Source: Harriotta raleighana (taxonomy: Eukaryota). From it: a stretch of DNA of 64,000 bases. The stretch is taken from positions 3,497,280 through 3,561,279 of the forward strand of contig JBNZDD010013698.1 in NCBI GenBank assembly GCA_050575255.1, in the 5' to 3' direction. Position 1 is the stretch's first letter, and the number at the start of each line of letters is the position of its first letter. The notes below the pieces were generated by a model. The model saw nothing but the letters and a program-made list of their open reading frames with translations, was not told the DNA's origin and made no database searches. Both the position numbers and the translations under genes were made by a program. Shown in pieces: positions 1-64,000 of this stretch.

Positions 1-1259
1 TTGTGAAGCACTTTAGGATGTCCTCCTATCACCAAATGCAGTATAAGGTTAATTATTATTATATTGTATATTTATATATAGCGTCTTTACTAGAGTAATA
101 ATTTACATTAGATAGTGTCTTTCACACCAGTTGCACTAGAGTGAGAAGGAAATATAAGACAAGATAAACTAGAGAAAAGGGAATGGGGGAGTGACAGATG
201 TGATAGAGGCAGTGCCCATTGACTTATGAATCACATGGCAGGTATGACCTAATTACTCAAAGCAGAAATCAGAACCTCAAATGCATCAATATCACACATC
301 AGAATTCAAAAATCTAACCTATATTGAAGGAGTTCAGTGTAAAACACAATCATAGCTTTAAGAGCACAATTACCTTGGCTGCAATCATTACAACGCCCAG
401 TTATTGCTTCTAGAGGTATGGCTATTTTGGCTGCGTTCCTGCTTTTAATGTAATTACTGTAAGACTGCAATTTCCACATTGCAGTAAACATAGCCATAAT
501 GAAGTACTTCACAATGGCAAGCCAGCAGTGAAATCATTCATTAATGTGCTGTCCAGACTGAAATAACCCAAACTGCCTTTGTCCATATTATGTGATGCAG
601 CAAATGTAAACATTATCATGTACATTTGAAGAAGAACGTTCAATACTGTTAGACTAGTGATTATTCACCTATAATGTGCTGCACAAGAAACCACTGTGAT
701 TTATAGAACAACAGAGATTCATTAACATAAAATATAAATCCATTTGCAGTGGAATTGCTCAATTAGATTTTTAATATACCATATTTACTTACATTTTATT
801 ATAGAGTTACAGTAAAGGGACAGCAACAGGTATGGCATGAATAAGAGCATTCAACTTTATTCAAATTTATTTATTAACTATCAGACTGTCTTATACAGGA
901 TATGGATGCAGTAGGTAAACAAGGATGGAACATCAACAGATTGCAGTTATATTGCACCTTTCATGCAGAGCGAACGCTTCAATCCAAAGGCTAAACCTGC
1001 AGAAGATGCATCCAAACATTGTCCAGGACCTGTCGCCATATTATGGCACAGCACAGATTCCATAATGTGTTTCATGTTTAATTTTTAAATAGTTTGTGGT
1101 TTTCCACCATAGCAGAAAAATTACAAATTTGCTATTTTAAAAAATCGCTTAACTGTATTTAAAAAATATATACCAACAGCATTGCTTTGTTTACAAAGGT
1201 TAGTGCTGAACAACTGTTGACTGATGTTATAAAACTCTAATAATGTTCTGTTTTTTTAG

Positions 1260-1393
1260 GAATTAGAATTACCATGTGGGACCTCCAGAGAATGACACAC
1301 CAGGTGATGGCCCTCCTAACATCATTCAAGTCGATCTAGTTATTTCGCCCATTTCCTTATTATTTCTCCTTACTAAATGGATTGCACAATAAA
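1260..1393 (+). other. Candidate 3'-terminal exon of an unidentified plus-strand gene
   Basis: Strong acceptor tgttctgttttttttag| ending at 1259, a second AG at 1265-1266, short open frames ending in stops, and AATAAA at 1388-1393. Confidence 0.25.
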
Positions 1394-1441
1394 AACAAAC
1401 ACTAGTTTTATTTAAAGTCGATTCTATTACTTTAATAGTGT

Positions 1442-1570
1442 GATGTCCTGTAGCTCAGTGGTTAGAGCACTCGCCTTGCAAGCGAGAGACCTGGGTTCGA
1501 GTCCAGGCAGGGCAAAACCTTGAGCAAGTTTCCTTACTCCACAAGTCTGATAATAATCCCTAAAAAAAAG
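1442..1570 (+). mobile_element. tRNA(Ala)-like SINE head, 3'-truncated
   Basis: Box A tagctcagtgg, anticodon-like arm ctcgccttgcaagcgag, box B gggttcgagtcc, followed by the family body ttgagcaagtttccttactccac seen in many other copies. Confidence 0.85.
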
Positions 1571-1644
1571 AAGAAACAAAAAAATAATAAATTCCCCATT
1601 AAAAGTGTCTCCCCTGCAGCTGATTCCCTCCTGCAGCTGAAATA

Positions 1645-1950
1645 CTTCTGCACGTGTTTGTCACGTCTCGCTTAGTTTACTCCAAAGTACTCCCTGCCAG
1701 TCTCCCCAGCTCCAACATTCAAAAGATCCAAAAGATCCAGCTGATTCAGAACTCTGCGGCCTACAAACTGACCGGCACCAAACTCTGTATCCACATCTCA
1801 CCAGTTCTGGCCAGACTCCACTGGCTCCCTATCATCGAACCGATTGACTTCAAGATCCTCACACTCTTGTTCAAATCCACTCCCTAGCATCTCCCTGACC
1901 TCTCCGACCTCCTCACTCCCCAATCCACCACTCAGTTGGCGCTGGCCTCC
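1645..1950 (+). mobile_element. L2-clade LINE ORF2 3' fragment
   Basis: FVTSRLVYS...KIQLIQNSAA...[23 protein letters not shown], the L2 C-terminal motif. Confidence 0.85.
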
Positions 1951-2029
1951 AGCTTGTCCTATTTTAAAGTTGGGTGGAATATTTGGAAAATTCCTTGCTT
2001 TCATTTGAGATCTTGTTTTTGGCATTCAA

Positions 2030-2245
2030 GTGCTTTTAGACATTTTCCCAACATGAAAGGCGCTGTATAATAAAAATCCACACACTTGATGCATAGGGTA
2101 CAATGTAAAATGGATTGACTCTGTATTTTTGTGGGTGAAATCCAGCAGCCAAATTGCACATAGCAATGTCTCACAAATAACAACAACAACTACAGCAAAA
2201 TTATATTTTTATAGAGTCTTTCACGTCAGGAGAACGTCCCAAGAC
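2030..2245 (-). mobile_element. SINE/L2 3' tails
   Basis: tgtgggtgaaatccagcagccaaattgcaca (Deu-tail) and (caa)n-aaaattatattt...ttcacgtcaggagaacgtcccaag tail motifs that recur throughout the window. Confidence 0.7.
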
Positions 2246-2274
2246 ACAGAAATTGTCACCATGGGGTGACAATT

Positions 2275-2857
2275 TTTATTTGTCGGCCAGGACACTGGGA
2301 GAAACTCCCGTTCCTTTTAAAATAAGTGTCAAGGGACCATTACCACCCACCTGAAGAGGCAGACGGGACCATGTTTTAACATTCTGCTGGTAGGTGTGTC
2401 TGTGACCCGAGGTCACAGTCTTAAGATATCTACCAAAAGAAGCAGAGGGGAGGTTAGAGGAAATATTTTCACTCAGAGAGTTGTTCGAATTTGGAACGAT
2501 CTGCCTGAAAGGGTAGTGAGGTCCGATTCGATAGCAGCTTTTAAGAGAGAACTGGATAGGTATCTGGGGAAGATGGGCTTGCAGGGTTATGGGGAGAAAG
2601 CTGGTGATTGGGGTTAATAAAAGTGACATTGCTCTGTCAAAGAGCCGCACAGACTCGATGGGCCGAATGGCCTCCTTCTGTGCCATAACCTTCTATGATT
2701 CTATGATCTGATCCCAAGCACAGGACCTCCAGCAATGCAACACACTAACTTTGTACTGACATATCAGCTTAGACTGTAATTTCATGTCCCGACTTCATGC
2801 TTGAACCCACAATCTTCTGACTCTGAGGTGAGAGTGCAACCATTGAGCCAGGCTGTC
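2275..2857 (-). mobile_element. SacSINE1-like DeuSINE interrupted by a CR1 insertion
   Basis: Deu domain (ggccaggacactgggagaaactcc...ccacctgaagaggcagacggg) at 2284-2380. It resumes after the CR1 and ends in the tRNA head cttgaacccacaatcttctgactctgaggtgagagtgc...tgagccaggctgtca. Confidence 0.8.
2385..2707 (+). mobile_element. CR1 LINE 3' end
   Basis: SVTRGHSLKI...RGNIFTQRVVRIWNDLPERVV...FKRELDRYL, then the 3' stem gatgggccgaatggcctcc and (ttctatga)n tail. Confidence 0.92.
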
Positions 2858-3759
2858 AAACAAAATCTAAATTGTATAGTTGTTAAAAGGAGTCTGCTCT
2901 ATCCAAGTTCAAAAGTGCATTTAAACTGAAATGTTTTTAACAATTTCACTAATGATTTCTTTAGTCTGCCCTTTAAGCTTAAATTTTTTTAAGCCAAGCA
3001 TCTGCTTAGTTCATGACAACATTAAGAAACACAGCAATGTCCAGCAATAGGTAATAGTGCTCAAAACATACTTACAAAAAGCTTTACCCTGTCAACAGTT
3101 TTGGAGCAGGAAATCAAAATGCTGTTTCCCACTCCGAAACACTCTGCTGCTGCTGAAAGCAAACGGTTTGGGTGCTTTAATGTACTGAGTACAAGTACTT
3201 TAGATTGTTTGTTGCCATAGCAGCCTGGAATCACTCCTATGATTCTGCAGAAGTGGAGATAAAACAAACTGCGATTCACATTAACACAGGCTATTAGTCT
3301 TCAGAAAGACCTTTTCATTCAAGAGGTTTTTAAGGGGGAATAAACCCCCACACTAATAAAGTATTATAGAGAATGATGCAGTTTCAAATGGGAATGTTGT
3401 ACCAAAAAGCATTCAGCCATTTGTTCATCAGATGTCTCAATACAAAGACAGTCTGAGCAAAAATGGGTAAAACTCACAGGTGTGCCTATAAGTGGACAAA
3501 AGGCTTCTTCAGATTTAAAATACAATGAAACACCTACTGGTCAAACAGAATTACCTCACCACAGCTGCTATAGAAATTGCTGAAAGCAATTCTCGCTGTG
3601 GACACTTTTATTATATCTTCTCTCTAAGATGGGCTTAGGTCCTCTCTTTCAATGTGTCAGAATAATGATCATGTTTGAAAATAAACTAATGGTTGCTGGT
3701 CCTCTAGTTAAAAAGCAAGCCAAATACTGTAAAGCCTTTCTTTTACAATGTTGTTGTAA

Positions 3760-3985
3760 GAACAACAACAAAATTACATTTGTAGAGTGCCTGTCACATT
3801 GGGTGGATGTCCCAAGGTACTAAACAGTCAGGACTCGACCTTGGGGGAATGGGGTGTGCAGGGCAGGGTTGACATCAGGGAGGCAGAGAGGTAGTGGGCA
3901 GCTGAAGGTACGGTTGAAAAGGAGGGTCCTGAGTTGGGCCTTGAAGGAAGCAAGGGAGGGAGCAAGACCGTGCAGGGCCTTGGAA
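3760..3985 (-). mobile_element. L2 LINE 3' end
   Basis: (caa)n tail, gtcccaagg motif and purine-rich L2 3' region like the 31700-31925 copy. Confidence 0.7.
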
Positions 3986-5289
3986 GTGAAGAAGCAGAAA
4001 CCTGGTGAAAAAATACTTGGGGAAATGATTTCACCGAGATCTCATTTTCGTGTTGTGGGTGTAGGGGGACTTTTTTTCTGGGATCTGGTACCATTTGGGG
4101 CAATTCCATTCTGTGGACCCGAGCTGTGGTTGGAAATAGCACTTAAACTGGAAAAATCTGGAGACATTGCAAGTATATCACACGGACGAATGAGAACTTG
4201 ATACCAACGGGAGATGGCCTGAGAGCAGGGTTCTTGTGGGTCGGTGTGGCAAACACAAGATTTCCTGTCTGATACTCACTTTACACCCCAAGGCACCTTT
4301 CTAGCTCTAAATGAAATAATAACCTTTGCACTGCACATGCAGCCTTGGCCCACTGAATAGATATTCCTACATTCTCACAGCTCCCCCTCAAAGGCTAAAT
4401 TCAATCTCATCGTCCAACACATTGCAACAACATTCACTATAAACGTTTATGCTAGACACCACTTTAATACCCTCACTTATCCACAACTGATTTGCAGAAG
4501 GTTTTTCTCCTCTTGTAATTATTTTTAATGATAAACCAAATAGGTCCACCCCAATTTTCTCTCATAACTTGGGTACGTTAGTAAGAGGAAATAACGGTAA
4601 GAGAGAGTTCAACTAACTTTGCAATGTGAGCTGGCTTTGAGGCTTGTGGCCCTTTTACATGATTGATGTTGATAATTAAATCTCAAAATCATAGCTAAAA
4701 TCTACTAAAGGTAATTAAATCTTATCAATGGTAAGAAATGTTTATCTCCTCCGAGAAATTATTCTCTTAGAGAACTTCGATTAAATGAGAAAACGGGAAT
4801 GATGTAAACCACAATCTTTGGTCTTCGGAGGAGCAAGGCTTTATTTGATGTAAAATAACACATTGTGAAGCTGCTGTGCACATGTGAGATGCACAAGAAG
4901 AGAGCTTTTTTGTTCACTGAATGTTTTCAGATATACAGGTGCACAATGTAACTTGTGGGAGAACATTTAGTTTGTGTAGAAATTGGAGTGTGAATTACTC
5001 CCAATATTTCTCCTTTTTAATTTCCAGTGTAAATTCAATTACTGTGTGTTACAAATAGTTTTTTTTTAAAAGAGCCCTTGAGAAGGGTTTGGGCATATTT
5101 TATTGCTGTTTCTGACCTGCTATTTGGGGGCTTTTTGTTAGGAAGTTGATGTCTGAAGACAAACACAGCAATGGATACATCCGCATTCCTCCGCCCCTCC
5201 AAACCCCTTACACCCACCCCCACCCAACCTCCCAACTCCTGGCGGGAGAAACCAACCTTTTATCCCACACATAAGCAAGAGTGAAGCAA

Positions 5290-5800
5290 CTATGATAGAA
5301 TCATAGAATTATAAGGCATAAAAGGAGGCCATTTGGCCCATCTAGTCTGTGCTACCTCTTTGAACAGAGCAACTCAATCCCACTGTCCAGCTTTCTCCCC
5401 ATAACCTAACAGACCTGCTCTTCCTAAATAAAGATCTAGTTCCCTTTTAAAAGCTGTTATGGAATCTGCCTCCACCACCTTTTCAGGCAATGCATTCCAG
5501 ATTCGAACAACCCACTGAGTGAAAAAATTTCTCCTCAGCTCCCCTCTGCTTCGTTTTGAAAATATTTTAAATATGTGACCACGAATCACTGATTCGCCCA
5601 TCAGTGGAAACAGTCTTTCCCTAGTCACCCTGTCAAAACCTCTCATAATCTTATAAACCTCTATTTGGTCTCCTCTCAATCTTCTTTGTTCTAGAGAGAA
5701 TAAGCCTAGACTATCTAGCCTTTCCTCGTAGCTGAAGTCCCTCATTCCTGGTACCATCCTAGTAAATCTCCTCTGCACCCTTTCCAATGCCTCAATATGT
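5290..5800 (-). mobile_element. CR1 LINE 3' end with intact ORF2 C-terminus
   Basis: ORF 5374-5787 ERVQRRFTRMVPGMRDFSYEERL..LGLFSLEQRRLRGD..EVYKIMRG...FFTQWVVRIWNALP; tail atagaatcatagaa. Confidence 0.95.
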
Positions 5801-7399
5801 TGTTGTAGATTGAAGAAGAAGTGATCATTTAGATTCCAGATTGTAAATAATGGAAAAGATTACCATTTGTACAAATCTGAATTGTAATTCAGAATTCACA
5901 GAAAAGAGACTAACTTAACACTGCGCTTCTTGCTTTAACTTATAAGCTTTACTATGTTTCATTCACATTCGCAATGAGGAACAGAATCTCTGTCAAGTAT
6001 GCACCTTTCAACGTTCTCAGCCCCACACTGGGGCGTTATATCCTGAATCATTATACTGTGGAAAATAATCTTAATGATGTTGTCACACCACTACTTTGGG
6101 AGCTCAATGTGAGAATGTACTGTCTCAAGTCCAGGCCTATTTCCCAGGCAGTCAATATTCCAGTGACAGATGAGTCACATCTGTCATTGCACATCTGTCA
6201 CTGACCCTGACTTCCAGACAAGCCAGAGACTGGGAGAACTGGCTGAACAGAGATTTCACTTCTTTAATTAATTTGAAATTGTTTTAATAAATGGAACATT
6301 TTTAAAAATTACTCTTAGGAAAGAATGAAAAATTATTTCATTCAAAACAATTAAACACCATTCATCGAAGTTTAAAAGAAGGGAAGATAGTCTCCCAAGT
6401 TTGGCAAATTAAAATGGTTGACAGCCCCCTGCATCACGGGGTCTGAGGAGTAATCATCAAAATATTGAGGGGCTTGGAATCAACCAACTCTTCCTCTCTC
6501 TTTCATGCAGATTTTTTTTACATAGAGGAAACTGTTTATTCTTCTACAAGTCTTTTTTTCTGTTGAGTTTTTTTTATCTGTCGTATCTCTTCCCGACTTC
6601 ATTTTGTCTCCGCAGAGCTGTCATTCTCAATACCATTTCCCTCAGATCAAAAATAAAATCATTCCAGCTCTGCTGCCTGAATAGTGCTGTTTCTATCAAA
6701 ATGAAGTCCCTGAATGCAGGCAGGTGCTTCCCTTCCTCCATACATTTTCTCACACTGATTACACCCACAATAAGTGGGGATGGTTAGGAGCCAACATCAT
6801 TCTTGGAGTCAAGGTGTGAGATGTCTTTGATATTAACAATCGTGTAATTAAACATCAATAAAATATTTGAGGTTTAATCATGATGCTGGATGAGTACTTG
6901 ATACTCAGTTCTAGTTTACATCAATACAATTTACATGTACAGTATATTGTGCTGCTCATATCAGGAGGACATCTCAAAAGTGTTTCACACAACAGCATCT
7001 GAGCTGGGTGGAGCTGTGAAAGTTGGGGATGGGAGTAGATGACAATTGAAACGCAATCAAAGAGATGGGTCTTTTGGTCAATTTGTATCCAACGATTCTT
7101 ATCCAAGTTGCCATTCTTAATGTGTGAGCCCACACCATGCGTTTTAGCGTATTGACGGACTGTGAGAAAGATGATAGGGGAGGGAAGGTAATAACCCCTT
7201 AGTTAATTCTCCAAATTTAGCAAAACAATGAAATTATTCTTGTTACTCTTCCCTACCACTCTACAATTTATCGAAGGTCAGATTCCCAAAACCAGATAAT
7301 ATTTGAATTATAAGATTAGAAAATCTATTTTGGATTTTTATTTCAATGCTTTCAGGACACAAATTAGTAGTTAATTATGTTTATCATCTTGTTCTCTCT

Positions 7400-7675
7400 C
7401 TCCCTTTCTGATTTCAAAACCCATTTAAAGGTCTACCTGTTTCACATTGTCTTTGATCACCTCCCAGTTTTCTTCCATCCTTCTCCCATCTCCCTCCCAA
7501 ACTAGGCTCCCACTCAGTCTTTGTAAACAACAACAACTTGGATTTATATAGCACTCTCCACGCCGGACGGCATCTGCATAAACAACAACAAAATTACATT
7601 TGTATAACGCCTTTCATGTAAAGTACTTGAAGACAGTCTCCTTTGTGAAAGGCACTATATAAGTGCAAATTGTTG
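7400..7675. mobile_element. Cluster of degenerate L2/SINE tails in both orientations
   Basis: ttcaaaacccatttaaag... L2 3' remnant plus caacaacaacttggatttatatagc and aaggcactatataagtgc tail motifs. Confidence 0.55.
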
Positions 7676-8616
7676 GTAGCTTCACATTGACTGAGACCTT
7701 TTTTATTATTTATTTCAAGACCATCATGCTTTTTGATTGAATCATTCATTAAGTCCCACCTGCCTTGTGATTAAGGTTTAAGTGGACACTATTGCAAAGA
7801 AAACTATAGATTTTGTCTCACTCCTGGATTATGTACCCTCATCCCAATTCAAATGAATCAGCTATTCATCTTGTTCTAGTTTGTAGGATGTTATTGTCAC
7901 AAATTAATTGTCACATCGGCCAGTTCATTTCTATGTAATCTCATTCTGTACAGGGCTTTGAAGAGCTTCTCTTATTATATAGTATAAGTGGTTGTTTGTT
8001 GTTGAACTTTCAGTGAATGGTCAATAGTTACATACAAATCATTTTCCTTTTCAACCTCAGCTTTACTGAATTGAAATACAGTAGCTTTTTCACTAGCAGA
8101 AAAAACAGACAATAGTAGGTGGTAAGAATCTAATTGTGACAAAGATACTGCAGGCCTGAAATTACACCAGTCCTTAGTCTGTGGACAAATCTGCCTTCAT
8201 ATTTAAGATCACCCTAATTGTGGAAAATTCTATGTCTTCATTTAGAAATTATTTTTCTGCGCAGTTTTTAAACAGCATCCAAAATAGATTCAGTTTAAAG
8301 ATATTCCGCATCTAAAAATTGAAGTCAAAAGAGATACAATTTTTAATTATTAAGTTACATGGTAGCTGTCTTAAAATTATTTATTTACTAAAACAAAATG
8401 TCAATGTCAATGTCAGGATGCATAATAACCTCCATTTTATTAACATTCTCTTAGCTTCTTCCTCTAACCCTCAGCCTTGTTGCCTCCTTCACCATCTTCA
8501 GATCGTACCTGAAGTCCTTCCTCTTAGACCATGCGTACAGTCATCTCCCTCCAGGTGGGCATTGTGCTCTGCTACTGTGGAGTGCTTTAGGACGCTGCCC
8601 TGTGTGAGGGATGCAT

Positions 8617-8862
8617 TTGATTCCAGGCTAGGTAAAACATTGGGTAAGTTTCCTTACTCCACACGTCTGATAATAATTCCTCAAAAAGAAATTGGTCATT
8701 TCAATCCATGATTGTTTGTGGGATACTGCTGTGCGCAATTGGCTGTCGTGCTTTGCCCACATATGTACAGTCAATTCACTTAACAATATACTCTGTGAAG
8801 CGCTTTGAGACATCTAGAAGACCTGAAATGCGCTATATCAAATGCAAAAATTATTATTGTTA
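8617..8862 (+). mobile_element. tRNA-derived SINE, 5'-truncated
   Basis: ggtaagtttccttactccac body, gtgggatactgctgtgcgcaattggctg Deu-tail, gcgctatatcaaatgc (tta)n end. Confidence 0.85.
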
Positions 8863-9586
8863 CTCATTTTACAGAGCATTAAAACAGATTGACAAGAGAA
8901 AAGACTTGGGAACCCCAGAATGTGAGTTGAGTTGCGATGTGTACTGCTGGAATTTAACCATCTTAAGCACCAAGTTTAATTGCATAGTTTGCTGTTGAAA
9001 GCACTGTCTGTCATGCTTCATGGTGCCTGTCCAGCTAGGACCACGCAAACTGTTCGGACTTTGACTTGTAGAGTTAGCAGGAGCTAGCCCATACTCACCT
9101 TATTTGTGCTCAGAGCGAGCTTAAAAAACATTTTCAAAACAGGTCCATCTCCATCTGAGAAGGAGACTCGCAATCAAAACAACAATGGGAATATCAAGGT
9201 AAAATCAAGAGTGAAACCAACATTTCAGAACTGGTTGGTATCACCAGCAAATGTACATGTCAATGAGACTACATTTCTGAAATGATAAATTTATTTCTCT
9301 AAAAATATCAGCAACAGTCGCCTCCAAGAAATCTTACAAATTCTACCCGGAGTCAGCAATAATCATGCAAAATTCTGACAGGCAGATTAACTTCAAAGGT
9401 CTTTACTTTTTATTTGATTTGAACATTCTCAAAACAAGATACAGATAAATGGTATTGGCGTAATCCACATTTTACCAAATTCGGTTTTACAAAGTAAGGA
9501 TTGTGTTGTATAATAACAGAAAAGAGAAGGGATATGGGGAAAAGGTAGAGGACTGAAAGGATTTTTTAAAAAAGAACGAAACACAG

Positions 9587-9957
9587 ATAATAATAGTAAT
9601 AATCCTTGCATTTGATATAGCTCTTTTCATATCTTATCAATGTCTCAAAGTGCTTCACAGAATATACTATAAAGTGAATTTAATTCATCCATCTACGACT
9701 GTTTGTGGGACACTGCTGTGCTCAATTGGTTGCCGTTTGAATGAAACAAGGCAACCAATTACACACAGCAGTGTCCCACAAACAGTTGTGGATTGAAATG
9801 ACCAATTTTTGAAAAAAAAATTGGGGGGAGGGATTATTATTAAGCATGTGGAGTAAGGAAACTTGCTCAAGGTTTCAATCTGACCTACATGGATTTGAAC
9901 ACAGGTCTCACATTTGTAAGTGTTGCGAGTGCTCTAATCACTGAGCTACAGGACTTC
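9587..9957 (-). mobile_element. Near full-length tRNA(Ala)-like SINE with internal duplication
   Basis: (taa)n-ccttgcatttgatatag tail through to ctgagctacaggac head. An inverted copy of the gtgggacactgctgtg segment lies at 9700-9790. Confidence 0.88.
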
Positions 9958-10278
9958 ACAAGATACAATGAATGGGGCCAATTGGCCTTTTTTATGCTTA
10001 AAACATCTTTAGCTGTAAAGCTACAAAATTATTTTCCCATAAACTTCAAGTCTACCAAACGTACTCAGTTAAAAGAAGGCACTTTCATAACATGTTGTGG
10101 AACCCAGCAAGGTGAATTTTAGGAACAATGTGTAGTCATAATATTATATTCGGACCACAGTCCACAGCATTGATGCAATATGATGACCCCTAAAATATTC
10201 AGCATCTTTTACTGCTGCTGGTAGCTACACATCACTATGAAGTGGAGAGGTAGCAAAGGGAGGCAACGTCAATATAAT

Positions 10279-10284
10279 TTTATT
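10279..10284 (-). terminator. Possible polyadenylation signal (AATAAA) for MSRA
   Basis: Plus-strand tttatt gives AATAAA on the minus strand about 1.26 kb downstream of the MSRA stop. The hexamer alone is weak evidence. Confidence 0.25.
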
Positions 10285-10477
10285 CAAAGCTCTGCTCCAG
10301 GTATTGAGTCAAAGAGAGAGGTTTCTATTCTCACTGACTGTCTTAAATTCTGCCTCACAAGTCGAAGAGAAGATCGGAGGTGAAAAGGGCCTTTTCAGCT
10401 CCTTAAGTGCAAAAACAATCCTTCAAATTTTTAAGTTTTCTTCATATTTTTAACAGCAAAAAGCAAACTAATTCTGC

Positions 10478-10601
10478 ACAACAGATGCTGAAAATCTGAA
10501 ACAATAACAGAAGTTGCTGGGAAAACTCAGCAGGTCAGGCAGCATCCATGGAGAAAGGAAAGCGAGTCAATGTTTCGGGTCCACGACTCTTCGTCAGAAC
10601 T
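10478..10601 (-). mobile_element. Penelope-like element terminal (pseudo-LTR) fragment
   Basis: cagaagttgctgggaaaactcagcaggtcaggcagcatccatggagaaagg...gtttcgggtccacgactcttcgtcagaact, the same end sequence as the GIY-YIG-bearing copies at 17808 and 36760. Confidence 0.85.
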
Positions 10602-11539
10602 TTGTTAGCACACTCATTTAGACATTAGTTAAGGGTTACAGTGATCTCAGCTTTGATGGACAACTTTAGTTCTTTTTATATATTTGCTGAGTTGAGTTGA
10701 CAGATATTCATACTATAATTTGCTGCAACATCTTTTCCGACCAGATCCTCTTTTAGAGGTAGATCCTTTAAGCTCTGTGTGACATCTGTGTCATACAAGC
10801 TGATTGTATGCACACACATAATCCTAACACCAATATGAAAGAGAGGATCAAACACATATACACACTTAACCATTGTATTAGTTAAACAAGATGACTATGA
10901 ACTACAAATCATCTAGGAAGATGAACTAAATTTCCTTCCCCACCTTTACTGATAGTGAGAAAAATAAACTGTAAAGTACATTACGCAGTGTTTCAGAGTG
11001 GGAATACTTCCATGAGAATTTCTATCGACCATTGGGAATTGTACTCCAAAAGCAGTTTGTACTGGAGCGTTTTGGTGTCTTGCGTTGTCAGTTATCAGAA
11101 GGAATCCCCATTTGTGTGATTCTTATTCCTCTTTGAGAAATCCCATCTAAAATACCAGTTTATATTCTTNCATTTGTGTGATTCTTATTCCTCTTTGAGA
11201 AATCCCATCTAAAATACCAGACATCAAGACCACCCAAAAAAATAGTATATTTTCAGGGGATGAAAATTATTCTATTTTTGAAATCAGCGTGAATGCTGAA
11301 ATCAGGAGATGAACAACCCACTGGTAACTCATTCAAATGTTTTTGCTAGTGCAATTGATTTGCAGTGAAAATTAGATTTACANTTCTTATTCCTCTTTGA
11401 GAAATCCCATCTAAAATACCAGTTTATATTCTTCTAAAATTTCAAAACAAAAAAAATTGATTGCAGATTTGTGTATTTTACCAATTTCATGTGGAACCGA
11501 TTGAAGAATATAAACTCAGGCACTTTAGTCTCTATTATC

Positions 11540-11698
11540 CTAAGGGTCAATAGGGCAAGATATTCCGGTGCCACCGAGCCCACAGTAACCATCTGGGTTC
11601 TTAGCCAAGTACTGCTAGTGGTAATCTTCAGCATAATAAAAGTCACAAGCCTCCAAGATTTCAGTTGTGATTTCCCCATGAAAACACTGATCCAATTC
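11540..11698 (-). CDS. MSRA: Terminal coding exon of peptide methionine sulfoxide reductase A, interrupted by an in-frame TAG at 11617-11615
   Basis: Minus-strand acceptor ttgtgtctttacag| (AG = plus-strand CT at 11699-11700). Phase-0 translation is [51 protein letters not shown] with the final stop at 11542-11540. This matches the vertebrate MSRA C-terminus (human ...[47 protein letters not shown]) at the expected last-exon boundary. Confidence 0.95.
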
Positions 11699-11859
11699 CT
11701 GTAAAGACACAACAGTTGCAAGTCACTGGATTTGTTTGCACCATTTAAGCACATGAGTAATAATACAGTAACACAATTTTACGTGATCACAATGACAAAT
11801 TTCAACAAAAACGGTGGTAGATTGAGTGACAACATTTTTTTTAAGGAATTATTAACCCT

Positions 11860-11980
11860 GGAAAAGTGATCCGCAGATTGACTAAAAAACGCATTCCTAC
11901 TTATTGCTAGTTAAACAGAGGCGTGTAACGTAAGGAAACTTGCCCAGTGTTTCACCTACCTGGAATCAAACTAAGGGCTT
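11860..11980 (-). mobile_element. SINE fragment with CORE-like block
   Basis: Minus strand reads ctgggcaagtttccttac...gcctctgtttaactagcaataagtaggaa. Confidence 0.6.
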
Positions 11981-12087
11981 TCTCTCGGTTGAAGAAATCC
12001 TTCCTGAGTCTGTCCTTGAAAAGATCCTCCATAACTCCGACCTTGTACTCTCTATTTGTGCTGCCTCAGTGTATGAAAGTATTGGTC

Positions 12088-12290
12088 TACAATGTAGCTC
12101 AGTGATTGGAGCACTTGCCTTACAAGCGAGAGACCTAGGTTCGATTCCAGGCAGGTGAAACCTTGGGCAAATTGCCTGATAATAATCCCTCAAAAAAAGT
12201 TTTGTTCACATTCAACTGAAGAAAGGTACCTCTCATCCAGGGCATCCCAACGTGAAAGGCACTATACAAATGTAATTTGGTTGTTGTTGA
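12088..12290 (+). mobile_element. tRNA-derived SINE head plus tail
   Basis: tgtagctcagtgattggagcacttgccttacaagcgagagacctaggttcgattccaggcag. Confidence 0.8.
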
Positions 12291-12880
12291 TGTCTGACAG
12301 ACATTCTGTCAAGAGTGGACACAGAGAGACACCGTTGAGTGTCATCCACATACATATGAAAGTTGACCCTATGTCAACAGATGATATTACCAAGAGGGAG
12401 CATGTCGATGTTGAAGAGGAGGGGACCAAGGATGGAACCATATGGAACCCCGCATGAGATGGTGCAGGGGCTAGAGGAGAAACCATTTGTTGAGATGAAG
12501 TGGAGGCGGTGTAATAGATACAAACTGAATCATTCAAGGACAGAACTATGAAGGGTGAGAAGACAAGCAGTGGATGAGGATAGAGTGGTCAATGGTGTTG
12601 AGGAGAACAAGAAGGCAGAGGGAGCCCTGGTCACAAAGAGATTGAATGTCATTTGTCACTTTGACCAGAGCTGTTTCTGTGCTGTGGATAGCAAGGAAAC
12701 CCGATTGGAGGAGTTTCATGCAGGGAGTGGGAGGAGAGGCAGGAGTAAAGTTGGGAAATAATGACTCATTCCAGGACCTTGGAGAGGAATGGGAGGTTGG
12801 AGATGGTGTGGTAATGTAAGACCAGGAATGGTCCAGATAGGGTTTATTAAGGATGAGAGTAATGACGGGAGTGAATCCAG
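12290..12880 (-). mobile_element. Degenerate L2 reverse-transcriptase fragments
   Basis: LQSGFLAIHSTETALVKVTNDI...LLVLL.TIDHSIL (ORF 12546-12920) and remnants of the GVPQGS.LGP and YADD regions. Confidence 0.85.
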
Positions 12881-12954
12881 GATATTGTATAATTGTAACT
12901 AACGTAATATAGGGAAGCATTATATTTCTATAGTAGAAGATTCACAGGGTCAGA

Positions 12955-13340
12955 TAACATAGGAACAGAGGAAGAGGAGTGAGCCATTCAGCCCCTCTAG
13001 CTGATTCCACCTTTCTATTAGATCATGGCTGAACTGTAACTCAACTCCAACTATCTGCCTTTGCATGGAATCACTTGATACTCTCACCTATTAAAAATCT
13101 ATCAGTCTGAGTCTTGAAAATGTGAATGGATCCGTCATCCACAGCCTTCTTGGGGAGCGAGGTCCAGATTTCCACTAGTTTTGTGTGAAAAAATGTCACC
13201 TGATAAACGGCCAAGCTCTCATTTTAAGATTATGCTCCCTTATTCAGGATTCCTCCACCAGAGGTTATAGTTTCTCTGTAGCTACCCCATCAAATCTCTT
13301 TAATCATTTTAAACACCTCAATCAGACCACTACCCAACCT
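12955..13340 (-). mobile_element. CR1 LINE 3' end (second subfamily)
   Basis: acataggaacagagg...gccattcagcccctc tail and tccacagccttc...ttccac...tgtgtgaaaaaatg (FFTQ..V..WN region). Confidence 0.8.
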
Positions 13341-14119
13341 AACAATGGATGATACACTGCAAAGGAGTGATTCCTATCACCATAGGTGAAAGGGGCAATG
13401 CTAAACATCTATTGGGTTAGAAATATAGAGAAGGCTTAAAGATACATTCATCTATAGCACAACATGCAATGAACAAGAGCTAATTAGGTAACACTGAAGT
13501 TTTGGGAGCTCCCACAACTGAGCCCTACCCAAGATGCAGCTCGGAAAGATACAGAATTATCTAAGGCTACAGCTTATGCTCATGTTATTTTCAATAGATA
13601 GTCATACTGTGCCAAATGCTCGACATTTTGTGAAGACATGCACAAAATCTATTATTACTAAGTTACAGGAAGAGTGTTGAATTCTGTCATTTTTTTTCAA
13701 CTTGTGTGTGTTTTGTCAGAAAATGGCTTGCAGCTGGGACAGAAGGAATGAGCACTCCTGATAAATATGGAATTTAAACCCACAAACCGGATCCTCAATA
13801 TTCACCAAGTAGCACCAGATGGATACACACCCACCTCCAGAGTGCCAGGAAGCACAGGTGCATCCATGTGCTGCAACACTAATACCACCACAGACACATA
13901 GCTTCAAGTCATCACCCATAATCATAAACACAAGAGCTTAATACACCTCCTACATTTGGAAAAGTTCCTGCCTTCAACATGGTGATATGTGTGTTCATGT
14001 GAGTATCAGCATGACAATAACACCACCCACATCTACACATACGCGCAGAAGGGCACAAGCCAGAAACTGAAGCTTTTTCTCTTGCGAAAAGAGAGAAAGA
14101 AAAGCAATGTATCTTAACA

Positions 14120-14520
14120 ATGAAAGCCCATCACTCGCCTGGCTCCTTATTCCCCAGCAAATCAACTTTACCCCTGTATTTATACCTTCAAATGCCTCCG
14201 TGACCATTCTATCTTTGATTTCTTGCAGCCAATTCCCCTCCCACTCTGTCTCCTTCTGCTCCTCATGTTCTTCATGTCCCTTGCACCCCATCGTTGGTGG
14301 GTGAATTTTTGGCCATTGTCCCCACGCTCTGAGTCTCTCCTCTAACATCCTCTGTCTCACTTCTACTCTCTTTGCTTTCGAAACATGTCGAAAAAACACT
14401 GTCTTTGACTGCATCGTCGGGCATCTCACACCTAGCCCCATTCATCTATAAAGCGCTCTGAGACATTCAGAGTGTGAGACATGTAAGAGGCATTATGTAA
14501 GCATAAATTTTCATTGTTGA
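14120..14520 (+). mobile_element. Old L2 3' end
   Basis: LAWLLIPQQINF resembles [12 protein letters not shown]; ends with aaagcgctctgagac tail. Confidence 0.65.
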
Positions 14521-14754
14521 ATGTAACCTTATCTAAATCAAGTCAATCTGAGATATTTTTTAATCAATCCAAATTGGGGTTAATTTGGATTCCGGAATTC
14601 CGATTTACTGTTACAAGGCTTTTAAAAACAAAATCACCAAAAGCTGGAGACTTGTACTGAAAACAGAAACAAAAAGTTTTAAATCTCTTTAGCGGACAGT
14701 AAAAGTAGTTTCTTTAAAGTTACTCCCACTTTCATAACTCATATATATGCACTC

Positions 14755-15000
14755 CAATGCAATGCTGGAGGTTCTTGTCTTAAGATCAAATGTTCAACCG
14801 AAGACCCGTTTGCTTGTTCAGATGGATATTAATTAGCCCATGGCACTGTTCGAAAAGAGAAGCAAGTTTCTCTTGGTGTCCTGGCCAAAATGCCCCTATA
14901 AAATGGTTCATTCACTTCATGGCTGTTTGTGAGACATTGCCGTGTAGAGATTGGCTGCCTGGTTTGCTCACAAAAACAGAAAAACCACTTTACATTACAG
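14755..15000 (+). mobile_element. SacSINE1-like DeuSINE (Deu domain)
   Basis: aaccgaagacccgtttgcttgttcagatggat...cccatggcactgttcgaaaagag...ggtgtcctggccaa. Confidence 0.8.
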
Positions 15001-16246
15001 TATATGCTAAGCAATATTTTTTTGAAAAAGTGTTTACCATTAAGAAAATATTTCAGTGAAACATACACACCTACAGATGTGTGAAGAGAAAAATCTGTCG
15101 TGAGCAAGCACTTGGCAGTAAAGTCATTTTATTACCATCTGCCTATCAACAGAACAATTTACAGGCAGCTGTCAGTAGCATCTGCCAAATCAACTACTCT
15201 GATGAAGTGATGTCAGATTTACTAGATGTAGTTCAGTATAGTTGGCAATTTTGTTAGTTTTTGTTACAGAAACAAACACGTAATTTTCCAGAAGTGAGTG
15301 CATTATTAGGGAATGTTTTTAGAATTGCACCATTTACGCTGTTTGTATGCTTTACTGTATAATTTAATGATTTCATACTTTACAGCATCTTACTGGCAAG
15401 ATTTTAAAATTGAACAACACTAATCCATGTGATACACTCACTACCTTTCACATTGCCTCAAAGCGCTTCACAGGATATACTGTAATGTATAGTGAATGTG
15501 TATTTTATAATCAATCATAGCAGCCAATTTACACAGAGCAATGTATCACAAACAGTGATGTGAACTTATTGAGTGAAAAAAGCTTAGGTCTGACCACCAT
15601 CGAAGCAAAGGATTTATAATAGAGGAAGCAAGGAGTCAATGCAGTTATTTATAATGCCCAGCAATAAATGCACTCAATTTAATGAAGAGAATAGCTCAGC
15701 ACACTTTGATGAATTATTCTCATTTAGCAACGAGTTCCCACTGTGATGATTCGTCAAATGGCAGGTGCTATATTTAAAAGATTACAGTAGTAGTTAAATG
15801 CAAATACCAACATAATATTTTGCAAAATTATCAATAAATTTCAATACTTTTTTAAAAAAAGCCTCCAGTTGAAGGGACAATTGTAATTAATATCTTTCAT
15901 TGCAGTGAAAATTGTTGGTGATAATAATCACATCACGTATTGTATTTCTCGGTCCCATTATTTCACACTTTGGAAAAGATACTCTCAAATAGTTCATTTT
16001 CTTACCAATTTTATATTTTTAAAAAACAATCTCACAGGTTATTTTATTTGTAGATTTTGCAGTTTCATATTGAAATATGTTCACAACAGTTTCTGCGTTC
16101 AAGGCTATTTGTCAATTCTGTTTTTATTACTGAGAAATGAAACGTCATTGCTCAGTGCACCACCATTGTTAAAACTAGCAGAAGAATAAAACACATTTTT
16201 CGACAACAACAAATTGCGTTTATATAGCATATTTCATATATAATAT

Positions 16247-16552
16247 ATAATAATCCTTGCATTTGATATAGCGCTTTTCACATGTTATGAACATCCCAAA
16301 GCGCTTCACAGAATATACTGTAAAGTGAATTGACTGTATATTTGTAGGCGGAACGCGGCAGTCAATTGCACACAGCAGTGTCCCACAAACAGTCATGGAT
16401 TGAAATGACCAATTTTATCATTGTGGAGGGATTATTATTAGGCATGTGGAGTAAGGAAACTTGCCCAAGGTTTCGCCCTGATTTGCATTGATTCGAACTC
16501 AGGTCTCATGCTTGTAAGGCGAGTGCTCTAATCACTAAGCCATAGGAGCTCC
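16247..16552 (-). mobile_element. Full-length tRNA(Ala)-like SINE
   Basis: Complete tail-body-head arrangement with well-preserved consensus motifs. Confidence 0.92.
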
Positions 16553-16779
16553 ATATCGGCAGGACATCCCAAGGCACTGAAGCCATCAGCCAACAAAAAG
16601 GTGTTTGTAAAACTAGGTTTAAAAGAAGTTAAGTGAAGACCTAGTTATAAGAACTGGGGATTCTTACATTTTAGAGATAAACCGGAGGAGGAGTAATGAG
16701 AAAGACTGAGTTGGAATAGGAGTAGGAGGCAGTGTGAGAAGCTTGAATACAGTGCAAATATAGGGACAGTGGACCCGCT

Positions 16780-17340
16780 TGTTTCCAAGATGCTATCTTA
16801 CAGACAAAATGTAGTCAATCCACTTCACAGTATATCGTGTGAAGCACTTTGACATACTCGACGATGTGATAAGGTGCTATACCCATCACACCAGTCCTTG
16901 GCAGGCTCCACTGGCTACCAATTACCAAACAGTTCGATTTCCAGATCCTCTCACTCATTTTCAAATCCCTTCATGCCCTCACACCTCCCTACCTCTCCGA
17001 TCTGCTTATCTTACCCCACCACCCAGCCCCTCCATTCGGCCAGCTCCAGGCTCCTGTTTGTCCCTCAGCTTTTCCACCCCAACACCAGTGGCCATGCCTT
17101 CAGCCACTCTCTTCCTCAATCCCTCCCCACCTTCAAATCCCGCCCAAAGACAAATCCTTTTTGATTCACTTTATGGTGAACTACCCCCTCCCCCTCCCTC
17201 TGGCTCGTTATCACTTTCAATGATTCCAGGACGTTACTCCATGTGTAAGGTGCTACATAAATTCAAGTTGTTGTTGTTGTTACACCTAATGCAAATACGA
17301 GGATGATGAAGGGCGCTATATAAATTTTATATTGTTGGTT
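16780..17340 (+). mobile_element. SINE tail followed by an L2 3' end
   Basis: ccagtccttggcaggctccactggctacc (PVLAGLHWL), accagtggccatgccttcagcc, gttgttgttg tail. Confidence 0.75.
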
Positions 17341-17807
17341 TACGTGTAATGTCAACCACTTAACTAATTTACTTCTTTAAATGAACACCACATGGTTTTG
17401 ATGCAGTTAATATTAAACCACTCCCGCGGGAAGCATGTCAAGTAACCTGTGTTTCAGATTGTGCATAGATACTGATAATCCTGATTTACAAACTGTATTT
17501 TTTAGGCTAAAACGTTAATTTGCATAATTGTGCATATCATGCATTGTGTAAAGTTTCTAACTTAAATCACTTATTGTAGTATAATTACGATATTCTCCTT
17601 GCAAACAATATATCTAGAAGCTCTCAGTTTTGTTTAGATCTGTTTGATCTCTTATGTGGAGAGAAAAATAATTGTGAGTCAACCATCTTCACTTAGAAGA
17701 TAAAAAGAAAGTCAGTCTTATTCTTTTCTAAATAGTGGCAACAATTATGCTGGATTTGGCTTCACTCAGCCAGGATTCCAGTGCTTGATCATATTTAATA
17801 AACCTGC

Positions 17808-18465
17808 AAGAACACAAAATGCTGCAAATGCTGGAAATCTGAAAGAAAAATGGAAGTCACTGGGAACACTCACCAGGTCAGGCAACATCTATGGAGAAAG
17901 GAAAAGTGAGTCAAAGTTTTGGGTTCATCAACCCTTCGTCAGAACTGGGGCATGTTTAAGGACGAACAGACAGGGCAATGAAGACAAAGGAGAAAATGGG
18001 GGTAGAGGGCAGGAAATAATGGGTTAAAAGGGTGTTAATGTTGTGACACAAAAGGGGGAGATTGTAACAAAACTGGATAGAAGAGGTGTTAATAACGTTA
18101 AACAAAGAGGGGGTGAAATTGGAAAAAAAAAACAGGCAGACCAGATGGTCACGGAGGGGAAGATGAGCTGTTATGGCCTGAAATGATTGAAATCAATATT
18201 AAGGCCAGAGGACTGTAAGGTCCCTAGCGGATAGATAAGGTGTTGTTCCTCAAGCTTCCGCCATGGTTCATTGGAACAGAGTAAGAGACTGTGGATGGAG
18301 AGGTCAGAATGCGAGTGGGAAGGTGAGTTGAAATAGCATGGAATTGGTAGGTCAACGTTGTATTTGCGGACAGAAAGCAAGTGTTCGGCAAATCGGTCAC
18401 CCAATTTGTGTTTGGTCTCCCCAGTGTAGAGGAGACCACAGGTATATAGATATACAGCGTTCAAC
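17808..18465 (-). mobile_element. Penelope-like element 3' part encoding the GIY-YIG endonuclease C-terminus
   Basis: ORF 18171-18464 CGLLYTGETKHKLGDRFAEHL...CYFNSPSHSHSDL...RKLEEQHLIYPLGTLQSSGLNIDF, followed by the terminal repeat at 17808-17947. Confidence 0.9.
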
Positions 18466-18490
18466 TCTTGACTGGGTTGTTATATAATAA

Positions 18491-18804
18491 AATAATACAT
18501 AATAATCTTTGCATTTGATATAGCGCTTTTCACATGTTCTAGACATCTCAAAGCATTTCACACTGGGTTCACTGTAAAGTTCACTCACTGTAAAGTGAAT
18601 TGATTGTACATTTGTGGGCGAAATGCAGCAGCCAATTACGCACAGCAGTGTCCCACAAACTGGATTGAAGTGATCATTTTTTTTATCTTGAGGGATTATT
18701 ATCAAGCATGTGGAGTAGGGAAACTTGCCCAATGTATCCCTATGCCAGGAACTGAATCAAGGTCTCTTGCTTGTGAGGCTTTAATCACTGAGCTTCAGGA
18801 CTCC
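18491..18804 (-). mobile_element. Full-length tRNA-derived SINE
   Basis: Same family motifs as 16247-16552. Confidence 0.88.
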
Positions 18805-20403
18805 TGTACGACGTATTAACAACAACAGTTTAGATTTATATAGTGTCCTCCATGCCGGATGGCGTCTCAGAGCGCTTAAGAGGCATACACACAATATATC
18901 GGGCCTTCTATGCATTTCTGTGTCCGGTAGCAAATCGTACCATTGTGACAGGATAAAACTTCTCTACAGAGCTGCACTCCTGTAAATTGTAGTGTAAATG
19001 AGGGCGGCTCAAAATTAAATGCTGAATGGTTACTGGAACAGCTCCAGGAACCAGTCACAGCTACAACAACAACAACAACAAAATTACATTTGTATTGCAC
19101 TTTTCACATCGGGAGGACTCCCATGGTGTTGAATACTAAGTGAAAAGTGCGACAGGAACCAAGCAGTAACAAACAACAGGCAAAGCTCGGTACAAAGAAA
19201 CAATTTCTGTTACCTTTCTTTTGATCAGACTGCAGTGTTCTCTAACCGCTCACCTGATTTTTTGCAAACAAATTTACCAATAACTGAGCCGCAGATGCAG
19301 CTTCCTATTCATTTCAAGACAGGGACAGTAAAAAGTATAAAATCGATATTCTGGTGTGTGCTAACTAGTAGTGGTGTGATAGACCTCAAATGCTTCCAAA
19401 TGTCCTTAGAAACGTTCTAAGGGTGCTACTATATGCTCTCCTCACCATTTCCCTTGATACCGTCACTAATGGGAGAGGAAAGAAAACATCTTAAACAACA
19501 CGGACGGTAATGTGTTAGAGTATTATTTATATAAATTTCATGCCCCAAGATTGGTTAGCACTTCCTATATTGCTAAATTATCCCAAGAGTAATATTCCAG
19601 TTTTCCAGAATAGTCTAATTGCGAAATTGGATTGGTTTGCAAAACTGCCTGATTTAATGAAACCATCTTCAAAGACTTTGTAGCCCTTTTTTTTCTTGAT
19701 CTACATAGCCTTAGATCAAACCATCAAACATATCATCTCTGTTACTTATTAACTGAGCTAACAATCAAAGACAGTAACTTGTATCAGCAATAATTCAATC
19801 TGAATGCACTATGAAAATACTCTATGTTATCTTAATCCTTGGATCACTACAGGCGAAAATTCAGGTTATTCATGATGAAGAACTATTTTGATCTCCTGGC
19901 GAATAAATCTCCCTCATCTAAAATCCCCCTCCCCAAATCCTCTCCAGAAATGTATTGCTCATTCATCTTTATTGTTGTTTTGTGGTGTTTCTGGCATTTG
20001 CCTGCTTAGCAGTCAATAACCTTGAAAAGTAACAAAAACTGAAGCACTCTAAAATGTTTCAAAGTGATAAGGTTTTCCATCAAATTACAGTATTATTACT
20101 TATTTATTTATAGGTTTTGCTAATACAGTATCTTGCTTTTTGGTCAAATCACCATTTATGTTACTGTAGACAGAGCAGTGGACAGAGCAGGCTATGACTG
20201 GATTAGAGATAGGAAGTAGACGGGTAAAATGAAGCTAAGTCAGAATCATTAAATAAGAAATAACCAGGGTAACAGAGTGAAATGTTACACTGGCACTGAG
20301 CAAATCGCTGGTTCTACCTGTTATGAACAATATTGAAACCTTAAAGCTTTATGCCTTGTTTGAAGAGAAAATAAAGATAGAAAGTATACTGCATATGAGT
20401 GCA

Positions 20404-20640
20404 ATAGAAACATAGAAATCTACAGCGTGGAAAGATCCTAGTTGGCAAAATGCTCCCCCCACCCCCACCACCTGCCTTATTCCCCATATCGTTTCAAGCT
20501 TCTCTCAGCATATTTACTTCCCTCTTGCAAAACACAAAGGAATCTGCCTCCACCACCCTACAATGCAGGGGCATTCCACATCCCAAATACTCTCTGGGTA
20601 GAAAGAACTCTGTGGAAATACGTCATTTTGTTGATCACCT
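20404..20640 (-). mobile_element. Old CR1 3' end
   Basis: atagaaacatagaaatctacagc tail; gaatctgcctccaccacc...gcattccacatccc..actctctgggt. Confidence 0.75.
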
Positions 20641-21163
20641 AAAGAGTCACAGGCTATTGTAAAGCACTTTCATTACACCTGCAAATGTGTCTAAAATATT
20701 TCAGCAACATAAGTATACCAATTATTTACTTACAGTATTAACATAGACCAATATCATTTTGCTTTTTATTAAGATTGACTTCAGTTGTTCATCAGGGTGC
20801 CAGAATAATGAAGAGAAAAGCATGTTACTAAGGGAATAGAAAAGCAAATCGGATGATATGTTCACAATTAATTTTAGATAGAGCCAAATATTTATACGTT
20901 AGGTGTAGTGGAATGATACAATGCACACAGTTATACAGCACCATGTGGTCATCGAAGACTAGATGGATAATAAAGCAATGATCAAAGTGTTCAAACGTAT
21001 CCAGACTCAGGAAGATTCTGATTTAAAATATGTGTGTTTTTGCTGGAGTTTGGTTTGGACACACAGTGCCTCAGTAAAGAGGTGCCGATGTCTTTCTAAA
21101 ATCTGCATTATTGTATACTTTGTTTATACTCCTGACAAAGTATGTTATCTGACAGCATGGAGT

Positions 21164-21633
21164 TAATAATAATAATCATTGCATTTGATACAGCGCTTAT
21201 CACTTCCTTGAGACATCTTGAAGCATTTCGCAGAATACACTGTAAAGTGAATTAACTGCATATTTCATGGTCAAAATACAGTAGCCAATGTGCAGAGCAG
21301 TGTCCCAAAAACAGTTTGAAGCACTGAGTTCTGACGAAAGGTTGTAGACCCGAAACGTTGACTCATTTTTTCTTTCTCCATAGATGCTGCCTGACCTGCT
21401 GAGTGTTCCCAGCGATTTCTGTTTTTGTCCCAAAAACGGTGATGGATTGAGTGACCACATCAATTTTTAAAAAACATTTTAACCCCACAAAAGCTGATCA
21501 ACTAAAAACCAAATTCCTACTTACCGCTAGGTAAACAGAAGCGTTTGGAGAAAGCAAACTTGCCTAACGTTTTGCCTGACCCAGATCCTCTTGCTTACGA
21601 GGTGAGTGCTCTAACAATACCCCAGAGGACTCC
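21164..21633 (-). mobile_element. tRNA SINE (CORE-like variant) interrupted by a Penelope-like fragment
   Basis: Tail at 21164, Deu-tail to 21312, resumes at 21426, CORE-like block 21515-21565, head at 21590-21633. Confidence 0.8.
21326..21425 (+). mobile_element. Penelope-like terminal repeat fragment with target-site duplication
   Basis: agttctgacgaaagg...cccgaaacgttgactc...gatgctgcctgacctgctgag, flanked by direct repeat tgtcccaaaaac at 21301-21312 and 21426-21437. Confidence 0.85.
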
Positions 21634-21649
21634 ATACGCATTACGATGA

Positions 21650-22050
21650 ACCCCAACTCTATCTACCTCACATCCCCTGTCCGCCCCATAGGTCAGGCTT
21701 TCATCTTTTCTCACATTATTCTCACTCTCTGGAACTTCATTCTGGAGACAACAACAACAAATTACATTTATACAGCCCCTTTCATGGTTCTAGGTCCTAG
21801 CAGCTATGGGGACCTTTTACCTCGCCCCTTCCCTCCTACAGCGTCTTTTTCTTTGACTGTGCCTTTGGTCATTTCACCTCCTCCACTCGGTAAACAGGCT
21901 TGCTGTGAATATCCCCACCCTCTTCACGCTCTCATTGGTAGCCGAGCCTTCACATTTTACACACCTAACCAGTGACACTCCTACCCTGTGTTTGTACAGT
22001 GGGCTGAGACGTTACTCTGCATGAAGGGTGCTGTATAAATGCTATTTGTG
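21650..22050 (+). mobile_element. Degenerate L2 3' fragments
   Basis: Repeated attggtagccgagccttc / ctctggaacttcattc motifs and gaagggtgctgtataaatgc tail. Confidence 0.55.
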
Positions 22051-23300
22051 GTTTCACTCCCCAAAATACTGAAAGTACATTCGTAACTTATAAAGTTCCA
22101 AAAGCAATGTTGTACAACTGGCAATGACCATAACATCAATGGAATGATAACCCTGCTCCTAATCCATACTTAATTTCATCTCAAACATAACTCACTTGAA
22201 GGCCGAAATTCAAGGAGTCAAACATTGAATTGGCTGATGTGAGTTTATGATAGAGAGAATGAAAATAATGGAAACCTTACAATGACAGGCACCAGAGGCA
22301 GCTGCAAATAATGTACATATTAAAAGACTGTGAATCTGCTGGAGATCCGCAAAGGTGTTTTATTATTTTCATTTGGAACAATTTTAAGCACTGATCCTTT
22401 CCAACATAATCACACATTTATGTCCAGGTGTTTCTGAAGTCTAAAATCCCTGAACTGTGAAGGAGCTTGTAACTCAAGTTTAAGAGATGTGAAGGGTGGT
22501 CAGTTTAAGTAGTTTAGCCTCTTCGTCAGCTTCAATTTGTTGTTTACATATAAAAAGGTGAAGAAAGGTTGTTTGTGCCAAGCTCTGCCATAGCAATGTA
22601 TGTTGTCTTCTCCTCAATCCTGGCTAGAGCTCTTCCTCTAATGTAGCCTGTTCATCCACTATATCTATGACAGAAAGCCACCCATTTAGAATACTGTAGT
22701 TGAAAGGGAACACCAGCTTCTGGTTGTTGGGGAAGCGCTTTTGTTTGGAGTACTGTACTAAGCGATGCCACAGAGTAATTGAAGGGATTTAGGAAAATGA
22801 TTCTGCTCTGAAGCCCACTCGTTGAGAATGTTACTCCAATAAAGTGCCATATCAAATAACTTATGGAATTTGGTTGTGTTGTGTCAAAAAATTCTTACTG
22901 CAAATTCCAGTAAGAATTCTTGNGTGCCATATCAAATAACTTATGGAATTTGGTTGTGTTGTGTCAAAAAATTCTTACTGCAAATTCCCACTTCAAACAA
23001 ATGTTTCAAAGCCAGAGCAAATGTCTGTTGATAATTGAATTGTATGTACCAACTCATAATTAGGAATCATTGTTTTACAAATGAAAAGAAAGGTCGATGA
23101 CTTCATTTGATAGATAAATCACATTAGTAATACTGTAATTCCTGCAACCTCCAAAGGTACAAAAGCTAGCAAACTGACAAAGCAATTAGTTTGGAGATTT
23201 GGTCAGGTTTTATGTCGAGTATTACAGAACAGACTTATAAAAGATGCCGCCACTTTGATAACAGATGAATAAATGTTTCTTAAATTCAATATTAACAATA

Positions 23301-24189
23301 CAGTAAAACCTTGTTTATCCGTGACTCGAATAATCGGAAAACCCGTTCAACCGCCATCTCAAAAAAAAGTCACGATCCAACTAACCGGAAGTTATCCGGC
23401 GACGTGTTGATTGTCGGGTCTAAACTCATTCCGGGTCCTTTTAAAAGTCGCGTTTTTTATTTTACCTCGTTCGGATGGATGAGTGCCTGTTGTTGGGAAG
23501 TTAAGTACTGTATACATAATAAATACTGCTGCAGATAGTGGCCAGAGAGGGGGGGGGGTGTAGGAGGAGGGAATGAAGGGGAGGAAACGGGGAGAGATAG
23601 GGAGGGTGAGAATGGAGAGAAAGAGAGAGGGTGGGAATAAGATATGGAGAAAGGGAAAGAGAGAGATAGGGGAAAGCGTAAGCGAGTGAGAGAGAGAGAT
23701 AGGGGAAAGCATAATGGAGTGAGAGAGAGAGAGAAATGGCAGCAGGTTGTTGCAGAGAGAGAGAAAGAGAGAGAGGGAGGGAGAAAGAGGAAAGTTGGGG
23801 GTGCGGGGTGAAATTTGTGGACAGAATTTATATGCTTTTTAAAGTCGCGTTTTTTACCTTCCGTCGAATCCAGTGCTGCAACTGCGAAGTTAAGTATAAA
23901 TAATAATATATTAATAGATTATTCTGTTATTATTTAGTCCATTATTAATAGGCTACGTGTTCAAATAATTTTTTTAAAAATTGAAAAAATTATATTTAAT
24001 AATTTTTTTTAAAANTATTCTGTTATTATTTAGTCCATTATTAATAGGCTACGTGTTCAAATAATGTTTAATTTTTTTGGAAAAAATTATATTTAATTTT
24101 TATTATTTTTTTAAATCAGTTCAACCGGAAAAACTGTTTAACTACCACTGGCCAGGTCCCTTGGGTGCTGGATAAACGAGGTTTTACTG
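23301..24189 (+). mobile_element. Tc1/mariner (Tigger/pogo-like) MITE, copy 1
   Basis: TA|cagtaaaaccttgtttatccg ... ggataaacgaggttttactg|TA: about 21-bp TIRs, TA target duplication, no ORF, internal GA-rich tract. Confidence 0.9.
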
Positions 24190-24326
24190 TATCACGTTAA
24201 GACCTCAGAAACATTCCAAGCCTTAGCTCGTTATTGTCACTTTTGCAACACATGATAAATGCCAGACTTTCAATTCTAATCCTAACTAACGCTCTTCAAC
24301 AGTCATGGCGTACTCAGTCATTGGAG

Positions 24327-24545
24327 TTTCCTTATTCCACAAGCCTGATAATAATCCCTCAAGAAAAATTAACAATTTGGTCCCTTCAATCAATGACTGT
24401 TTGTGGGATACTGCTGTGCACAATTGGCTGCCGCATTTGCCCACAAAATATACGGCCCATTCACTTTGCAGTGTGTTCTGTGAAGCGCTTTGAGTCGTCT
24501 GGAGGATGTGATAAGGCGGTACATCAAATGCAAGGATTATTATTA
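24327..24545 (+). mobile_element. tRNA SINE body and tail
   Basis: gtttccttattccacaagcctgataataatccctc ... caaatgcaaggattattatta. Confidence 0.85.
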
Positions 24546-24639
24546 CAGAGAAATTGCAATATAAATATGCCTCATTGTGAAATTACATTTAACCACTGGA
24601 TGTAGAGTGTACTTGTTTCACATGTTAACAGTATCAGAT

Positions 24640-25000
24640 TCAATATAGGTTATTCATGTTCTATGTTAAGCTTTTAACTCCCAGAATAGGCTGTCACTAC
24701 GATAGTGCTGGGGAAGTGCTGCATTGTTGGAAATGCCAGCCTTTGGATGAGATGCTAAACCGAAGCTCAGTCTACCTGTTCAGGTGGATGTTAAAGATCT
24801 CTACAGTATTCGAAAAGACAAAGGATTTCTCCAGTGTCCTAGCTAACAACCTCATGGAAAAAAATAGTCATTCACCTCATGGCTGATTGTGAGACATTGC
24901 TATGTGTAAATTGGCTGCCACAGTTATCTACGAAATGCAGACTTTACAGGAAACGTACTGTACAAAATTACAGTAAATCCTGTGAAACACTGTGAAATAC
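24640..25000 (+). mobile_element. SacSINE1-like DeuSINE
   Basis: ggatgagatgctaaaccgaagctcagtctacctgttcaggtggatgttaaagatc (Deu domain). Confidence 0.8.
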
Positions 25001-26619
25001 CCAGTGAATCAACTCTTCACCAAGATTTTATATCATACTCCTTAGTATGTCTCCAAGATATAATTAAAGTGGGGTTTGTTGGCAGAAAGTGTGGAAAATA
25101 TTACACGCAAGAGACCTAAAATAACCAATATATGAATACATTTTAAAAACAATTACACATGTATTTAGTTTCAAATTAACTCCTCTTTTAAAAAACATGA
25201 TTTAAAATAAATGTAGGCAGTCAAATTCCTTGTTACATTCTGTGCCTTTAGTTATTCTTGCGCACGGTGAATTATAATAGCTTAACAGAATAACGTTATC
25301 TAACATATAGTACTATGATCTCCAGTGTAATACATAACATTGATGATTCCCTCATTAGCAATGGAGTCATTTAAACAGTCTCTCTGCATCATACCCTGAC
25401 AATTACATGCTTTCTGCAAAATTCCCAAAAAGAAAGTTACTCAAAGGACTAAACTAGGTTGTGATATTTTGATTATTATTAGTAATTGTCTCTAACTATC
25501 TATTGCTCAAAGTTGGCAGATTTGGTCCTAATGATTTCCTGGTCGACTAAAGAGGCACTTACTTCTCTTTATGGGCAAAGTGACAAGTGTTTGAGATGTT
25601 TGCAAAAAAAATGCCTAGGAGAACCTCATTCACCTAATTATGATGCCATCACTGTGCATTCTTTAACTAATCTACACAGAAAGGTAGTTAATGAAAGCTT
25701 AACACCAGCCTGGCATCTCAATATGATGAGGTCCTGTGTCAAATGCAAGGATTATTGTTATAATGAGATGGTTATTCCATTGTAATGCAAAATTGTGGAA
25801 CTTTATCATCTCACAACACAAAGATATAATTGTGTTATTGGGGCTCACAGTCCCTGACTCTCAGTTCTCAACATGCTTTGGAATTCCTCTTGTTTCTTTA
25901 TGAGGTGCTCATCTGGACTTCCATGCAAAGGGCAAGCACATGTGTATCAGGAGAAGTTATTTTCGGACCAATACCCTGGTCAATTGCACTCCTTGCAAGA
26001 TTTATGTTCTCTACACTATTTGTCACTCTTGCACATCGCTAGGGTGTTTAAAATGCTAAATTGGACACACAACATAAACATGGAACAATATACAGTAATA
26101 CTATAAGGCAAGATGGCAGGGTTGTGAACGTCAATTTCTGGAGAGACATCAGGAGCATTTCTTTATACAGAAGGTGAATTACAAGTTACCATGAACTGTG
26201 GTGGAGAATCTAATGGGATTGGTATTCGAGGAGAATGAGATCAAATGGGCTGAGGCACCTTCATCCAAACATCTCTTGTGATTTTCTTCTATCCTATTTA
26301 ACAGCATCAAGAGAATGTTATAGATTGAGATTGATGGGGAAGGAGCACAGAGAACTGTTCCAAGTAACAAAACCAGGAAATGGAGAAAATTAGGACAAAA
26401 CCAGGAAATCAAAAACTGTAAGGCTGGCTTAAATAACAATAATAATAATCTGTGCATTGATATGGAGTTTTATCATGTTGTTGAAACCACTCAAATCACT
26501 TCACAGAATATATTGTAAAGTGTATTGATTGTACTTTGTGGGTGAAATAATGATAATCTTTTGTTAGATTTCTGAATTACAGAACTGCTATCAAAACACA
26601 AATCAGTCAAATTCAATCT

Positions 26620-27510
26620 GCAGCCTGAAGCAACCTTGATAGCTCACCTTTAATTTCTCAAAGATTTTCAAATTCACCTGATTTATCGTCCCTCCAAACC
26701 CTTCCCCACCTTCATCTCTGACGTCTTTGCTCTCCTAGCTTCCCTCTGCCTCTGTTCTGAACGCCTCCTCATCCTTGGTGAAACTTCCATGTGCACTTCA
26801 CTCTCTTTTGCTTTATCTCCACTGACTTCTCTCTCCTTTCCTCTGACAACTTATCCTCCACATCCAACCTGCCACCCACGATCATGGTGATTACCAAGGG
26901 TCTCAGACCTGTCAATCACCGATATAGCCATCTCAGATCACCATTTATTCTCCCTTAACTCCTCAAGATCTCTCCCTATTGTCACCTCCATAGGCTGCAG
27001 ATAATCCAGAACTCTGCGGCCCACGTCTTCTACCGGTCCAAGCATCGTGACCATATCTCCCTCATCACACCTAACTCCATTGGCTCCCCATCACCCAGAG
27101 GATTCAATTCAAAATCCTGGTCCTCACATTCAAAGTTTTCCATGGCCTCGCCCCACTCTATCTCCGCGACCTCCTAACTCCCTACCAACCTACTCGTAAC
27201 TTCCGCTCAGCAGGCTGTGGCCTGCTCCATGTCCCCCAACCCACCCGCCCCACCATTGGCGGGCGAGTCTTCATCCACTCTGCCCCTAACCTGTGGAATT
27301 CCATCCCGGAGTCCTTCCACCTCACCCCCTCCCTAGCCTCCTTCAAGTCCTGCCTCAAGATCCTCCTCATTGATGGTCCCATTGGTCACCCCAAATCCCT
27401 CCCTTTGCTCTCCACCCTCCCTATCTCCGACCCAGCTCGGGTCCAAAATACTGACTGTCTAGTATCTTTGGATATCGTCCCGACCTCTACAAATGCAATT
27501 TTGTTGGTGT
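26620..27510 (+). mobile_element. Internally deleted L2 element (APE endonuclease segment joined to the 3' end)
   Basis: IYRPSKP...RLLILGE and DIAISDH (APE motifs) at 26670-26945, joined at about 26990 to RLQIIQNSAA...LHWLPITQRIQFKIL and the tail. Confidence 0.8.
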
Positions 27511-29639
27511 GGTTTGTGTTTCTCTCATGGCCTATACTAACATTGACTGCAGTGCTGAAGGTGCAGTTCTATCGAGGAGATGCCGAGGTGAGAGTTCTAC
27601 CTATTGAGCTAGGCTGACACCCATTTTTGCGCTAGATTGTATGTGTACTTTTCTGATAATTCAATCAGCGCAGTGGGGTTCAAAGTGTTCTCTGTCACAT
27701 TGGTTTGATCCTCATCCAGTTTATAAATACTGTATGCACCACTGCAGTTTCAGCACACGCTGTTCTGGTGGGTGATCGGCGAGGAGAAGCAGGATGTGGT
27801 CTGCTGCAATGTACCTCTGAAAGGTTGATATTATCCAGGTGGAAATATCCTCCAAATTAAACAGATTGTACTGCTTATAATAACTTGGCAATGAAATTAA
27901 CCCGATATTGCAGAATCCACAAGAATGTTATTTTCAACATCTAGATTTAACAGAAATTACTAGCGAGTATCAGAAAGCTGCAAATCTAAGCTGTAAATAG
28001 AAATATCCAGAGTACTTAACTGATCCTTTAACTCACTCTCTGTTACAATTCTCTTCCACTAAATGTATAATTTATACTAATTAATTCTCATGTCAGCCAG
28101 GAGGATTGTGCTGCATACAAATTCCTGCCAGCTTATTTATTAAACAAATATGACAGGCAGCGATAAGGCAATTCTGTTTGCCATCCCCATTCTGCCTTGT
28201 CTAAATAATGATGTTTTACATTTAGGCAGCAAGGCCACCGACTGATAAACAGGCTCTCCCATTTAAGAAATGCTTAAACATCAATATTTTGCACCAGCAG
28301 TAGAATTTGACAGTGATTTGATGTGCTCACCCGCTTCCACCATCCTCCACCCTTCCCCCCCTCCAACCCTCAGAACTCTCCCTTGAGGCACTTTCTTTCT
28401 AATCTCTGATCTTCCTTGTTTAGCCCCTTAGAGGATTTGTTCAGTTTCTGTGAAGCGACTGCATTTTCCCATCCTTGCCTTCTTGAAATAATATTTGATA
28501 CCGCTGTAAAGCTGAATAGTACAGAACCTGATTCTCTGACTTCATGTATCACTGAATTCCACTTCAACCTGTCTAAGTTTATTAACATTGGAAAAAGAAC
28601 TGACTGAAGAAATGGAAATTAAGGCAACACACCAACACAGCTGTATAAATTCTGCTATAACAGAGTAAAGAAAATAAATAATAACTCACACTTAGTTTGT
28701 GTTTTTCCACATAATTTGTTTCAAATTGCTAGAATGATGTTGTAGCATTCACCAAAGCAATAAACTAAGAGATATTTAGAGATATTGACCAAAGTCACAG
28801 TGAAAAATATGTGCTTTCGGAGGTTTTTGAAGGCAGGGAAAGAGGGGGAATGGTAACAGGCTTTCTGTTTCTGATCTAACTAAAATAGAATTGGAGTTAA
28901 TCTATTCTCTTGTACTGGGACACAATGAGAATCTGAACTGACAATTAGAAGCCAGTTTGCATTTAAGCTGCAAAGGGACATTAATTAATATAGGTCATCG
29001 CTCCTCTTCATTTACTCAAAACAGTGCCAATGTTTTTCTTCCCAACCGGCATAAGATTCATGTGGAGTATAACTACCAGCATGGACTAGATGGGCTGACC
29101 AGTCTATTTCCCTGCTGCACGATGTATGGAAACCTATATGAATGTGACTGTGTTGCTTACAAAAATGATGAACAGATATTTTAGGACTTCTTATTGCCAC
29201 TTATTTTACGTTAGAAAAGTACATGTTTATGACTTGCTTTACTACATCCTGATATATAAACATTGGAAGCAGTCCTAAAAATGACCACAGTCATGCTTTT
29301 CACCTCTGTTCAGATAAGCTCTGAGGCAAGACATCTTCCCAAAGGAAAATGAGGGGAAATCGAAGAGAGGTCTTTGTGTCTTATTTTGTGGCTTTATTTT
29401 AATGATTGTCTAGATAGGGTCTGTTACAAGTTACATTCTTTCTGCTGAGACGCGTGATTCAAACCAATGTGGCAGTGACCAGTGGTTTTCTCCGACACAA
29501 ATTATTATAAGTAGCTGCACATGCCAGGACAACAGCTGATCCCATTTCAAGTTGGACCCAGCCTGATTCAGAGTCTGGAAATTCCCTGTTGTTGTATCAG
29601 TATTTGACTCTGGAGACACGCTTGAAAAAAATAAAACAA

Positions 29640-29745
29640 ATAATAATCCTTGCATTTGATATAGCGTTTTTCACGTCTTCTTGACGTCTCAAAGGGCTTC
29701 ACAGAATACTGTCTACTGTAAAGTGAATTGACTGTATATTTGTGG
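29640..29745 (-). mobile_element. SINE tail
   Basis: taataatccttgcatttgatatagcg...aagtgaattgactgtatatttgtggg. Confidence 0.8.
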
Positions 29746-29769
29746 GAAAAAAAGGTTTAAAAGATAATA

Positions 29770-30438
29770 CAGTAAAACCCTGTTTATCTGGCACCCACGG
29801 GACCTGGCCAGTGGTGGTTAAACCGTTTTTCCAGTTGAACGGATTTTTAAAAAAATGTTTTAAGATAAAAACGAACGAGGTAAGAAAAACCGCGACTTTT
29901 TCTCTCTCTGTCTCTCTCTCTCCCTCACTGTGTGTATGTCTCTCTCTCTCTCTCTCTGTCTAGGTGTGTGTCTCTCTCTGTCTCTCTGTCTGTGTGCATG
30001 CGTCTATCTCTTTCTCTCTCTCTGTCTATGTGTCTGTGTGTGTCTCTCTGTCTCTCTGTGTCTCCCTCCCTCTCGGTATCTGAGTGTGTGTCACTCTCTC
30101 TCTCTCTGTGTCTCTGTGTGTGTGTGTATGTCTCTCTATCTGTGTCTGTCTCTCTATCTGTGTGTGGGTGTCCCTCTATCTGTGTGTCCCTCTCTCTCAC
30201 GTGTAAAAATGGCTGCTGCCCAGGACTCTGAGCATCTTACCAGTTTAGACACACTTAGTGGCCAACAGCAAGTACTGCACTCGTGAGTACTGCACTCGCT
30301 TGCAACAGTCCATTCATTAAGCACATCATCACTATTTGCCGGATAACTTGTGGTTAATCAAATCGGGACTTTTTTTTTGAGGTGGTGGTTGAACAGGTTT
30401 TCCGGTTCATTGAGTCACGGATAAACAAGGTTTTACTG
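29770..30438 (-). mobile_element. Tigger-like MITE, copy 2 (opposite orientation to copy 1)
   Basis: TA|cagtaaaaccctgtttatctgg ... cggataaacaaggttttactg|TA; internal ends match copy 1 in reverse. Confidence 0.9.
29900..30200. repeat. Compound (CT)n/(GT)n microsatellite inside the MITE
   Basis: About 300 bp of interleaved ctctct/gtgtgt. It accounts for the three low-complexity ORFs at 29925-30286. Confidence 0.95.
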
Positions 30439-30663
30439 TATTAAAGTAGCTGATCAAATGTTTCGCCGCAGTCCTCAAACTGAACTCCACCACTACACCA
30501 CAAGCTGTACTTTTAATAATAACAATCCCTATATTTGATATAATTCCTTATCACGTTGTTGAGATGACTTAATAGAATATATTGTCAAATTGAATTGACT
30601 GTATGTTTTGTGGGTGAAATGCAGCAGCCAAACATGTGTCCCTGCAGCAGCCAAACATGTGTC

Positions 30664-31783
30664 ACTGTGAGGAGATGCTGGATTTCCTTGAATCCAAAAT
30701 CAAGGGAATCCGCTCCGCGGTCATGGCGCACACAACTTCCACCCTCCCACCAGCCTTTCCCCCCCACACTCTGACTTCCACTCATCGTCCCCTATGCACC
30801 TTTGAACCCGTTTCCCCTTCCTCTGTCACTAAGCTGGTCCTGACCCTGAAGCCCACCACCTGCTCCCTGGACCCCATCCCCACTCCACTCCTTATCTCTC
30901 AGCTCCATCTCCTTGCCCCACTTCTCACAGATATAATCAACCTGTCCCTCTCTTCTGGTTCAGTACCCATTCCCATCAAGACTGCCACCATCACTCCCAC
31001 CCTCAAGAAACCTTCCCTTGATGCGTCGCAGCTTTCAAGCTACTGGCCCGTCTCCAACCTCCCCTTCCTGTCCAAGGTTCTGGAAAGAGTCGTCGCCTCC
31101 CAGCTGCGCTCTTTCCTCNNNNNNNNNNNNNNNNNNNNNNNNNNNNNNNNNNNNNNNNNNNNNNNNNNNNNNNNNNNNNNNNNNNNNNNNNNNNNNNNNN
31201 NNNNNNNNNNNNNNNNNNNNNNNNNNNNNNNNNNNNNNNNNNNNNNNNNNNNNNNNNNNNNNNNNNNNNNNNNNNNNNACTAGTCCACGCCTTCATCACC
31301 TCAAGGCTGGACTATGGGAACTCTCTCCTTGTAGGCCTTCCCGGCTCCTCCATCCACAAGCTGCAGGTCATCCAGAACTCTGCAGCTCGTGTACTCTCCC
31401 GCACCAGGTTTCGAGACCACATCACTCCCACCCTCGCCCGTCTCCACTGGCTCCCCATCCCCCAGAGGATCGAATTCAAGATCCTCATCCTTACCTACAA
31501 GGCTATTCACGGCCTTGCTCCCTCCTACCTCTCCGACCTACTATCCCCCTATCTACCTACCCGTACTCTCCGTTCCTCTGGCTCTGGTCTGCTCCACATC
31601 CCCTGCCCTAACCATCCTACCATTGGTGGCCGGGCTTTCAGCCGCTCAGCCCCCAGGCTCTGGAACTCCATCCCCCAGTGGCTTTGCCTCGCTTCCTCCC
31701 TTTCCTCTTTCAAGGCCGGTCTCAAGACCTTTCTCTTCAACCGTGCCTTCAGCTCCCCTCTCGACTCTCTAGCCCCTCCTTGC

Positions 31784-31814
<31 letters not shown>

Positions 31815-31927
31815 ACCGCCTTGAACNTTTCCCCCTGCTCGGGTCTTAAACCAACTGTCCAGCGCCTTGGGACGTCCTCCTGACGTGAAACGCACTCTAT
31901 AAATGCAATTTTGTTGTTGTTGTTGTT
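30664..31927 (+). mobile_element. Young 5'-truncated L2 LINE (ORF2 RT-proximal region and C-terminus)
   Basis: LKPTTCSLDPIPT.LL...IINLSLSSGSVP..KTATITPTLKKPSLD....YWPVSNLPFLSKVLERVVASQL; after the gap [17 protein letters not shown]...[15 protein letters not shown]; (ttg)n tail. Confidence 0.95.
31119..31278. other. Assembly gap (160 N)
   Basis: Run of N within the L2. Confidence 0.99.
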
Positions 31928-34879
31928 GTCCCACAAACAGTTATGGAGTGAAAGACCCTTTTTTTTTTTGGAAGGCTCATTATCCCCAAAAAGCAATCCT
32001 CCAACCAGCTAACAACCAGATTCCTCCTTACTGCTGGGTAAAGTTGGCTAAGGTTTCGCCTGGACTGGAATGAAGCCTCTCGCTTGTGAATTGACTGCTC
32101 CAACTAATATGCTACAGGACTGCACGAGTCCTTATTTACTCATTAAGCTAGTCGGAGGTAGAGTCTTGTAACAGAGGCAGCTCATACACTGGTTTGTCAG
32201 ACCCAGAGTACAGACAAAACACAAAGAAAGTAATAAGTCATGTTTTATCACCTGTGCATTTGTTCCCAGTCATAAAGGTTTTTGTAAGTGATTGATTGTG
32301 AAAGACTGTCAGATGTCCTTGAGAGACAATCTAGGGGCAAGTTTGAAATGAGTCAAAAGGGATCCCATTTACACACATTGATCTGAACTGAGTTTATGCT
32401 GGCGATTGATTTCGACTCAGACCAAATTAATCTGAACCAAATCCTTTCTCCCTGCCATTTGGACAGCACCTCATTCCTCATCCAAGACAGGATTCTAATG
32501 GCATTTGATCATACTCTGATGCATGTGCTGCTGATCAAACAGGATAAGAAGCTGAGAAAGATCCGAATGAGGTTACTTTAGACCAATCCGATTCAAATCC
32601 AGCCTCACACCGTCAGTTTACTCCTGTGAACTCCGCAATAGCATATGGTAAATGCTTTCACACAGTGAAACCTGCTCCCAAACTGTCTCTAATCCACAGC
32701 TGTCATTCTCAGCAAATCCAAATTTAGAATCTGCAGTGCAATCAATGTAGATCACTCTCATCTCCTCAAGTATAGGGGATGCTGTCCTGAGTGAGGGGTG
32801 CTATATAAATACAAGTTGTTGTCATAAAAAGTTTGTGTTAATTTCCACATTATCTGTAGGTTTCATCAACCCAAAAAATAGGGAACTATCTATCTTTCCC
32901 TCTCCTCCCAGAAACAGTACTTAGATGTCTTCATCATCCTAGTTACATCTGTTGTTCCAACAGAGTAAGAATAGAGGTCACACCTGATATCAGGACACTA
33001 AGTAACTCTGCCAGAAATAACCTGAGACATTTTGGATTCCAGAAAGGAGAAAGTTGTGTGATTAGAGTTTGTGAGTTATAACAAGCAAAACACAAAATCT
33101 GCTGCTATCATTATCAAGTCTATTTCTGTGGGCAATAAGAAAAGATTTCAGTCATATTCCTCATTCACGAAATATATTAAGCGTGACTACGAGTTGTTAC
33201 GACAGTTTGCAATAATATTGCTTGATGTTACTTTTGTAATCAACTATTTGTCTCGCATAAAAGGTCATTAACTGAGTTTTTCTGAAAGATCAAATACCTC
33301 CATTAGAAACGAATAGGGTCACTGTTGGAATTACACTCAGTGAAGCGTGGACTAATGTGTCATACCAAATTATGCAGGCATCAGTAGCATGCCAGCCTCT
33401 CTGAATATTTAATAGAAATTCTTGAGACAAAGTCCAGACTATTAATGCTGATTATGCATCAGTATTTGATGGTAAAACCGAGATTGCAGTGCCATTACAA
33501 AAAATCATTCAAGCTTGGATACCTGTGGGTAAAAATCCTTCTAATGTTCATAAGCATTTACTGTAAACGATTGTGTTGGGAGAGCTGTATGTGATCAACA
33601 TGTTAACCACTTTAGGATTATTTCTATTCATTCTCTGCTCTTTAAAATGGAATTTGATATGAATTAAGATGATGTCTGGGCTGGCAGACCACTTATTGGA
33701 GCTCTGACCGTCACACATACAGACGTGTTTGAGAAGAAAGGTACATTTGTTCCAATATTGCTTTTAAATGTGATGGTGTAATTGCTGACATGAAGTTCCT
33801 GCTGCATTTCACTCCTGATATGCAGGGAAGGAAATAAGGGAGGAAGATGTTGCGAGCATAAGCTTTGTGACCAGTTAATAACATTTTGAGCAACATCATC
33901 CGTCAACAATAATCTGAAGAACAAAAAGGAAAAGTTTATGACGTTGTTCAAACAAGTGGGTAATTGAATACAGATCTTGACACTACCAAACCTGAAACAA
34001 ATATTAACTTATTTTTCATCATTCTTTCAATGTCCGTTAGGGCTGATTTTTCTTGTAACGTATAGTGCAGCCAATCCCTCCCTCCTCCCAACCCTCCCAT
34101 TTTAATGAGTTGTATACTACTGATTTCGTTATCACCTGGATAGTTGTAAAAATATAATAATCCTTGCATTTGGTATAGCACTTTTTACATCTTCTAGATG
34201 TCTCAAAGCGCTTCACAGGATATTCTGTAAAGTGAATTGACTGTATATTAAGAGTGGGAGTATAGAGTGGGAGTAGAGTGGGTGTAGTTGAACCCAAAAG
34301 CTTCTAATCCTGAGGGGGCCGTGCCTTATTACTTGACTTACTCCAATCACTTCCACTTTATATGCAGACAGACAGCTCGTTTCCAAAACTACTAGCAATA
34401 AAAATGTCTGATGGACGGCTCATTGGGTCACCGTTGGCATCACATCAAGAAACAAAGTCAGCAGATTCTGCTGATCCAGAAGTCAGCATTTTAGCTTCTA
34501 AACACTAGAAATGGGTGATGTGGATCAACCTGATGATTTAGAAGTTGGCCTTTTTTTTAAGCACGGATACTGGCTGGCATGTGGGAATAGGAACACACTA
34601 CATTGGTGTACTAATGGAATTGAAGTACCTAAAAACTGCATAGCTTTCCATTGAGAGGATTGTCTGGCAAGCTTCCCATTGCTTGTCCAGCTAAGACTTT
34701 GGCTTCCAGAGTTAACAGAAGCTGATTGGGAAGAATTCCTGCCCCTCAGTGACAGGTTTGCCTCTCCAAGTTCAGGGATAATGCCAAATACTGCTCATGT
34801 ATGTATTAATGCATGAACAAACAATGCTATGGATGGAGTAGAAATTGACATGACGCTTTGGATAAATTGTCAAATTATT

Positions 34880-35184
34880 GTTCCTGGACACTGGGAGAAA
34901 CTCCCTTCTCTTTATGAATAATGCAGTGGGAGCTTTAAAATACACCTGAATAGGTAGATGGGATCTTGGTCAAGGACCCCATTTGAAGGGCGGCATCTTC
35001 AGCAATGAAACACTTCCTAATGTAATGCAACAACAAAATTACACTTGTATAGCGCCTTTCACGTCGGGAGGACGTCCCAAAGCGCTGAACTGCACTGGAG
35101 TATCAGCATAGAGCGTGACAGCAAAATCTTGATGTAAGGTTTGAATCCACAAGCTTCTAATCCAAAGAAGACAGTGCCTTATTA
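34880..35184 (-). mobile_element. SacSINE1-like DeuSINE carrying an inserted L2-type tail; head interrupted by MITE copy 3
   Basis: ggacactgggagaaactcc...cacctgaataggtagatggg...gaagggcggcatcttc; head ttgaatccacaagcttctaatccaaag abuts the MITE. Confidence 0.7.
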
Positions 35185-35693
35185 CAGTAAAAGCTTGTTT
35201 ATTCATGACTCGATCAACCAGAACTTCCGTATAACCAGCACGTCAAAAAAAAAGTCCCCATCCAATTAACTGGATGTTATCCGGCACAATAGCAGGAGCG
35301 CATTTTATGAATCAATTGTCGCATGAGAGTACTGTACAGGTATTTCGGCTTGCTGCTAGTAGAGCCTAAAAGTCACGCTGTCGTTTCTTTCCCTTGCATG
35401 GCTTCCACCATTACAGAAGTAAAGAATAAATAATAAAGTACCAATACAATATTCTGTTATTACAGTATCTGTTATTACTGTATTTAGTCTATTATTTATA
35501 AGGTACAGTGTACAATATTTACAATAAAGTACCCATACAATATTCTGTTATTATCTGTTATTATTTAGTCTATTATTAATATGGTATGTGTTAAAATAAT
35601 TTTTTTTTTGAGTTGAGTTTTTGGCGTTGGATACAACCGTTTAACTGGCTTTGGCCAGGTCTCGCAGGTGCTGGAATTATCGAGCTTTTACTG
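35185..35693 (+). mobile_element. Tigger-like MITE, copy 3
   Basis: TA|cagtaaaagcttgtttattc ... cgagcttttactg|TA; subterminal sequences shared with copy 1. Confidence 0.85.
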
Positions 35694-35849
35694 TAGTTGA
35701 CATACTTCAGATATCGAAGTTAATAATAATAATAATCCTTACATTTGATATCATGTCGCCAAGACGACTCAAAGTGCTTCACAGGATACACTGTAAAGTA
35801 TAGTGACTGTAAGTTGCCATAACCATATGAAAACACTGGTATGGTAAAA

Positions 35850-36422
35850 CAACATCAACAAAATTACATTTGGATAGCACCTTTCATATCAGGAGGTTGT
35901 CCCAAGGCGCTGGACAGTCAGTGTTTCACTGTTTGTTGGCGTTCCATCGATAGGCTACAGATAATCCAGAAGCCCATGTCATCTACTGCTCCAAGCTTTG
36001 TGACCATATCTCCCCCATCCTCACCAGACTCCATTGGCTCCCCATCACCCAGAGGATTCAATTCAAAATCCTGGTCCTCACATTCAAAGTCTTCCATGGT
36101 CTCGCCCTACCTCTGTAACCTCTTAACCCTCTACCAACCTGCTATGGCCTGCTCCATGTCCCCCGACCCACCCATCCCAGCATTGGCGGGCGAGCCTTCA
36201 GCCACTGTGCCCCTAACCTGTTCCATCCCGCAGTCCCTCCAACTTGTCCCCTCCCTAGCCGCCTTCAAACCACACCTCAAGAAGCTCCTCTTTGATAGTC
36301 CCATTGGTCCCCCCAAATCCCCGCCTTTTCCCTCCACCCTCCCTATCCCTGACCCCAGTTCGGGTCTGACAGCACCTGTCCAGCCTTTCGCCTTTCTGCA
36401 CAAGTGTAATTTTGTTGTTGTT
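35850..36422 (+). mobile_element. L2 3' end preceded by an inverted L2 tail
   Basis: RLQIIQ...LHWLPITQRIQFKILVLTFK; attggcgggcgagccttcagcc; aattttgttgttg tail. Confidence 0.85.
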
Positions 36423-36444
36423 ATTAACAAATTGTAGCCGCTTA

Positions 36445-37419
36445 CAGTATAGCCTCGATAATCTGACTCTCCGAAAGCCGGCAACTCCCTAAAACCAGCA
36501 AGATGTCAACATAAATACAGTATTAGATTTTATTCCAATGTCGGCAAATCTCCCAAAGTGTGTAACAGCAGCTTGCAGTTCCTGATGCGGCCCGGCGCTG
36601 TGGGTGGAGCTCGGCCATGGTTTGGCTTCAGGGCGGTGTTTACAGCACACGTGGTACATGGGGCAGGGCAGCCCCAATCATTTCTAGGTAGGTTTCTAAA
36701 TACCAGCAAACTCCGAAATCCAGGAGGTGCGTGAACTAAACCATGTTGGATTATCGAGGAACAAAACACAAAATACTGCACATGCTGGGAATCTGAAAAA
36801 AACAGAAGTTGCTGGGGAAACTCAGCAAGTCAGGCAGCATCCATGGAGAAAGGAAAGTGAGTCGACGTTTCGGGTCCACGACCCTTCGTCAGAACTGGGG
36901 AGTGTTTTAGAGGAAGAGGTTTTTAAGGACATTAGAGGGAGGGGGATGGGAAGGCAGGACATGGAAGACACAGGAGACAAAGAAGACAAAGGAAAAGGAG
37001 TGTGAAAACTGACAGGTTGAAAATGTGAAATCGATGTACAGAAACAAAAAGGGGGGTAGGTTTCAACGAAACTGGGGAGAAGAGGTGTTTAGTGGTGACA
37101 GAATAGACAAAAGGCAGGGGGTGTCTGGAGTTATGATTGTGACGGGGGAGGGGGTGCTCTTTTGGTCTGAACTGAAATCGATGTTGAGGACAGAGGGCTG
37201 CAGGGTTCCCAGCAGATAGATGAGGTGCTGTTCCTCAAGCTTTCACTGTGGGTCACTGGAACAGCGCAGGAGACCATGGATGGAAAGGTCAGCCTCTGAA
37301 TGTGAGCGCAAGTTGAAATGGAGGGACGTTGACTCACTTTCCTTTCTCCATGGATGCTGCCTGACTTGCTGAGTTTCCCCAGCAACTTCTGTGTTTTTTT
37401 GATTATCGAGGTTTTACAG
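36445..37419. mobile_element. Second Tc1/mariner-type MITE family, right TIR split by a Penelope-like insertion
   Basis: TA|cagtatagcctcgataatc ... gattatcgagg [insert] gattatcgaggttttacag|TA. Confidence 0.8.
36760..37400 (-). mobile_element. Penelope-like element with inverted terminal duplication and 11-bp TSD
   Basis: GIY-YIG C-terminal remnant (KLEEQHLIYLLGTLQPSVLNIDF) at about 37165-37260. 36796-36868 is repeated inverted at 37326-37400. TSD gattatcgagg at 36749-36759 and 37401-37411. Confidence 0.9.
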
Positions 37420-37544
37420 TATCATGATTATTCATTTCATATGTATTTATATGTAAATGATTAAGCATGGTTGAAACTCTAAAGATGAGTTATTAAATTT
37501 CTAATTTTAAAAACCCTAAAAGCTTTTGACTTTACCTTAATCTT

Positions 37545-37975
37545 GATAATCCTGGCATCTGATAAAGCATCTTTCACATTAGGGGGATATCTCAAAGCAC
37601 TTCACAAGTTATTATTAACTGTAAAGTGTAGTGACAGCACACCTTGTAGCTGAATGCCGCAGACACTTTGCAATGTCCCACAAACAGCTATGAAATGAAT
37701 GACTAATCTTATCTGGGGGAATGTTGGCAAAACACCCAAAAAACTGTTTGCTTTTTGAATGCTGCTGCTGTGGGATCCTTAACATCCACCTGAACAGGCA
37801 AATAGGGCCTCGGTTTAATATCTCATCTAAAGGATGGCAACTCAAAACAATGTAGAGCACCTCCACACTACATTAGAACGTCAGCATAGACTGTGAGTCC
37901 ATAGTCCTAACATGGGCTTGAACCCAAACCTATCAACTCCGAGGTGAGAGTGTGCTCAGATGAGCCAGTTTGATA
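37545..37975 (-). mobile_element. Near full-length SacSINE1-like DeuSINE
   Basis: Tail, Deu domain catccacctgaacaggcaaatagggcctcggtttaa, head cttgaaccc...gaggtgagagtg...tgagccag. Confidence 0.85.
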
Positions 37976-40079
37976 TCCTAACTGTACAAAACTTTTTAAT
38001 CTGACTGCAACTATTTGATGGCATCTTCGCAAAGTAAAGACGTGCTCAAATATATTGGATTGGGGAGTGAAACAATGTGACATATCACAGCAGTTTTAAT
38101 GCTGCAATTATCAACTTGAATTCACTGTGAAGCACGGCAATGTTTCCTCTATTATTGCCCTTGATAGAAATGTGAGAAGATTCGTGAAGTTTACTGTATC
38201 TTTTGAAACTCTAGTCATGAAATTCGTAACCTTGGAAATATGTTGTACATGGACACGAGAAAACTGTGGGAATTGTACATGTTAGTAGTAGAAAGCTCTT
38301 TGGGATGGATTGGAAGTCTGCTCTTCCATCATTACAAGATCTGTTAGACTATTTAGTTCCCATCTTAGCCTGTTAAGAAATAAGAGAAACAATTTAACTA
38401 ACGGCAGGAGCAATATAAAAACCTCAGTGATCAAATTTATTGAGATAACAATCAAAAAGCAGGGAGTGTTAACACTGTGTGTTATCACTGGAAATATAGA
38501 TTTCCAGAATCCCTTTATGGGAGTCTGTTAGAATCTCAACTGTGATTAATCGTTTTTTTCTTATCTTACTAATTTATCTTAGTAATATACTGAACTGCGC
38601 ACCTCAGTAATTACCTGGGTAAAAATCTCATTGGTGTGCTCTCAATTCTGTTTCCTTATTAGAGCAATTTGTCATTGTTTCTAATGTGATTTGTAGAGAA
38701 AACGTGAATCCAACTCAAAATGTGCTTTTTTTTTAATGCAGGTTTACCTGTAGTTGATGAGTGAAAATATTCTTGGGGGTAATCCCAAAACATTGATTAG
38801 GGCCCCTCTAGCCTAGTCACTGTTAGTGTTTAACCCTGAGGCAGTTTGGTCATGTAAATCTTGTGAAATTACGTTCAGCTACAAAATACACAGTCTGTGT
38901 ACTTCACAATAAATCCTCTGATGTCCTTCCAACATGGACAATGCTGTTTGAAATGTAAGGATTATTAGTATTATTATAAGAGAGAAAGGCTGACACTCAT
39001 ACATTGAGTCAAATAACCTCTCACTGTTATGTAGGTGCAGTTTCTTTTTTTTTAAATGTAGGTTGAATTGCTTTTAATTATCTCGCCACTTGTGCATGCC
39101 TCGCCACTCCTGGCCTGGCCTCTTCTTGGCAGTTCTGTGGGCATTGGTTGCTCTCCCTTATCCTGCCAAAGGGAAATTGTAGCCACCTTGGCAGCAATTG
39201 TTGGCAGACCCTGTACACACTGCTATCATGAAGCCTGACCTCCTCACCCAACAGCCACACATGCACACAACCAGTAGAGGATTCCGAACAGGCACAGGGA
39301 GCAGGAAACCTGTCAGGTTCAACCCTGGCTTAATGCAACAACTCTGTGACGCCCTGAATAACAATGTCGCTGGCTCTGTGGCATATTTTTATCTCTCTTC
39401 AACAACAAAAAACGGCCTAATGGAAGATAAGATCGTAAGAACATAGGAATGAATGTTCGGCCATAACAACAAAATTACACTTATAAAGCGCCTTTCACAT
39501 CGAGGACGTCCTAATTAGATTGCTATATATCTGGGCTCAATTTATTTGAAACATTTTAAACTGTATCAAACAGTTCTCCATAACCTTTGAGTGAAGTGCA
39601 TTGAGATAAACAGTGTCATCCAAGCAGATCTGTTTTGTTCCATTCCATAGATGCAGTGAATTGCATCGTTGAGGGAAATGCATTTGGTGGAGTACTGTAC
39701 ATGCTGTAACTACTGACCATGACTGCAGTAGTGCCCCTATACAATCTTTTATAGCTTTCCAGCCCAGAGGAGGCTAGCATAAGGTACTTGTGGAGACCAC
39801 ATATGGTGGTATAAAATACAGCATTCAATGTGATATTCTGTATATTCTGGGAATGTGAGACATCTCGAAGACTTGATAAGGCGCTATATCAACTACTAAG
39901 ATTATTATTATTATTACTGGTAATAATGTCACATTTTTCATCCCTTGGCTTCCACTATACCCTCCAGTGCTTTTTGTTTGGTTAAAAACTAGAAATAAAA
40001 ACTCACAATTTGGATCCCTTTAACAATGACAAATATAAATGATATAAATTGCACTGAAGGAGAAAAATCTAAACACTTA

Positions 40080-40280
40080 AGCACTGTGAGATGTCTCATT
40101 GATGTGATAAGGCACCACAAATAAGGCCCACAAAATACAGTCAATTTTTTCCTACTTTTCTTTCCCCAACCCCCTCCCCCCCACCCCCGCTCTGATCCCT
40201 ACTTGACTGTACAGTGCCTTGGGACGTCCTCCCAACATGAAAGGCGCTATATATATGTAATTTTTATTTGATTGATTTCA
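40080..40280 (+). mobile_element. SINE 3' end of a (gatt)-tailed family
   Basis: aatacagtcaattttttcctactttt...cctacttgactgtacagtgccttgggacgtcctccc...ttgattgatt; related copies at 42895-43010 and 52595-52765. Confidence 0.7.
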
Positions 40281-40779
40281 AACACAAGAAGTATTATTAT
40301 ACCTATGTTGTCACTACATTTTGAATGTGAAAGAGTTTAATATTTTCAGGTTACATTTTGGATTTGAAGAATATTTACTGATTTTCTGCATAATTTGTAG
40401 TGTGTATCTCCCATTGAAATGCTTTTCTGCTGCCACGCCACAGAGTGACTGCATTTACATTGGATATAAGTCAAACAATTATTCAGTTCAAATGCAATTT
40501 CTTACAGTAAGTATATTTCAGTCCACAAGAAAAGGCACATAGAATAGTAGAGAGTTAAACAAAGATTCAATTTTTAAAAAGTCACTGGATGTAGTGAATT
40601 GTGATTACCCAATTAAGTAGTTAATCAATATCATCTGATTTAGTGTATTTGATATTGTCCCTGTAAAGGAACTTTATCCCTAGAAAGTGCTTCATTCAGT
40701 TTCTGAGAAATGTAGTGAATGTGCATTTAGCAGGGAAATGCAATGCACACAAATTATCAGTTTCATGTTAGCCCAGGAT

Positions 40780-40998
40780 ATTCCATTCTCTTTTCACATA
40801 GTGCCATGGGATACGTAAAGTCTACTGAATACACAGATGGTATTTTTATTAATGTTTCATCCATATCTTTCACAATGCAGTGCTCCCCAACAATGGAGTG
40901 TGAGACAATATGATGCGTTAACAGTCCCAAAGTGGAGTTCAAATCCTGAACCATCTGACCCAAAGTTTAGAGGTTTGCCATCTGAATCAGGCTGACTG
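40780..40998 (-). mobile_element. Old SacSINE1-like remnant
   Basis: atagtgccatgggat...caatgcagtgctcccc...ctgaaccatctgacccaaag...caggctgac. Confidence 0.6.
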
Positions 40999-43889
40999 AC
41001 ACCTCTGAGTCTGAAATACAATTGTTTCACTGGATGATGAGCTGTCTTAGTAAAATTTCCTAATATTCACCAAACTTCACAATCCCATTTCATGAAAAGT
41101 CCTGCAAGGATTTAATTTTGTTTCCAAAAGTAAAAATACGCAAATCTTTAATTTTTTCAACCTCAATTCTCTGGCAAGCCAAATATTTCTACCAACAAGT
41201 AAATTGTCTTCAAATTTGCCCACAAACAAATTCTGCGAAGCATAATAAGATAAAATGTGTTCAGTAGATAGCATTTGATAAAATTGGACTCATGATACAA
41301 CAACAAAATTACACTTGTATAACTCCTTTCACGTCAAGAGAATACACAGCTCAAGACAAATATTCTCAGCATTTATTTGCTATACAGATAGTATAGATGC
41401 ACATAAGGGAATAGGGATTAGGGAATAGTAGGATGTGGGAGGGAGTAGGGAGTGGATGGAGATTCAAGTAGAATATAAACACTGTCACAGACTGGTTGGG
41501 ATAAAGGCCTGTTTCCCTGCTGTACAATCTATGTAAATATTTTTTGTATTTGCTGAAATAGGTACAGTACCAAAATAGACAGTGATATCAGAAGAAGCAA
41601 AATCAATGTAAGAGTAGCTTTAAAGCAACAATGAAATGCAATATTGGCTCAGCAAGAACCAAGAATTTGAGCACTTTGTCCACTTTGCAGCTTTCCACAA
41701 GCTGGTCTCACATACCAGGTCCTGTTCCATTTAAAATAAAGAAATCAGTGCTAATAAAGGCATGGGAAAACAAGACCCAATTGAACACGACAGGGTTTTA
41801 TATATAATGTAACTCCTCATAGGTGTCAATAGATCCCAAACTTTATAGAATGATTCTGTGCAATATTACTGGACACAAAACAACCACTCAACCCATCATA
41901 CCTGAGATAGTGCTAAGTCCCAGACTCACTTTGCAATGATCCCTGTTGTGAACAACGGGAGAAAGAAATGGCCATTTGCTCAGTGAAATGTTATCATTTG
42001 AGTAACCACTTAATTTATGCCATACCTGGAGAGAAGGAGTACTACAAAGCAATGGACACAGGGCAACTACGTATGTGGATGGCCTTATTTTTGGCCCCTT
42101 GAAAAGGGACAAAATTAGTCCCACTTCTGACTGCTCAAGAATAAGAGGCGCACACTTCTTTACTTTAAATAAATTACTTGATATGCAAGAGAGTATGTTG
42201 GTATTGAAAAAAAACTACACACAGATTTACCTGGCAGATGGTTGGCAGTTCTCTCTTTTTTACCAACTGGTACTTTACATCTTGAAGTCTTCTAGCAGCA
42301 GGTAGTATATCCCTATTTAGAATGACCACAGATGCAAAAGACAAACGGGGGAGGGACAAGCTGGTGAGGAAATTACCAGACCTGTTGGGGTCCAAGGCTG
42401 GAATTCTTTGGAACATTTTAAACAAATGTATCCTTGATAAATTCAGAAAAGATGTAGCTGCGCAAAATGATGCACTAAAAATGCACAATTCAAATAGAAC
42501 ATAGGCTTTCTGCTCATTGAATGTAATGTGTTTTACATCAATTGCAGACACATGACTTTTACCAGTTCAGTCCGAGCTATTTTATTTCAGTGCAAGGCAA
42601 GATTGTAACAACAATACAAGTCCAAAATAAGACTTTCCCCACCACTATTTCTTTTAGCTGTGCTTATTCAACATGGCTTGTTTTGGGTTTAATTTATTCC
42701 TCTTTTATTTCTTCCTGTTCTCTTTATTGATTACTTACCAGTTTATGAAAACCACAGAAATGCCTGATTTTACTAACTACACAGTAAAGGCTAACTCTGC
42801 TACTGGCAAATCACTGACCGAGTGCTATTAGACCCCTTTGCCAATATGTTGTATCCCTTGTTCTCCATCTCTGTGTAATGTCCATTGGTGTTTTGCACGC
42901 AAATATTCAGTCAATTTTCCTACTTTTCTTCCCCCAACCACTCTCCCCCTGGTGGGATCCCTACTTGACTGTTCAACGCCTTGGGACGCCCTCCCGACGT
43001 GAAAGGGTTTGCCCACGGCAAACCCTTCTTCTTTGCTCGGTATCCAAACCTGTCTCTGTAAAGTGCTCCGAGATGTTACTCTATGTGAAGGATGCTATAT
43101 AAATGCAAGTTGTTGTTGCAAATAGTAAGCTGCAAGTTTGTGCCCACGATGCTGTGGTCACCCAATAACCCAAGCACTAAAAAGCACTACCTTTATGAAA
43201 GTTTCTCTGCAATATCTTTGTCTCACTTTCATAGTTTGTTTCCAAGTTTAAAAAAAACAGATGAATCTTCCCTCTAGAATTCTCATCCACATTAACATCC
43301 AAGGGACATTACACTTGGACAGAAGCAAATCAGAAATGTGTCCACTTTAGTAAAGCCTCATTAACTGAGGTAATGTCACTGTAACTTGATCATCGACCAC
43401 TGGTACTACTATCTTGCAGAAAGAAAGTTTGTTCATTCAAGTAGTATGAATAGCAATTGCTCTCAATTGCAATCAATAATGAAAATGAAATTTTACTTTT
43501 TGCTGCTTTCATTCTTAGCTAATTCCAAAAGCCTAAGTGGCACTTACATTATTTGATTAATGTTATTCTTGTAATCTAACAGCAAAACTCAGACTCAAGT
43601 GATCAATACACTAAGGCTCCTAAGGAAGTTTCAATTACATCCCACTAATAGTCCCTTAAACTACGATTGGTGCTATCCACAAGAAGAGGAAATTCAATCT
43701 CTTTATAAACAACAATTCCATTTTTATTTCATGGCACAGTACCAAATATTACTGTAAAAAATCTTTTTGACTCTGCACCATATTTTAAACAGAAAAGGAT
43801 CCCTCTCAGTGTTTTTTCTGACAGGTGCCGCTTTCTGTGTGAATCTGAAAATGCAATTGATCTTCCTTTGAATTAAACTATTTTTTGGT

Positions 43890-44400
43890 CAGCCAAGTGT
43901 CTTGTTTCCTACACTCTTTCGAACACCATCCCAGAGTCCCTCTGCCTTGCTCATTTCCTTGACCCCTTCAAAACCCATCTCAAGACCTTCCTCCACGACC
44001 GCATCTTCAGTCACATTAACTTCACCACCTATTTGCTGCCGCTCAGTGATAGATATGGGATTAACTTTTGGATGTATGCAAATGAGCACAACTCTATCCT
44101 TTGCCATCACCCTCCACTCCAGGCTCATTGCTATTCTGATCAATGGTCGCTCCAGCTCACAGAGTTGGTGCAGTACCTTGTTGTCTTGTTTGACTCCCAA
44201 CTTTCCTTTAAACCTCCATGCTCTGGCCACTTTAGGGCCTTTCTTCTGGGGTCACTGAGCTCCTCCTCCATGAATATATCACATCCAGTCTTGATGATGC
44301 CAATACTACTTGGACTCTTCCCTACACAAGTTGCAGATTATTCTGAATTCTTGCCTTGTCAAGCACCTTGTGTGAAGGATGCTATATAAATTAAAGCTGT
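43890..44400 (+). mobile_element. Rearranged degenerate L2 fragments
   Basis: ttcaaaacccatctcaagaccttcc (3' end), YGINFWMYAN (YADD region), LVVLFDSQLSFKP. Confidence 0.65.
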
Positions 44401-44439
44401 TTCTCTTTTTTTCTTTCTCTCCGATGAATACAGAAAATG

Positions 44440-44616
44440 ATCCGTCAATCGACAAACAACTGGATTCTCGCTTACTGCTAGGTAAACAAGGGCATATGGA
44501 GCAAAGAAACTTGCCTAAGAATCACCTCTGTTTCACTAGCATCATTCTGCCGGAAATCGAACCCAGGTCTCTTGTTTTCGAGGTGAGTGCTTGAACCATT
44601 GAGCTATGGGATTCCA
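44440..44616 (-). mobile_element. tRNA SINE head with CORE-like block
   Basis: cttactgctaggtaaacaag...aaacttgcc...aatcgaacccaggtctcttg...gagtgcttgaaccattgagcta. Confidence 0.75.
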
Positions 44617-45496
44617 CAAAGCCTATAAACAGGAGAGGCGCAAAGACTGACACCAAAGCAGCAAAGCTCACCCCTCAATCCCTGCTCCAAAATCCCTCTC
44701 CCTGAAAGACCACGGTACGCATGGCAACAAAGGCCTCTATGGTATACAAGACTTGAGATAAACAAGTAAGCTTGAAGTTTGGTTGATAAGAGTGGAACTG
44801 AGCCAGACAAACCACAACAGAACTAGCATCCATTTGCAGCCTACGCTGAACTGGTTGATTTCACCCACACCATCAACAGAGGGGCAATAATTTCAGAGTG
44901 GGAAGGGTGGAGAAAAAACTACTCCAAGCCCACTCCCAACTAGGGTGAAAGAATCTACAGTTCTTTAGGATCACAGAATGATCATCACATGGAACCCAGC
45001 TCAGAAAATTATCCACTCTTAACGCAGTCAAACCAAAATGTCTATCCTCCAATGCTCAGAAAACATTTCCAGCAATCACTCAGGGAATGAGACCAAAGTA
45101 GCCTTTATGTAAGGATGACTTCTGAGTAAGTATTCGTGGGTTCATTGACTGGACCTAAAACATTTAGAAAACATTTTTGCAGGCCACAATTTCCGTGGGC
45201 CAAGAAATTCCACAGGGCCATGTGTAGATTCCCAACAGACTCCTAACACATTTACCAATGCCTCACTGTTGAAGCAGGAAGTTGTGAGCATCACATGGGC
45301 TGCTCAGAGTGGCAAGGTAAATACACTAGATAGCAAGCTAACAGTTGTCTACAGCCTGGCCTATGGAAATTGCTAATGCATTACTGGTGAATATACTTCA
45401 ATTCTCACAGAATTGGTCCCTGAGAAGGATGTCTGTATAAGGACAGGATTAAAAACAAGAGTGGCCACTTTAGAGAGTTAAGACAGGTGGATGCTG

Positions 45497-45813
45497 AATA
45501 ATAATAATAATAATAATACTTGCATTTGATATAGCACGTTTCACATCTTCTAGACGTCTCAAGAGTGCTTCGCAGAATACACTGTGAAGTGGATTGACTG
45601 TATATTTGTGGGTGAAACGCGGCAGCCAATTGCGCACAGCAGTGTCCCACAAACAGTTGTGAATTGAATTGACCAATTTGTTACTTTTTTTTGAAGGATC
45701 ATTATTAGGCTTGTGGAGTAAGGTAACTTCCCCAAGGTTTCGCCTTGACATGCCTGGAATCAAACATAGATCTCACCCTTGTAAGGGACTGCTCTAACCA
45801 CTGAGCTGCAGGA
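45497..45813 (-). mobile_element. Full-length tRNA SINE
   Basis: (aat)n tail through to ctctaaccactgagctgcagga head. Confidence 0.9.
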
Positions 45814-48800
45814 ATAGAGATGAATAGAGGTTATTTATTATGGAAAATTAGTCAAGACTGTTCCACAGCGGTGGGTGACATCTGATTTATGAATCTAGGT
45901 GTAATCTGTATTAATAATAATTCTTGTATTTGTTGCAGCACCTTTCAAGTCAGGAGAAGATCTCAAAGAGCTTCATGGGAATTAATGTAAAGTGGAGTGA
46001 CTGTATTTTGTAGTGTCTTTTAAACCCTTGCCCTCCACTAGCATTTTTACCCATAGTTGAGAGGTCGAAGTAGTGAAACCATGTAGAACTTTGTAAATCT
46101 TGTCAACTCTGGTCTCTGTCAAGCTGGCGGGAAGCAATTATTTCACTCTACTTAGGGAATTAATGGCACTTGACTCTATTAGGTGACATTTGAGTATTTA
46201 ACAAGTACATAATGTATAATAGGGTCAATTTAATGCTACATTCAATATTTATCTTGTGGAATATACCCTAGTTGTGCCAGAGGCAGGTTCCCCACCAACA
46301 TCACTCTCAATGGCCCCATGCCTTTGAAACACATTGTTGACTGTTTGACTTGAAATCTTTAATGTACAACACTTACTTTGAAAAAAGCTGGAATCGGAAG
46401 GCATTTGTAAGAAGCAGAATAAATAAATGTTCTTGCATTGTACCCACATGTTTTAAATTTGCTCAAGGACCCTGCTGATAACAGATCAGATCAGCCAGTT
46501 TGACTGATTAACAGGATCTTAGATGGGCAGACCTGGGAGCAAGGATTCTTCCCACTGTTAATCCTGCAAGCCAAAACCCCAATCGTAGTGTTGTCCGGAT
46601 AAGCAGCAGAAAGCTCACCAAACAGTGCTCTAAATGGCAAGCTATATGGCTTTAATGGTTAAACTCTATCAGTACACAAACATATACTCTGGGGTCCCAT
46701 GCAGATATAGAAACCACTGCAAACTCACAAACAGTGTAACTGAACCATTGTGACCCACCATCTGCTGAGATATGGAAAACATTTCCAGCACCACTACACA
46801 AGCATCAGCAGGCATCCTCCCTCAAAACACACAGTCACTCCACTTTACACTGCGTCCTGTGAAGTGCTTTGAGATATCCTCCCAACATGAAAGGTGTTAC
46901 AGCAATTGCTAAGATTATTATTATATTTAATAATTGCTTGTGTTTTGTGAAAAGCACAAAGTTATTTAATTTATGTTCTGTGCTGTGAATATGGCAACCA
47001 TTGCAGCTGCAACATGAAAATATTTGTCTAAACACTGTTTTCCTGTAGATGAGAAGTGCACAGTATGACTTTAGATGGCAGGATTTATTTTCAACAAGTC
47101 AGGCCTGTGAATTATTTTAGGAGAATGCAGCAGTAGAGGGAAAAGGAGGAAGAATGGGGGGAATGAATCAGAAGTGGTTGCCATCAGAAATTGACTCACT
47201 AAGTTTGCATATTAAAATTCAAGCCAACGCCATCATAGAAACAAAGAGATTAAACACATTTAAATGATGCAGAGGTTAATAGCGATGACTGCCTTGAGAT
47301 ATAACATTTTGGTTAACATTTTCAAGCCAAATTAATGCAAAAATATTGAGACATCTACAAAGAAGCCTGCCAAATCCGCTGGGCTTTGACTAAAGAGGAA
47401 ATGTCAGGTGGAAATATTTTTAAATTGAAATGACAACACCTTTGGCAGACGTCTCTCTGAAACAAACATGATTTTCTTTTTTTTTTGTACGCTGTATTCA
47501 ATGCATTTTCATCACAAACCCCTTCACAGAATAATTTTTTTTTTGTTTGCTGGGGGAGGGGTGCGAGGAGGAGGAAGGCAGGCGGGCAAGGCATTAACAA
47601 CAATGAATGCGAATACTGATTCTGCATAAATCAAAATGTGCAGCAGCTGATAAACTGGTCCTTTTAATTAGCTGTGACCCAGCAGAACCTGCAGCCACAA
47701 CATCATGCCAGACGCCTCAATTCTTCCACTTGCTTTACATGAACACTTCACAGATTATGTGCACGATGGACTGCTGGAATCTCGCACACCAAAAGTGCTC
47801 GACTGTCAACCAAATATAATTCAGTGCAAATAGCCTTCGGAAGAGAGGCAGTAGGTTTGATACTAAGCAGATGAAAACACTCTTCTCTGCCACAAGACAC
47901 ATTTGGCTCTTTATCAGAGCCATTTCAGATCCTTTGTTGAGTGCATATATTTTACACAGTTTGAATCAAAAATGTACTTAAAAAAGGATTTTATTTGCTC
48001 ACCAGAGTTCTGTAGCTGTGTCTGTATGTGTGAGTATAATTTTTTTCAAATCACACAATATGTGCATATGAGAATCATTAAAGCTTCTCACAATTTCCTA
48101 ACCCGGCCTTTCAAGAAGACTATATATGTATTTTACTATACATGTATTTTATGTGTGCGTTCTTAAAAAACTTTCCATCTGTCAAATCTCCAAAAACATT
48201 TGAAGAAGAAAATACAAGTCAGCAGTTCTTATCCCAGCAAATCATCAGCAATTCTTCATCCGTCAGCAATTACATCCATTTTAGAATTAACAAGAATTTC
48301 AATAAGACACATTTGGTGTGTTCATTTGAAGGTCAGCATGCTGGGGGTGGGAGGAAGAGTCACTTAAATTAGCTTTAATGTTGACACATCTCCATGTCAA
48401 AAGCTGCTTTTTTTATTAATAGAAATCTCATACTTTGTTGGATGGTAAAAGCAAACAGATTGAGTGTGTAACTCCGCGTTGAAACCTCTGGGTGCTCTCT
48501 GTGGCTACCACCCCCTCTCCTGTTATATGGATGAGTACTTGCTGCTGTACATTATTCCCTTTTTTAATTGTTAACAAAATGATTCTAATTTAGAGCAGTA
48601 TATACACTCTTCCTTCCAGCACTCTCTCAGCTCAGTGTAAAGTTCCATCCTTTTTTCTTTAAAATATACTCTTTGTGATTCAAAAATAAGCTGGAGTGAA
48701 TAGTTTTGATAGCCCGGACTCCCACTGGCTCTGTAAAGTATTTTGAGATATTTTTCTCAACATGAAAGGCAAGTGTAAGTTAGCGCTGTTATAGTTTTGG

Positions 48801-50631
48801 TAACTTTTATGTATTCTACAAATACAAGTCAACTACAGTTTAGGTATTTTCTGCCCACAGTCTTGAATGAAATCCTGTTTCTTAAAAAGTAAGATTGACT
48901 TCTGTACACTTGACTCCACATGACAGTAATCCTTGTGAAAGTTTTTATTTCCTAATCTCCTTTTTGGTCCTCCCAGTTATGATTTTAAAACTAATACAGT
49001 ATTAATCATCCTCGCACTTGATATGGTGCTTTTCACATGAGGAGAAGTCTCAAAGAGCTTCACAGGATGGACTGTAGCTGTAGGGAATGTGTATTTTGCA
49101 AGTACTGTATATAGAGCAACTAATTGGTACATAGCAATGTCTCACAAATAGCCATGAAGCTATTCTGAAGCAAGAGTTCCCTTTGGTCAACAGAAATTGT
49201 GTTACGAAAGACGGCAAGCTAAACTCAAATCATAGAATCATAGAAATCTACAGCATACAAGGAGGGCATTCAGCCCATCAAGTCTGCACTGGCTCCAGAG
49301 CAAGATATGAATTCAAACGAACAAAGGCTGAATTTAAGAATTTTCCGCATTTCTTCCTGAATTTAAAATTTCAAAATGGTGTTAATACCTCAGAATAGAT
49401 GTTTTTTCAGATCTCTTCTTTCTAAAAAGGCTCTTTTTGGGCCATTTAAGCAAAGAAACTTTTAATAAATTTGAACAAATCATTTACCTGCGATAAACTC
49501 CTGTTTACTGAAACATAGTTCAAGGGAGTTCACACAACATGTTTCTTCAGTTACTTTCAGTGGAAATTATGTCTCGGGCCCCCAAAATACGCAGTTAACA
49601 GTTATAAACTTGCTTAATTTGAATGATGCTAGCTAATGTTTTGCCAGCAGTAATTTAACAGGTGAAAATCTGCTAAATCATGGATTATTGCACAGACAGT
49701 AAAAATGTAAGGGCGATAAAACCAGGTAGTTAACCTGCATTTAATGCTCAAACTGCTTTCAGAGTCTGTGGACACACTCTTAGTATGGATTTAATTCTGA
49801 CTCATTTACATATTTCTAGGACTGAAATTAGGAATCTCAAAACAAGTGATCTTTGTGGAAGGGTTTCACAGTATGCCCGGTTTAATGTTAAGCTTTAAAT
49901 GTTTATCCTTCAATGCTCAGAAAACATATTCAGATGAGATACGTGTCACTCTGGCTTAGTTGGTAACATTCTCGCTTCTGAATCAGAAGAAATAAATATT
50001 TTTTAAATCCTTCTATTTCGAATAGTGCCCCTATGTTGGGAGGACGTCTCAAAGTGCTTCACTGGACACACTATAAAGTGAAGTGTCTTGTGGGCAAATC
50101 CGGCAGCCAATTTGTGCACAAACACCAGGAGAAATTCATTTATCTTTTCAACCAGTGCTATGTGATTCCTGACATGAACATGCAGTCAAATGGCCATCAT
50201 TATATTCAAGATTTGAAAGTGCTTAGTTTTAAACAATTAACTAGTAATTATTTGTAAAGCTAAATTTTTCCTTTGTTGGAAAATCTTCTACTCGAATGTT
50301 TCAGTCTTTAAACTCTACTGCTACTAAATGCATTTATGTACATTAATGTAACAATCCTCCCATTTGATACAGGATCTTATCATCCTGAAGCCACTCCAAA
50401 TGGTTTTTTGTAAAGTGCAGTGACTGTGTCTTTGTAGGCAATTTGTGCATTGCATTATCCCACAAACAGTCAAGAAATGAATTACCACTTCTTAAAAAAA
50501 TCTGGTGATTATTGGTTGGAATACTGGGGGAATCTTCTCATTCGAATATTGCCATGTGATCTTTAACATCCACCAGAACAGACAAACAGGACTTTTGTCC
50601 AATGACTCATGTCTGCCAATACAGTGTTGGC

Positions 50632-51012
50632 ACATTCAAAGCTCTCCATGGCCTTGCCCCACCATACATTTACAATCTCCTAACCCCTTACCAACCTGCC
50701 CGACCCCTGCGCTCAGCCTGTTCCACGTCCCCCAACCCACCCGTCCCGCCATTGGCGGGCGAGCCTTCAGCCACTCTGCCCCCAACCTCTGGAACTCCAT
50801 CCCGCAGTCACTCCGCCTTGCACCCTTCCTGGCCTGCTTCCATTCCCGCTTCAAGACCCTCCTCTTCGATGGTCCCATCGGTAACCCCAAATCACCCCCT
50901 TTCCCTCCCCATATCTGACCCCAGCTCGGGTCTGAAACAATTTTTATCCAGTGCCTTGGGACATCCTCTTGCCGTGAAAGGCGCTATACAAGTGTAATTT
51001 TATTGTTGTTGT
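50632..51012 (+). mobile_element. L2 3' end (same subfamily as 27000-27500 and 35950-36420)
   Basis: TFKALHGLAPPYI.NLLTPYQPARPLRS; attggcgggcgagccttcagccac; tail. Confidence 0.9.
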
Positions 51013-51213
51013 TCACCTCATATAGTAATTCCACTCTCCTGCTACATCCTCAAACTTTTTGAGGACCCTCATGACCTTTACTATTCCTTTTTGACAAGCA
51101 TCTGTCATATTGCTTATTGTAACTAACAGAGGCTCTATGCCGCTAATTTGAATTAAGTTATTCCAATAATAGAAAAGAGCATGAGAGGTCCAGAAATTGC
51201 AGGTTCCAATAAA

Positions 51214-52133
51214 TAGTAAAAGCCCCTTTATCCGGCACCCACAGGACCTGGCCAATGTCAGTTAAACGGTTTTCCGGTTGAACTTCTTTTTTTTTAAATT
51301 AAAAATTACTTGAACACATACCATATTAATAATAGACTAAATAATAACAGGTAATAATAATATTGTATGGGTATTTTATTATAGATGTTGTATACTGTAC
51401 CATATAAATAATAGAGTAAATACAGATACTGCAGATACTGTAATAATAGTTATAACAGTAATAACTGTAATAACAGAATATTGTATGGCTACTTTATTGT
51501 AAATCTTGTACACTACTATATAAATAATAGACTAATAACAGATACTATAATAATAGAATATTATATTGGTACTTTGCAATGGCAGCACCCACGGGGGAAA
51601 ACAAAACAAAGTCAAAAANTGGCTACTTTATTGTAAATCTTGTACACTACTACATAAATAATAGACTAATAACAGATACTATAATAATAGAATATTAGAT
51701 TGGTACTTTGCAATGGCAGCACCCACGGGGGAAAACAAAACGGTAGNAACAGTAATAACTGTAATAACAGAATATTGTATGGCTACTTTATTGTAAATCT
51801 TGTACACTACTATATAAATAATAGACTAATAACAGATACTATAATAATAGAATATTATATTGGTACTTTGCAATGGCAGCACCCACGGGGGAAAACAAAA
51901 CAAAGTCAAAAACACGACTTTTAAAAAAAAACGGCAGTAGCATGACTTTAGGCTCGACTACTGGCCAGCCAATATATCTGCACAGTACTCGCGTATGACA
52001 ATCGATTCATTAACTGCGTCATCGCTATTCTGCCAGATAACTTCTAGTTTATCGAATAAGGACTTTTATTTTTGAGGTGCCGGTTCAACGGGTTTTCTGG
52101 TTCATTGAGTCACGGATAAACGGGCTTTTACTG
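51214..52133 (-). mobile_element. Tigger-like MITE, copy 4 (interior inflated by assembly duplications)
   Basis: agtaaaagcccctttatccgg ... cggataaacgggcttttactg|TA; internal AT-rich block matches copy 3 in reverse. Confidence 0.85.
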
Positions 52134-52217
52134 TATACATCGATGACCTGGTTCCCGCCTTTTTGGAGATGGTCCGGGCGGGCGGCAAAGACAGGGAGCG
52201 GTGGCTGGACAGTCATT

Positions 52218-52590
52218 AATTGTTGTTGTTGTGTTTTCTATTGTTGTTGTTGTGTTTGTTTATTATTGTTGATTGTTATTTACTTTTTTGTTTATTATTG
52301 TTGATGTTGTTTGTTGTTGTTTAAACTCCCCCTGCCCCTTGATTTTTCCCCCTTTTTATTCTTCTCCTTCCCTCTCTCTTTCCTCCCTCTTCCCCCTTAC
52401 CCCCCTTTCTCCCTGGTTTTGCCTCCTACCCACCCTTCCCTTCCTCTTCCCACTTACCAACATTTCTCCCTCTTTGCCCTCCCTGATTTCCCCCTTGTCC
52501 CCCTTTCTCCCCCCCCTTTCTTCCCTGATTTTACCCCACCCCGCTTTTCCCTCCATTTCTCCCCCTAGCCATTTTTTCCCCCATTTCTGT
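52218..52590. repeat. (TTG)n-like tract followed by a polypyrimidine low-complexity tract
   Basis: Directly visible; source of the low-complexity ORFs at 52273-52731. Confidence 0.9.
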
Positions 52591-52594
52591 GTGT

Positions 52595-52765
52595 GTTTGT
52601 GGGACACTGCTGTGCGCAATTTGGCTGCCGCGTTTCGCCCACAAATATACAGTCAATTTTTCCTACTCCTTTTCCTGAGCCCTCCCCCCCTACTTGGCTG
52701 TATAGCGCTTTGGGACGTCCTCCCGACGTGAAAGGCGCTATATAAATAAAATTTTGATTGATTTC
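52595..52765 (+). mobile_element. Well-preserved SINE 3' end ((gatt) tail)
   Basis: gtgggacactgctgtgcgcaatttggctgccgcgtttcgcccacaaatatacagtc...gggacgtcctcccgacgtgaaaggcgctatataaat, with CpGs retained. Confidence 0.85.
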
Positions 52766-54513
52766 ACCTACAAAATACACTTTACTGTGGAGCTCCTGTA
52801 TAAAGATTATCATTATATTTTTTTAAATATGCAATGTACATGTGCACATTCCAGCTGGTGCACTGTACATGTGTACACTGTTGCACAAAGCTATTCGGGT
52901 GCCAACATAGCAGCTGAGTTTACATGAAGACCATTCCAGCTCTTCATCGGTCAACAACAACAGCAACTTGCATGTATTTAACACCCTTCACTCCAGACAC
53001 TGTCTCAGAGCGTTTGAACCAGATTATAAAGTCTGAGGATTTTACAACTTGTAACCTTGGAAACATTGGGGGCTTAATTCTCTACTTTTATATATTTTGA
53101 TATTTCTCATTGTCTCCATTAACAAAGGCAAGAATTAAAATAGTCATGGGGGCTGGGGGAGGGTCGATTTGATAAGCCACCTTTCACATCAGGAGGCCAT
53201 CAGAAAGCGTTTCACAGGATTTATTGTAAAGTGTACTGACCATATTTTGTATGTGCGCGCAGCAGTCAATTTGTGCACAGCAACGTCCTACTAACAGCCA
53301 TATTCTCATTATAACGGCCTTGCTGCTTTCATCTCTAACCCGGTCTGCTCAACATAAATCCTGGTTATTTTTGCAGGAAACAATCACTGTGTGTTTTTCA
53401 GACTCATTATCGTGACAAAAATCAAACATCAGCTTTTTTTCAATTAGAGAAATCTTAACCAAATTGCAAACAAAAATGAGCAAAGGCTATCAGTCCAGAC
53501 ATGCTCCCTGCACTTTCAGTGAAATGACAATAGAATATCCTCTAAACAAAGGATGCACAATTCTCCTCAAAGCCAGTTCAACACAAACAAAGTCTTACAC
53601 CACGGTAAAGATACCAGATTTTGTGCAACATCAACTGCAGCAGAGTTGCACTTGCACAGAGCAAAGCCTAAACCAAATTAAAGGTATTACGGTGGATTTT
53701 ATATTTTTTGCTCTTTTTAAAAAAAAATTCTCTTTAACAAATTCTAACTGAATTGTGAATTGACCTCCTCTTCTCAGAGGCTGTGCACATCTGTATTGAT
53801 TATTTTCTCTCTGGAGCTCATTGAATACTGATGCCTTTCTGGTTGTATCCTTAAACCATGAGGTTTTCTATGCTACTGCAATGATCTATTTAAAAAAGAA
53901 AAACAGATAAACAGTAATATTCATTTTAATTGTATTTATCAAAAGTAGAAAGGATCTGTGTGTAAATATATAGAGCATTGAACTGGATATAAACAAATTC
54001 TGGAGACTACCTCATTTACTAAGGTTTCTACCAGCTTTTTGCTGCAAATGTGTTCCTTCTAATCAGATAGGGAAAGTGAATAATGGTTCATGCAGCAAAA
54101 GGGCAGTTACATTTGAGCTATTGAGAGGGAACTCAGGCTTTACATGTAGAAGCTTCAATAATGTATTGCTAATAATACTACAGTAGTATAATAATCTTTG
54201 CGTTTTATACAGCGCTTTATCACATTGAGATATCGCAAAGTGCTTCACAGGATAAACTGTAAGTGGAAATACCTGCATGTGGCAATTTGAAAATATCAGC
54301 TGTGGTTTGCTGACGCTTTGTCCTTAATTGATGCCTCCATTCCTCCATCTCTTCCCTTCTATATTTATTTTTAAATCTCACCAATGATCACCTACCCTGC
54401 CATCCTTGCTCAGCGTCCAAACCTGTCACAGTGTAGCACTCCAAGATACTTTGCTGCGTGAAGGGCACTATAGAAATGCAAGGTGTTGTTGATATCCTAT
54501 TCACTGGCATGAC

Positions 54514-54808
54514 TAATAATAATAATAATCCTTGCATTTGACACAGCATTTTTCACGTGTTCCTGCGTTGCAAAGCACTTCACAGAATATACTATAAAGT
54601 GAACTGACTGTACATTTGTGGGGAGAAACACAGCAGCCAATTGTGCACAGCGTGTCCTACAAACAGTTGTGGATTGAAATTACTCATTTATTATTTTTTG
54701 AGGGATTATTGTTAGGTGAGTGGAGTAAGGAAATTTTTCCCAAGTTTTTGCCCTGCCTGGAATCGGGTCTCTAGGCGAGTGCTCTAACCACTGAGCTACA
54801 GTGACTCC
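54514..54808 (-). mobile_element. Full-length tRNA SINE
   Basis: (taa)n tail through to gcgagtgctctaaccactgagctacag head. Confidence 0.9.
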
Positions 54809-55834
54809 ACAAAATAAAGCTACATATGTACGCAGCACCCACATTCAGCACCCACATACATGGTAAATGAATAAATCAAGTGCCAGTTTTTATGTGTGAA
54901 ACCCACTGCCAATGTCACTCATTTGAAATCTGCAGGAAATCAATGAAGGACCAGATTATATCGCTATCACATGCATAGCAATAGACTTCCCTCTCATGAG
55001 AACCATGCTGATTTCAAAATGAGGAAAGGCTTCCAGCAAATATATGTGCAGTCAGTGCTCTCAAGCAGCTGCTGCACATTATTGTGGCAGCGAGAAGTAG
55101 TCCTGCATCATGATAGATATACACTCACTTTACCCAACTAGGCCGAGGACTGTAAAACAGACAGAATTACCACAGCACTTTCCATTACTTGTGCTAACAT
55201 TAATTGTTTTAATCTCAATTACCAAAGGTCAATTTTCCTCAGAGCCAGTTTACCCCAAACACTCAGCAGTCTGAGAAAATATAGTTATTACATGATTGAA
55301 ACAGAATATACAGATGTGCAATATGAGCCCTTCCAGTACTTTGTTTCTGTAATAGTATATTGTTCATATTTCACAGATAAAATCATTAATGTGGAAGTAC
55401 AAACTATCCCAATGAAAATCAAACACTTGGAATACTATATTAAGTGGGGAAGGAAAAGGCAGGGGCATTGCTGCTCAATAAACCCAGGACTATCCATCGT
55501 CTTGGTCTGTCCTCTCAAAGAGAAAGACCCTATATGATGTTTATAGGCGCTGTCAATGTAAATTTGTTGTTTAAAGTATTAGCCTCGCAACAGAAATAAA
55601 TACGTTTTACCTTTTGTGAGAAACCTTTGTGTTTCAAAGCTTGCACTTGTCTTCCCAACCACTGGGTGATCTCACTAACAAGGGGTGATTCCATTCACTT
55701 TCACAGAACTGGGAGCCAAATGAGAAACACACAACTCTCGGAAAGCATGCTATTGGTAAGTATGTAATCCAGTCACCCCGTGGTTGGGGGGAAGTCAGTG
55801 ACTGCAGGACATATGATAATCAGAAAGAGCAAAA

Positions 55835-56085
55835 GGAGAGGTTAGGAGAATCTTTTTCCACAGAAAATTACTGAGATGTGGAAAATCCTGCCAAGTAAGA
55901 TGGTACAGGCCTTATCTAGTGGGAGTTTCAGGAGGAAAGTAGACAGGTATATGGAAGATGGAGGCTTGCAGAGATGCGGGTATAGGGTTGGGCCGTGGCA
56001 TTGAATGGGTATCTTGCTCTGATAGCCAGCGAAGGCTTGATGAGCCAAATGGCTTTTTTCCATGCTGCAAATTGCTATGATGCTA
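55835..56085 (+). mobile_element. Old CR1 3' end
   Basis: gttaggagaatctttttccacag...atgtggaaaatcctgcc...ttgatgagccaaatggc...ctatgatgctat. Confidence 0.7.
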
Positions 56086-56129
56086 TAAATTCTCGAGGAA
56101 CCCAATAGCAGCAAACAAATGTTCTTAAT

Positions 56130-56551
56130 ACACATATCCAGCACCCATCCAACAGAACGTTCAACCAACCGGCACCTCCCAATACAATTCCCCATTCAAG
56201 CAACCGGAACCATCTGACACACTCTCAGTAGCGCATTTAGTGAGTCAGTTGTCTCATGAGAGTACAGTACGAGCTGTTCTGAAGCTGCCGGTTGTGGCTT
56301 AAAGTGGCACTGTTGGTTTTCCCTCTTAAAGTGGCACTTTGCGTGCTGGGTTGATAGACTATAATTGATATTTATTGCTTTATTGGTAAGTATCCTTACA
56401 GTATTATTTAGTCTATTATTAATATGGTATGTTTAGAAAAAAGTTTTGTTTTTGTGTTGGATTTTTGGCAACTTGCCTCCTGAATATCCGGCACATTCAA
56501 CTAACCGCAAAGGGCAGGTCCCGAGGTTGCCGGATAGGCGGGCTTTTACTG
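56130..56551 (+). mobile_element. Partial Tigger-like MITE (right TIR intact)
   Basis: ...caggtcccgaggttgccggataggcgggcttttactg|TA; internal ttatttagtctattattaatatggtatg shared with copies 1, 3 and 4. Confidence 0.7.
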
Positions 56552-57699
56552 TATTAGATTACTTATGTGGATTTGCCAAATGTGAAGGAAGTGTTGAATT
56601 CTCATGAGACTTACTACACCTACTGGGACATGCATTGGGATACGGGATGCAGAAAATGGCATAATTATTTGCTATGATGAACAAAGAATATTCAGAATGC
56701 ATCATAACACTGATGTGTCCTGGATTGCTGGGACGTTCTGGCTTGTTAAAAAAAATGACTTTGTTCAACATGCAATTCTACCAGAAACACCCAAACTGTG
56801 TAGACAGGCCAGCAGAATATGGCTGTAAGGGCGCATAGATTTGGGAAACAGCATTTGGTCCTTTAAGTTCACTACTTCCATAGATTATTCTAAACCACTC
56901 ATCTATGATTATAAAGAAATGCACCATCATATGAAATTGATATGTTTTTATTTAAACTAATCAGGTAAACACAATCGTCCAGCCTGGCTCTGAGGTTTAG
57001 TACCAAAGGCAAGTTGTTGTTGTTCCACTCTCTGTATGCACTACCTATATCTGAATAGCTTGACTTAAGAGAACAGAGTAGTGGCCCCCCAAAATTATTC
57101 ACTGTACAAGAACAAGATTTTTCACTGTACAGAAATGAATAGAGGAAAAAAGAAAGTTGCAACTGTTCTAGGCGTAGAAGGGATACAATGAGTGGCACTA
57201 CAAAGATGGCCAGAAATTGTGGCAGAAAGTCTACAAAGAGCAAGTGTGAACAAAGAGTACATATGAAGGAGAGGAATGGTACCTTATAAACAACTGTAAG
57301 GCTGGTGCTGCGGTTAGAAAGTAACCTTTGCCAAAAACAGTCAAGGTTTATAAGATGGGTGGACAGGATTTGAATGGAAACTATGTTAGATTAGTACTGT
57401 GAAAATACTTTTTTCTATTTTGATCCAGGGAGAAGTGGCAGATGGATAATAGTAAGTTGATCAGGTGATGATTGGTGGGGACTGACCAAGTGCTTGGCAG
57501 AGAAATGGCAGCGTAAAAGTCGCCTCTTAGAAGACAAAAATCTCCTGGCATCTTCTAAAGGGGAGGCTATGTACTGATGATCATTGAGATTCTGACTCCG
57601 ACCTAAGAGCAACTCAGAACCCAGTGATATGGGGACAAGATGGGGTTCAAATGGGATTGGAAAAAGTAAGCCCAGAACAGTGGCTCTAGGATACAACAA

Positions 57700-57948
57700 G
57701 GGGACATTGGTTTGGAATTGCAAAGGGCAAATTCAGGTTAGACGTCACAAAGTTTTTCTTTACCTAGAGGGTAATTAACCACTGTAACAGGCTGCCAGGG
57801 ACGGTGGTTGAGGCCAGGAAACTGAACTAATTTTAAAAAACAGCTTGATGCTGTGATGGGTGGACTGTAGGATAGGTGTTCTACAAAGGTGAGATCAGAT
57901 GGGCTGCAATTCCGCTTCATCCAAACTAATCTTGTGATTTTGTGATGT
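57700..57948 (+). mobile_element. CR1 3' end (third tail type)
   Basis: gggacattgg...aaattcaggttagacgtc...tttttctttacctagagggtaatt (RGH..K..FRLD.R..FFT.RV), ttgtgattttgtgat tail; more degenerate CR1 remnants at about 57170-57400. Confidence 0.7.
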
Positions 57949-60009
57949 TAAATAAATGGGATTTCCAGAAGGACACACTTTATGTCCCAAAACACCCTTT
58001 TTCAGTATATTTCATGCTGCCGCTTTGCCAACAAGCACTTTTCCCAAAACCAATAACATTATTTTGTGCAATATAGCATCTTCAACTCATTTTTATAAAA
58101 ATCGGTCAAGTTCATTCAATAAAGTCCCAAGAGTCCTCATGACATTCTGTGGATTCCTTGGAGTGAGCAGTGAAGCCCATCAAGAACGTTTTCAGACATC
58201 TATACCGTTAAAAACAGATTGAGCCAGAATACAAAGATACTTAACACTGATATGTTTTGTTTACAAAAGCTCAATCCTAAACTGGCCCATTCTCAATAGA
58301 ACATGATGATACCAGAAAGAAACACTTCAAGCTGTAGCTACAAGGGGTTTAGACCCAGCAAACTCTTGAGAACATAAATTGTACAATTTGCCACTTTCAG
58401 TTTCCATTCATTTCAGTGACGTGAATTATAAAACCGAAAATTGCATTTGGATGTTAAACTGAGCAGAATCTATATTGTGCGCTGTCTTTACGTAGATTTC
58501 TCATCAGCGGTATATGGAATTAAGGCACAATCAAGCCACATATGCTTCCAATTTACATTTTCGGATTCCTCTTTGTGTTCTGATATAATAGTACAAGCTA
58601 AAGCAGTTATTTCACAGTGACCAAATTTTAATCTAGCTGGCTGGTATATTCTTTCTTGAAGAATTTGCATTGCCCAGTTTCAATATTGCTCACCCAGACC
58701 AAGATATAGTAAATGAGAGGTACAGAAAAGTTCATGTTTACTACATTCAAAATGGGGACTGCATGATGAAAGATGTCTGCTCCCTGAATGGCAAGATATT
58801 ACAAGAACTGCTGGGCAATTCCTTACCATTTGTGTACCTCACACTTCATTTAACCTCACCAAGATGATAGTTAAAACAAAAGTCAACAACCTGCATTAAT
58901 ATGGTGCCTTTCACCTAAACCAACACTCTACGGAATGACTTTAATTAGAAATTAAGTGAATTTTCTTAACGTAGGCAAATACAGCGGATGCTGAAATTTG
59001 TGCTCGCAATATACAGCAAATAATAAATGAGTCAAGTGCTGATTTGTTTGGGTTTTGGGGTGAATTTGGATGATAGAGCAGAATATAAAACAGCTAAAGC
59101 TGGAGCAAAATTATGTCTTTATTTGTAACACAGAAGGGGTCCCTCAACATCCACCTGAACTACAAAGCAGTCAGGATCTACATTAATGACTCAATTGAAA
59201 AGACACAATGATTTAATATAATTCAATATAAAATCACCTAAGAACACAATCTGCCGTGGCAAAAACTAGCCAACCCAATATAACAGATCCAGACCTGTCA
59301 GAAATTCTATCCTGTTGTGTATAATCCATACTGTCACTCTTGCGAGCTGTAGCTTTCTCATATTAAGCTCCAAAAAATAATTTTCTCTACTTTGTTTTAC
59401 ATCTTCATAACAAAATCCAGGGGACAAGGTAGAAAAATATTTTCAATCGTAGAAACAAAAATAAAAGAATAAAAAGATGTTTTCGACGTGGAAACAATTT
59501 TCATCTTTGATATCATATTTATGATGGGACAAAGCTCTCAAGATGCTATTTCTGCTGCTTGGTTTTGTGCTGCACCTCACAATGTAGCCCTAATGCATGC
59601 GATGCAGCAGATGGAGCACATGAGTGAAGAAACTGAACTAAACATTATTGGAATAAGGCATTGTCTCAGTCCATCCCTTTCCCCGTTCAAGTTTGAGGAC
59701 AAAGCTAATGACATTGGCCTCTGGACCCCTCCGTTATGCAGCCGTGATGTACACAGCTGACAGTTATTCAGAACTGCTTAACCCCGTTGTCTCCAACATC
59801 TCCCCGCTAAGGCCAAGGCCAACAGCTGATTTCCAAACAGCTGCGTGACAATATGCTCCCGACCCCTGACCTCACCGGCTTTCCTCAGCAAATCATGGGG
59901 CAAAACGGAGTCCGTTGCCGTGGCAATAGAGCTGCCGGTCTGCAGTGCGCTGTGCAGATGTCACACAAATAATGTTGGAGGCCACAATACGAGAGCGGCA
60001 GAATGCCCA

Positions 60010-60023
60010 CCACCAGGGGGAGC
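60010..60023 (+). promoter_or_regulatory. CTCF-like motif
   Basis: CCACCAGGGGGAGC is a 13/14 match to the core consensus CCACCAGGGGGCGC, in non-repeat, relatively CpG-rich DNA. Confidence 0.5.
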
Positions 60024-61839
60024 TTTAGCACAGTTTCACACTGGCCCCCACTTATTGCACCCAGTCAGCTCCACAGCCTCAGTGTATTTGCGAGCAGTCT
60101 GATGTGCAGCTCACTGAATATACATTTTCAATTAAAATAATTTGTCATGAACTTTCCAGCTCATATTCAGTCGCTCAAGAATGTTGAAATTCCGTGCATA
60201 AAACGCACTCATAGAGCGCAAACTGATGTGCTTCATGTTTGAACATTATATCCTTTGTCAGCGAGCTGCAAAAATTACTTGGTGTAATTAATTGTGCCTC
60301 GGTGATTCACCCAGAAGAATGATAACAATTTATATTTATAATGTGCTCTTTACACAGGTTACCATTTCATTTGGGTTGGATGCCAAGCAAGAAAGAAGGG
60401 GAAAGAAGATGGTGACCATAGGCGTGGTTGAGGAGGGAACAATGCTATACAGTATCTCAAAGATTGTTTAGTTGCTGTAACATCTCAGACCCAGGTGAGA
60501 TTTCTTTTCCCAAGATCTCTTTTATGATGGCTCAGATACAGGGGAATGTATCTGCTTTACCAGTTACATATTATGCCACTGCCCCATTGCTTCCAAACTC
60601 CTAGCCTTAACTATAAACACAACCTAGTGATTCTGTTCAGCATTCAGTACATTCTAATAGTGCCAGCTAAGTTTGGAACAAGAAGCAGAACTCTTCTGCA
60701 CCGTGTGAAAAAGAGGCATTTTACTGTGAAGTAATAAACAGTGTTTCATCTCTCTCCCCTCGTATCTCTTTGTGCATGCTTCCGGTCATCTCATTACCAC
60801 CCCTCCAACCCCCTCCCAACGCCCACCCTAAATTCAAGTGTTCATCCAGAACTGTGGAGTGCTTTCAGATGTCTGTCTGATGTGAAAGACGCTGTATAAA
60901 TATAAACCATATTACAGTGTATAGAGTAACTGAGGTAGGTATCCCACAGGGGTCTCCGTGATTCTCGTGTAATGAACAAATAGTGGGATCAAATGTAGGC
61001 TGATACGTAAAAGGATTTCTAAAGATACAGTAGTGTCTTACACATGCCAGGATACGTCTCATCCCACAATATCTTTGACTATACCGTGGTCTCAATCCCA
61101 ATTTCATCTATCTCAATCACAATCTTCCACCAAGTTCCTGGGACACTTATCCGCCTACCTTTCTACTTTTAGAAATTCGGTTTAGAAATCACCACATTTT
61201 AGAGCCTGGTTTTATGCAATCATAATTGTGAATTCTGTAATGTTCAATCACATCCTATCACGAGTGTTACTAAGTGGATCATGTGGAAAAGCCTCAAATC
61301 ACTTTGGGCAATCACACTGTCAGACAGAAGAATGGAGCAGTGTTAAAACCCAGAACAATTTTCCTAATTTTAGCCAGAAACATCCTGAATGTTCTTAATT
61401 TGTTATCAACACCTTCAGTGCCAGATCTGTACCTAAAGAATGTAATTTACACTGGGTTTATATTTTGACTCGTGATTTTATTTAAGCTTCTCAAATACGA
61501 ACTTCTTTGATAAACAAAAAGTTCTACGAAACAGATTTTCTGCACATTTCTGGAGCAATTGTTCAAAAAAAGGCAGGAGCTAAAACATGAAGTAATGAGG
61601 GTGATTTGACTACCTGGACTGCGCTAAAGAATGAAGGAAGATGAATTGAGTCTTTCGATGTGGCAGCTCCCTCAGCTGTCTCCTACAGTGAAGGTGCAAA
61701 CCACTGGTTATGATCAGGTGCAATTTCAGTTGCTCTTTCAGATACTGTAGGCAAGCTGTAACAGCAGCCCACAACTCTTCGCAAACACTCTACAAGCACA
61801 CGGTCACCATATTGTAGTATATGAACCAAACTTCGCTCC

Positions 61840-62255
61840 CCGATTACCCCAGTCTTTGCCAAACTTCACTGGCTTCCTGTCTCAGAGTGGATCGATATCA
61901 AGGTCCACATTCTTGTTTTCAAATCCCTCTATTCCTCTGCACCCCTATACCTCTCTGACCTCCTCTCTCCTCACAACAGTACTAGTTGCCTTCGCTCTAT
62001 TGGATGTGCCCTCCTCCTTGTCCCCCGTACCCTCTGTTCCACTGTCGGCGAACGTGCCTCCAGCGACTGCGCCCTGAGGCTCTGAAATTCCCTCCCTCAG
62101 CCTTACCCCCTCCTTTCCTATTTTCAAGTCACACCTGAAGACTTTTCTTTTCAACCACGCCTTTGTTCACCTTTTTCCGCCTCTCTCTGGCTAAGCCCCA
62201 TTATCCGCTTTGTGAAGTGCTCTGAGATGCTGTCTGGCCTGGAGGGCCAGTTGTT
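61840..62255 (+). mobile_element. L2 3' end
   Basis: PVFAKLHWLPVSEWIDIKVHILVFKS...; ttgtgaagtgctctgagatgc tail. Confidence 0.85.
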
Positions 62256-62311
62256 ATTATATATCCTGTGAAGTGTTTTGTTATATATCCTCCGAATATG
62301 AAAGGCTCCAT

Positions 62312-62730
62312 ACAACAACAACTTCGATTTATATAGCGCCCTCCACGCCGGATGGCATCTCAGAGCGCTTCACAATAGAGGATCCCGGAACCGAGCCAGG
62401 GATCGGGGTAGAAAGGTGACCAAAAGCGCGGTTAAAGAGAAAGGTTTGCAGCTGGGACCTGAAGCTGGGAAAAGAGGGGTCTAGGCTAAGGGAGTGAGGA
62501 AGGGAATTCCAGAGCTTTGGGGCAGAGTGGCTGAAGGCACGCCCGCCGAGGGTGGAGTGGAGGATTCGGGGGACATGGAGGAGGCCAGATCCGGTGGAGC
62601 GAAGTCAACGGGTGCTGGTTTGAGGAGAGAGGTCAGAGAGGTAGGGGGTTGCAGAGGGGTGGAGGGATTTGAAGACAAGGGTGAGGATCTTGAAATCGAT
62701 CCTCTCTGGGATAGGGAGCCAGTGAAGTCA
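62312..62730 (-). mobile_element. L2 3' end, tail-to-tail with the previous copy
   Basis: (caa)n-cttcgatttatatagcgccctcc tail; minus strand HWLPIPERIDFKILTLVFKSL. Confidence 0.88.
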
Positions 62731-64000
62731 AATGCAAGGATTATTATTGTCATCATTAAACAATGAAGAGAGGATTTAATCACATACTGATAAACATTGC
62801 AATGCCTTATTGAAGTATGTATTATCAGTCCTGCATATTTGCCATCAAGTCAGAATTCACCCATCCCTAAGGTTAATGTAAAACAAGAAGAATCCTATAT
62901 ATGCCCGTTCAGAATCCTATATTTTCAGAATTGTAATTGTACTTGAGTCAAAGGATTTTTGGACTAACCCTTCCCCCCGTCCCCACACACTCCACACTGA
63001 GAAAAAATGCTGTCTTGTTTAATTTTCAATTTGCTGCAGACATGCTGCTGCAGTGCTCAGGGGTTCACAGAGCTATAGTAGTCTGTGACGCATATTTCAC
63101 CACAGTGCATTTCTGACTGGGAGGTATAATGGGAGGTATAATGGACAATACCAGTGCAGAATGTGCAAGTGCTCTTTAGAGATTCATAACAACAACACAA
63201 AGGTAACAAACAAAATACAGCCCCTCACTTAGGATTGAGCAAGCCTGCTGAATGGAGGGAGCGGACAGATTGACAGGGGGTCAGCAGATTCAGAGAGGTA
63301 GGAGGGTTTAACCAGGACACACAAAACATACAAAGCCATGTTGGAACAAAAATCAAAAAGATCAGTCACTAATTTTATAATTTGCTGATGAGCTCAAAGT
63401 GTTTATCATGCTTTCTGCTATGTAGCACACGTAATAAATAAAGAGGAAATATTATTTCTGATCGACTAAGAAAGAACCCACACTTGTGAAGTCGGTATCA
63501 TCACCTGTGATGGTATTGCATGCTATCTGAGTGAACAAGCTTCCAAATGCAGCAAAAGGCGACACTTAACAGTTGTTTCCTGTTTTATTGGCAACAGTAT
63601 GTGCTCTTTGACTGTTAGCCGAGGTTGAGGAAGGGTGCAGAGAATGGGGGGCAATAGCAAATGGCAGAGTCTAAATTCAAATAGAAAAGTGCATTGAAGA
63701 AGTTCAAATCAGGCTTGGAAATTGGAGACTTCTGTGGTTCAAATGTTATTCGCAAAATTGTGCTGGGATCGGTAAAGGTCCTGTAGATGTAAATGTTCTG
63801 TAAATGTTATTTTATATGATGCGTTGTAAATATAGAAATTCTGCTCTGCAGTATTAATGTGCCATATTTTACTGACACTTTCAGGCTTTGGCAGCATCAG
63901 CATCCATGGGTGCACATTCCACCTCACCAAACCTGTCAGGAACCTGGGCGTCTTGTTTGACCTTCAACTGTTCTTTTTCTCCCCTTGCCCCCTCCTATCT

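Follow-up and report, generated by a model that had tools for sequence, protein, structure and literature searches.

What does an in-frame amber stop in the last coding exon of a conserved repair gene signify: loss of the gene, a null allele, a dying copy, readthrough or an error in the assembly? The question is raised by an exon of MSRA, which encodes the main enzyme reducing the S form of methionine sulfoxide, in the window (the whole stretch of 64,000 nucleotides analyzed here). The exon occupies positions 11698 to 11540 of the minus strand, is in phase 0, and comprises 52 codons and a natural stop; in alignment it corresponds to mouse MsrA from residue 180 onward, exon codon n pairing with mouse residue n + 179. 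We read the frame codon by codon and confirmed the TAG described in an earlier note, in a minus-strand exon behind a splice acceptor; no frameshift was found anywhere across the exon. The features discussed below are collected in Table 1.

Table 1. Features in and around the last MSRA exon and tRNA-like matches in the window
Feature	Position	Strand	Remark
Pyrimidine-rich tract and AG splice acceptor	11699..11720	-	Sequence ends ttacag at 11699
New Cys codon, exon codon 5 (Gly in C. milii)	11684..11686	-	Cys in 0/107 rows listed
New Cys codon, exon codon 18 (Arg in C. milii)	11645..11647	-	Cys in 0/107 rows listed
Premature TAG, exon codon 28, first Gln of HQQY (mouse Gln207)	11615..11617	-	Between CAC and CAG TAC
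Tyr codon of HQQY (mouse Tyr209), 3' of stop	11609..11611	-	Tyr in 107/107 rows listed
Resolving Cys218-equivalent codon, 3' of stop	11582..11584	-	Cys in 107/107 rows listed
Resolving Cys227-equivalent codon, 3' of stop	11555..11557	-	Cys in 106/107 rows listed
Natural stop TAG, codon 53	11540..11542	-	Same place as C. milii MSRA end
Assembly graph fork, 3' flank	11109..11433		Two single-N joins, exact 50-nt overlaps; ~115 nt past natural stop
tRNA-Ala(TGC)	1444-1515	+	63.6 bits
Weaker tRNA-like match	12093-12153	+	37.3 bits

The assignment to MSRA is borne out by several comparisons. With X at the stop, the exon peptide matches the Pfam PMSR family (PF01625; E = 3.5e-9, 37.5 bits against a cut-off of 23.7) over profile positions 118 through 152 of 153, aligns to mouse MsrA with E ~1e-19, and also matches bovine and bacterial MsrA structures. 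The top protein matches among those listed are three MSRA records from Callorhinchus milii, with 87% identity over the whole exon (45 of 52 residues; the next row has 38 and the median is 35, among the matches listed). Similarity to C. milii MSRA starts at the acceptor, and the sequence upstream of it has no match to the previous exon; the natural stop falls earlier than in most shark and bony-vertebrate rows, and the first AATAAA lies at 10284, 1.26 kb downstream. In a tree of the last exon (54 columns, bootstrap not fully settled) the window exon is sister to C. milii MSRA (100/99), and in a whole-protein tree C. milii MSRA groups with shark MSRA (100/99); both trees comprise 24 chosen rows and are rooted at the midpoint. 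This closeness to C. milii in identity, end point, and tree position points to a holocephalan source, and the exon is, on sequence grounds, a holocephalan MSRA orthologue distinct from the C. milii records. Should the source come from a family other than that of C. milii, the split between Chimaera phantasma and C. milii, dated to ~187 Myr ago in PMC12952989, gives the scale.

Conservation was assessed in 107 named vertebrate rows, drawn from the best 120 of 8000 matches after 11 unnamed and two further C. milii rows were dropped; the whole-protein set has 106 rows, P0205 also being left out. The stop does strike the HQQY motif, as had been claimed, its column aligning to mouse Gln207 and being Gln in 107 of the 107 rows among the matches listed. 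The variant base, 11617, is A on the plus strand and does not lie in a CpG site. Alignment to mouse MsrA likewise upholds the identification of the two downstream cysteines as the resolving Cys218 and Cys227; their codons are present, but, being 3' of the TAG, they are absent from the predicted translated product. The sole row of the 107 listed without the Cys227 equivalent is a Pristiophorus MSRA record (P0156), which has Tyr in its place and Arg at the adjoining conserved Gly; it may represent a second chondrichthyan erosion or a database error.

Translation ending at codon 28 leaves 169 of 194 residues (87% of the frame), a product 25 residues short. In a predicted model of the C. milii protein (35 rows; mean pLDDT 71) the stop position lies midway along the helix formed by residues 165 through 175, with a pLDDT of ~70 before it and 54 after it; the truncated protein would thus end inside the last helix, without Tyr209, Tyr217, Cys218, and Cys227 (mouse numbers). 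Exon-junction NMD normally spares transcripts whose stop lies in the last exon, so the mRNA would be kept and would be expected to yield the shortened protein. The His and Tyr of the motif (His186 and Tyr189, Escherichia coli numbers) position the pocket Trp, a role on which our literature search found nothing, and loss of half the helix would probably also harm the pocket. The earlier note had the truncation removing the motif Tyr and both resolving cysteines, which stands, and the mouse enzyme indicates the cost: PMC13678007 reports that C218S leaves 8% of thioredoxin-dependent activity and that none is detectable in C227S or C218S/C227S, with DTT-dependent activity at 75 to 115% in these resolving-Cys mutants. 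Since thioredoxin recycling needs the resolving cysteines, the catalytic sulfenic acid could not be recycled by thioredoxin, and the enzyme would be dead or nearly so in the cell.

How old might such a lesion be? The stop apart, six residues differ from C. milii, and they fall in 6 of the 20 variable columns and in 0 of the 31 conserved ones (Fisher p = 0.002), a distribution suggesting that purifying selection acted on the exon through most of the split from C. milii. The absence of change at ~65 non-synonymous sites in conserved columns limits neutral divergence since loss to at most 0.046 per site, which translates into 23 to 92 Myr for assumed substitution rates between 2 and 0.5 x 10^-9 per site per year; for the 24 codons after the stop alone, the bound is 0.091 per site, or 45 to 182 Myr at the same assumed rates. 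The earlier note had taken conservation without a frameshift beyond the stop as a sign that the lesion is recent or not real. The conservation holds, with none of the conserved columns changed, but "recent" is loose under a bound of this width.

Two of the six differences are new cysteines, at exon codons 5 and 18, the second of which could have arisen by CpG decay. In the rows listed, the same 20 variable columns contain one Cys in 2139 cells; none of the 107 rows has two extra cysteines, and one has a single extra Cys. The pair is a hint of relaxed constraint, drawn from related rows by a test chosen after the data had been seen. A stronger sign is that C. milii MSRA itself departs from columns that are near-invariant in the 105 other rows listed (P0002 residues 50, 66, 70, 109, and 148). 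It carries Ser for Tyr87 (aromatic in 105/105 other rows listed), Thr for Tyr103 (Tyr in 104/105), Ala for Cys107 (Cys in 105/105), Cys for Arg146 (Arg in 99/105), and Phe for Gly185 (Gly in 101/105), the last of these being common to the window exon. Tyr103 is the MsrA pocket residue that binds the sulfoxide oxygen, and its replacement and that of Cys107 agree in all three C. milii records. Over 115 conserved columns C. milii ranks first of 106 rows for BLOSUM-weighted loss (58, against a median of 6) but comes only third when departures are simply counted (8, the two rows ahead having 10 and 9), and its end branch in the 24-row tree is 0.38, compared with 0.009 to 0.22 in five elasmobranchs. 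GCFWG, Glu115, Tyr155, and both resolving cysteines are retained. The Tyr103 and Cys107 changes may be mild in effect, since mouse C107S keeps 83% of thioredoxin-dependent activity (as given in PMC13678007) and rat Y103A keeps 74% in a radical-scavenging assay (as given in PMC5334523). The window exon was scored at last-exon sites only, and the erosion at Tyr103, Cys107, Tyr87, and Arg146 is that of C. milii.

We tentatively favor, at a little under an even chance, the reading that a C>T nonsense mutation truly arose in a single MSRA orthologue, that it is fixed or common in the species, and that holocephalan constraint on the gene had weakened beforehand. The stop and its place, the exon's orthologous relation to the C. 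milii gene, and the erosion at the amino-acid level are observed; beyond these, the base would have to be real, to stand on both chromosomes, and to have no intact second copy behind it. The invariance of the Gln, the position of the stop in mid-helix, the behavior of the mouse double mutant, the new cysteines, the erosion in C. milii, and the lack of a second Callorhinchus MSRA among the rows listed all argue for this reading, as do the exact 50-nt overlaps at joins, which suggest a k-mer assembler that would usually filter single-read errors. Against it stand the limits of one lesion in one exon of one assembly, with the acceptor and the frame intact and the conserved columns untouched, and allelic forks in the scaffold that make heterozygosity likely in this region; at the protein level the evidence for relaxed selection is mixed, the two new cysteines and the C. 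milii erosion being set against 0 changes in 31 conserved columns. Among the four options that the earlier note had offered, recent loss or a null allele is the best supported. Sharma et al. (PMC5865188) call gene loss on lesions in several exons and less than 60% of the frame intact. The in-frame TAG at an invariant Gln is an inactivating coding mutation, and the stop alone leaves 87% of the 194-residue frame, of which one exon is visible. One stop in one exon of one assembly falls short of gene-loss standards.

The structure of the assembly bears on whether the base is real and whether it stands on both chromosomes. The window is made up of 9 contigs in 64 kb, with seven single-N joins and one 160-N gap, and several joins carry exact 50-nt overlaps. 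Such overlaps suggest a de Bruijn assembler run at k near 51, and a k-mer assembler would usually filter isolated read errors and collapse simple allelic bubbles to one arm. At the fork in the 3' flank, a 212-nt contig (11171-11382) provides an alternative upstream path into the same downstream sequence, and its 162 unique bases have no match elsewhere in the window. A 127-nt contig (51620-51746) is flanked by two identical copies, from which it departs by 2 substitutions and at its end, and two versions of one stretch are found at 23920-24125. Exact duplications of 50 to 165 nt or allele-like alternatives occur at single-N joins at 51454-51912, 23920-24125, 22844-22988, and 11109-11433; tandem repeats were considered at these four sites and rejected in favor of assembly artefacts. 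The earlier note mentions neither the forks nor the erosion in C. milii. Because the scaffold carries allelic forks, the animal looks heterozygous in this region, or else the region looks like a collapsed near-copy.

An animal carrying both C and T at 11617 would give exactly the observed assembly. The stop could then be a segregating null, with CAG on one chromosome and TAG on the other, the one-base bubble having collapsed to T, in a species that keeps a working MSRA. We regard this as rather unlikely, although the allelic alternatives in the scaffold (at 51620-51746, at 23920-24125, and at the fork ~115 nt past the exon) and the lack of any other lesion at the 31 conserved columns speak for it, and in otherwise conserved genes a mutation confined to one exon is often mistaken for gene loss (PMC5865188). 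On its own, a heterozygous null leaves the two new cysteines and the C. milii erosion unexplained; relaxed constraint could let such an allele rise. A consensus or assembly error at 11617 is improbable. A single base separates the exon from an intact version, and the region is fragmented, but the stop belongs to an 11.5-kb contig and lies 182 nt in, clear of the 50-nt overlap zone; TAG arises here by substitution and not by a homopolymer indel, and the inferred k-mer-type assembly makes a random base error less likely.

A nonsense mutation in a single orthologue also supposes that the exon is not a decaying duplicate (a segmental copy or an orphan exon) coexisting with an intact MSRA at another genomic site. 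Searching the window by tblastn with the three C. milii proteins revealed no other MSRA exon (best E 0.07 outside the exon), and neither did a profile of the 106 named proteins (best iE 4.8) nor tblastn with the same 106 (0 matches outside the exon). A Pfam scan for neighboring genes placed 0 of 131 reading frames above the cut-off; these came from 146 frames, of which ~18 overlapping or low-complexity ones were left out and three were replaced by N-free pieces. Weak Pfam matches at 38285-38527 and 47867-48163 fell below the cut-offs and were taken as chance. No coding exon, of MSRA or of any other gene, was detected in the 52 kb from 11699 to 64000. Vertebrate MSRA normally has a very long last intron, and this stretch is probably one such intron, with the linkage to the previous exon inferred. 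Among the best 120 of 7877 and the best 120 of 8000 rows there was no second Callorhinchus MSRA, and among the best 120 of 7877, 8000, and 145 rows there was no same-lineage (chimaerid) MSRA with either the Gln or the truncation, a count that applies outside the members of the C. milii 90% clusters. We consider a duplicate quite unlikely. The lack of further MSRA exons in the 52 kb upstream and of a neighboring gene to show synteny would fit one, as would the two odd cysteines, and the 3' fork could mark a copy boundary; yet an old dead copy is contradicted by the differences from C. milii, which avoid conserved columns, no C. milii paralogue appears in the rows named above, and a long last intron could account for the empty 52 kb. 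A processed pseudogene was rejected, since the exon still has its intron acceptor and is not joined to sequence of the previous exon.

Repeat-like features occur elsewhere in the window. At 23298-24192 there is an element of ~900 nt with 23-nt terminal inverted repeats that are 96% complementary, which is probably a non-autonomous transposon of the Tc1/mariner-pogo type. The longest open frames (16815-17303, 27075-27614, 30618-31846, 35823-36434, 50496-50915, and 5377-5859) resemble the terminal parts of LINE reverse-transcriptase proteins (L2/CR1 type); Pfam gave no match for them at E <= 0.01. Both tRNA-like matches may be heads of tRNA-derived SINEs, since the segment 1479-1537 shows 75% similarity to a repeat lying immediately upstream of the exon.

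Functional UAG readthrough with Gln inserted, restoring enough full-length enzyme, is very improbable. A C at +4 raises basal readthrough in mammalian cells, as described in PMC3315467, and tRNA-Gln can decode UAG in yeast, as described in PMC13192750. The earlier note had given weight to this +4 C; it carries none, because the next codon, 29, is Gln (CAR) in 107 of 107 rows listed, and every C>T change at codon 28 would yield UAG-C without any selection for it. The context CAC UAG CAG UAC is off the tobacco mosaic virus (TMV) motif UAG CAR YYA at 2 of its last 3 bases (motif as given in PMC13517186). The 5' codon is His, so the context is not QXQ, and a one-sided Gln context brought modest, non-significant gains in the yeast data of PMC13192750. 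The 118 nt downstream fold like shuffled sequence (z = 0.47; 124 of 200 shuffles at least as good, for this one stretch), and basal readthrough over 66 stop contexts in mammalian cells has a median of 0.04% in PMC3315467. No stop occurs in this column in any of the 107 rows listed, C. milii included, in annotated protein sets that would under-report stops. A little full-length protein may be made; the evidence lends no support to programmed rescue.

Less probable still, and to our minds highly so, is that the truncated protein works as a 1-Cys-type MsrA recycled by small thiols, or that the new cysteines substitute as resolving residues. Mouse C218S/C227S keeps 94% of DTT-dependent activity (as given in PMC13678007), 1-Cys MsrAs exist (as given in PMC4333827), and both new Cys codons lie 5' of the stop and hence inside the truncated product. 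The truncation, however, also takes the invariant Gln, Tyr, Leu, Lys, Pro, Gly, and Tyr columns together with half of the last helix, and the new Cys at codon 5 corresponds to mouse residue 184, in a peripheral flexible loop. Other routes around the stop were discarded. The codon is UAG and not UGA and aligns to Gln and not Cys, unlike a selenocysteine recoding signature; splicing at the TAG-CAG NAGNAG would cost the exon its first 28 codons, in which 15 of the 31 conserved columns lie; and A-to-I editing of UAG gives Trp, not Gln, at a codon where Gln is invariant.

If the nonsense mutation is genuine, a chimaera lineage may be losing a repair gene kept by other vertebrates, with the stop perhaps on one chromosome only. 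The loss could have been stepwise, Tyr103 and Cys107 going first, as in C. milii, and a fixed stop then removing the recycling cysteines; we hold this sequence of events to be possible but doubtful. Our literature search, which covered sources other than subscription journals and supplementary gene-loss tables, found no report of vertebrate MSRA loss among the matches listed. MsrA is tied to oxidative-stress resistance and ageing. Were the loss true, chimaeras would be a natural vertebrate knockout for methionine-S-sulfoxide repair, and a slow-living wild lineage without MsrA would test the necessity of this repair route and point to a replacement; a link to cold, deep, low-metabolism life is speculation. 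Nonsense alleles and lineage-specific gene losses are familiar kinds of event, and if the stop proves heterozygous or an error, the finding is an ordinary one in which only the altered active site of C. milii still merits attention. Those changes are of enzymatic interest whatever the fate of the stop.

Comparison with known systems sets these readings in context. The type I signal of TMV, given in PMC13517186 as UAG CAR YYA, shares with the window a UAG followed by CAG, but the next codon here is UAC and not YYA, as dictated by the Q-Y residues. Holocephalan TLR15, as described in PMC9808068, is degraded across holocephalans, with stops or frameshifts in some species only; this immune gene has already disappeared from many lineages, and one lesion in it was PCR-checked from cDNA (PMC9808068), whereas MSRA is a housekeeping repair enzyme whose stop is known from the assembly alone. 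A shortened form of mouse MsrA, as described in PMC3143090, likewise keeps the GCFWG site, but it is there a minor transcript beside the full-length form and not the product of a genomic stop. Mammalian MsrA (mouse 6AGV and 2L90, bovine 1FVA) agrees with the window exon in its C-terminal motif and in where the two resolving Cys stand, and is full length and recycled by thioredoxin, whereas the window allele would end at Gln207; even the bovine construct 1FVG is longer, matching up to query residue 40, beyond the first resolving Cys. The nearest comparison is C. milii MSRA (P0002-P0004; P0004 = XP_007902660.1), which has Gln at codon 28 and an open frame where the window has the stop, the two new cysteines, and four other changes, and which shares with the window exon unusual residues at exon codons 3, 6, 32, and 52.
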